Assembly: GCA_964016885.1 (NCBI GenBank)
Contig: OZ024742.1
Span: 57,164,001-57,228,000 of the forward strand
Length of the DNA: 64,000 bases
Reading direction: 5' to 3'
From: Eledone cirrhosa
Taxonomy: Eukaryota
Below, piece by piece: positions 1 through 64,000 of this stretch (the stretch's first letter is position 1; each line of letters begins with the position of its first letter). The position numbers and the translations under genes are program-made. Under the pieces are notes generated by a model. That model was not told the origin of the DNA, did not search any database, and was given only the letters and a program-made list of their open reading frames with translations.

Positions 1-429
1 AGGAAATAAGTTTCTGTGTATATGGGGCGAGCCTTTTAAGCAGGATTTAAGCGTGTCGAGAATGTAAACCAGCTTAGAGTATCGATTAATAAAAGTTTAT
101 ATCAAGAACTCACAATACCCCATTTAAACTTCCTCTAAAATTGCCTATTTAAAAATTTTGAACGGTTCGGATCTTAAATGATAAAGTGGCATTTCACTTT
201 CTTTAGTAATATTCACGGGAAACATAGCTGTCCTCGCTTCTTATATCACAATTCTTCTAAAGAGACTTGTATATCTGTGTAAACGCCGTAGAGAAAAAAG
301 TTAACCAGTTAAGAACAAGAGGTGGTTTCGTTTTTTATTTCACTGACACCGTAAATATCTTATCTCCCTCTACAAAAATATTGGACCTACTCCCAAATTA
401 AAAAGAAATTATTTCTCGTACATAAACGA

Positions 430-760
430 AGAAGTTCTCTATATTTTTTTTATGTACATCACTTCTCAAGTGCCGAATTCTAAAGGTGTAGACTTTGTCT
501 GCATTATCGATATATAAACCACTTCTAATCATGCCTTGTGGATATTTCAATTGTGTTTAACCACTAACCTACATCATTCAGCCTGATTGGTTATCAAGAA
601 CATAAAATATTGGTTCATATCGACGAAGTAAGAGATACGTTTTAGATAATATAAGACATTATGAGATTTTCCTTGCAGTTCACTGGATATATTGTTTGGT
701 TTGTTTTACTTTAAATCGAAACTCTAACTTTCGGACAAAGGTTCATGCTACTCGTCTCAT
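430..760 (+). pseudogene. Highly decayed Penelope-like GIY-YIG endonuclease remnant
   Basis: Manual translation gives RCRLCLHY (CxxC, ~485-508) and an IGS...RF-like segment (~608-645), broken by stops and frameshifts. Confidence 0.3.
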
Positions 761-965
761 AATTAATACTCTGTTTGCTGAAGAGCAGCAAACATCATAA
801 TTATCTATATGAGTATTCTCATATAATCACTATAGTGTATATAACATTTACTATTTTATTGGTTTCGGGCATCGTGGTGATTCGTAAAATGTTTATTGGT
901 GTGTAAGTATATGTATATCAACGTGACATCATGTATAACTTCATAAATTAATATGTATGTGTGTG

Positions 966-1420
966 TGTGTGTATGTATATATATATATATACACCATATA
1001 TATATATATATATATATATATACACCATATATATATACCATATATATATATATATATATACCATATATATATATATATACCATATATATACCATATATAC
1101 ATATATATACCATATATATATATATACCATATATATATATATATATATATACCATATATATATATACCATATATATATATACCATATATATATATACCAT
1201 ATATATATATATACCATATATATATATACACCATATATACATATACCATATATATATATATACCATATATATATATGCCATATATATATATACCATATAT
1301 ATATACCATATATATATATATACACACCATATATACATATACCATATATATATATATACCATATATATATATTTATATATACATATATATATATACATAT
1401 ATTTATTTATATATACATAG
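966..1420. repeat. Compound (TA)n microsatellite with recurrent CCA interruptions
   Basis: Repeated tatatataccat units, flanked by a ~40-bp inverted repeat (926-965 / 1422-1461). Confidence 0.9.
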
Positions 1421-1828
1421 AAACACACATACATATTAATTTATGAAATTTCACACGATGTGTGTGTGTGTGTGTGTGCATATGTTTGTTTGTATGTCTG
1501 CTATGTATTGTTTATATAACATAACATCAATTATTGATATTTCATATCCTACAAACTTTAAATAGCTGTTTCGTTTTCATATAAGCCACCAAAATAGAAC
1601 ACTGCAATTCCCGTTTCCGAAATTACTGGAAAAAATTGCAAGAAAGTGAGAAAACGTGAATAGAAAAATCTTAATGATAAAATCTGAGCTGCAATGTTTC
1701 TATAATTTGATTTAATTTCATTTATGGGCAACTATCATTCTTTGTTTACTTCCTAAAACAGACTTTGCTGAGATTTAAACTAGAACGAGTAACATTAATT
1801 TGTGCAATGTTTATATGCATGGACATAC

Positions 1829-1884
<56 letters not shown>

Positions 1885-2027
1885 AGTATGTATTGGTTGT
1901 ATACCAACACCTCAGTATGCAGATTGGAGCACTCGACGAAGTGCGCAGGTTGGTTTGGTTACTCCGGATTAATGTAAAATAAAATAAAATAAATAAGTCA
2001 AATGTTTAAAATTTGGCTTCGTTTATT

Positions 2028-2082
2028 ACTGCTATATATATTTCGGTGACAGCCATCTTTGGCTGTGACCTCTTCAGGTAGT
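2028..2082 (-). ncRNA. Type I hammerhead ribozyme motif (PLE pLTR type)
   Basis: Minus strand: ACTAC CTGAAGA GGTCACAGCCA aaga TGGCTGTCACC GAAA TATATA TA GCAGT, then AATAAA. One mismatch in stem I. Related to 37886-37941. Confidence 0.7.
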
Positions 2083-2769
2083 CCAAATTAGTGTGGTAGA
2101 GACGAGTACACATGTTGTTGAGGTGTATAACTTTGTCAATACTCTGATATGCCCAGTTCCTGGTTGGGTTGTTATTTCACTGAGGAACTGGAATTATATT
2201 AATTCAAACAAACGAATTTCAGCGTCAAAGGGCCTCTTCTCCTCTCATTGGTCAGTTGTTAGAACATTCCTCAGTCAAAAGTCTATAGAAATTCGTTCTC
2301 AGGCAAGCCAATCTGTAGTTGTTGTTCTTGTTATTGTTAGGTACATCTAACCTCTATTCTTATGTTGGTAGTGGTGTTATTGTTGGAGTCAGCTCAAAAA
2401 AAGAAGTGATAAAGTGGTAGAATAAGATGGTAAAGGAACAAAATAAAATAAAATAATCGAATAAAATGTGTGTGTGTGTTTTACCCATCTCAATGTTATA
2501 AAGATCAAACTTCCCATTGGTCAGTTTTGAGAGCATTCCTCAGTCCAAAGTCTATAGAAATTCTGTCTGGGGTGAGGCTCCCTGTAGTGTTTGTGTTTGC
2601 TATTGTTAAGTACATCAGACCTCTACCCTTATTTTGGTAGTGTTGTTGGTGTTGTGGTCAGCTTATGTCTTGCTGCTGCTGACAATTTAGAAGTATCTGT
2701 GTGTGTGTTTCTTCACCCCTCCTGCCACCATCTCCCGTGGTGGTGGGGGGGGGGGGGGGGTTCTGCCAT

Positions 2770-5140
2770 GTATATGAAGAAACCTGAGAAACCGGATTAC
2801 AGTACTTAAAGAGACAACTGGAATACTTGTCCATGCTGACAAAACCAACAACCTCTACAACATGAACACTGAACTGTATAATAAGATAATTCTCAGGGAA
2901 CTGAGGAAGTGCTACAAAAAACACTTGGATTTACCCTGGATGAGATCAATGCCACAGCTTACAGGATTATATCTGGACTCGGCATAGAGGACAGGACGGC
3001 CCCATACCAACCAAGGGAGCTGTGGATTACCCTGAAAGATCACAAGCCAAACTTTGAGTCCGACCTCCCTGTCAGACTAATAACCCCCTCCAGATCTGAC
3101 CTAGGGATCGTCAGTAAAAGAATACTAGATAGGATTTTGCCCAAGCTTCGGAAGAAAACTAAATTACAGCAATGGTCATGCACGGGAGAGGTAATAGAAT
3201 GGTTTAAGATACTACATGAGAAAAGTAAGACCAGCTTTATATATCTGGATATCGCAGGCTACTACTCCTCAATCTCACCCATAGTACTTAATAAGGCCCT
3301 ATTTTTAGCGATGTCCAACACGGACCTAACCCGAGAGGAGGTGAGCATCATCCACGCCGCAAGAAAGACCTTAATCCGTTTCGATGGAGACCTTTGGACC
3401 AGGAGTGATTGGCCAAATAACTTTGACATCACGATGCGCTCCAGCAACTCAGCACATGTAACGGACCTGGTTGGGCTCTTCCTGCTGAAGCAGATAAAAG
3501 ATGAAATCACCTGCCTGGGCGGCGGATTATATCGTGACGATGCTCTCTTCACAGTATATGACCACAACACCAATATGTTGGAGGGAATGAGGAGGCGTAT
3601 TCGCCATTTCTTTAAGAACCAGGGGTTCAGTATAGAACTAGACCCAAATAGAAAGGTAGTTAACTTCCTAGACACCACCCTAAACCTGAACACCGAACAA
3701 TACTACCCTACCACAAGCCCAACGAGAAACTCGTATATGTTAACGCCAAGTCAAACCACCCTAGATCCATAACCAAGGCCGTGGTCAAGAGTGTCTCTGA
3801 CAGGATCTCCAGCCTGTCCGCAAGTAAGGAAATATTCGATAACAACGCGGAATATTACAACTCTAGATAAGGCGGCACATGGACAAAATATAACATACAG
3901 TCCGAAACGCCGAGATGGAGATGGCCCAACGGACACGCACACCAGCGTTGCCCGGGGGGAGGGGGGGCGAACCCTAACAATACAGGCAGTACAAAAACAA
4001 ATAGGCACCAAGAGCCCGACACCACCACACGGGCGTTGGTGACCAGTACGATAAACCATGGGATGAAACCCAATATGAGTAGCAGTCTCAGCCGTGATGC
4101 TAACCACCCCGGGCCCGACGACCCCAACTTCATGACACGTGGGGGGGACCACCCCATGGTAGATCTCCCAGCGCGGGCAACGACGACCCCACAAATTCCG
4201 GCCGTGAAGATAGCAAAACGCATAGCGCCCAAAGGGGAAGCATCAATGCGGGAACCACCAGCAACCCAACAAATCTCCAACAACTCACGAAGCCCCCGAC
4301 CCACACATGTAGGAGGAGACACAGAAAAATCACGTGGTACAATTCACCCTACTCAGCGGCCCTAAAGAACAGCTTGGCCCGATCATTCTTTGGAATTCTT
4401 TGGTAAATGCTTCCCGAGGGACCATAGATACCACAAGATCTTCAACAGACACACTGTGAAGCTCTCGTATTCCACCACGAGAAATCTGACCCGACACATA
4501 GCTAGCATCAACAGGAGTAGACTTAAAAACCACACACAACCAGAAGATGGCAATACAAGCACTCAGCAGAACCATGTGAAAGGAGGGAAGGGGGGACCCA
4601 GTTCCCACCCAAGAAATCCAAACAGACCCGGGGACCCCCCATCGCGCCTGGGGGAAGACCTCCATATAACACCTAACGGGAACCCCAATCTAGGCACGCA
4701 GAGGTCGACCACCCTCTGCAACTGCAGAAACCCCGATTCATGGCCCCTTGGTAATGAATGCCTTAAGAAGAACCTAGTATACGGTTGTAGGGTTAAAACC
4801 CCCAACTCCGAACACCTCTATATAAGAGCCACATCAACGAGCTTTAAAGACCGCTGGTATAACCATCACCATTCCTTCAATAAGGAGGCCAAAAGGAAAA
4901 GCACGGCTCTCTCCGACCTGATCTGGAAGCTTAAGCTGGACAGGACCCCGTACTCTCTGGCCTAGTCCAGAATCAGGAAAGTACCACTCGATAAAAGGGG
5001 ATCTTGCATATGCACACTATGTCTGAACGAGACCCTCGAGATAATAAAAGGTGGCCTAATAAACCTCGAGATAATAAAAGGCGGCCTAATAAACCTCAGA
5101 ACTGACTCTTCGGGGCATGCAGACACCTCAGGGTCGGGAC
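2770..5140 (+). mobile_element. Naiad-type Penelope-like retroelement, frameshifted (RT + GIY-YIG)
   Basis: ADKTNNLY, LKDHKPNF, LDIAGYYSSI, GLYRDD, FLDTTL (ORF 2909-3772). ITWYNSPY near 4330. CNCRNPDSWPL, LVYGC and LYIRATSTSFKDRWYNH (ORF 4390-4965). Several frameshifts and stops. Confidence 0.9.
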
Positions 5141-5830
5141 CTTCCTCAAGATATATGGACAGTAGCAACACAATAAGATGTGAACTCCCCTCAAGCTATA
5201 GGGACTTCTCCAGAACATGTAGACACCTCCCGGCCAAACCTCCCTCAAGCTATATGGGCAGTAACAACACCATAGGTTGGGAACTCCCCTCAAGCCATAG
5301 GGACAAACCCAGGCTGAGCAGACACCCTGATAGCCTATGGATTGTTTCTGACACAGCCTTTAATTTGGCCAACATCTTTATAACACGCACACATTTTAAT
5401 TTACCTGATTTTTGATTTTTCAATTTTGATTTCTCATTATTCATTTGTTATTTGTTTTCTGTTTTCTTCAATTTATCACCTTATATTTATATTTAAGTTG
5501 AGATTGATTATAAGACACACACATTTTATTTGATTATCCTATTTCGTTTTATTCTTTTACCATCTTGTTCCTCCTACCAATCTATCCAACATATTTCTGA
5601 CCTTGAGATTGGTTATCGCACACACACATTTATCTTATCTTATTCGAATCTTCATTTTATTTTTCACTTTTCATTATCAATTTTCATTTTCCATATTCAC
5701 TTTTCATTACTTTTTCATTACCTTTTCATTAATTTTTCATTTATTCTCTATCTATTATTTATTTTCTGTTTACTTCATTTTATTGCCTTCTATTTCTTCA
5801 TATACATGGCAGAACCATATATATATATAC

Positions 5831-6000
<170 letters not shown>

Positions 6001-6164
6001 TGTTATACTTTGGGAGGGTCATGTTGCCAATAAGAAACACACGCACCAGTTGTTTTCACTTCAATTTATTATATATTTATAAATTTATAAATTTACAAAT
6101 CTACAAACTTATAAATTTCTGGTTGGTTGGTTGGTTCCACAACCAGATAGTTGTTTATATATAT

Positions 6165-6209
6165 AGTCATAGTCCTTTCGTCACACACTCTGTGACCTCT
6201 TCAGTGACT
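6165..6209 (-). ncRNA. Minimal type I hammerhead (family P1)
   Basis: Reverse complement of 6343-6387. Confidence 0.7.
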
Positions 6210-6342
6210 GGGGATTCCTTTCTTCGTTTCTGTGCCTTTTCTTTCTTCTATCCTACGCCATTTTGTTTCTGTGACACACACAGAAACAAAATGGCGTAGG
6301 ATAGAAGAAAGAAAAGGCACAGAAACGAAGAAAGGAATCCCC

Positions 6343-6387
6343 AGTCACTGAAGAGGTCACAGAGTGTGTGACGAAAGGACTATGACT
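6343..6387 (+). ncRNA. Minimal type I hammerhead (family P1)
   Basis: AGTCA CTGAAGA G GTCACA gagtg TGTGAC GAAA GGAC TA TGACT. Stem I is AGTCA/TGACT, predicted site CUA. Confidence 0.7.
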
Positions 6388-6609
6388 ATATATATAAACA
6401 ACTATCTGGTTGTGGAACCAACCAACCAACCAGAAATTTATAAGTTTGTAGATTTGTAAATTTATAAATTTATAAATATATAATAAATTGAAGTGAAAGC
6501 AACTGGTGCGTGTGTTTCTTATTGGCAACATGACCCTCCCAAAGTATAACAATATCGGTTTCAACACACGATTTCAGATAAAGAATCTTGCTAAACAAAT
6601 TCAGAAACG

Positions 6610-6713
<104 letters not shown>

Positions 6714-6731
6714 GTATATAAATATATATAG

Positions 6732-7190
<459 letters not shown>

Positions 7191-7231
7191 GATATATATA
7201 GAAGTAGTAACACAACAGTTTGTTCACCATA

Positions 7232-7272
7232 CCGAGAACAATTGTTTCACCTTATGCGGATCATCAGCTCGG
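7232..7272 (-). ncRNA. Type I hammerhead in solo pLTR fragment
   Basis: CCGAG CTGATGA T CC gcataa GG T GAAAC AATT GTT CTCGG. Homologous to 21260-21297. Confidence 0.75.
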
Positions 7273-8094
7273 ACTGGTCATGGTTATACGGTATATACCC
7301 AGTATATTCAGCTTTAGACGTAAAGAACCGAGAAAATACCACAAAACATTTTATTTGATGCGTTAACGATTCTGCCAGCCCAAATGCGATCATGTATACT
7401 CTGTTACTTGCATTAGCGTATTCATTAATAGCTAGTAATTCTTAGGCTGTTAATTAACTCCAGATTAGCATTGACTAAGTTGACTAAGTAGACCTGTAAT
7501 TTATGTGTCGCAGCTCTGTTCATCTCGTCTTTTGGGGCGTGTCTAACAATACAGTGTCATTCCCATTAAAATGAACTGCGGGCTGTGATTTGAAAGTGAT
7601 TTAGCTATTGCATTTAGTAGATCGAACGACAAATATTCCCTTCTTTATTCGCTATTTCATTATGTTGTGTATATTTGCAGTGGTGTTCAAATTCAACTCT
7701 GACAAGTAACAAAATGTCATTTAAATTTATTTATCTATCTATCTATTTAGTTTTACTGTTCAAAGCTGTACGTCTACATGATACCTATCCAGAAGCATCT
7801 TTAAGTGTTTTACCATAGTTACTATTCAGTGTTCATGACAGCAACAGAATCACAGACACATTAATCATATACTAACATCCACTGCACAAAACAAGCCAAG
7901 ATTTGATGTAATTGGTTTTGTTTTTGTATACTTTGTAGTTGTTTTGTTTTGTTTTTCTGAAACTACGTATATAAATTCAACAATCTAACCATGATACATG
8001 TTCAAAATATAAAAAAGAATAAAGGAAATAATTATTCTGAAATATAAGAATACATTTGGTAAAGCATTTTTCACCATTTCCATTGCATATTAAG

Positions 8095-8155
<61 letters not shown>

Positions 8156-8623
8156 CATCATATATGACATATAAATCAAAACATTAAACAGAAACTGTTA
8201 TATTTATTTCATTTATTCCCATTGGTATTCTTTTAAAATATTCTCATGTTTTCCAATGAAAATTATATCAAGCAAGACATTTTTAACTATTCATATTACA
8301 AATTTTCCATTGTGTTGTTAAACGATATTACAATGTATAATCCTCCATAGATTTAGGAAAAGTGATGCATGATTTCAAACTCTCGTTTATAAAATTCTCT
8401 GATTTCTATTTCACATTTCTCATTTTAAAATGCCGAATGGAACATTATTTAGCAGAATGTGGTGTTTCAATATATTAAAAGCTCACCTAACAGAAAACAG
8501 TGTAAGATCAAATTCCACAGAAAGACATCAAATACAGATGACTTTTACGTGATCTTAATAATGGTGGTGATGATGGATGTGGTAGTGGTGATTGTGGTGG
8601 TACTGAGGGGGAGCTTAGGAATG

Positions 8624-8838
8624 GTTTCTAATTTTGGTACAAGGACAGCAATTTAAAGGTGAGTGGAAGTCGATTGAATTGACACTAATGCATTACAGGT
8701 ACTTTGTTTTATCAACCTTGTAAGGATGAAAGGCAAAGTTAACCTCTGCGGGATTTGAACTCAGAACATAAAGAGCCTAACTATATACCGCAAAGCATGT
8801 TGTCAGACATTCTACCAATAGTGCCAATCTACCGCCCT
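8624..8838 (-). mobile_element. Abundant tRNA-like SINE (second family)
   Basis: GATGAAAGGCAAAGTTAACCTC..GGGATTTGAACTCAGAAC core. Other copies near 13908-14058, 14340-14485, 14888-15000, 16021-16180, 40688-40897, 45190-45395, 52165-52343, 57578-57750 and 60350-60463. Confidence 0.8.
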
Positions 8839-9252
8839 GGGGTGGGAAAGCTTAATAATTGTTTCTACTTTAGGCACAAGGCCAGCAATTACCCAGTGCA
8901 TTACTGGTACTTTATTTTATCGACCCCGTTAATGAAAGGCATAAGTAGTTGCTGAGATTAAATTTGAATCACTTTATGTACAGTGTTCATAATATTATGA
9001 AATTCATGAACAGCATATGTTTATATTTACCCACCCTTTAAATGACTGACAGTGTGCTTAAGAACATAAGAGCGTGTGCCATTATTTCAATTTAATATAG
9101 CATTCTATTGGATAATTATGTTGACTACATTAATTGGCTGTATTCAAATTCCTTAGAGTTAACTTACCATTTATCTTCAGTACAGTTGTTTAATAACATC
9201 AGTAAAATACACATAGCCTTTTGCTTTATTAATTATCATAGCATTATTATCA

Positions 9253-10234
9253 CTGCCAGCTGGGCACCAGTATCGGTGGAACATCCACCTCGGCGTTCTA
9301 TAGAGGACTAGTGGAGGGGAAGAGCGACGACATTCTCGGAGAGATCCTGGGCGTCGAAGAAGATCAGCTGTTTGCTCTATTCCGGAGAACTTTCAGCCCG
9401 GGGCCTATGGATAACTTCCAAAAATCCCTGGCCTGGCAGTGCTACCGGGGAGCGCTGCCGGATCGAGATAAGCTCTACAGGCACGGAAGTGCCGTCAGCC
9501 GAGCATGTCCGAGATGCGCGCAGAGCGACGAAACGTCGTGCACGGACTCGTTCAGTGCCCGATCATTGCTGACTTGTGGAGCTATGTCGAACAGTTTCTG
9601 TCGCGTGTGGGACTGATCCGGTTGTCGACTGAGTCCATTGTGCAGATGGTCTCGCCGTCTTCCTTCGATGAGGAAGGGCAGGCGGTTTTCATCTGCCTGG
9701 TGGCCATGGCGAAAGAGATTGTGTGGTGGACAAGGTTAAAAGGGTTAAAGACAGACACTTTCCTCTTCGGCGAATCCCTAATTAACTTTTTCAAGTTTCA
9801 CTTGAAGAGGGAAATCGGGGTGGAGAGGCAAGTGCTGCCTTCTAGCAAGTTTGTTGAAAGGTGGGTGAATGTAGCGAGAATGGTCCGAGTGAACGGGAGC
9901 ACTCTGAATATGCGTTTGTAGTTTGAGAGATGGAAAAATTGACAGAGGGCGCTTGCCCTTGTGGTCAGGGCGGCCGTGGTCTTTTGTGTGGTTTTCGCCA
10001 CGAGTAACCCTCGGAGGTTTTCCCCCTATTGGGGAATTTTTCATTGTTTCAATTTTCATTTTTATTGTTTATATATATATATGTTTCTATGTCCTTTTTT
10101 TCTTTTTTTCTTCTTTTCTTATATAAATAATAAAAATATTTACACGCACAAAACCCACATCGTACCGTCCTGTACCGTCCTGTGCCGTCTGTAATGTTTT
10201 TCTTGGTGTCAGCCCTTGTGGCCAATAAATAAAT
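9253..10234 (+). mobile_element. 5'-truncated Tx1/L1-like LINE 3' end
   Basis: CPRC..ET..H..VQC zinc knuckle (ORFs 9311-9616, 9505-9921). 3' end is gcccttgtggccaataaa. Candidate TSD cattattatca at 9242-9252 and 10235-10245. Confidence 0.85.
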
Positions 10235-10274
10235 CATTATTATCATCATTATCAACATTATTATTATTATTATA

Positions 10275-11628
10275 GTTGCATTTATCTTGCTTTATGTTCA
10301 TACGAGTTATCACCAAGTCACAACCAGTGACCTCAAGAGACAACAAGGTCCGCCATGTTCAAGAAAGAACATACATACTCACACATGCATCTTTAGTGTT
10401 TAGACTTGTGATGTACTTATATTGACAGAATCTTCCTTAGTATATGGGCAGTTCCCATTAGTACTATCTTTTGTATTTCTCCTATACGTGGGTTTCCTGG
10501 GATTTGCGATAAGTAATCATTAGACCCCTTAGGTATCATTCCCAGAGCGCCCACAACCACTGGTATTGTTTTAGTTCTCAATTTCCACATTTTTCCAATT
10601 TCTATCTCCGGGTCCTTATACTTGCTCAATTTTTCAAATGTTTTTATAGATACATTCTTGTCTATTGGAACAGACATATCAATTAGCAGGCATACCCTCC
10701 TTTGAAAGTCCTTCAATATTATATCAGGTCTATTTGCATCTATTTTTCGGTCTGTTTGGATGCTAAAGTTCCAAAAGATTGAGATGTGATCTTTTTCAAG
10801 TATGGGAGGTGGTTGATGCTCCCACCAATTCTTTTGATGGGGCAGGTCAAAATGCTTACACATTATCCAATGTATATATTGTGCAGCTCTGTCATGCCTG
10901 TTTAGGTATTCGGTTGGAGCTATAGGACTGCACATTGAAATGATATGGTCAATGGTCTCTGGTTGTTTTTTGCACACACGGCATAATTGGCTGCATCCAT
11001 TTTTTATTATGTTGGCTTGGTAATTTTTTGTTGGCAGACACTGATCTTGTGCTGATATAATCAGTCCTTCAGTCTCCTCCGATTTCAGTCCAGAGGATGC
11101 CAACCACTGATGGGTTAAAGTTTTGTCAACATCAGGATTGTTAGTTCGTTCTGGGTATTTTCCATACAGAGGCTTTTCTTGCCATTTCTTAGCCAGTTTC
11201 TGTAGCAGTTCTTTCTTTACAGTTACTTTTACCTGCTTTGCTTTTTCTGTGTTTTCCATTTCAGCAGTAAATGGGACTTCTGAAATTTGTAGTCCATTAC
11301 TGTATCTTTGTGCATCTTTTGTAATGGAATATGATCTTTTGATGCTTTCGTGTTTCAAAACGAGTTTGATCATCCAATCATGTGATTCCCTTAGATATGT
11401 AGATAATCCAATTGTTGCAGTTTTCAACGCAATGTCTAACTGGACTAACCCACGTCCTCGTTCTTTCCTAGGGAGATATATTCTATCTATATCTGCCTTA
11501 GGGTGATGCATTCTGTGCATGGTTAAGAATTTTCGAATTTTTGTATCGAGCCTACGGATCTCTGCGCTTGACCAGTTGATGACATTGTAACTGTAGGTTA
11601 CTACTGGTATGGCAAGCGTGTTTATGGC

Positions 11629-11630
<2 letters not shown>
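10275..11630 (-). mobile_element. 5'-truncated R4/Dong-clade LINE (restriction-like endonuclease)
   Basis: ORF 10417-11520: RIYLPRKERGRGL, CRVC..ETIDHIISMC, RHD, RPDII, KLSKY, PVVVGALG. Flanked by (TAA)n-type repeats on both sides. Confidence 0.9.
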
Positions 11631-11660
<30 letters not shown>

Positions 11661-11679
11661 TATTGTTATTATTATTATT

Positions 11680-12190
11680 GTTCTTTGAGTCTCAGTCATT
11701 GATGTTATTTAACTGGAAAGTTAAATAACATGCAGCCTCAGATATTCAGGACGTATCGGAGGGTTCTTGCTGTTCCCAGCAAGCATGCCTTTTGAAGTGT
11801 TTCAAAAAGCGGGGCTAGACTAATCTTCTTTAACCATCCTTGGAAACTCTTTTGAGATAGTGCCTAGTGCGCCTATTACAATCGGGACGACCTTGACTTC
11901 ATGGCAGTTCCAAATCCTTTTTACCTCCAACTTTAAGTCCTGGTATCGGTTAATTTTCTCCCTCTCCTTTTCTTGCACTCTCATGTCAAACGGGCAGGCT
12001 ACATCTACAATCAGGCATGATCTTTTTTCCTTGTCCAAAACCACCAGGTCAGGCCTATTGTATTCCAGTTTCTTGTCCGTCTGTATCCTAAAATCCCATA
12101 GCACCTTCACCTGATCGTTTTCTATCACCGACTCTGGCTTATGCTCATACCACTTCTCAGAATGTGGTAAATTGTTTACTTTGCATAGGT
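11680..12190 (-). mobile_element. Second, divergent R4/Dong-clade 3' fragment
   Basis: KWYEHKP, LWDFRIQTD, NRPDLVVLD, KINRYQDL, PIVIGALG. Its 3' end abuts a (TAA)n tract. Confidence 0.85.
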
Positions 12191-12199
12191 GGCTTTGAT

Positions 12200-13886
12200 A
12201 CCATCTCTGGAGGCTCGATCGCTGCAATGCACAGCGGCATCTACTCGCTGGTCAAAATCAAAGGCCATCTTTTGGAACCGTTATTTATCTCCCGATTGGT
12301 TCGTGTCTCCGCCCTTCTGTATGTACTGACTCTTGCCATTACTGCTGTTACAAGAAATTTCGCTCGAACCGGAACGTCAAGTGGCTGCGTCGGCATATGT
12401 GGACGACGTCATCATAAGGGTGTCTAACACCTTGGAAATCAATGTGGTCGGTAAATTCATAGAGGAATATGAAATGTTGACGAGAGTAAAGATCAACCTG
12501 GGAAAGTCGGTTGGTTTGGAGCTCGGCACCTTAAGAGGTAAATCTATGCCGTTCAACCGCGTCGTTGTACGCTGGACGGATGGACAGATGAAGTTGCTCG
12601 GGGTCTGGTTTGGTACAGACCTCCAGGCACTGAGACGAGGTAACGAGCAGAGTAGCCACACACACCAAAACATGAGCTGAAAGAAAGCTATTCCTGAAAG
12701 ATGTGGACGGATATGGCGAACGCGTACATCGCGTCCGTCATCAATTACCGCCTGACTGTCGTACTTTGCCCCAGTCCGGACATCACCAAATCGGTGCACC
12801 TGCTCTTCAACTTTTTGTGGAAATGAAAGATTCCACTGTTGAGGCGTTCCATCTGCTGCCAACACCCCCTATGCGAAGGGCTGGACATGCCATGGCTCAC
12901 GATGCGTAAACATGCGCTGAGGCTACGGTATCTTCAAGTATTCCTAAACGGTTTGTGAGACATATCTTTTGTGAGACATATCTTTCCGCAGAACGTCTCT
13001 TTGTCAGAGTTACTGTCAGGCCATGCGATCAGTAGAAATTTCACCTTATTGTTTTATAAATGACTAGTTGTAAGTAAGTGCGACGACGTTCTCCGTGAAA
13101 CTCTGGGCGTTGATAAAATCGAATTGACCAGTCAATTCCGGAGACTGTTCAGGAATCCCTGACTTGGTACTAATACCGGACAAACTACGAGTTTGAGACA
13201 AATTCTACAGACACGGAAGTACTGGCAGATGAACCTGTCCGAGATGTGCGTAGGGCGATGAAATTTCTGCACGTACTCGTCTAGTGTCTGACTTGTGGAT
13301 ATTTGTCGAACAGCTTTTATCATGGGTAGAGCGGACCCGGCTATCAACCGACCCTATCGTCAAGATCAGTCCACCGTCTTCTTTTGGCCGGGAAGGGCAG
13401 GCAATTCCTCTGTCTGGTGACTATAGCGAAAAAGGTTGTGTGTTGGACGCGACTGAGAAGACTGAAGACAGACACTTTCCACTTCGGCCAAGCCCTCATC
13501 AAGGTTTGCAAGTTTCACTTGGAAAGGAAGGTGAGTGTGGAGAGGGAAGTGCTACTCCACGGTGCATTTGTTAAAAGATGGGTAATTGTAGAGAGAATAG
13601 CCCGAGTGGGCGGGCCTACTCTGAACATGTGCCTGTAAGCTGGAGAGTTTCAACAGGAGACAAACAGTTTCCTCTGATGCTCATAGAGTTTAAGGTGGTT
13701 TTGTATCAGTGAAGTTCCTAAGTTACCCGTGGGAATTTTTATTGTTTTAATTTTATTGTTTATTATTATGTTTTATTTGTTTACACGCTTTAAATTTTTT
13801 TTTTTTTTGGGGGGGGGGAATCCCCACTGGCTCTGTCTTTTGAATTGTCCTACATGTTTCGGCCGCTGTGGCCAATAAAGAAAGAA
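12200..13886 (+). mobile_element. Decayed Tx1/L1-like LINE (RT to 3' end)
   Basis: SAYVDDV, KLLGVWFG, VVCWTRL..LK motifs. 3' end ctgtggccaataaagaaagaa followed by (att)n. Confidence 0.85.
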
Positions 13887-14520
13887 TTATTATTATTATC
13901 ATTGGTGTAGTGCTGAGTTCAAATCCTGCCGAGGTTAACTTTTCCTTTCATCCTTACGGGGTCGATAAAATAAAGTACCAGTAACGTACTGGGGTTGATT
14001 TAATCGACTTTCCCCTCCCTCCAAATTACTGACCTTGTGCCTATACTAGAAATTATTAGGGCGGTTGACTGGCAGTATTGGTAGAAAGTCGGGCAGCATG
14101 GTTTGCAGCATATATATTGAATAAAGTGAGAAACAGGGAGAGAAATCAATCGAAGTACTTTATTCATCCCATCCGAAAAGATGAAAAGCAAATTTGACTT
14201 CAGATGTATTTGAAATCAGAGTGCAGGGATGGAGAAAGTAGCTACCGCAGGCAAATTTATATGAGCGAGGCCCTAACAAATCTGCCAATTCTCACCCCCT
14301 TGTGCTTCGTTAAGCTAATGAAACGTCTTCCTTGGTTGTCGGTGGCAGAGTCGTGAGAACATCGTTCAAACCACTCTGTGGTATTTCTACAGACTCTCTC
14401 TGTTCAAATACCACTGAAGTTAACTTTGCCTTTCATCTGTACGAGATCAATAAATAAACTACTACACCAGTAGTGAGATCGATTATTCCTTCTTTTTCCT
14501 TTCTCTCTCTCATTCTCTTC

Positions 14521-14552
<32 letters not shown>

Positions 14553-16544
14553 ATTTCTCTTTCTCTATTTCTCTCTTCATTTCTGTTTCTAACTCTCTCG
14601 ATTTCTTTCTTTCTATCAGAATTGATTATAGCCCACAAGATTGTGTCTTCTAAAGAACGAAAACTCCTACAGAAAGGCAATGCGAAGCTCCGTTTATAAT
14701 CTTTCAGGGAAATTCCACAACAAGGACATACTGCTTGTCCAAGTCGCCAACAGGGGTCACTCGTCTGGAGCAAAGAATTTACAACCTCATATCTGAGATA
14801 ACATGATATTCCATATCCAATTTGGGTATAATATTAACCACAGCCCAATAGGGGGCTAAAGCGAATCAACAATAATGTATCGTTGTAAGAGCGGTGGGTA
14901 GCAGAATTGATAGATCGGTGAACAATATAGCTTCTCGTGGTATTTAGTTACGTTCCGAGTTCAAATTCAGCCAGAGTTGTCTTTTCTTTTCATTCTTCTG
15001 GATGAAATTTCTGGTTGTGTTAATGTGATAAATCACTGAGTTGTCTTTGTTAATTGAAGAATATCCAATAATAAATCATTGAATATTCATCAGTCAACAA
15101 TGCTGACTCAACTAGAATCAGTTTATAATATTTCAAATTTTCCAGGCGATGCAATAATATAAGATATTATCTTGTGATGACATAGTTTTATTAGTAATCC
15201 TTTCATTGGGATGAACAGTTGGAGATAACAGTAATTGTGATGGTCTGCCTGAAGGCCTATAAATTATCATATTTATTGACATATTCATACATGCACAAAG
15301 ATAACAAATTTGTCTTTTCTATTTGTTTTAACATTACTTTTTCACTGTGATGAAAAATGCTGGATTATAATTGCCTTCATATTATTTTCAACTTTCTTCT
15401 CTTCTTCATCTTTTTCTTCGTTATATATTTTAATTATATATGCAATAAGAACATGGTGATCCACCATGTGTCTATCATATTTAGCATAGGGTTGCATCTG
15501 GAGTTCATATGTGGACTGTACCTAGCCTTTCTTCTGGAAATAATAGTCCGAATATAGTTCCACTTTTATAGATAAATGGAGCTGTTTTTCCTAGTACCAT
15601 GGATTATAAAACTTTCACCAAACATGCTAATAAAGTCTTTTTTTAATCTGGTATTTGTTTTAGGTATTAATAAACCCGAGCAAGACCGGGGACTGCAGCT
15701 AGTAATTAAATATAATATAAGCTTCTATTGATAGATCACTATCAAACAGCACAGACGAAAATATCTCCGTCATCAGTCATATTTAAAGAACAGTATGTTA
15801 GCTTTGCAAAATATCATCTTCCTAACAAAGATATTGATTTCTTACAAATGTGCAAGTTCAAAGATTTGTAGAGGAATTGGAATGTATGTTTCTTCCATTT
15901 CATTAACACATTCGATAGTAGCGAACATTAAATGAAATGGCTACAGTCAAGAATCGAAACTGACTCACTGGTGTGGAATACACTGACTTTATCTTTACTG
16001 TATGATACTTAACTGAGTTGAAGGCAGCGAAGTGACAGGGTCGTTAGAACGTCAGATAGAATGCTTTATAGCATTTTGTTCCAGTCTTCTGCACTCTGAG
16101 TTCAAACCCTGCCAATTTCAATTTTGTATTTCATCATTTCGGGGTCGATAAAGCATCAGTCCAGTAACTGGGGTCGCTTCTTCTTTGATATCTATTATTT
16201 CTTCTCTCTCTCTTTGGAAAAAATCGGGTGTGTTCAACGTGGAAAGGGATGTGGACTCTGCCTGGATTAATTGTCCAAGTCACACAGTATATCAATAGAG
16301 CACCCCAACGACTCCATCGGGAGTTATGGCCCCATGGCACATCATGGCGGTAGCCAAGTGTCCCACTATATATTTTATGGCACAAAAGAATCTGGTAAAA
16401 TATTTAAAATGAAATTATGGGAAGTTCTGTATTTTTTGCAAGAACATTGATAAAATATATGAAATGAAATTGCTGGCCTACAACCATTTTGTTGACATAA
16501 ATCGGTATAATTTCATTCTGTTATCCTTACTTACCAGCTAAAAT

Positions 16545-16800
16545 ATCATCATCATCCAGTTTTTGATTATGCAGAACACAATTAATCCCTAAGTAGGGGT
16601 GGGTCCTCCCTGACAACGCTCCTTACGCTCCATGTGTTTCTATCCGCCGTCTCACTTGGGCCAGGCCAACCCTAGCTTGATCCCGACGTACATCCTCCAT
16701 CCAAGTCCTTTTTGGTCTTGCTGGGCCACTACTGCCTCATGGATCGATATTCATCACTTTACTGATCCAGCCCTCATCGTGTTCGACATGGCCGTACTGA
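16545..16800 (-). mobile_element. RTE-like LINE 3' end fragment
   Basis: Minus-strand YGHVEH...RPKRTWMEDVRRD...DRNTW with a short (GAT)n tail. Confidence 0.65.
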
Positions 16801-17103
16801 GAAAATAATCCAGGGGAAATTTATAATTTTGTTCATTTATATTAGAGCTGAAAAGGGTTAACATGTTTACAGTTTATTTTCTGTGACACCATTTATCTTA
16901 AAATGTAAGAAAAGTATTCGCAGAAATATTGTTGTGAAGCAGACCCTTCTCTTGAATTATTTATACGTTAATAATAAAACATAGATTTTAGATGACTTCA
17001 TTTCAGTTTATTTATTCCCACCACTTCCACGAAAAGAGAAAGAGAGCTAGGAAGGAGTGGTGAATTGCTTACACACACACACATTCACAAACACACACAC
17101 ATT

Positions 17104-17235
<132 letters not shown>

Positions 17236-17390
17236 AATCTCTTCAAATTATAAGTTATATGTCGTTTAGGTGATGTGCACGGTATTTCCAATATTAACTG
17301 GTTCATCTTATCTGTAAACTTGTCATTTTGTATATATACATATATGTATATATATATATATACATGTATATATATATATATACATATATG

Positions 17391-19076
17391 GTTATACTTT
17401 GGGAGGGTCATGTTGCCAATAAGAAACACACGCACCAGTTGCTTTCACTTCAATTTATTATAATAAATTTATAATAAATTTATAAATTTATAAATTTCTG
17501 GTTGGTTGGTTGGTTCCACAACCAGATAGTTGTTTATATATTGTCATAGTTCTTTCGTCACACACTCTGTGACCTCTTCAGTGACTGGGGATTCCTTTCT
17601 TTGTTTCTGTGCCTCTCCTTTATTCTGTCCTACGCCATTTTGTTTCTGTGTGTGTGTTGTGTGCTCAGTCTGCGCATGCGCCACATCCGGGTGTCTGTGT
17701 GTGTTTATGTTCATTTATTTATTTGTTTATTTACATGTTACTGGTTGGTTGTTTGTTCTATGTGTGTGTGTGTTTTCATTTTGTCCTTAATTGTAAGTTG
17801 TGATGTTGCTGTTCCACTCATATTTTCTATTTAATTTTGGTTGTAATTCTTATATTTTTTTTTTTTTTATATATAGTACTAGACACAGAGCTCTGGTTAG
17901 ATACCATTAATAACAAAAAGCAAATCGTCCATTCCCATTATGCCAAACCCATGACTTCCAAACATCTGATCCACCGAAACTCGGCCGTTTCGGACCATAC
18001 CAAAATCAACATACTGATTGCGGATTTGGTACGGGTGATGAGAAACGTGTCCCGCATGTGCAACCCCGAAGAACTAGAGAGACACATACAACACTTCATC
18101 CACCGTACGCAGTTCTCTGGCTACAATCAGAGAGATAAAATCAGAGTGTATAGAGGAGCCAGAACCAAATGGGAAAAAATTGTAAATAATGACATAAATG
18201 GGACCTGCCCCTTGTATAGGAGCAAATTTTGGAATAGAATAGAAAGAACTAGGAACAAGGCTAATAGAATAAACTCATGGTATGATAGCAATAAATACCA
18301 GAGTGTAATGTTCATCGATACAACCCCTAGAGGTGAATTAGCTTACAAATTTAGAAGGGCCCTAAATAAACATAAATTCAATATTAAGATAGTAGAAAGA
18401 TCAGGTACCTCCGTAAAAACACTTATTAGCAAGACATACCCTTTTCAAAGACCCTCATGTATAGATAAGAAATATATAACATAGAATCTACACATAGAAA
18501 AGACGCAATGTTTAGACAAATTACAGAGGCAATAAACATTAAAAAAAATAAATAAATAAAAGAATTACAACCAAAATTAAATAGAAAATATGAGTGGAAC
18601 AGCAACATCACAACTTACAATTAAGGACAAAATGAAAACACACATAGAACAAACAAACAACCAGTAACATGTAAATAAACAAATAAATAAATGAACATAA
18701 ACACACACAGACACCCGGATGTGGCGAATGCGCAGACTGAGCACACAACACACACACAGAAACAAAATGGCGTAGGACAGAACAAAGGAGAGGCACAGAA
18801 ACAAAGAAAGGAATCCCCAGTCACTGAAGAGGTCACAGAGTGTGTGACGAAAGAACTATGACAATATATAAACAACTATCTGGTTGTGGAACCAACCAAC
18901 CAACCAGAAATTTATAAATTTATAAATTTATTATAAATTTATTATAATAAATTGAAGTGAAAGCAACTGGTGCGTGTGTTTCTTATTGGCAACCTGACCC
19001 TCCCAAAGTATAACAATATCGGTTTCAACACACGATTTCAGATAAAGAATCTTGCTAAACAAATTCAGAAACGAAA
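17391..19076 (+). mobile_element. 5'-truncated Penelope-like element with inverted pLTRs (family P1)
   Basis: Inverted ~470-bp arms 17391-17860 / 18545-19013 surround an RT thumb ORF (YAKPMTSKHLIHRNSA..., 17878-18484) and a GIY-YIG C-terminal remnant (RQITEAINIK). HHRs at 17543-17585(-) and 18820-18862(+). Flanked by (TA)n. Confidence 0.9.
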
Positions 19077-19104
19077 TATACATATATGTATATATATATA
19101 TACA

Positions 19105-19167
<63 letters not shown>

Positions 19168-19721
19168 ATGGTGACTGCCAACTCGTTTTCGAGTACGGCC
19201 ACTACTTTATATCCATGTAGGAGAACCCCTACCGATGCGCTTAATGAGTGTGACTTTTTAGTCCAGCCAGCGACTTGAAAACTCTGGTACAAACACTACA
19301 CTTGTGACAACTATTGACACATAGCGCTGGGCCCATGGTACCATGTGACGACAAGTGCAGAGAGATCTCCAGATATAAAGCAATGCCTGTGCCATGAAGC
19401 TTTTATAGTGAGCAAAGGCACTGCACAAAGCCAGTCCCACTCTCTTAACCAAGATGATATTTACCAAAAAGAAGAACAAGTCAACATCATTGGATACCAT
19501 CAGGGCTGCAGGTGTTATATCAGAGTTTTCCTTCGCCTAGAATTCTGCCTTGAAAAAGGCTAAGGGGTCATCTCTCCCGGTGATTTTGGATGGCCATTAA
19601 CTCTTAAGAGCTCCTTTGCCCTTTGACAGGTTTTGATTTTAGTCCTGCAGGATGTCCAAACTCACTCTCCTCACCAAGAAACCATGGTGGGGTTGCCAGT
19701 TTAGTCGCCAACGACCCAACC

Positions 19722-19722
<1 letters not shown>
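19168..19722 (-). mobile_element. Short internally deleted RTE-derived element
   Basis: APE-endonuclease-like fragment joined to a C-terminal C2H2-like CSVCTRVFKSLAGLKSH. Near-identical copy at 30165-30775 and partial copy at 29915-30118. Confidence 0.6.
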
Positions 19723-19759
<37 letters not shown>

Positions 19760-19762
<3 letters not shown>

Positions 19763-20638
19763 AATATAAATTATCGAGAATCGCATTTCGGCCTACGAAA
19801 TAACGAAAAACAACCTCCGAGATGTGTGGCAAGTGCTCGATGATTCAGATGAACCAGAGCTATAACAAACGTTAAAGGCCAAACACACTGAGACGATAGT
19901 TAAACAATCATTCTCATAGCCAAAAAAATGATCAAGTAATTCGGGTCAAACAAATAAAAAATATCTGTGATTGAAAATTTACCCGGACCCCTGGAAGGTT
20001 GGTAAAATCCAGCATTTGGGTTTCTGCGGCTCCTAAATCAATTACTGTCCGCTTACATAAATAATGTTAGGCTTCTGGTAAGATGATTGAACAAGGAAGC
20101 CACTTTCGCAACAGGTTTTAGTTCAATGTTAATACAAGGACTGACTATTACTGACCCCACGTGGGGATCGGCAAGGGAGGCAGCCCCTATATCAGGCGAA
20201 TGAATTCAGTTGTGTATGTTATTGCAAGAATGCAAAAACATCACAAATCGAATAGAGTTCTTAACAGAAGGATTAAAATTAACATAAGCTATTCATCAGT
20301 CAATAGAATCAACTAAAAAATCAAGAAAATTAACTGGTCAATAGCTAGAGTCTGGAGATTAATATAAATATAAATTATCGAGAATCGCATTTCGGTCTAC
20401 GAAATAACGAAAAACAACCTCCGAGATGTGTGGCAAGTGCTCAATGATTCAGATGAATCAGAGCTATAACAAACGTTAAAGGCCAAACACACTGAGACGA
20501 TGGTTAAACAATCATTCGCATAGCCAAAAAAACGATCAAGTAATTCGGGTTAAACAAATAAAAAATATCTGTGATTGAAAATTTACCCGGACCCCTGGAT
20601 GGTTGGTAAAATACAGCATTTGGGTGTCTGCGGCTCCT

Positions 20639-20640
<2 letters not shown>
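19760..20640. mobile_element. Unclassified ~600-bp non-coding repeat (family A), one unit plus a partial tandem unit
   Basis: 19760-20360 restarts at ~20365. Other copies at 38530-39115 and, inverted, 59631-60270. All are TA-flanked. Confidence 0.8.
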
Positions 20641-20671
<31 letters not shown>

Positions 20672-21392
20672 TGCTTGTCCCCTTCAACACCAATGCAACA
20701 CACCCGCTGTAGTTTATGAAGCTGTGGTCACTTCCATTCGACCAAATCAACCACAGGAGGTCAAATCCTATGTGGGTATGGCGGAGGTCCGATTTAAGGA
20801 ACGCTTCCTGAACCACCAGTCGACCTTTAGGTACCCGGACAGTCGTTCATCCACGAAACTCGCGTGCCGCGTAAGACTCAAGTTTAGACTACTCCATTCA
20901 ATTGAAAGCCATCACTAAGTCCAAGACATACGCAAGGGGAAATCCGTCGTGTGGACTATGTATTGATGAACGGATAAATATTCTAAAGAGATTATGCAAT
21001 ACCGATTACCTAAACACGAGAAATGAATTCTTCACACGTTGTCCACACGTCTCGAAACACCTCTTACATAACTGCAAAGCTCCGGATAGAATTACAACAA
21101 CATCATAATTTTCTTATCAACTAGAAATTTTTCGGAATTTCGCAGTTATCTCCCTTACACCTCTCGCACGCATTTTAGTATTGCCTGTGTGAAGTGATCG
21201 TTTCTGCGCGTGCGCGTTCGTACGGTTGTCCTTCCTGTTACGTATAACCATGTCCATTACGAGCTGAGGATCCGCTAAGGTGAAACAATTGTTCTCGGTA
21301 TGGTGAACTAACTGTTGTGTAACCACTTCTACCTAATTCGTCCCATGGACTGAGTGCTCTACCACTACGGATACTACCTTCCAGTGTCCTAC

Positions 21393-21395
<3 letters not shown>
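20672..21395 (+). mobile_element. Naiad-type PLE 3' fragment (GIY-YIG + pLTR)
   Basis: CPLQHQC..VVYEA..SYVGMAEVRFKERFLNH..CGLCIDE..LNTRNE..CPH. HHR downstream, (TA)n on both sides. Confidence 0.85.
21260..21297 (+). ncRNA. Type I hammerhead in Naiad pLTR
   Basis: CGAG CTGAGGA T CC gctaa GG T GAAAC AATT GTT CTCG. Confidence 0.75.
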
Positions 21396-21444
<49 letters not shown>

Positions 21445-21676
21445 AAAGGATGACAAGGACGATTGGTTACTCTTTCATTACATTTATTGGTAGGTGACGC
21501 GCGTTTCGCCACTGATCAGCTCAAGGTTCTATCTGTATCGATCTTACCCGACTCAATAATCGGCAGCTCGACGGACCTTTAAAATGGTATAAGAAAATGA
21601 ATACATGCTATGTGATAAAGTCAGAAGTTCATAAATTGTACAATATGAGTTGTTTTGATTGGTGGAAAGGATCACT

Positions 21677-21747
<71 letters not shown>

Positions 21748-21936
21748 AATATATTACACAGAGAGGTGTGTTACACAGTGAGATGTGTGTAAAGAATTAT
21801 TACATGTGAGTTTAACCGTTACTGTATGGAGAACAATACCTACAGGGTAGCAATTAGATAGAAAAAAAAAATCAAGTCAGAATCAAAGAATCAATCTCTG
21901 AATTAGAGTTTTAAATTACAAACCTTATATATATAA

Positions 21937-21971
<35 letters not shown>

Positions 21972-22169
21972 TGTAGATAAATCTACCAAGAGTTTACGGT
22001 AGTGTCCAATCCGTATGAAGAACTCAATGTAATCCGGATATCATGGAAAGAAGAGATGCAATGAAAAATCACTTTCGGTGAAAGATAAACGGAATACAGA
22101 GTCAAGATAAAATATTAAAAAAATAATGAATAAAACAATGAAACAGTTCCTTATATTAAACAAAAAAAG

Positions 22170-22324
22170 TTCATTATTTAACGATCGTTTCTAGGATATA
22201 TATGTGTTAAAATTGGCATGCATATTCAACAGATCTATGTACAAAATTATACAAAATTATACAAACTATCAAAATTAAATATACATACCAAACACATATA
22301 TATGCCGTCTTCAGAAATAATGAA
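22170..22324 (-). ncRNA. Type I hammerhead with ~115-nt stem II
   Basis: TTCATTATTT CTGAAGA [long hairpin] GAAAC GATC GTT AAATAATGAA. Stem I is a perfect 10 bp. Confidence 0.7.
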
Positions 22325-22619
22325 ATATATTTATTGATAATAACAACAATTCAAAATTTCAGGTCCGTTTGGGAACAGAGTTCAAATTGACCAATGAAAA
22401 TACAAAAAATTTTATGCAGTTTGGTGTGTGTATATACATGTAATTAACTTCGTACACATATTTACATGAAGATATATGTTCACATGCATACGCATGCCAA
22501 AAAGATGTATGCAAATACAAAAATTCAAGGCTAATGTCTCTGTAAGTCTATAATCCACAGATAAAATGCGTATAGACACATAAATATGAAATAAATTTAT
22601 AGACACATTCATATACTCA

Positions 22620-22926
22620 CACATATTCGTACACTCACACACACACGCGCGTATATGCATAAACATACACATAACTACGAACATACATACACACACACAC
22701 ACCCACACACATATATATGTGCATATAGTATTATCATAAGCATATGGACATTAATGCACGCACATAAACACTGCCACACATATTTAGATCAGGATACAGA
22801 AATTAGGTGGGAGGGGGGGAGAGGTCAGTATTCAACGGTTTCGGCAGACTGCTTATTTATAGATGTATCTATAAACTTAGAAATAAAAAGAAAAGAAAAA
22901 GAAAAAAGAAAAAAGAAATATATCAA

Positions 22927-22963
<37 letters not shown>

Positions 22964-23371
22964 CACACATACACACACACACACACACATATATATATAC
23001 ATATACATATATATATACACACAAATACACACATACATATATATATACACATACATATACACATATATACACACACATATATATACACACACATATATAT
23101 ACATACACATATACATACACACACATATATATATACAAACAAGTAAAATATAAAGTATACATCGATATACATACATATAGACATATAAATAAATACACAC
23201 GCATACACACACATACATATACATACATATACATACACATATATATAAACACATACATACACATACATATACATACACATACCATATAAATACACATACA
23301 CATACATAGACGCATACATATAGAGACACATACATATACACATATAAATACATAGACACATACACACATAA

Positions 23372-23416
<45 letters not shown>

Positions 23417-23473
23417 TACACACATATGCACATACACGCATACATATATATATATATACACATACATGCATAT

Positions 23474-23518
<45 letters not shown>

Positions 23519-23584
23519 CATATATATATATACACTCACAACACTCGTATATATATACACACTCATACATATACACACATATAC

Positions 23585-23651
<67 letters not shown>

Positions 23652-23790
23652 CATATATATACAGTCACACCTACATACATATATATATATAAATGCACTC
23701 ATATATATACACACATACACATACATACCCACATATAAATATATATATATATATACATAAATATATATATATATACACACACATACACAT

Positions 23791-23867
<77 letters not shown>

Positions 23868-23990
23868 CATACACATACATACACATATACACATATACAT
23901 ATATACTCACACACACACACCTACACATACATACACATACACATATATAAAGATATATATACACACACACACACACATATATATAATATA

Positions 23991-24027
<37 letters not shown>

Positions 24028-24333
24028 TATACATATACATACATATATACATACATACATACATATACATACATATATATACACACATATACATACAAAC
24101 ATACATACATACACACACACATACATACACACACATACATACTCATACATAGACATAGATATATACTCACACACACATACGCACTTACATATACGCATAT
24201 ATACAAATACATACACATCCATATATGCGTATATACATACAAACACCACTACACGCTCACACAACTCAGACATACAAAGAAAAAGGTATATACATATACA
24301 TATATACACATATAAATAGAGATACATATACAC

Positions 24334-24368
<35 letters not shown>

Positions 24369-24464
24369 CCCACACACACGTACAACCATAAACACACATA
24401 CAAACACATACATACACACATACATATATATACACACACACAAAGACACACATACATATATATA

Positions 24465-24524
<60 letters not shown>

Positions 24525-24594
24525 CATACATACACATACACACACACATATATAGACATGCACACACATACATACATACATACATACACATACA

Positions 24595-24635
<41 letters not shown>

Positions 24636-24672
24636 GACACAGTCAGACAAATATGCACACACATACATATAC

Positions 24673-24727
<55 letters not shown>

Positions 24728-25159
24728 TATATATACACACATACATACACACACACATATATATACATACATATACACACATCAACTACAAATATACAAT
24801 ATATATATATATATATATATACACATACACACACATATACATATTTTCACATATATATATATATACATATATTATATTATAATAATAAATAAACAATATA
24901 TATATATATATATATATATAGACATACTTATATATACACGCACACACACTCACATATATATGCGCACATACGTACACATATACACATACACACATATACA
25001 CATAGACATATACATGTGCATACATGTACATACACACATATACCCACATAGATATAAAGATACACATATATATAGAGAGACATACATATACATACACATA
25101 TATACACACACATACATACACACACATATATATATACATACACGTATACTCACACATAC

Positions 25160-25195
<36 letters not shown>

Positions 25196-25340
25196 GTGTA
25201 TATATATATATATATATATACACACAATCATACACCCTTATTTGCATGCGCATATATGTATTTTTATACTTACAAATAAACACCCAAACATATATACACC
25301 TACCTACATATACAAACATACATACACGCTTACAAATACA
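22620..25340. repeat. Complex (TA)/(CA)/(TACA) microsatellite field
   Basis: About 2.7 kb of mixed dinucleotide and tetranucleotide repeats. Confidence 0.95.
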
Positions 25341-26424
25341 AATAATAATAGTAGGGGGGGAAGGGGGGGGGGGAGAAGGGGATTATAGTAAATATATGTT
25401 TCAAGAAACATAGAATATTAATCTGTATTTGGATCTCAATATGCGTTTACATAGTTTCAGTATTAGGAAATGCAAGAAAGAAGGCAAAATTATGCATTTC
25501 AATATAAGTATACCATTAATTATAGGTTAACTAAACTAAAGATAGTTAATATATTGATTTCTAAGGTGTAAATTACTTAGGTTTATAATATTTGAAGCAG
25601 AATTTTGAAGTTAAATAGTAGTAGAGTATTAATTATAGTATAACTAAATTAAAATTATTAACGTTATGGTATCAATATTAGGAAATGAATTTAGTAATAG
25701 GGAAAAAACAAATAAAGTATTACATCGGTAGTAGAATATAAATTATGGGTTAACTAAATTAAAACTTATATATTAATTTCTATAGTATATGTTAATTAGG
25801 TATATAATACATAAAACAGATATTGTATTTTATCAATAGTAGAATATAATTATATGTAAACAGAAATTAAAATTAATACATACACATATACATATACATA
25901 CATATATATATACACATATATATACATACATACACATACACATATATACATACATATACATATTTTTTCAAAAATTGCAAAGAATATATTAACTAGGTAT
26001 ACATCCAAAACCCATCCCATTCTATGATTACATGACACTCTGCAATCCGTCTGTATTAGGATACTAATTTTAAGCCAATTAAATTAAATTTTTAGGTTGA
26101 CCAAATTTAAAACCAAATTATAAATATATTTCTAAAATGTATATTAATTAGGTCTATGATACTAAAAATTATTTCTCTGTCATTGAATACACGATATTTT
26201 GTTATATTTTATCTGTAAAGGAATTTTAATAAAGGGTTAAATAAATTAAAATTAATCTATAAATTAAATTACTAAGTATATATTAGTAATATTTAAAGGT
26301 TTTTCACAATTTATGATTACACAATATTTTATATTCTCATCTGTAGTAGAATTTTAATTAAATTAAATTTATAGGTTAACTAACATTTAAATTAAATTAT
26401 ATATTAATTTCTAAAATAATGTTA

Positions 26425-28485
26425 TTAATTAGGTTTATAATATTTAAATGTTTTTTTTAGTTTATGATTACACGATATAATTAATTCCTGTCGTTTATTT
26501 AATAGGATATCCTTAGATTTCATTATTTCAAATAGTTCTTGGGAACATAATCTACATTCATTTCTATTATTTTGATAAGGGGTGGCTCTTTTGAGCACAC
26601 TCCAGGTCAAATCATATTCTATATTCTTATTTTTATAACTATTGATTTTTTCTGCTAGAGATGTTGTATTAGCCAGTGCGGCATTTTTAAAACTATGTTT
26701 GTGGGTATTAAACCTTGTCTTAAAATTGTTAGAAGTAGCTCCTATATATGAGCAAATAGAATCTTTAGTTTTAACATTACATTTATAAACTATGTTGTTA
26801 ACAAGACAATTTCCTTTTAATGGGCAGTTTGCTTTGTTTCTACAGTTACAACCTTTCGTTAATTCTGTATTTGAGGAGATATTATGGTTAGTTTGATGTA
26901 TTGGTGGTATACTTATGGTTTTCTTACATTTATATGCATTATAGGCACTTATATTTTGTTTTATGTTATTTGTTGTTGAGTATGAGAATTTAACTGTAGA
27001 CCTATTTAAGATTTGATGGTATTTGTGGTTTGGCGGGAAGTTTTTCTCTAGGATATAAAAAAAATTTTTAGCAATATTATCCTTAATTTGTAAATTAAAT
27101 GGAGCATTATACCAAGTAACCCGTCTATTACGGTTTCTATGTTGTTTATTATTTTTATTATTTTTATAGGTTGTATCGTGATGTTTACTAGGAGGATTAA
27201 TGTTAATGATCTCACCACAACCATTTTTAGTTATATTTGTAGATTTAGGTGTTTTATCTTTTTTATTAGGAGTTTTATTATTAATATTTATTAGAGTTGT
27301 ATGATGAGTAGTTTTTTGAGAGTTACTATATTTTATATTAGAAGATTTGGTATTTTGGGGTATAGTGTGGGTGGCATTTAGGTGTGTACTTTTCATTTGG
27401 TGTTTGTTGGTAATATTAGGTTGTATGTTTTTAGTATTTTTAGTAGAAGGTATATATTCTAATCTATTTTTGTGGCCACTTCTATCTAGAGCTTCGTTAT
27501 AGAAGGTCGCATTTTTATCAAATACATCTTGGTTAGAAGAAAGGTTAGAAATTCTAAGTGATATATTATATGCAAGGTTTTTAAGGATAGATTTAGGGTG
27601 ATTAGATTGTGAGTGTATGTAATGTAAGTTTTGGTTGGGTTTATGGTAAGGTTGGTAGATACCCGTAGCTAAGTCTAAAGTTATATCTAGGAAATTTACT
27701 ACTTTACTTGTTTTTTCAAAAGTAATATGAAGACTATAATAGTCTTTAAGGAAAGTTCTAATATGCTTTTTGTTTTTTTCTATTTCTGAAAGGCTAAGGT
27801 TGTTGGAAAGAAGAAGACAGTCATCACGATATAAACCACCTTTAAGGTGGGGAAAGGAGGCATTTATGTTGAAAAGGAGAAAGAGGCCCACAAGATCAGT
27901 AATTTGGGCGGAATCGCTTGAACCCATAGTAATATCAAATAGATTACTATATGTGTTTCTGGTCCAGTATTCATTCTGAAATTCAATAAGTGTTAGTCTA
28001 GCATGTGTAATAATATTAATGTCATCCAAAGTTAAGTTAGATCTATTTTTAGCAAATATCAATGCTTTGTTCAGGAGTATAGGTGATATAGAAGAATAGT
28101 AATTATCTATATCAAATTGTAGAAATGAAGCAGAAGATTTACATCTAATATTTTTAAACCAGTTAATTACCTGGGAAGTGTTTTCCCAGAGTGGTAAAAT
28201 AACGTGTTTTCTTATTTGTGGGATGACTCTATCCAAAATTTTTTTGCTAATTATTCCAATATCTGATTTGGAGGGACATATAAGTCTTATAGAAGGATTT
28301 GAGTTAAAGTTTGATTTATGATCCTTCAGGTTGAAGTGTGGTCTTTTCAATGCCAAAGGTTCAGTTCTATCTTCAATGTTTAGTTTTTTTACTATGTTGT
28401 GTGTTTTGTTGTTGATGTTGGTGAGTGACGCATTATTAGATTTTTTATAATTTTTCACTGCGTCACTCACCAACATCAACAACAA
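26425..28485 (-). CDS. Penelope-like (Naiad) RT-GIY-YIG polyprotein, uninterrupted but 5'-truncated
   Basis: 686 aa: LKDHKSNF, FDIDNYYSSI, MGSSDSAQITDLVG, GLYRDD, FLDITL, CNCRNKANCPL (CxCx5C), IVYKC, YIGAT..FKTRFNTH, CRLC, LLNKRQE. The first codons come from a fold-back junction, so the start is artificial. Confidence 0.9.
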   Translation of the reverse strand: MLLMLVSDAVKNYKKSNNASLTNINNKTHNIVKKLNIEDRTEPLALKRPHFNLKDHKSNFNSNPSIRLICPSKSDIGIISKKILDRVIPQIRKHVILPLWENTSQVINWFKNIRCKSSASFLQFDIDNYYSSISPILLNKALIFAKNRSNLTLDDINIITHARLTLIEFQNEYWTRNTYSNLFDITMGSSDSAQITDLVGLFLLFNINASFPHLKGGLYRDDCLLLSNNLSLSEIEKNKKHIRTFLKDYYSLHITFEKTSKVVNFLDITLDLATGIYQPYHKPNQNLHYIHSQSNHPKSILKNLAYNISLRISNLSSNQDVFDKNATFYNEALDRSGHKNRLEYIPSTKNTKNIQPNITNKHQMKSTHLNATHTIPQNTKSSNIKYSNSQKTTHHTTLININNKTPNKKDKTPKSTNITKNGCGEIININPPSKHHDTTYKNNKNNKQHRNRNRRVTWYNAPFNLQIKDNIAKNFFYILEKNFPPNHKYHQILNRSTVKFSYSTTNNIKQNISAYNAYKCKKTISIPPIHQTNHNISSNTELTKGCNCRNKANCPLKGNCLVNNIVYKCNVKTKDSICSYIGATSNNFKTRFNTHKHSFKNAALANTTSLAEKINSYKNKNIEYDLTWSVLKRATPYQNNRNECRLCSQELFEIMKSKDILLNKRQELIISCNHKLKKTFKYYKPN

Positions 28486-28678
28486 AACACATATATATGT
28501 GTTTGGTATGTATATTTAATTTTGATAGTTTGTATAATTTTGTATAATTTTGTACATAGATCTGTTGAATATGCATGCCAATTCTAACACATATATATCC
28601 TAGAAACGATCGTTAAATAATGAACTTTTTTTGTTTAATATAAGGAACTGTTTCATTGTTTTATTCATTATTTTTTTA

Positions 28679-28750
<72 letters not shown>

Positions 28751-28781
28751 TACATATATATATGTATATACATATATATAA

Positions 28782-28829
<48 letters not shown>

Positions 28830-28862
28830 GTATGTATATATATATACATATATATATATATG

Positions 28863-28922
<60 letters not shown>

Positions 28923-28924
28923 CA

Positions 28925-29083
<159 letters not shown>

Positions 29084-29914
29084 TTGGATGTGGGGGGAAC
29101 ATGTTGATTACTTCTTGAGCAATTTCTATGTGTGCTATTTTAGGTATATTTTCTAATAGGACTATTAGCTTTCAAAACGGGGTGAAAGTAAAGGTGATTG
29201 TTAAAGTAATGACTATTTTTCTGGAATATGTTGTTGCTTTTTTTTAAGTTATTCAGTAGAGAATTGAAACCAATTAAACATTAGCTGATTGATAAATTTA
29301 TGCCGTAAACATCGATAAGATCAAAAGAAACTAAAAAAAATTGCCAACAGCAAACAGACCATTTCTACAATATGTGTTTAGATAATTCTAGAAAGAGTAA
29401 CAACATTAGAAAGAGAACAACAGATCTTCAGGGAGAGAGATGAAGGTTTAAAGAGATTAGAATTCGGAAAAACGAACATTCAATGGTTTGTTTTCACCTA
29501 GACGTCGGTAAAAGTCACGGCTTCTCTTTGATCTCTATATTTGTGACTATGACTACATGTATAGGCTTACATACGTATATGTGTAGAGGTTCATTCTTTT
29601 ATACGTCTCTATACATATTTGCATATGTTATGTTTCCTTGTATGAATGTGTGTGTCTGTGGTGTGTTTAGTGTCGTCAGCACACACGTTTTCATGTGTAT
29701 ATATATATAAGTGTGTGTGTGCGCGAAAAGTAAACGGAAAACAATGAAGCAAACAATAAAGTAAAGTGAAGATATATATTAGTTTAACGCTTGATATAGT
29801 AGGGAAAATGTCTTAAAATTTCGGATGCTAGTCTTTCATCAGAATGAAAAATAAAAGAAGAAATAGAAAGATAGAGTGAGAAGAGGAAGATGCGGAAAAA
29901 ATTATATATATATA

Positions 29915-30775
29915 CATGGTGGCTGCCAACTCGTTTTCGAGTACGGCCACTACTTTATATCCATGTAGGAGAACCCCTACTGATGCGCTGAACGAGTGTG
30001 ACTTTTTAGTCCAGCCAGCGACTTGAAAACTCTGGTACAAACACTACACTTGTCACAATTATTGACACATAGTGCTGGGCCCAGGGTACCATGTGACAAC
30101 TGCAGAGAGATCTCCAGATATATATATACATACATGCATGCATACATACATACATACATACATACATGGTGGCTGCCAACTCGTTTTCGAGTACGGCCAC
30201 CACCTTATATCCATGTAGGAGAAACCCTACCGATGCGCTGAACAAGTGTCACTTTTTAGTCCAGCCAGCGACTTGAAAACTCTGGTACAAACACTGCACT
30301 TGTGACAATTATTGACACATAGTGCTGGGCCCATGGCACCATGTGACGACAAGTGTTGAGAGATCTCCAGATATAAAGCAATGCCTGTGCTGTGAAGCTT
30401 TTATAGTGAGCAAAGGCACTGCACAAAGCCAGTCCCACTCTCTTAACCAAGATGATATTTACCAAAAAGAAGAACAAGTCAACATCATTGGATACCATCA
30501 GGGTTGCAGGTGTTATATCAGAGTTTTCCTTCTCCTAGAATTCTGCCTTGACAAAAGCTAAGGGGTCATCTCTCCCAGTGATTTTGGATGGCCATTGACA
30601 CTTAAGAGCTCCTTTGCCGTTTGACAGGTTTTGTTTTTAGTCCTGCAGGATGTCCAAAGTCACCCTCCTCACCAAGAAACCTTGGTGGGGTTGCCAGTTT
30701 AGTCGCCAACGACCCGACCATGAGACAGGTTGTACTGGGATACATGTTACCAGTAGCACCAACTGGTGACCTGAC
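29915..30775 (-). mobile_element. RTE-derived short element, one copy plus a partial tandem copy, in (TACA)n
   Basis: Homologous to 19168-19722, with (catac)-type repeats at the junctions. Confidence 0.65.
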
Positions 30776-30871
30776 ATAACATACATACATACATACATAC
30801 ATACATACATACATACATACATACATACATACATACATACATACATACATACATACATACATACTTATAGT

Positions 30872-30935
<64 letters not shown>

Positions 30936-31192
30936 GTAATAAACAACACAATATAATTATTTCATTATCCAAGTTTTCACGAAGTTAGACGATTTTAACA
31001 GAAACGTCTGTTTCGTTCATCAGATGAAATATCTTTTATATATCTCTATTTTTATATATATATATAGAGATAGATAACTTTCTTTTTACTTGCCACCAGG
31101 GCATCAAAGAGTGGGACAAGTACAATGGAGGGAGTTTACATAAAAAGGCGTCCTCAATAAGGAGGAGGCAATAACAGATAGATAGATAGATA

Positions 31193-33184
31193 GATTTCTT
31201 TATTTACCATAAGGGCATAAAAAGAAGGGAAAAATACAAAGGGGGAGTTTACATATAATCGAGTAAAAAGGGTGTAACATGAAAATAATCGAAAATAACC
31301 TCAAAAGGGAGGGGACGTGATGGGGGTTGCACACACCCTCGAAAAAGTGTGCAATCCTTTGCCCGGGGAGCACATGGAGAAGGTGCTCCCCTCTCCTTTA
31401 CTTCTTTACCTACAGGATGGTATACAGAGAAGGCCCATTTACACGAGCCATTCTCGCCACTATCACCCACCTTTCATAAAACTGCCCGTGGCCAAGCACC
31501 TCTCTCTCCATTCTTATCCTTCTTCCGAAGTGATATCGGAAGAAGTAGACCAGACTATGGCCAGAGAGGAAGTTGCCTGACCTCAGACCTTTCAATCGTG
31601 TCCACCAAACAACCTCTTTCAACATGGCTATTACGCACAGAAAAACCGCCTTTGCTTCCTTTGTGAAGAGGGGAGGCGGTTTGATTGTCATCACGGACTC
31701 GGCGGTCAATTTAATCGGCGCCACCCGCGACAGCAGTTGTTCGGCGTAGCCCCACAGATCAGCCACGCCCGGACATTGCACCAATGCGTGCGCCACGGTT
31801 TCTTCGTGACGCACGCATCTAGGGCAAATCTTTTTTGAGGGATCCCTGCCCGGGCGCCCGTGTCTGTAGAGCCTCTCTCGAACGGGTAGAGCCCCTCGGT
31901 AGCACTGCCAGGCCAGTGACTTCTGGAAGTTGTCCATTGGTCCTGGGCCGAAAGTCCTACCGAACAGGCTGGCCAGTTCGTCTTCTTCCATGTCCAGCGA
32001 CTCTCCAAGGGTGTCATCGCCCCTGCTAGCCACCAGCCCTCTATAGAATGATGAGGTGGATTCTCCACCGATGGCCCGGCCCGCTTGCCAGAGAGCCCTG
32101 AGCGCCTGAGCACACTCAGTGTGCCAGTCTCCCAGTTTCCGGATCTTTGCTTGACCCAGGACTGTAGCTCGGTGAGTGAGACGAGTCTCGGAAAGGCTCG
32201 TTTCACGAACGGAGCCCACACCGGTTGACCAGTGAGGAATACCTGTAGGTGCCGTAGCCTTAATGCGTGCCTACGCATCATCAACCACGGCATCCCCAGC
32301 CCTCCTTTCGAAGGTTGTTGGCAGCAGATGGATCTTCTCACCATAGGAGGACGCTTCTTCCAAAGAAATTGGAAGAGCATGCGTTCCATGGTGGTGAGTG
32401 TTTCCTTAGGGCAAGGCACGACAGTCAGGCGGTAGTAAGTGACGGACGCTATGTAAATGTTCGCCACCTCCGCCCGGCCTTTTAGGGACAGCTTACACTT
32501 GGCCCATTTCTGGGTTAGTGCAAACACCTTGTTCGTAACCTCGTTCCAGTTCTTTTCCACCTGGAGGTCCGGTCCAAACCAGACCCCAAGCAACTTTACC
32601 GGGCCCTCCGTCCAGTGTCCGACGACACCGTCAGGAGGCATCGGTTTGCCTCTCCACGTTCCGAGTTGCAGCCCGATGGATTTTTCCCGGTTCAGTTTCG
32701 CTCCTGACAACCTTTCGTACTCCTCCAGTAAGGTACCGATCGCCTCGATCTCCGAGTCGGTTGATACCATTACTGTTACGTCATCGGCGTAGGCCGACAC
32801 CGCTTTGCTCAATCCTGGTTCCAGGGGGATACCCTGCAACAACTCCAACTTCCTCAGTAAAGGCTCGAGAGTCAATACGTACAGAAGGGAGGAGAGAGGG
32901 CACCCCTGTCGAATGGATCGTGTGATTTCGAACGGCTTCGAAAGGTAGCCGTTCACCTTGATCCTAGAACAGATGTGGTTGCTATGTAGGGCAGTGATCC
33001 AGCCTCTGAAAACAGGACCGAACCCAGCCGCCGCTAGCACCGCATCCAGGTAACCATGGTCGACCCTATCGAAGGCCTTAGACTGATCCAAGTTGATCAG
33101 GGCCCCACCGAAGCCGGGTTTGTTGCCAACCCTCTCTATGATGTATCGCATGAGGTGGAGGTTATCGTGAATGGACCTGGATGG

Positions 33185-33187
<3 letters not shown>
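31193..33187 (-). mobile_element. 5'-truncated Tx1/L1-like LINE in (GATA)n
   Basis: LDQSKAFDRVDH, RQGCPLS, AYADD (ORF 31706-33319), then a frameshift to CPRC..ETVAHALVQC (ORF 31410-32219). (GATA)n on both sides. A second 3' end lies at ~31075-31170. Confidence 0.92.
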
Positions 33188-33219
<32 letters not shown>

Positions 33220-33947
33220 CAAATTTAAAATGCGAGGAAATAATAGATAAAAATATACCTATTCTTTCTTCAAAATCCCGACTGCAGTTTCTTCGGATTG
33301 CTTTGCAGAAACCATGCACTATAGAAGTGCATCATCACTGTTAGGTTAATAAGGCTTATGAAGGGATCCCTCAATTAGTGGACTGTTTCTTGACCCGATC
33401 GTTATAAGTGAATAATTCTCGAGAGGCGGGTGGACATTAAGCGAGTACTGTATTTGCTAGAAAAAGCAGTTAGCACCCGCCTGGATAACTCGACCATAAG
33501 GTATTTTGGGACAATATAGTAATGAGATACACACACAGATACGTAGATATGTGTGTGTGTAGCGCCCGCCTTATTTCTGAAATTCGAAATGAACTTCAAT
33601 CAAAACAAAAATAAGCGATTATCTACTAATAACTGCATATTTTGAATAAAATAAAATCTAATGTTTTATTACAGTCCATTTTCATTGAATAAATATTTTA
33701 TTAGAATATCAGAAGCAAATATTAGGTTGTGGTGAAGGCGGTGTATTGTGTGACATTAATATTTTAACAAACAATGATATAAAACAATTCTTTGAAACAC
33801 AATACCTGATAACGAATTACTTCACCGTGTGAAAGAATAGTTAATGATCAAAAATATACTATGTCTCAAACATTTACTTATGTTCTATAACCTCATAGTA
33901 TCTTCGGCAACATTAAAGGGAATAACTATTTATTAAACACTTAATTA

Positions 33948-34247
33948 GGCGCATGGCTTAGTGGTTAGAGCGTTGGGCTTACAATCGTGAGGTTGTGAGT
34001 TCGATTCTCGGAGCAAGATACTTTATTTCAGGTTGCTCCAGTTTACTCAGCTGTAGAAATGAGTTGCGACGTCACTGGTGCCAAGCTGTATCGCCCTTTG
34101 GACAACATCAGTGATGTGGGCAGAGAAAACTGGTATGCATGGGCGACTGCTGGTCTTCCACAAACAATCTTGCCCGGACTTGTGTCTCGGAGGGGAACTT
34201 TCAAGGTGTGAATCTTATGGTCATTCGTGACCAAAGGGGGTCTTTAC
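33948..34247 (+). mobile_element. tRNA-derived SINE, near full length
   Basis: GGCGCATGGCTTAGTGGTTAGAGCG A box and GAGTTCGATTC B box. Weaker copies at ~36225-36400 and 40150-40420. Confidence 0.8.
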
Positions 34248-34837
34248 AATTAGATATAAATTGATTAAAGAAAACGGAAGGAAAAATGACTGAGAAGAGA
34301 GGAGTGGGTAATCAAACATTACGATGATATAAAATATCACAAACTAGACAGAATTAACATACACAAGATTCCACGCAGTGAGATCGAACCTGAAACCTAA
34401 TGATTTGTGAAACTAACTTCATAACCATTCCACTATGCTCCGTCCACTACATTAGAGAGTATATAGTAATATGTTTTATCAGAATCATTCTCCGGCTTAA
34501 ACAAGTGAAAACTACTTTATTTTAACATATTAATTTAAGAACTCAGAGAATACACTGAATTGTCTCTCTCGGCAGATTCCTAGTTAAATAATTGCCTTAT
34601 AGACGGCAGTAGAATTATTGAAACTCTTGAGACACTTTTGTTGTTGTTTATTATTATAAAGAAAATTTTACATAGGAATGTTCGTGACGGTTTTTATTAG
34701 CACAACGTTCACTACAGATTTTATTGACTAGTTTCTTTAAATGAAGCTCACACATACACACACATATATATGTGTGTGTGTGAATGTGTGTGAGCTTCAT
34801 ATATAGTTTCTTTAAATATATGTGTGTGAGACCTTCC

Positions 34838-34886
<49 letters not shown>

Positions 34887-35049
34887 CAGTATAATTTAAA
34901 GAAACGACTCGATAAAATCTATAGTGAAATTTTCCACACTTACGCAGCCAACGTATTATTTGAACTTGGATAACTACCCGGCACCTTGTGACTCTTCCCC
35001 GTGGATTACCCACGGATTAACCAGTCTGTACTGCACTAATCTTCCATGA

Positions 35050-36020
35050 CCCTCCTCCACCACTTTTTCCTCTAAATTTTTCCTCTTAAAAACATTGTTC
35101 CTCATTTCTCTCTCTTTTCTTACCTTCGAGGGTGCTCCCCGCCTGTTAACTTCTCCTTGTCTCCTCGCCCACCATGCTTAACCAAATAAAAACCTTTCTC
35201 CATCACCCCCACTCCAACGTAAAACTCTTTCGTCCCTGTTCTTTCCCCTTTCTGCATCCAACCCGCTCCCCGACTTTTATGCCTCTTTTCGTTAAAACCT
35301 GACATTCCAGTCATATCAACTTCATCTCCATCTCACCCCCTGGGTTTTCACCTCCACTTCTACCCCATCACCAACTCGTCCCTCTCTCGAGTTCATCCTC
35401 ACTCGTTCCTCCCGTCTTCTCATACGCGTCACTCTCTGTTGTGCCCTTGCTAAGATCGGCACCACTGACCACGACCTCCCTCACATCTTTCTTCTCTATT
35501 CTACCTGTCACCCTTCCTCAGTTGTGGTCTGCGCTTCATACCCCACACTATTTACAACGACCAATTTCGCACACGAGTGAATATTGAACGGTTCCTACGC
35601 TGCACCAAACAGCAGCCGCATTTCCACGGCACACCACCGGCTCCGAATTATACGGATCGCTTCCTGAACCTACCCGGTGACCGTCTCATTGGATGCTAGC
35701 ACCCGGACAATTCAGTACCCTGGATACATTCGTTGATGCCTGTCATAGCGTCACGAACCGGTTCAACTTCCGTAACCACTCCTAACGGAGAAATATCTCT
35801 CGAGCCGAATTCGCTACCCTTCGCCACCCTGACAACATCGTCATCAAACCTGCAGACAGGGGAGTGCCCAGGTTGTGTGGCGCGCTGACCTCTACAATAG
35901 GGAGCCAGTAAGATAGCTTGCTAACCCCCTCTTCTACCGGCTCCTGCCCTTTTATCCCACCCCTCGATACCAACAACAAGTATCCTCCACCCTACAACTC
36001 GTCACCTTTTCACTTTTACA
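35050..36020 (+). pseudogene. Decayed Penelope-like N-terminal/RT fragment
   Basis: LSCGLRFIP (~35518-35545) and DNIVIKPADRG..VVWRADLY (~35830-35895), with frameshifts. Confidence 0.65.
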
Positions 36021-36046
36021 TCCCAACGCTTACTAATCAATTATAC

Positions 36047-36087
<41 letters not shown>

Positions 36088-37654
36088 AACACATGTTCGC
36101 ATCACAGCTTCTTCCCAAATCACTTCCTTTCTACGTGTGTTTTGCAAATATTTCAGTTGAGCAGAAAAAGTGTACGCCTAGTACACTGTGTATGTATATA
36201 TACAATCACACGTGAAAACACGTGGTTTCGTGGTTATGTTGTGAACTCAATTGCCAGCGGTGTGGTGTGTCCTCTCAGTTGACGAAAATGTGTCTTGCCT
36301 GTTGTTAAAAGGGCCTGCGTTGTCATATTCAGTGTTACTCTATCTCCCCGTGAACTATGTTGCTGGTGCACATGTCTGTGGCTTACTGAACCACATATAT
36401 GATATTTATATATATAGAATAGAATAGAATAGAATAGAATATATATTTGCGTGAATAACTATGTTACTGAAGTGTTATTTAGTAAAATAAACTACTGGTT
36501 TACGTGATATTACAATAAGAAATCGAGGTAATAGCTTTAGGACAATTGACTAGAATTCTTCTCTTAAATAATTGCACGGCTGTGTATAGTCATTGAGCTG
36601 CTTTTTATTGTCATTTCTTCGTTACAGACTAAAACTATACTTAATAGGATTTGTCATGAAAGATTTGCCTTCCCTTCTAATATTGTCAAGAGATTAATGC
36701 ACCCAGTAAACATTTTCAAATGGCTTCCATCTTTACTATTGGTATTCTGCAGCATATTTCTACTATTTCTCTTGATTCTATCCTTCAACACTCTTGGTAC
36801 TTTTCTGTTCTTTTGGCCTTCTTTGGTTATTTATTTATTTCTCTTTCTTTTGTCTGTGGTGTTTATTTTTTCTTCCATCGATTTAAGCATCATTTCCTAT
36901 CAACCCCAACAAAGTTGTCCAAGATACTTATAAACTTCTTTTAACTAATGTTTTTTTCTCGGTAATTTATTTATTTGCTTTTCGTTTTTTGGTTATCTGA
37001 CTATGTATTTCTTTGGTGATCATTTCTCGTATGTTTTTCAATTTGTGCATGAGAAAAAATATCACTGACCCACTTCACTGTGTTTTTAAATTAAATAAAG
37101 CATTAGATCTTTCTGTGTTGCTGCTAGTGAGTTTTCTGGTGGCTGAATTAAAGGAAATACGTTATAAGTTAGTTTAGTTTTGTTCTTTTTATTAATCTGA
37201 CAGGTGCCGGCTAGCTAGAATTGAATGCATCACTTCTAGTTACATGCATTCATATCTGGAATTTATGGTAAAACAATATTTCGATGTTATATTTACTAAA
37301 TTAACCTTTCGCCCAGCGCAAAATATACATATACATCACACATACACACACAAACACACACACACATACATACACATACATACACGCAAACGCACACACA
37401 CATAAACACACACTCACATAAACACACATACTAACACACTCTCTCTCACACACACACATCACACACACATAAACACACACACTAACACACTCTCATCTCA
37501 CACACACATCACACACAAATATACACGCACACATAAAAACACACACAATTAGATGGAATAGTAGTTATATTGTAATTCTTCTGAAGATAAAGAAGCCATT
37601 GAATGGCTATGACCTCATCAGGCAGTTAGTCAGTTCTTATATATATATATATTT

Positions 37655-37860
37655 TATAGGAACGATCGACTTTCGTCAAATCGGACCGTTGGTCTTTCCA
37701 ATTGCTAATACTATCTATCGGTCGCAACTCCAGGTAGAAGGAGCAACGGGAAATAAAGTGTCTTGCTCAAGGACATAACGCATCACCTGGTCCAGGAATC
37801 GAACTCACAACCTTACGATTCCGAATCCAATTCCCTAACCACTCAGCCACACGCCTTCAC
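37655..37860 (-). mobile_element. tRNA-derived SINE between inverted pLTR fragments
   Basis: Minus strand GGCGTGTGGCTGAGTGGTTAGG..GAGTTCGATTCC..GTCCTTGAGCAAGACACTTTATTTC. Confidence 0.75.
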
Positions 37861-37885
37861 TATATATATATATAAGAACTGACTA

Positions 37886-37941
37886 ACTGCCTGATGAGGT
37901 CATAGCCATTCAATTGCTATCATAGAAATATATATAGCAGT
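37886..37941 (+). ncRNA. Type I hammerhead (base of stem II eroded)
   Basis: ACTGC CTGATGA GGTCATAGC cattcaatt GCTATCATA GAAA TATATA TA GCAGT. Confidence 0.6.
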
Positions 37942-37982
37942 AAATAAAGGATTATGAGTTCATGCAATTGACTTATGTTTCG

Positions 37983-38020
<38 letters not shown>

Positions 38021-38074
38021 TAACAGATTAAAGTTTAAGCAAAGAATCGCTGCTTTCACCCTTAACATATAGAT

Positions 38075-38510
38075 ATATATGTAAGTATGTATGTATGTAT
38101 GTATAGGTACATACACGTATGTATACAGATGTACAGTAGTATGTATATATATACATACATGCACACATGTATGGCAGGAAGGTATACGATGCTGACGATA
38201 GCTAATAAGCTTGAAACTAGTACATCGTTCCTGTGTCAGAGTTGAAGAAAAAGGTGACGTGGTTTCCTAGACACTGTACGGCGTAATTCGGACTGTTTGT
38301 TTGTTTACAAACAAACCGAGAATTATAATAAATGTTCGGTAAACCGATACGTGCATATATATATATGTATGCATGTATGTATATATATACATACTACTGT
38401 ACGTCTGTATATATATGTGTATGTACGTATACATACATACATACTTATATTTAAGTAACTGCCGTACTAAGAGTGAGAAACGAAATTTCGTTTCATTCTA
38501 TTCCATTTAT
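38075..38510 (+). mobile_element. Retrozyme-like family B copy with 5' inversion
   Basis: HHR at 38186-38228: ACGATG CTGACGA TAGC taataa GCTT GAAAC TA GTA CATCGT. Homologous to 53792-54690, 61158-62927 and 39715-39925. Confidence 0.85.
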
Positions 38511-38529
38511 TTATATATATATATATATA

Positions 38530-39115
38530 CAAACATAAATTATCGAGAATCGCATTTCGGCCCACGAAATAACGAAAAACAACCTCCGAGATGTGTGGCA
38601 ATTGCTCAATGATTCAGATGAACCAGAGCTATAACAAACGTTAAAGGCCAAACACACTGAGACGATGGTTAAACAATCATTCGCATAGCCAAAAAAAACG
38701 ATCAAGTAATTCGGGTATTGAAAATTTACCCGGACCCCTGGAAGGTTGGTAAAATCCAGTGTTTGGGTTTCTGCGGCTCCTAAATCAAGTACCATCCGCT
38801 TACATAAATAATGTCAGGCTTCTGGTAAGATGATTGAACAAGGAAGCCACTTTCTCAACAGGTTTTAGTTCAATGTTAATACAAGGACTGACTATTGCTG
38901 AATCCACGTGGGGATCGGCAAGGGAGGCAGCCCCTATATCAGGCGAATAAATTCAGTTGTGTATATTTTTGCAAGAATGCAAAAACATCATAAATCGAAT
39001 AGATTTCTCAACAGAAGGGTTAAAATTAAGATAAGCTATTCATCAGTCAATAGAATCAACTAAAAAATCAAGAAAATTAACTGGTCAATAGCTAGAGTCT
39101 GGAGATAAATACAAA
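38530..39115. mobile_element. Family A repeat copy
   Basis: High similarity to 19760-20360. Confidence 0.85.
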
Positions 39116-39145
39116 CATTTCGTTTCATTCTATTCGATTTATATA

Positions 39146-39264
<119 letters not shown>

Positions 39265-39277
39265 AATATATATATTA

Positions 39278-39411
39278 TATATTTTGTTTCTGAATTTGTT
39301 TAGCAACATTCTTTATCTGAAATCGTGTGTTGAAACCGATATTGATATACTTTGGGAGGGTCATGTTGCGTGTGTTTCTTATTGGCAACATGACCCTCCC
39401 AAAGTATAACA

Positions 39412-39414
<3 letters not shown>
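39278..39414 (-). mobile_element. Minimal family P1 element (tail plus ~30-bp inverted repeat)
   Basis: Reverse complement of tail 6556-6612, then tatactttgggagggtcatgttgc / gcaacatgaccctcccaaagtata. Flanked by (TA)n. Confidence 0.85.
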
Positions 39415-39450
<36 letters not shown>

Positions 39451-39578
39451 AATAATGGAGCTGCGGCGCTGCAAATGGGTTACATATGAAAATGTTTGTC
39501 CTCATCAGTGGCCTTCCAACCGTCGTAGGCCATATACCTCAGGTTGGTGCGAGCAACGGATATATATATATATATATA

Positions 39579-39614
<36 letters not shown>

Positions 39615-39631
39615 TCGTTTCATTCTATTCC

Positions 39632-39717
<86 letters not shown>

Positions 39718-39988
39718 GGAATAGAATGAAACGAAATTTCATTTCTCACTCTTAGTACGGCAGTTACTTAAATGTAAGTATGTATGTATACGTACATATA
39801 CATATATATACAGACGTACAATAGTATGTATATATATACATACATGCACACATATATAATCACGTATCGGTTTACCGAACATTTATCATAATTCTCGGTT
39901 TGTTTGTAAACAAACAGCCCGAATTAACCACTAAACGTCTTCAATTTCACTTTTTACTATATTTATATATATATACATATATATATAC

Positions 39989-40132
<144 letters not shown>

Positions 40133-41013
40133 AAAGTGAAATTGAAGACGTTTAGTGGTTAGAGTTTTCAGCTTGAGATCATTAACTTAGGTGTTCGATT
40201 CCCGGCTGCAAGTTGTGTCCTTGAACTAGATACTTTATTTTACGTTCCTTTACTTCACTCAGTTGATTCAAATGGCCAACCTTGTTAGACGCTGTGTGAC
40301 GCATAATCTCTTTGATAAATGCATTATGGGTACATGTACGTTAATTTCAACAGCAGGCAATTCCGTTGATCGAATTAACTGGAACACTCATCGTTGTAAC
40401 TGACGGAGGGTTCCAACACAAATGTAATAATAAACAAACATTTATTTGGACTGAAGAAAGACGGTATAATTGATGAAATATTTAACCCAAGATATTATTG
40501 ATAAAGATTTTATGTATCACGAAATTTCACACACTGTTAGAAGCTGTAAAATACCGTATTTATGCTGGTTTCTTTATCTTCTGAAGTTAAACGATGTCTA
40601 AAATGATAACTATCAAGTATGAACTTGGATATATTTAGTGAAATATAAACCTTCTTTACAAAGTTTGATTCATTATTTTATTGACCGTAAGGGCATTGGT
40701 TTGGCAGTATCAGTAGAGCGTTGAACAACATAGTTTGAGGCATATAGTTAACTCTGAGTTCAAATCCCGCCAAGGTTAGCTTTGCCTTTCATCCTTAAGG
40801 TATCGATAAAATAGCAAAAACGCACTGGGGTCGATTTAATCGACTTTATTCTTCCTTTTGAATTGCTGTTCATATGCCAAAAGGAGAAACAATTATTTTG
40901 TTGACCCTAGGATTTGAATATAAAATAGAAAAACGTTAAGGTTGTACTGTCCTGTTCGCCATTATATTTATCGACTGTGAAATATTAGAACTAGACGTAG
41001 AATAGAGATAATT

Positions 41014-41050
<37 letters not shown>

Positions 41051-41288
41051 TAAAGTGAAATTGAAGACGTTTAATATATATATATATATATTATTTAGAA
41101 AACGTAAGAGAAACACAAACATAAGGACAATTCCCGTTCTTTGTGTGTCTGCTGTGGGTCCCTGATGTCTCAACGCATTAAAGACAGTTACATCTCACCT
41201 CAGTGCGTTGATAACTAAGAGGAACAGTTATCAGGACATATATCTATATATCTATCCATCTATCTATCTCTATATATATATATATATA

Positions 41289-41695
41289 TGGTGGACGAGA
41301 TTGAGAGGACTGAGGACAGGTGCCTTTCTCTCCGGACAACAACTCATTCGCTTCTTTAGAAGGAGAATCATAGTGGAGAGACAGGCACTGCACCCCAGTA
41401 AATTTACTGAAAGGTGGGTGAATGTGGCAAAAATGGCCCGAGTGATTGGGCCATCTCTGTATATAAACCTGTAGGTTGAAGAAGAGAGCAAAAGGAAGAA
41501 AGGAGCACTTGCACAACACTCTCCTGAAGTTGAGGGTTGTTCTATCTAAACAACCCATTTGTGGCGCCTCCACCCTATTGGGGATTTCGATTGTTATATT
41601 TGTTTGTTTCTTATTTTTACACGATTGTATGTAAAATCCCCGGCATGTGTCTCTGTTTTGTCTCCTTTTCTTGTGCGCCCTTGTGGCTAATAAAG

Positions 41696-41698
<3 letters not shown>
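41289..41698 (+). mobile_element. Tx1/L1-like LINE 3' tip in (TA)n
   Basis: WWTRLRGLRTG..FTERWVNVAKMARV. 3' end gcccttgtggctaataaagaaa. Confidence 0.85.
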
Positions 41699-41786
<88 letters not shown>

Positions 41787-41791
<5 letters not shown>

Positions 41792-42349
41792 ATACTTGGG
41801 GAGGGTCATATTTGTGTAATAATATTGCCAGAATTAATAACAGAACACACTCATTGAATGGAATAACAACAACACCCAAACAAACAACCCTGACCTAAGA
41901 GAAGTAAGTATAAATAATTAAATAAATAAATAAATACACAAGCACAATAACAACAAACACATATAAACACACACTAATAAACTAAGATAGAATACATTAA
42001 CCAATACACAGTCACCCAAACAAGAACACACATCAAACAAAACACTATACACACACGCAAACGCCTGCGCAGAGAAGACAATAAAAATAAACAAATAAGT
42101 AAATAAATAAACAGACTAAATAAAGATGGCGTAAGCATACAATGCAACGGGAGGAAACATAATAGCACCACTGACGATGTTGCAGATGTGCAACGAAAGA
42201 ACTTTGATAGACTATATATATGTATTTGTGTCTATATTGTATCTGTATTTTTGACCGTGGTCAGTCAATGGCAACATTGAGGACCGAATAAATTAAATTA
42301 ACCGATATAAAAGACACAGAAGCGAAAACCAACCAAACAGTGAGTGTGT

Positions 42350-42355
<6 letters not shown>
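41787..42355 (+). mobile_element. PLE pLTR element with inverted end (family D, relative of P1)
   Basis: Starts gttatacttggggagggtcat. HHR at 42167-42208: CTGACGA T GTTGCA gatg TGCAAC GAAA GAAC TT. Decayed copy at 52810-53112. Confidence 0.7.
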
Positions 42356-42411
<56 letters not shown>

Positions 42412-42676
42412 TAATCCATATGGTTGTGGTAAGGCTGATGACGCTGTTAGAACTCAATGTGTTCTTGGAAGGATGGACGCAACGAGGTTTGACAGTATGA
42501 CCATTAGTTTTTGTGGTAAGTGATTGCCGCTAAAGGTATCCTCGAGGAAAATCCGTGCAGGTTACAGAGTCATTTATATATATATATGTGTTTGTATATA
42601 TAACAAAAAACAGAAGTCTCCTAATCCTGACTTCTGTTTTTTTTTTATTGCTCTATGCGCACGCACATACATACAC

Positions 42677-42778
<102 letters not shown>

Positions 42779-42899
42779 AGAATATTTTCGAAACAGCGAG
42801 TTGATTTGAAATTATTAGAAATGTTAGCTATCGCCGTATTTTGACTAAAGCAATTAAAGAAATTGCTTTAGTCAAAATACGGCGATAGCTAACATTTCT

Positions 42900-43018
<119 letters not shown>

Positions 43019-46000
43019 TCAATACTCATCTTTTTCCATTTCTCCGAGGGTTCTTAACCCCACTATCAGGCTAAATAATTTCTTTAATTTCTTTAGTCAA
43101 AATACGGCGATAGCTTAAATCAAATAATTTCAAACCAACTCGCTCTTTCGAAAATATTCTTACATATATATATATATATATATATACTTATCCTTGTTAC
43201 AACTCGATCTCTACACTGAGATGTGGACACAGTGTATCAGGTGACCAAAAAGAAAGAACAAATGAAATACCGCGTGACGAAACACGCAGAAGAAAATAAT
43301 ATTATTTTGTTAGGTTTGGTATCTTTGTATGCTCTATCATGGTTGTAATTTGATTTTCATGTTAGTCTTACATGAAACATAGTTAAGAAAGTCTTCTCTA
43401 CAAAGGAAACTGTAGTGACGCCATGATTCTTCTTACTTTGTGTGTTTGAGTGAGTGTATGTGTGTGTGTCTGTGCTTGTGTGTTTGTGTGTGTGTCTAGG
43501 TGTGTGACTGTGTGTATGTGTATGCCTGCATTTGAGCATGAATGCATAAAGGTATGTATGTATGGATGTGTGAATGGATGGATGGGTAGATATTTTTCAT
43601 AGATCCGAGGGAATGCAAATTAAAGCAAGTGAATAAGATTAACATATCACAACACAACCTACCCACACGCTGTGATCAACGCAGTATGTTTCAATAGTTT
43701 TGTACTCAGCCATTTAGGCAGAAATTTGCAAATTCATTAAGACTGGGGCGGAAATTGGATTTTGTGACGTCGATATGGTTTCTTCTGTGCTTTAATGGAA
43801 TTAATGAAATAAATTGACTTCAAACGGGAGTGAAAACGAGCCTCGGTTAAGGTTCACAGACAACTTAACTCTAACACTACAGGACTTTTATTTTTGAACA
43901 AACAATTCTTTCTTTCTGAACATGCTCGGAGACGTTATGCATTAGATGGTTATAAATAAAGACAATGAGATTTTGAAGGTTTTCCAAGGACATTAACGAT
44001 GTAAATAAAATGTAGTATGTCCACATCGGAACTGAAATGACAGATTGTCTCTCCTTAAAGAAATAATGAATTCTTTTGTCTAGGATAATTTACTCAGAGA
44101 CAATCTATAGTACAAAGGGGGTTATACCCATATCGCCAGAGATTCGCATACGAAAAAACTTCTGATGCTTGAAATCTACAAAGCATGAACAAACTTTATA
44201 CGCATGTTTAAAATCTTTTATGTTTTATACCACCTATGAACATTAAAGATAGCTTTTAATGCAGAGAACAGAAGTTGGAGCCGAATTAATTTATAAAACT
44301 AAAACAGTGTTTTGTCTGCTTTCATTTTATATTAACCATGGAAAATCTGCGCTCAGCTTAATTATATAGAAACGTATATTGATCTAAGTTTCGTAGTACT
44401 AGTCTATAAAAACAAATTAACCTCAAATTATTACTGAGGATTATGCGGGCCAACGAATGTGGCTAAACACGTTGACGCGCGACCTGCTAGAATTAGCAGT
44501 CAAATTTCCCGTAATTCATACCTTACCACCTTAAATAAGCAAATAACACATTAGATTGCGTAACGTGTAGAAATTAAGGAGTAACGTGTAGAAATTAAAA
44601 GACTTTGGTGTCCTTATTGTAACTAGCGGAACACGTGTAAATTCAAAGTTTTCTCTTTTTTTCCAATTTGAAATGTGTGCATCCCAACGCAAACAACCAT
44701 AATAATAGTCAATCATTGGAAATAATAGAATCGGATAAAGTACCCCTGAATAAGGAGAAAAGAGGACAAATCACCTTTTTCCGAGTCCAGCGATACTTTA
44801 CCCGATTTTCTCAACTATTATTTATATTGATTGGCTTTTATTATGGTCATTTCGGGGGGTGGGGGGGGGGGCACATTTCAAATTTCAAATTTTCTCAATG
44901 TCTCGTAGATCAGCGGCTTTGTTCTTATTCCTATTTTGATATATACATGCAGAAGGCCTTAGCTATTTGTTTCATTGTTTTAGAAAAGTAGAAGTGACTT
45001 CGAAATTTACATTCTACACACAAGTACCGAGTGTTCATTCAGTTGATGTTTGAAAGTTTTAAATACTATGGTATTTGAAATACTAATTCTAATGTTTCAT
45101 CATTTCAAAGATTTCCATTATGCCATTGGTTTAGTTCCGTAGTTAAGGTTGTTTGTAGCGGAACACTGGATGTCTTTCATGACATGCAAGGATTTGAAGA
45201 ATCGGAAGAAATGCTCACAATATATTTTGTCGGCTCTCTACTTTCTAAGTTAAAATCTACAGAGACCAGCATTGACTTTCATCTTTACAGAGATGGATAA
45301 CAAAAACATACCAGTCAGCTATTGGGATCAATTTAATCGACTTTTCTTGGCCCCTACAAGTGCTGACTTTGCACCTAAATAAGAAACTGTTATGAAATAT
45401 TTTGTCGATCAGGAATAGACAGAGAAGAGTTTACAGTTGAGAGATTTTAACATACAGTTATCGATTTCATGGTTCGATATATATATATATGAATAAAATA
45501 TTGCATGTAGTATCTGTGTATGGTTGTGTGTGCGTGTGTATATGTATGTGAGTGTGCGTGTTAAGCATTAAAACTTTGCATGTACTGCCAAGTCTATGCA
45601 TGTGTTTGTGTGTACTATTTGTGTATGGTTGTGTGTGCGTGTTTATGTGTATGTGTGCGAGTGTTAAGCGTTAAAACTTTGCATGTATAGCCATATCTAT
45701 GTGTATATGCATGTGTTTGTGTGTACGTGTATGTGAGTGTATATGTGAGTGTGTATGTGTGTGTATGAGTGTGTGTATATATGAGTGTGTACGTGTATGT
45801 GTATGTGTGTGAGTGTACGTGTGTGTGTAAGTGTCATACTAGAGGATATTTTATGTCCACTTCTATCTGGATGTATGACATTGTGTTTACGCCATTCACA
45901 TGCATTAACAACACGCACGTCTTTCTTCAAGGTCATGTGACTCACATGACGGTAACATGTAACATTTTCCTTACACAATATTACTTGCCATTTTTTATGA

Positions 46001-46200
46001 GATTGCAACTGAATTTTATACATACATAGTGACAAACATATTTATATATACATATTTACATACATATTTATAATATATATATATGTGTGAGTGTTGTAAA
46101 TATTTTTGTCACTATGTATGTATAAAATATGCATCAAATATGTATTATATATATATATGTGTGTGTGTATACATATATATATATGTATATATTTATATAA

Positions 46201-46358
<158 letters not shown>

Positions 46359-47221
46359 TTATATAAATATATACATATATATGTGTGTGTGTGTACTGTA
46401 TATAATCTTTCGCTTCCGTTACTAATGCGAAATTCCACTGAAGATCGTTGCGTCCAAATGATTGGATAACTTCAAGAAGTCATGATACGGAAATAAGAAC
46501 AAGCATTAAACATGCACACCGACGCGTACATGTGTGTGTTGTGTGCGTGCGTGTGTGTATGTGTGTCTCTCTTTCTCTACGTGTATGTCTCTGCGTGTGT
46601 ATGAGTGCGTATGTTTGTGTGTAAGTGTCTGTATGCGGATGTTTTTATGTGACCATAGGTTTTTATCAACACATTTCTTCTTCCCCTACGCAAATATATA
46701 TATACACACACACACACACATATATATATATAAGGAATAAATATTTATAAACTATTACTGACTGACTGTAATAGTGGTTATTTTCGCCTACGATGTTCGT
46801 ACATCTTATAAATTTATTCCCTCGGCGCCTCCTAAGTTCGAAAATTCGAGCTTCACACACAATATTTGTTTACATTTTTAAAAGCTGTTTATTAAGCTTC
46901 TAAAATTAGACGGCAAGTTGTCATGGGTCGCTAGTCATGGTGAGAGAACCTAACCGGCATATGGAAAACAAAGAGTTCGGTTCTTCACAGTGGCCCCATT
47001 TTTTCCGTCTCTACGGCGCTTTACTCTATTTTTATATACTATTTTATAGCCGTTTACTGTATTTGCACTACTTGTTTTCAGCGCCCGCGCTTCCTACATC
47101 TTCTTATACATATATATATATATATAATATATATGTAAAAGGTAAATAGAAATAACAACACAAACGGTAAAGTATATGGAAGGGATATATTAGGTTAACG
47201 CTTGATATAACAGGAAGAGGG

Positions 47222-47257
47222 TCTTAACGTTTCGGACGCTAGTCCTTCATCAGAAGA
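47222..47257 (-). ncRNA. Minimal type I hammerhead
   Basis: TCTT CTGATGA A GGAC tagc GTCC GAAAC GTT AAGA. Decayed homologue at ~29811-29845 with shared flanks. Confidence 0.8.
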
Positions 47258-47510
47258 AAGAATGAGAAATAAGATAAATTGAGGGGACGGGCGGGTTGGA
47301 ATTGGAAAAAATGTCATTAGATTAAATAACAGTCAGAACCCCGACGGCTGAGCTCCGGCCGTTTCGACAGCTAGATCCGAACTGTCGAAACGGCCAGAGC
47401 TCAGCCGTCGGGGGTCTTGACTATTTTCCTATTACACACTCTCCTACCCTAAGTATTGAGTACTCTAGTGCGTTATGCTCCACCTGGTATCTTACCAAAC
47501 CCTCTTTCTT

Positions 47511-47591
<81 letters not shown>

Positions 47592-47599
47592 GAAGAAAG

Positions 47600-47630
<31 letters not shown>

Positions 47631-47650
47631 CATATGTATACATATATGTT

Positions 47651-47681
<31 letters not shown>

Positions 47682-47761
47682 ATATATACATATGTATATA
47701 TATATGTTTATATATATATATTTATATATATATAATACATATGTATATATATATGTTCATA

Positions 47762-47825
<64 letters not shown>

Positions 47826-47829
47826 GTAT

Positions 47830-47911
<82 letters not shown>

Positions 47912-47935
47912 GTATGTATATATATATATATGTAT

Positions 47936-48026
<91 letters not shown>

Positions 48027-49039
48027 CATATATATATATACATATATACAAGCCTAACATGATCACAGTATCTTCACTGGCACCACCACAATCACCATTG
48101 TCATCATCATATAAATCTGTGTTTCTTGCTTGCTTGACGTTCCGCAACAATGTCTGTTATGTGTTTATGTGCACACGTTGTTGTTGGTGGTGGTGGTGTT
48201 ATTGTTGTTGGTGGTGATGATCATGTTGTTTTTGTTGTAACTGTTGTTGTCGCTTCTGTTGCTGTTGTTGTTGTTTTTACTGTGGTAATCCTAATCTGTA
48301 GTTGGCTGAAAATACTAGTAAATTCCTTCTTATAACACTGATGCTATCATTTTACCGATCGGAGCTGAACATATGCGATCACTTCCTAAATCTTTATATC
48401 CCAGATACTCAGGTGGTGGCAATATCGAACAATTATTACTGTTGCTCGTGTTGTTGTTTTAATGCTATTGTTAATGTTGTTGTTGACGTTGTTAATGCTG
48501 TTGTTGTAAATGTTGTTGTGGTTGTTGTTAATGTTGTTGTTACTGGTTGTTGTGGTTAATGCTGTTGTTAATGTAATGTGACTTTTTGCTGTTGTAAATG
48601 TTGTGGTTGTTACTTAAGGATCTTCATATTTATAGGCAATATTTGTTTTGTGGGAATCACTTCATGTCGATTGTGTTCTGAATCCATTTTACATAAAAGG
48701 CACTCAGGCAAAAATACGAGTATATACGGATATATTTAGAGGCTTCATAGTTTGGTGTTTCTGTATGCTACGCAAAAAACATGAAAAACATTTACTTCAA
48801 CACTTGTTGATTGTAGCCAGGTTCCTTTATACCACCACCGCCGACTACACTGCCACCCGCACAACCATTGTAATACCGCCACCACCCCTAGCATTATAAC
48901 GCAAACACCAGCACTATCATTATAACACAACCACTGCCAATACCATTATTACTCCACCACCACCACTATCACTTACACCACCACCACAATCACATACACC
49001 ATCACTATCATCACCATAAGTGCTATTGATTTTCTCTAC

Positions 49040-50690
49040 CATGACGTCGAACTCGTGAAGATCCAGGAAGTGTGAGGGAAAGCAAATATGCCTAACAAAA
49101 CGGAAAAAAACATTGGCACTTCAATAGAGAAATTGTATAAGAAGTATCAAGAATTTAAAAAAGAAAAATGAAGAATAACTGACAAAGCAACTGAAAAACA
49201 TGAGATTTGTAAAGGTGATCTGGAGGAAATGTTTGACATTGCAAGCCAGGGGTTCTCGAACTAAAGGATGTCCTATCTGAAGACAAAGCTTTCCTTGAGA
49301 CACAACGAGATCGGATGTCTTCCTTCATAGCGGGTGTTGATGTAGAATATGTGAGAGCCATTTAGAAAAAGGGCATGAAGATTCACGATATAAAAGTAAG
49401 AAAGAGAAAGCAGGATGTAGAAGACTAGAAGATGTCTGAGAAAGTAGCTCTTGAAAGTTCGACATCCAGCTCAGATGATAATGAAATCTTCAAGTCAGCA
49501 CCGCCACGAAAATCACCCCAATTAAAGCCGATTCATGCCGCCACTCTTGTTGCAACGTGGGTACGGGAGAAACTATTGGTACGACAAGCAAGTATTTCTT
49601 ACATCGCAATTGCGAAGAATCTTGGTCATGACCAACCACCGTCAGAAGATGGCTCAGGAAATCGAGTTATCCGTTTTTCCTCCTGAAGACAGATCCTGAG
49701 GATAGAATAATTGGCATGTCCTTCCACACCTCTGCCCATAAAACCAAGGAGCCATTATAAAAATTGAAGCAGCTCTGAAAACTCCGCCTTGTGGTTGACT
49801 TACTGCCATCACATTCTTGAACTAGTTTTAAAGAAAGTCTTTGAGATATTTTACCTATCATCTGATCCCGATCTTCCACTGTTCAAAATGTTCCAAGAAC
49901 GTTGAGTCCTTAGATAAGTCTCATTATTAAACAATCCTGGACGATTTTTTCAAACAAAAGAGGGAGGAGATGGTTGAATATCTACTAACTGTACTTCTTT
50001 TTGGAGATCATCCCTGAGAAGGCTATGCCGAGTTCATAAAGCTCTCCCTTCTCTATCTTAGTGGTTGGCCATCTCCCCAGTTTTTTTCTCGGTCCAAGGA
50101 ACTAATCACCAGACTCATTGGATGGTTAAGTCTATATATGTGATCAACTTAAGCTTACACCACGTAAGTCGAGATATCTACAAAACGTCACTTACTTTGT
50201 GACTTTGGTGCATGTAATATTCTGGAACAAAGTAATGGTTCCCAGATGAGCTCCAAAATTGATTTAGATTTGATGAAGCTGCTACCGATGTATCCTGACC
50301 AACAGATTGGAACTGTGGCAGGGACGATTCTTTGGTGTCATCAGTGGTATTTGTCAGAAGAGTTAGTAGCATTGGCTTTCTTTGATGAAAGACTTGGATT
50401 GGGTGAGAAGAAAGAATGTTCCAAATCTAACAAAAGAAGAAAAAGGAAGGGGATGAAGAAAGTTGAAGAGAAAGGAATGGCTTTCGGCAACAAAGTGAGT
50501 GACTTCGTTACAAGTAACATTTTCCATCTGCTCGTATTGCATAAAGAATGTGAGAAAAATGATGGAAATTGGAAGTTACGACGTCATTGTTTAAATGAAA
50601 AGAATTCGATTCTCCGTAGCAGCTTCTTGGTACTATTTTCCGTCCATAGGGATATTTTGCCAGATTTTCTAAGCTATTATTTATAGCAAT
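49040..50690 (+). pseudogene. Decayed DNA transposase (hAT/hATm-like)
   Basis: IEKLYKKY, DLEEMFDIA, EDKAFLETQRDR, IIGMSF, CHHILELVL, HWMVKSIY and HQWYLSEELVALAFFD appear in the expected order across frameshifts. The superfamily call is from recall, not a search. Confidence 0.65.
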
Positions 50691-51888
50691 CGGCATCGGT
50701 TACCATCATTTTCTGCGTTTAGGATTTCTACATTTTCTAAGAATTTGAAAGAAATCTATAACGAGAATCGAAACTACACTGCGTGCACGACTCAGTTCGT
50801 TCATGATTTATATTGTGAAATACAACAATTTGAAAGCTTGACAATTTGAAGGACATGAAAGCTGTTTTCTTTGTATTGTTTGTTCACTTATAGAGTCGAT
50901 GTTTATAGCTGATGTTTATTATCGTTTGTGTGGCGATTGAGTATCAAATTGTTGAAAGAAAAACCTTCTCTTACATCAGTGGTTCTCAAACATTTCACTA
51001 CTAAGGACACCTTTTTATGTAAATAAAGTGGGCAATGAATGTCAAATTGGGAGAGCAACTGTTTTGCCACATTCAGATACATCGCTTTAAATTCTAGAAT
51101 TACATCAGACCGGTGTCGATAATATATGCTGCCAAACTTATACTTTTCCAATTCACTATATCTTTCCTTTACAAATTAGTTTCTTCATACCTATGTAAGA
51201 AACCGTTTGTTGTTAACTAAAATATGTTTGATGTTCAAGATAAAGAGAGAATAATATTTTGCGGTAGAGTTGGAACATAACTAAAGCCAATATCTACCTA
51301 CAGTAGGATACAGACCATAGTTCACTGACACCATCCGTCTGCATCTGATAAAAAATATTATCTATAAAATTTCTATATCGTTACCATTATGTATTGATTG
51401 TAGGAGACTGTGGAGACCTCTTGTCATATATAATATCTCCCACATATTTTCACAAAGTTGTTTTATTTTTACCACAAGAGATATAAGAGTTATTAACGGA
51501 GAACCTAAAAGGAACGAATTGACAGGCGCTATTGCTAGGAACGAGGTTCAATCAAATCCAAAGACAGAGTCTACGGTGGTACATCAGTATAAATAATTAT
51601 GATATTGTAGAGGTCAATTTATATTTAGTTGTCATTTCTTATCAGCCTTATCACTATCACCTTCAGCATCCTAAGTTGCTTTCATAAAAGAAAACATCAA
51701 TCACCATATAACATATATATACGTACATACAGATATACATACAGACAGACATACATACATAGTTGATGTCTAAATTCCAATGAAAGAGACTTGTGGCTAT
51801 CTTAGAAACTCTCTCTCTCTCTCTCTCTCCTCTCACACTCTCTCTCTCTCTCTCCTCTCTCTCTTCTCTCTCCTCTCTCTCTCTCTCT

Positions 51889-51919
<31 letters not shown>

Positions 51920-52020
51920 GTCTATCTCTCTATTGGTAAAATTTGTAAATAATGAAACCAGAGCATACATACATACATGCATGCATACATACATAGTTGA
52001 TGTTGGCTATGTTAGAAACA

Positions 52021-52097
<77 letters not shown>

Positions 52098-52657
52098 ACT
52101 CTCTCTCTCTCACTCTCTCTCTCTCCCTCTCTCTTTCTCTCTTGGTAACAATTTGTGAAATAATGTTTCTACTTTTTGGCACAAGGCCAGCAATTATCCA
52201 GTACATTACTGATACTTTATTTTATCAACCCCGTAAGGATGAAAGGCAAAGTTAACCTCGGTGGGATTTGAACTCAGAACGTAAAGGGAAGTAACTATGC
52301 TGGTAAGCAAGTCCGACCCTCTACCGATACTGCCAATTCACCAATGAAACCAGAACATACATACATACATACATACATACATACATACATACATACATAC
52401 ATACATACATACATACATACATACATACATGTACACATGTATGTATGCATGTATGTACGTATGTATATATGTATGCATGTATGAATTGGGGCACGGTTCT
52501 GTGGTTGCTTTAATGGGAAATATGGATGATTTACGAGGTCGAGAATTTGGTTTATATCTGACTTGGGTTCGGGGTTGTCTTTGATTTTCCAATTGGATTT
52601 CGTTTACGGCAATCGATGATTATATTTGTATCCCTCCCCACTCTCTCTCTCTCTCTG

Positions 52658-52694
<37 letters not shown>

Positions 52695-52767
52695 TTCTCT
52701 CTCTCTCTTTCTCTCTCTCTCTTTCTCTCTCTCTCTTTCTCTCTCCCTCTCTCTCTCTATATATAAT

Positions 52768-52804
<37 letters not shown>

Positions 52805-53153
52805 GTTAAATAAATAAATAAATAAATAAATAAAAATGGAATAGACATTACAATACAACGGGAGAAAACATAATAGTACCACTAATGATGTCACAGGTGT
52901 GTGATGAAAAAACTTTAATAGGCTATATATATATTTATATCTATATCTACTCTACATTTTTAACAGTTGGCCAATCAATGATAAACATTGATTGCCAGTT
53001 AAATTAACTATAGGGATATAAAATACACAGACGCGAAAACCAATCCAAACCAAACACTGAGTGCGTTTTATTATTATTTCTGGCAATATTACAACAATCT
53101 GACTCTCCCCAAACACACACACACACACACGCACACGCACACGCACACACATG

Positions 53154-53223
<70 letters not shown>

Positions 53224-53519
53224 TTTGGTGGTTCACCACTGGATAGAACTTGACATTCCGTATAGTCAACCATGATGTGATGTTAAAAAAAGCACTCGAC
53301 GTTATGCAACTCATTAATCTTCGATGTTGAATCTTCTTGGAGGTGCGAGAACGGAGTTAATTATTACTGAGTAAAATGCCTGGAGGCCGGACTGGTAAAA
53401 TTCCTTCAAAAATGTATTATAGTAAACACTATGTACATTTCAGTGACCAAGTTCCGTAGGATCCTGGTGACATCATCAGGTGTTTATTGAATAGAAGTTA
53501 TATAATAAAGGAACAATGG

Positions 53520-53556
<37 letters not shown>

Positions 53557-53713
53557 ATTGAATAGAAGTCATGTAATAAAAGAATAATGGTAAACACAAT
53601 CAAGAGGCTAAAAAACAGAGGAAAAATGTTTTTGACAGGAAGAGGGTCAGAACCAGTTGTCAGTTTGGCTGACCACCTTCAAAGATATTACATATATTAT
53701 ATATATACACTTA

Positions 53714-53791
<78 letters not shown>

Positions 53792-53796
<5 letters not shown>

Positions 53797-54690
53797 AGTA
53801 TGTATGTACACGTACATACATATATGTATACAGACGTACAGTAATGTATATATATATACATACATGCACATATATATATATATATGTACGTATGGGTTTA
53901 CCGAACATTTATTATAATGTTCAGTTTGTTTGTAAACAAACAGCCTGAATTACACCGTACAGTGTTCAGGCAACCATCGTCGCCTTTTTGTTCAACACTG
54001 ACACAGGAACGATGTACTAGTTTCAAGCTTATTAGCTATCGTCAGCATCGTATACCTTCCTGCCAGATGATTGAACGTCTGAAAGTATATACTTTCCTCA
54101 TGCATATTAACGGCTGAGCAGCTTAATTTGCATATCGAATGAGTTAGTCGGTATACATATATGTATGTACTTATACATACATACTTACATTTAAGTATCA
54201 GCCGTACTAAGAGTGAGAAATGAAATTTCGTTTCATTCTTTTCCATTTATCGTTTTCAGTTCGCTAACTCCGGCCGACTAACTCATTCGACATGCAAATT
54301 AGGCTGCTCAGCCGTTAATATGCATAAGGAAAGTATATACTTTCAGACGTTCAATCATCTGGCAGGAAGGTATACGATGCTGACGACAGCTAATAAGATT
54401 GAAACTAGTACATCGTTCCTGTGTCAGTGTTGAACATAAGGCGACGATGGTTGCCTGAACACTGTACGGCATAATTCGGGCTGTTTGTTTGTTTACAGAC
54501 AAACCGAACATTATAATAAATGTTTGGTAAACCCATGCGTACATATATATATGTGTGCATGTATGTATATATATATACATACTACTGTACGTCTGTATAC
54601 ATATATGTATGTACGTATACATACATACTTACATTTAAATATCAGCCGTACTAAGAGTGAGAAATGAAATTTCGTTTCATTCTTTTCTAT
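53792..54690. mobile_element. Family B inverted plus partial-tandem cluster
   Basis: One arm 53792-54150, then the opposite orientation 54152-54690. HHRs at 54009-54051(-) and 54374-54416(+, stem II mutated). Confidence 0.85.
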
Positions 54691-54776
54691 ATATATATAT
54701 ATATATTAAATTAAGTGCTTCCGTACAAAAGATAAAAGAAGGAAGAGTGCGCTATGTAAAGTACAGGGCTATTTAA

Positions 54777-55005
54777 TTATGTAATAAACAACGCAATACA
54801 ATTATTCCATTTACCAAAGGTTTCACGAAGACAGGCAACCTCAGTAGAGACGTCTGAAGTCGTTCATCAGAAAGGATTTTTAATATGGATATCAATATTA
54901 AATTTTCCTTTCTGATGAACGACTTCAGCCGTCTCTATTGAGGTCGCCTGTCTTCGTGAAACGTATGGTAAATGGAATAATTGTATAATGTTGTTTATTT
55001 CATAA
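54777..55005. repeat. Imperfect palindrome carrying HHR-like cores on both strands
   Basis: Arms ~54777-54885 / 54895-55005. CTGATGA ACGA...TCGT GAAAC. Related to ~30940-31030. Confidence 0.75.
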
Positions 55006-55034
55006 ATAAATAAAATAAAATAAAAAAATATATA

Positions 55035-55181
<147 letters not shown>

Positions 55182-55344
55182 CAATATAAAGAGATATGTA
55201 AAATTATTAAGATTAAACTCCAAAAACTCGTGTCTTTGCCAAAACTTTTTTTAATGTAACACTGTCTTTTTGCACGCACACAAACGCACACACGCACACA
55301 CGCGCGCGCACGCACAGACACACACACACGCGCATACACACACG

Positions 55345-55409
<65 letters not shown>

Positions 55410-55410
<1 letters not shown>

Positions 55411-56345
55411 ATAATGAACAGTAGAGATGACAGTACGCACTTTTAGCCGAAGTCCGACTCCCACATTAAATGGTTTCGATTTAGCACCATTTATCCGAAC
55501 ACAAATATTCGAGCATTCATATAAAGATATCAAGACAGCAAGAAGCTGACCATTGATCCCATACAGCTGCAGAACCTTCCACAGCGGGTCCCGAGGAACG
55601 CATTCATATGCCTTTTCAGGGGCTAAAAACAAGTACATACCTCTTGGTAATACTTCCACGATTTCTCGAAGACAAGCCGTAATGTGAATATTTGGTTGGC
55701 TATGCTGCGTCCGTGCGAAAACAGCACGGTTCATCAGTTAGATGGACTCGACAATATCCCAACATCTCTTTGCCAGACACTTAGCGTAGGCTTTACCGAG
55801 GAGGCTTAACAAGGAGATCCCTTTGTAACTGGAACGATCTATTAAGCCTCCCTTTTAGAAAATTGGAATTATCATTCATGATTGCCATTGCACACACACG
55901 ATTCAACCAGAGAATACCTTCTCTATTTAAGACTTTTAACATCTCGGGCGGGTTTTATATTCCCCATCTGGCATGCCATATTTGAGCTCTTTAACTGCTC
56001 TTTTGATCTCAGCCGCCGAGAAATTAGTTACCGTTCCCAGATGCACCTTGTGTACATCAGAAACTTGGCTTAGAAATAAGTCATCCTTCTTGGACTTGCG
56101 TTACAAGCAGGTGTGAGGAATCGCAGCAGAGACAGTTAAGGCGTCCAAATTTAAGACATTGGAGGACTTTGGGGTTAAGCTAAAATCCGACTTCCGATCA
56201 GCAAATAAAATGTTCTGGCAGACCATCCGTCGACTTCATAATAAGTCCTACTCCACACCTGCTATCAGGAACGCGTCTGAGGTTCTCGTCAGAGATGTGC
56301 ATCCTCGCGAGATGGAGGGAATAATTTGCTGATCTCCTAAACATA
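55410..56345. mobile_element. RTE LINE fragment with internal inversion
   Basis: Minus 55410-55875: [23 protein letters not shown]. Plus 55880-56345: WEDFGVKL..MFWQTIRRL..RWRE. Confidence 0.75.
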
Positions 56346-56713
56346 AAAAATCAAACCATCTTAATATCCAATATCAATCAAAGCATACATCGAACAAAAC
56401 AACCCTTTTTAAGTGATATTTCAGATATCAGTTATACTTTGAACACAATGACCCACTCGTGTAACATGTTCTAGGGGATGGAATATATCTGGATATGGGT
56501 GGCATTTCTGGTTTATCTTGGAGGAAGTCCAGGTAAAATGTTTAAAGGGTACAAGAGGGTTTCCTTCTTGATGTGCTTCCATATGATGTTGAAGAATACA
56601 GGGACAATTGATGAAAAATAGTTCTGTCGTAATTTTGTTGTGATGCAATCTCGATTATATATGTGTGTGTATGTACGTGTGTATCTCTCTTCCTCTCTCT
56701 CTTTCTCTCATTC

Positions 56714-56778
<65 letters not shown>

Positions 56779-56996
56779 ATAAATATAACACACAAATACA
56801 CACACATGCACGCATACATACATGCACGCATACATACATACAGACAGACAGACAACAGACACACATACTTACATACATATGTATACATATATATATGCAT
56901 AAACATATGTACGTATATGTATGCATAAACATATGTACGTATTCACAAAAAGGGAGTGGGAGTCATTATAACAAACATCGTCATCGTTATCATAAT

Positions 56997-57029
<33 letters not shown>

Positions 57030-57352
57030 AATCATTATCATTCATAGATAATTGAATGTTGTGTTCCGAAAATATTGCTTCAGGTTGCCAAACTTCCGTT
57101 GGACTTGAACCAATGTAATTTCAGAAAGTGGTTCATGTAGTAGACCTTTGTTAAAGCAAAAACATATTAAACAAATAAATTAATGAATAACGAAAATAAA
57201 AAGAAGCCATGACAGATAGAAAAACAAACAATGAATGGAATAAAGGAAGCCAAAAGGAAATAATGAATGAATTATGGAAAGAAAATGCTTGAGTAATGAA
57301 CGTTTTATTATACAATGTTACTTTTTGCATAGTTTGCAATTATGTATGTGCC

Positions 57353-57436
<84 letters not shown>

Positions 57437-57753
57437 TGTGTTTGTTTGTGTGGGTGGGTGTATGAGTGAGAGTGTGTGTGAGTGAGTGTGTGTGTGAGTG
57501 CGTGTGTGTGGGTGGATGTGTGAGTGTGTGTGTGTTTGTGTGTGGGTGTGTATGTATATATATATATATATATATATGCAGTGGATTGCCAGTATCGGTA
57601 GAGCTTTGGACACCATGCTCGGCAGCATAGAGTTACGACCCTTTACAGTTCAAATCCCGCCGAAGTTATCTCTGCCTTTCAACTTTACGGGGTTGATAAA
57701 ATAAAGTACCAGTAACTCTCTTCCGAAATTGTTGGGCTTGTTTTTGGCATAAG

Positions 57754-57850
<97 letters not shown>

Positions 57851-57975
57851 TTCATAGGGATATATGTATATAATTAGACATAGTCACAGATACATATATG
57901 AGTGTGTCTACCGTTCACGGTGTGGCTCAATGAAGAATTAATTAAGCAAATAATCACTAATCAGAGCTATATGTA

Positions 57976-58647
57976 AAATTGCAAGTTTGAAGAAGTGTTA
58001 GATAAAATATAAAATACAGTCTTTCTTCTCCCTAGACCGTAGAAATCAACCACATAAATAATCCTTTAAACGAGGCTATAAGTTTAAGAAATAATAGACA
58101 AATGATACAGACTATCTCCCGCGAGGGACAACCAGATAAAATTTATCTAGTCAATCCTTTTAACCCTCTACCTTGACCCCTAGCCACGTGATAATTCTTA
58201 GCCATTTTTTTATTCATTTCTGGCGGGTATCACGGTAGAAATTTTAGTTCAGACTCGAGGTGTCTCTTGATAAGCTCCAAGCCTTGTGGATAAATCCAGC
58301 ATCGGATATATCCGCAAAAAAGGGACGAAACTGCCGGCAGTCGGGACTAGACGAATGTTGGTAAAGTTTATATGCATTTTTTCTTCTAACTTCTATTTTA
58401 AACCTAACTTCGTGTAGTTGATAATTTGTCTGGTCAATTTCTACGGGCTAAAAGGAAAGACTAGGTAAATTTTATCTTGCTGTCCCTCGCGGAAGATAGT
58501 CTGTATCATTTGTCTATTCTTTCTTCATAGTTACATTTTAAACTTAGAGGTTCGTTTAAATGATTATTTATGTGGTTGAGGTTGATTTCTATGGACGAAG
58601 GAGAGGAAAGACTGTATATATTTTATCTAATAATTCTTCAAACTTGC

Positions 58648-58653
<6 letters not shown>
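57976..58653 (+). mobile_element. Inverted-repeat element enclosing a hammerhead
   Basis: Diverged arms ~57976-58170 / 58440-58653. HHR at 58262-58347. Confidence 0.75.
58262..58347 (+). ncRNA. Type I hammerhead, U3-A8 core, branched stem II
   Basis: GTCTC TTGATAA GCTCC[two hairpins]GGGAC GAAA CTGC CG GCAG TC GGGAC. Confidence 0.65.
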
Positions 58654-58742
<89 letters not shown>

Positions 58743-58775
58743 TGAGAAAAACCACAGACCCTCCATCTCCACTCA

Positions 58776-58813
58776 CCTTTTGAAAAGCAGAAGAACTGCG
58801 AAACCGGTAAAGG
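58776..58813 (+). ncRNA. Minimal type I hammerhead, U3-A8 core
   Basis: CCTT TTGAAAA GCAG aagaa CTGC GAAAC CG GTA AAGG. Confidence 0.7.
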
Positions 58814-59109
58814 AACCAAATAAATATATATATTTTTAAAAAAAATAAGACTCCAGTTGCATTTTCGATTTCATCTCTTTTTCTTTATACTTTCACTCGT
58901 GTAGGACACCTCGGTTATTTTTCATTTTGTAAAAAAGACCTCACTTTCTAATATATATATATATATAAGGAAAAGAAATTGAAAATGCAACTGGAGTCTT
59001 TTTAAGAAAAGGACTCCTGTTGCATTTTCGATTTCTTTTCCTTATACTTTCACCCGTGTAGGACATCCCGTTTTTCTATTTTAAAAAAACTCTTTCTTTT
59101 ATATATATA

Positions 59110-59515
59110 TATAAACGTATGCCAAAATCAAACTCTATTTAGAGGAGTATAAGTCAGACAGATTAAAATAAGAAAGTCTCACTCATATAAAAATTTGCTC
59201 ATATAAAAATCTGCATACCGTGTTTTCAAAAATGGAAGAAGCAGTAGCGGAATTCAAATTTTTGGAATAACCAATACTGTAAGAATTCGTTTTACGTCAG
59301 GGGAGTATTCTTTGGAAAAGAGGAGTATTATTGATCATAAAGTAGTTTCGACAACGAAATGGTAAGCATACTTTATGATCAATACTCGTCTTTTCCAAAG
59401 AATACACCCCTGACGAAAAACGAATTCTTACAATATTGGTTATCCCAATGATTTGAAATAACTGCTACTATTTCTGTTTGATAGAGATTTTTTTTTTTTT
59501 TGGCATAAGTTTAAT
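59110..59515. repeat. Imperfect palindromic element
   Basis: Core arms ~59240-59344 / 59369-59470. Outer ends tatgccaaaa / ttttggcata. Confidence 0.75.
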
Positions 59516-59630
59516 ATGTAAAATTACTTCTCTGAATGATATCTTATCTGTATATTTTATCCATTCATTGAGATATCTAAGTATTAGAAACAAATAACTT
59601 CTTAATTAATATATATATATATATATATAT

Positions 59631-60270
59631 TCCTGTGCTGAAATACGATTCTCGCTAATTTATATTTGTATTAATCTCCAGAGTCTAGCTATTGAGCAGT
59701 TAATTTTATTGATTTTTTTTAGTTGCTTCTATTGACTGTTGAATAGCTCTGTTATATTTAACCATTCTGTCGAGAGCTTTATTCGATTTGTGATATTTTG
59801 CATTCTCGCAATATTATACACAACTGAATCATTCGCAAAATAGAGGTGTTGCCTCCCTTGCTGAACTCCACGTGGGGTCTGTAATAGACACACGTTCTAT
59901 AGCATCCTAGAACAAAACCCGTTGATAATACGACTTCCTTGTTCATCATCTTACCTGAAGCCAGACATTCTTTATGGAGGCGGACAGTACCTGATTTTGG
60001 AGTCGCAGAAACCAATACTGGATTTTACCATCAGTCGAGGGTCCGGGAAAGTATCAACACATATATTTTTATTGTTTGACCCGAATTACTTGGTCGTTTG
60101 TTTTGGCTGTGCGGATGATATGTTTAACCATCATCTCAGTGTGTTTGGCCCTTAACGTATGTTGTAGCTCTGATTCACATGAATCATCGAGCGCTTGCTA
60201 CACGTATCGGATGTTGATTTTCGTTAATTCCTGTGCTGAAATACGATTCTCGCTAATTTATATTTATATA
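59631..60270. mobile_element. Family A repeat, inverted and diverged, with ~38-bp terminal direct repeat
   Basis: tcctgtgctgaaatacgattctcgctaatttatattt occurs at 59631 and 60229. Confidence 0.8.
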
Positions 60271-60821
60271 TATATTGAATTATTTTCCCATATCTTACGT
60301 TAAATATTTTCCATATTGACGTTATAGTCACTTATATATTATGAAATAATTGTTTCTATTTTAGGCACAAGGCCAGCAATTACCCAGTACATTACTGGTA
60401 CTTTATTTTATCGACCCCGTAAGGATGAAAGGCAAAGTTAACCTCGGCGGGATTTGAACTCAGATTATGAAATATATTATGAAATAATGTTGGCTTCTTG
60501 CTCACATTAATTTCTCTATTTTCATTTATATTTATACTCGGAATTTTCCCTAGAGTGCTTAAAATTATTTGTGACTAATCCCGGTCTTTTTTTTTTAAAC
60601 CGCGATAATATTGCTTTATGCTGAACTCCATACATTTTGTTGAGTTTTTTCGGAATGTTTTGACTGGTGTTTCTTGTAAACAGACATTCGTCTCATTCTG
60701 ACGTCACTAGCTCTGATCTGCATGTGTGTTTATTATCTTAATTCCACACGAGGTGTACAAGTCTGCTTTTAAATTCCCTTTCTGGCATATTTTAGTAGTG
60801 ATTTTGGTTATCGTGTTTGAG

Positions 60822-60900
60822 CTCTACTGATGAACGGTTCCAACCGTGACTAACCCCACTGAAAAGTTTCGTGAAATAGTCTTTTTAAGACTATATAGAG
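60822..60900 (+). ncRNA. Type I hammerhead with stable stem III
   Basis: CTCTA CTGATGA ACGG[31 nt]TCGT GAA ATAGTCTT ttt AAGACTAT A TAGAG. Confidence 0.75.
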
Positions 60901-61083
60901 AATTTCCAAATTGAAGGATAAGTATTTAACCTTAATTTTATTCTAAGTTAAGACTCTATTGGTTTTTTACCTGGATTTCACAAAATCTGTGGATAAAATT
61001 TCTGTCTTGAATTTTTTTGAATTGCGATTGAATTATTTTCCCATATCTTACGTTAAATATTTTCGATCTTGACGTTATAGTCA

Positions 61084-61157
<74 letters not shown>

Positions 61158-61163
<6 letters not shown>

Positions 61164-62925
61164 TATGTATACGTACATACATATATGTATACAGACGTAC
61201 AGTAGTATGTATATATATACACAAACATGCACACATATATATATGTACGTATGGATTCACCAAACATTTATTATAATGCTCGGTGTGTTTGTAAACAAAC
61301 ATCCCGTATTAAGCCATAGTGTCTAGCAACCACCGTTGCTCGTTTGTTCAACACTGACAAAGGAAGGCTGTACTAGTTTCAAGCTTGTTAGCTATCGTCA
61401 GCAACGTATACCATCCTGCCAGATAGTTGAACGTCCGAAAGCATATACTTTCCTTATGTATATTAACGGCTGAGTAGCCCAATTTGCATATCGAGTGGGT
61501 TAATCGGCCGGGTGCACCGAAAACGATAAACGGAAAAAATGAAACGAAATTTCATTTCCCACTCTTAGTACGGCTGTTACTTAAATATAAGTATGTATAC
61601 GTACATACATATATGTATACAGACATACAGTAGTATGTATATATATATATACATACATGCACACATATATATATGTACGTATCGATTCACCAAACATTTA
61701 TTATAATGCTCGGTGTGTTTGTAAACAAATATCCCGTATTAAGCCGTAGTGTCTAGCAACCACCGTTGCTCGTTTGTTCAACACCGACAAAGGAACGCTG
61801 TACTAGTTTCAAGCTTGTTAGCTATCGTCAGCAACGTATACCTTCCTGCCAGATAGTTGAACGTCCGAAAGTATATACTTTCCTTACGATAGCTAACAAG
61901 CTTGAAACTAGTACAGCGTTCCTTTGTCAGTGTTGAACAAACGAGCAACGGTGGTTGCTAGACACTACGGCTTAATACGGGATGCTTGTTTACAAACACA
62001 CCGAGCATTATAATAAATGTTTGGCGAATCGATACGTACATATATATATGTGTGCATGTATGTATATATATATATATACATACTACTGTACGTCTGTATA
62101 AATATATGTATGTACGTATACATACTTATATTTAAGTAACAGCCGTACTAAGAGTGGGAAATGAAATTTCGTTTCATTTTTTCCGTTTATCGTTTTTGGT
62201 GCACCCGGCCGATTAACCCACTCGATATGCAAATTGGGCTAATCGGCCGGGTGCACCGAAAACGATAAACGGAAAAAATGAAACGAAATTTCATTTCCCA
62301 CTCTTAGTACGGCTGTTACTTAAATATAAGTATGTATACGTACATACATATATGTATACAGACGTACAGTAGTATGTATATATATATATATACATACATG
62401 CACACATATATATATGTACGTATCGATTCACCAAACATTTATTATAATGCTCGGTGTGTTTGTAAACAAGCATCCCGTATTAAGCCGTAGTGTCTAGCAA
62501 CCACCGTTGCTCGTTTGTTCAACACCGTCAAAGGAACGCTGTACTAGTTTCAAGCTTGTTAGCTATCGTAAGGAAAGTATATACTTTCGGACGTTCAACT
62601 ATCTGGCAGGAAGGTATACGTTGCTGACGATAGCTAACAAGCTTGAAACTAGTACAGCGTTCCTTTGTCGGTGTTGAACAAACGAGCAACGGTGGTTGCT
62701 AGACACTACGGCTTAATACGGGATGTTTGTTTACAAACACACCGAGCATTATAATAAATGTTTGGTGAATCGATACGTACATATATATATGTGTGCATGT
62801 ATGTATATATATATATATACATACTACTGTATGTCTGTATACATATATGTATGTACGTATACATACTTATATTTAAGTAACGGCCGTACTAAGAGTGGGA
62901 AATGAAATTTCGTTTCATTTTTTCT

Positions 62926-62927
<2 letters not shown>
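61158..62927. mobile_element. Family B tandem and nested-inverted array (retrozyme-like)
   Basis: 430-nt period. Complete HHRs at 61365-61407(-), 61795-61837(-) and 62618-62660(+). Orientation flips at ~61886, ~62241 and ~62569. Confidence 0.9.
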
Positions 62928-62961
<34 letters not shown>

Positions 62962-62966
<5 letters not shown>

Positions 62967-63191
62967 TGTATATATAGTGTATTTTGCAATACACTGTATG
63001 CTTAATTAAAAGCTTTTCGAAAACCTTATGCAATTGTTTTAGAGTAGTGACAGTCTCACTTACTTTAATTTTCAGCAAACAGGGGAGATAAAGCTGACAG
63101 AGCTCTGTTTCGCATTTCTTTATGCTTATCAAAGCTAACTACTCCTCCTCTTTGTTGAAAATCATGAATGTTTGATTCTCATAGAATTCTA

Positions 63192-63269
<78 letters not shown>

Positions 63270-63768
63270 CTATATACAATATTAAATAAATGGAAAACTA
63301 TATTTATTTAATATTGTAAATATACTCCAAGTATTTGTCGAGTGCTTTTATATCAGTTATAAATATTTACTAGTTGTAACCCAACAATTTTAAATATAAC
63401 TTTACATATATCGCTATATATATATATCGCTATTTCAGAGCACCAATTCTAATTTTCAATTTCTGCTTGACCTGCCACCGCTCTGTATAATCAGTTACTG
63501 ATTATTACTAGAATTCTATAAGAATCAAACATTCATGATTTTCAGCAAACAGGAGGAGTAGTTAGCTTTGATAAGCATCAAAAAATGCGAAACAGAGCTA
63601 TGTCAGCTTTATCTCCCCTGTTTGCTGAAAATTAAAGTGAGACTGTCACTACTCTAAAACAATAGCATAAGGTCTTCGAAATGCTTTTAATTAAGCATAC
63701 AGTGTATTGCAAAATACAATATATATACATTCATATATATATCGCTATTTCAGAGCACCAATTCTAAT

Positions 63769-63775
<7 letters not shown>
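62962..63775. mobile_element. Inverted-arm element (family C) with U3-A8 hammerheads
   Basis: Arms 62962-63193 / 63508-63735. HHRs at 63092-63136(-) and 63564-63608(+): AGCT TTGATAA GCAT n6 ATGC GAAA CAGAGCT(C/A)TG TC AGCT. Confidence 0.85.
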
Positions 63776-63847
<72 letters not shown>

Positions 63848-63893
63848 CATGCATTTCTGTTTCTCTCTCTTTCTCACTCACTCTCTTTCACAG

Positions 63894-63954
<61 letters not shown>

Positions 63955-64000
63955 TGGTACATATACGTGTGTGTGTGTGTGTGTCTGTGTCTGTGTCTGT

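What the first reader, a model, noticed from the sequence alone, without database searches (positions are those of the whole stretch)
61525..62927. Palindrome of a palindrome: nested fold-back duplication of the ribozyme unit
Seen: orientation runs F-F|R|F|R. The junction at ~61886 (ctttccttacgatagct) is the exact reverse complement of the junction at ~62569 (agctatcgtaaggaaag). So an already inverted block was mirrored again about ~62230. Diagnostic variants agree: agacatacag at 61621 mirrors ctgtatgtct at 62828, and gatgcttgtt at 61981 mirrors aacaagcatc at 62465. The first flip falls inside the HHR core (CTGA|CGA). Inference: successive snap-back priming, like rolling-hairpin synthesis, during or after insertion. 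This goes beyond the single inverted pLTR known for truncated Penelope copies.
Basis: partly seen in the sequence, partly recalled or inferred. Interest (0 to 1): 0.8.

Follow-up and report, generated by a model that had tools for sequence, protein, structure and literature searches.

The report
Doubly folded Penelope-type ribozyme insertion
This is a copy of a small, hammerhead-motif jumping element whose inverted junction is present twice in mirror image, likely because a new DNA strand folded back once on a built-in hairpin and then rejoined the element's normal far end; similar multiply flipped copies occur at a few other places in the genome.

Summary
The nested palindrome is in the assembly as described: F-F|R|F|R, with junctions J1 (61886) and J3 (62569) as exact mirror images around a 14-nt-loop hairpin (J2, 62214-62241). 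The 428-nt unit is a high-copy, non-autonomous Penelope-type hammerhead repeat (retrozyme) in (TA)n. Both outer ends are the family's two fixed termini; 38 of 38 surveyed F|R copies with both termini use opposite ones, so both target ends were primed. Eight other loci have the four-arm layout with opposite termini: one is an exact analogue (L143), two repeat J1 directly, and a very young one (L154) has two snap-backs in a row. Best reading: one snap-back at J2 copied back across the older J1, then re-annealed to the homologous right arm. A single rolling-hairpin run fits less well, because variants nest as (F1,((F2,R2),(R1,F3))), which hints at a time gap. Breakpoints do not cluster at the ribozyme (4 of 72; 8.4 expected). 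Read support was inconclusive; diverged arms and unmirrored flanks argue against an artefact. A new variant of known Penelope tandem/inverted structures.

The parts
61086..61153 (.). (TA)n target tract, left flank
   Evidence: sequence
61154..61581 (-). F1: first full 428-nt unit; starts at family terminus A (phase 1)
   Evidence: terminus A shared across the family
61366..61406 (-). Type I hammerhead motif in F1 (one stem I base changed at 61366)
61526..61581 (-). 56-nt 'tail' between termini B (phase 373) and A (phase 1)
   Evidence: reading as a PLE tail is inferred from PMC11167929
61582..61886 (-). F2: second unit, cut at phase 306
61796..61836 (-). Intact type I hammerhead motif (stem I 5 bp, stem II 4 bp, 2-bp palindromic stem III); predicted cut between 61801 and 61800
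   Evidence: no Rfam match
61828..61886 (.). J1 (61886/61887) and its imperfect inverted repeat: 61828-61840 pairs with 61874-61886 at 10 of 13, 33-nt spacer
   Evidence: (pair I4), sequence; 24-mer found only here
61887..62241 (+). R1: inverted arm, phase 245 down to about 321 of the preceding unit; its hammerhead lacks the first core bases
62214..62241 (.). J2: hairpin turn, 7-bp stem with one mismatch and a 14-nt loop; centre of the mirror
   Evidence: 22-mer found once
62242..62568 (-). F3: mirror copy of R1 (5 differences in 327)
62561..62577 (.). J3: exact reverse complement of J1
62569..62931 (+). R2: mirror copy of F2 (1 difference in 304), then a 56-nt tail (62876-62931; 2 differences from the F1 tail) ending at family terminus B
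62619..62659 (+). Intact type I hammerhead motif in R2
62932..62963 (.). (TA)n target tract, right flank; the sequence beyond does not mirror the left flank

Best explanation
The locus is a hammerhead-motif repeat in a (TA)n tract whose inverted junction occurs twice in mirror image between the family's two fixed termini, likely because a strand snapped back once on a built-in hairpin, copied back across the older junction and re-annealed to the homologous right arm. Steps: (1, inferred) A Penelope-type enzyme acting in trans primed reverse transcription from both target ends, at terminus A on the left and terminus B on the right, giving the family's usual head-to-head F|R copy. (2, open) J1 is either the join of those two cDNAs or an earlier snap-back at a 10-of-13 inverted repeat, at about even odds. 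(3, inferred) A + strand running through R1 folded at the J2 hairpin and made F3, J3 and the near part of R2. (4, inferred) It re-entered the right arm by homology between phase 43 and the tail and finished at terminus B. Step 3 more likely (about 60%) came many generations after J1, during replication or repair of the palindrome, than during insertion. Shown directly: the layout, the mirror junction, the hairpin, the two termini and the variant pattern.
For: Termini: 38 of 38 F|R insertions with both ends recognisable use opposite termini (20 A-B, 18 B-A, no A-A or B-B) among 93 insertions surveyed, and this locus does too. In 17 of 36 clean F|R cases neither arm fits inside the other (one is a tandem duplicate, L124 is borderline), so a second primed end is needed. 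A purified PLE protein cuts and extends both strands and starts at two sites bounding the tail (PMC11167929). Analogue L143 has mirror junctions, a hairpin centre and opposite termini; its R1 starts at phase 314 and its R2 runs to 375, although its left arm covers only 1-137. L137 and L140 repeat J1 directly, as expected if re-entry comes before J1 is crossed. The automatic scan gave a spacer of 70 nt or less at 13 of 14 measured direct R-to-F turns; at L154 it picked the first turn, and the second lies at a short perfect palindrome. Timing: F1/F2 differ at 10 of 299, the J1 arms at 7 of 351, the mirror pairs at 6 of 631 (Fisher p 0.014-0.035 for F1/F2 against mirror pairs). Derived bases shared by F2+R2 (family 7 of 276) and by R1+F3 (family 2 of 243). 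The arms of the youngest F|R loci differ at 1 of 2095 sites, so two such copy errors at insertion have a chance of about 0.01-0.15.
Against: No read or contig was shown to span a junction. The timing rests on 2-4 sites: J1 arms against mirror pairs gives p 0.29, and ordinary loci also carry shared variants (13 shared, 67 private; 8 of the 13 from one array), so gene conversion could mimic a time gap. Site 61785 (F2, F3, R2 against F1, R1) needs a reversion or a conversion. Very young multi-flip loci (L154 0 of 838; L140 0-4 differences per pair) show that such structures can form at or just after insertion. Short spacers are partly forced by my search design; the combined p over the ten turns I treated as not forced is only 0.06. 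The two R2-tail variants co-occur in none of the 23 family units listed as carrying either, so they do not prove a separate template. No autonomous partner with RT plus GIY-YIG was found among 24 long ORFs scanned.
Confidence: 0.68

Rival explanations
1. One continuous rolling-hairpin run at insertion: the left cDNA snapped back at J1, again at J2, and was then captured by the right end.
For: J1 lies at a 10-of-13 inverted repeat with a 33-nt spacer (sequence), and only 3 of 36 ordinary F|R joins have arm depths within 70 nt of each other. L154 has two snap-backs in a row with identical arms. Snap-back before 5' junction formation is reported for R2 insertions (PMC11371274 passages).
Against: R1 would be a same-moment copy of F2, yet it lacks F2's derived base at 61625 while R2 has it. 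CpG sites are not clearly hypermutable here (2.7% against 2.3%), so parallel mutation is unlikely. The exact stop at terminus B still needs a second primed end. In L137, L140 and L143 the first junction cannot be a self-copy of the strand that made the turn.
Confidence: 0.14
2. Re-mobilised inverted donor: the template RNA already contained J1 (transcribed from an older F|R locus), both cDNAs crossed it, and J2 is their ordinary head-to-head join.
For: It explains both termini, the mirror junction and the shared variants in one event.
Against: The exact J1 24-mer exists nowhere else in the assembly (no mismatches allowed). Ordinary two-end joins are rarely near-symmetric (3 of 36), whereas J2 has a 14-nt loop. 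Templates are mostly homogeneous. It does not explain the direct repeats of J1 at L137 and L140.
Confidence: 0.08
3. Assembly or library artefact: a fold-back read chimera or a misjoin in a palindrome.
For: Palindromes and PLE tandem/inverted structures are hard to assemble (PMC8557442 passage). No spanning contig was listed.
Against: A hairpin read copies one duplex, so its arms should be identical and its flank mirrored. Here R1 and F3 differ at 5 of 327, 6 of 8 arm substitutions are transitions, and the mirror stops at terminus B with a different flank beyond it. Eight other loci show four arms with opposite termini.
Confidence: 0.05

Closest known systems
Penelope-like elements with partial tandems, an inverted 5'-truncated copy and a one-sided tail (Craig et al. 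2021, PMC8557442; Arkhipova et al. 2013, PMC3846280; passages read)
   Same: Tandem units, head-to-head inverted arm, a short tail at one end only, (TA)n targets, hammerhead in the repeat.
   Different: No ORF; tail of 56 nt against 30-40 nt. The passages describe a single inversion, not a junction repeated in mirror or direct form. Arkhipova 2013 reads the inversion as self-priming; the arm-containment and opposite-termini counts here require a second primed end.
Animal non-LTR retrozymes (Cervera and de la Pena 2020, PMC7229834, passages; Li et al. 2026 preprint 10.64898/2026.07.22.740005, part 1 of 5 and passages)
   Same: Non-coding tandem unit within the 150-450 bp range, low GC, type I hammerhead in each unit, thousands of copies.
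   Different: Neither main text discusses inverted arrays: 'inverted' occurs 0 times in the first and once, in a reference title, in the second. Expression, cleavage and circular RNA were not shown here.
Poseidon PAc two-site internal initiation (Frangieh et al. 2024, PMC11167929; parts 1-2 of 4 read)
   Same: Two start sites bounding the tail, both strands cut and extended, AT-rich targets, ribozyme cleavage not needed for insertion.
   Different: An autonomous lizard element tested in vitro; the later joining steps were left untested there. The opposite-site rule and the fold-back products are not in the parts I read.
Snap-back 5' junctions of R2 insertions (PMC11371274, passages) and L1-associated inverted duplications by self-annealing (10.1101/2024.12.14.628481, passages)
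   Same: A 3' end self-primes at a small hairpin with little homology and makes an inverted copy before joining.
   Different: Those have one RT-primed 3' end and end-joining to the other side. Here both ends are element termini, and the copy appears to be resolved by homology to the opposite arm.
Replication-based fold-back and inverted triplication (ODIRA, PMC4689423; fold-back inverted duplications, PMC3907307; search listing and start of abstract only)
   Same: An inverted copy templated at a short interrupted inverted repeat in genomic DNA.
   Different: Those are kb-to-Mb copy-number changes. This is a 0.7-kb event confined to one retroelement insertion.

Membership tests
Type I hammerhead ribozyme (metazoan form) | Conserved core with stems I and II and a 1-2 bp palindromic stem III | tested here: met
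   Across 152 distinct copies (collected with a core pattern allowing 2 substitutions, so core conservation is partly built in), the five stem I pairs, which lie outside that pattern, hold in most copies; one pair reads TG 97, GT 30, AT 16, CG 2. The form matches PMC4209133 (passages).
Type I hammerhead ribozyme (metazoan form) | Match to an Rfam hammerhead model | tested here: not met
   No match at the gathering score in the window; no hammerhead family among the 150 of 157 rows shown at E up to 10.
Type I hammerhead ribozyme (metazoan form) | Self-cleavage | not testable with these tools
   Needs in vitro transcription. The minimum-energy fold of one monomer showed stem II but not the whole active fold.
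Animal non-LTR retrozyme | Non-coding tandem units of a few hundred bp, each with a type I hammerhead, in many copies | tested here: met
   Units of 422-503 nt, arrays up to 19 units; 2710 exact 31-mer core matches.
Animal non-LTR retrozyme | Expressed as linear and circular RNA | not tested
   No RNA holder was listed; this is no evidence either way.
Penelope-like element insertion (non-autonomous) | Head-to-head inverted arm, with a tail at one end only | tested here: met
   38 of 38 F|R copies with both termini use opposite ones, 56 nt apart.
Penelope-like element insertion (non-autonomous) | Insertion into AT-rich or microsatellite targets | tested here: met
   (TA)n on both sides here and at most flanks printed.
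Penelope-like element (autonomous) | RT plus GIY-YIG ORF bounded by the repeat | tested here: not met
   No ORF of 150 aa or more at this locus. No GIY-YIG among 24 long ORFs from the window and fetched loci; the RT hits have LINE-type partner domains or none. The genome was not searched for the partner.
Rolling-hairpin synthesis (parvovirus-like; features recalled) | Terminal junction present in both flip and flop orientation | tested here: met
   J3 is the reverse complement of J1.
Rolling-hairpin synthesis (parvovirus-like; features recalled) | All turns self-primed on one strand in one run | tested here: inconclusive
   Geometry allows it here, but the variants argue against it. It is excluded at L137, L140 and L143 and fits the first two turns of L154.

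The most novel reading that the evidence does not exclude
Penelope-type head-to-head insertions are always built from two cDNAs primed at opposite tail sites, not by self-priming, and the palindromes they leave keep remodelling in place: repeated rounds of hairpin snap-back and homologous re-entry, at insertion and long after it, stack junctions into nested palindromes, so that one locus records several dated fold-back events.
Probability: 0.35. Interest if true: 0.68.

Novelty: new variant of a known kind. Interest (0 to 1): 0.45.

Why it matters
How Penelope-like elements form their tandem and inverted structures is described as unresolved (PMC8557442, PMC11167929). This family offers thousands of natural products for testing it. 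The opposite-termini rule and the arms that cannot be copies of each other point to two-ended priming in vivo and give a mechanistic link between animal retrozymes and Penelope elements. The four-arm loci, of the order of 1% of insertions (1 of 93 unselected), expose a snap-back and re-entry step that can be looked for in the existing in vitro system. The single locus has no evident function; its value is as a mechanistic record.

Tried and rejected
Read check: the four runs laid on 62140-62315 were contigs only, from at most two samples of one study; no listed piece bridged J2 and most were about 50 nt, so no verdict. No RNA holder was listed. Rfam found no hammerhead; the miRNA-type hits reflect the long hairpins and lie below their cut-offs. 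Breakpoint clustering at the ribozyme: not seen. CpG hypermutability as a cause of the shared F2/R2 base: not supported. A family haplotype behind the two R2-tail variants: not found. Register test (are the arms copied from the same units?): mostly uninformative because units within a locus are near-homogeneous. Seventeen of the 18 hits had a (TA)n-rich tract between the two motifs and were not counted as direct turns; five of the 19 other hits (L147, L149, L150, L151, L153) have a TA tract or an unassigned gap at the turn and were not counted either. L138 has four arms but terminus A at both ends and was not counted among the eight. L136 was fetched in error and used for no count. Three look-ups in earlier findings returned nothing. 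No paper on nested or repeated junctions in PLEs or retrozymes appeared in eight searches; supplements were not read and most subscription papers are not searched.

Full report
Observation. The stretch 61526-62931 is its own reverse complement at 97.7%. With phase 1 at 61154 and a 428-nt unit, the locus reads F734(1>306) | R1(245>~321) | F3(~349>245) | R2(306>373), between two (TA)n tracts. J3 is the exact mirror of J1. The J1 24-mer occurs twice in the genome, both here, and the J2 22-mer once. J2 is a hairpin already present in the unit: a 7-bp stem with one mismatch and a 14-nt loop. J1 lies at a 10-of-13 inverted repeat with a 33-nt spacer (and sequence).

What the unit is. The minus strand of F carries a type I hammerhead motif with a 2-bp palindromic stem III, the metazoan form described in PMC4209133 (passages). 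One stem I pair varies on both sides and stays paired in 145 of 152 distinct copies. Rfam does not recognise it and cleavage is untested. The exact 31-base core occurs 2710 times, in arrays of up to 19 units. There is no ORF at the locus, and no GIY-YIG partner among 24 long ORFs scanned. It fits an animal retrozyme with Penelope-type insertion features.

Family survey. I segmented 93 insertions of 200 nt or more in 82 stretches chosen without regard to flips (best matches, first-listed places, and the window's second copy). Ends fall at two termini 56 nt apart, A (phase 1) and B (about 373). All 38 F|R insertions with both termini recognisable use opposite ones. Of 36 clean two-segment cases (one a tandem duplicate), 3 have arm depths within 70 nt and 17 have arms of which neither fits inside the other. 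So the ordinary inverted arm is not a plain self-copy, and both target ends were primed. This agrees with a PLE protein that cuts and extends both strands from two start sites bounding the tail (PMC11167929), and differs from the self-priming reading in PMC3846280. The test does not exclude a snap-back followed by transfer to the second cDNA. Four of 72 junction ends lie in the ribozyme against 8.4 expected (p 0.14); the selection of loci biases this count down.

Are there other second-order loci? Eight gapped-pattern searches for an R-to-F turn, covering roughly 57% of possible turn positions by my estimate and needing exact motifs, gave 37 loci. Fifteen have a direct turn, this one included. 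Seven of the other fourteen have four or more arms and opposite termini (L137, L140, L141, L143, L144, L145, L154; L141 with an unassigned 244-nt gap), and L101 from the unselected survey makes eight. L143 is an exact analogue with mirror junctions; its R1 and the far end of its R2 hold sequence that its left arm lacks. L137 and L140 repeat J1 in direct orientation. L151 has mirror junctions but a TA tract at the centre. L154 has two short snap-backs in a row, then a microhomology join, with arms identical at 838 of 838 sites. L143, L144 and L146 turn at the same built-in hairpin near phase 130-150. The spacer was 70 nt or less at 13 of 14 measured direct turns, and L154's second turn lies at a short perfect palindrome; part of this is forced by the search (combined p 0.06 over ten turns).

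Mechanism. One model covers the mirror and the direct forms. A strand passing J1 into the right arm snaps back at a small hairpin. If it moves to the homologous opposite strand before reaching J1, the junction is repeated directly. If it crosses J1 first and then re-anneals to the right arm, the junction is mirrored and the far end is terminus B. All of this is inferred from geometry. At this locus J1 could be a two-end join or an earlier snap-back: near-symmetry favours a snap-back, most other multi-flip loci and the variants favour a join; I put it at even odds.

Timing. Against family allele counts, F2, R1, F3 and R2 share a derived base at 61683; F2 and R2 share one at 61625; R1 and F3 share one at the 61729 site; 61785 is derived in F2, F3 and R2 only. 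Differences are 10 of 299 between F1 and F2, 7 of 351 across J1, 5 of 327 and 1 of 304 for the mirror pairs, and 2 of 56 in the tail. This nests as (F1,((F2,R2),(R1,F3))). The youngest ordinary loci have 1 difference in 2095 sites between arms, so two copy errors at insertion have a chance of 0.01-0.15. That leans to a later mirror. Against it: the numbers are small (p 0.29 for J1 arms against mirror pairs), ordinary loci show 13 shared to 67 private variants, conversion between arms could give the same pattern, and L154 and L140 show formation at or soon after insertion.

Artefact. Reads gave no verdict. A fold-back read would have identical arms and a mirrored flank. These arms differ at 8 sites, 6 of them transitions, the mirror ends at terminus B, and the layout recurs. 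I leave 5%.

Comparison and novelty. Complex tandem and inverted PLE insertions, one-sided tails and (TA)n targets are known, as are snap-back junctions of R2 and L1 and replication fold-backs (listing only). I saw no description of mirrored or repeated junctions in PLEs or retrozymes in eight searches; supplements were not read. Interest 0.45.

Noticed in passing
window 62954-63742: A second, unrelated inverted-arm element abuts the right flank (arms about 240 nt, 94% alike). Relatives at L011, L074 and L134 also have inverted arms, and L074 looks four-armed. No hammerhead core pattern was found in it.
   Followed up: partly
window 53800-54690: Another copy of the same family, an ordinary F345|R539 with termini A and B, about 86% alike to the focal unit.
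   Followed up: yes
L154 (G000:C3:333887900-333890700): Very young four-arm locus with two short snap-backs in a row and arms identical at 838 of 838 sites; the best candidate for checking formation at insertion with raw reads.
   Followed up: partly
L140:1545-1571: The R-to-F turn holds a run of about 20 A, and J1 is repeated directly; L138 and L141 have 15-24-nt locally templated inserts at junctions, which recalls polymerase-theta joining (recalled, not tested).
   Followed up: no
L100, L119, L065, L085: Some ordinary F|R junctions sit at the same built-in hairpins as the snap-back turns (phases 345|347, 331|335, 132|148, 235|222); they may be hidden snap-back and re-entry events. Five of 36 have offsets of 17 or less against about 3 expected (my count), so no clear excess.
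   Followed up: partly
L104-L118, L132-L134: Seventeen places have two family copies tail to tail with a short (TA)n-rich tract between them, which suggests repeated insertion into the tract next to an earlier copy.
   Followed up: no
L072: Two different F|R insertions are each duplicated in tandem with their flanks, so their junctions are repeated directly at about 0.8 and 2.6 kb spacing.
   Followed up: no
L146:1202-2257, L142, L152: R|F palindromes without outer arms; in L146 the flanking non-family DNA is also inverted (93% over 207 nt).
   Followed up: no
window 60274-60339 and 61027-61092; 59629-59671 and 60227-60269: Short direct duplications of flank sequence left of the element (66 nt at 97%, 43 nt at 98%).
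   Followed up: no
window 31413-33331 (-): Two overlapping open frames with RVT_1 and zf-RVT matches, a LINE-type remnant unrelated to the finding.
   Followed up: no
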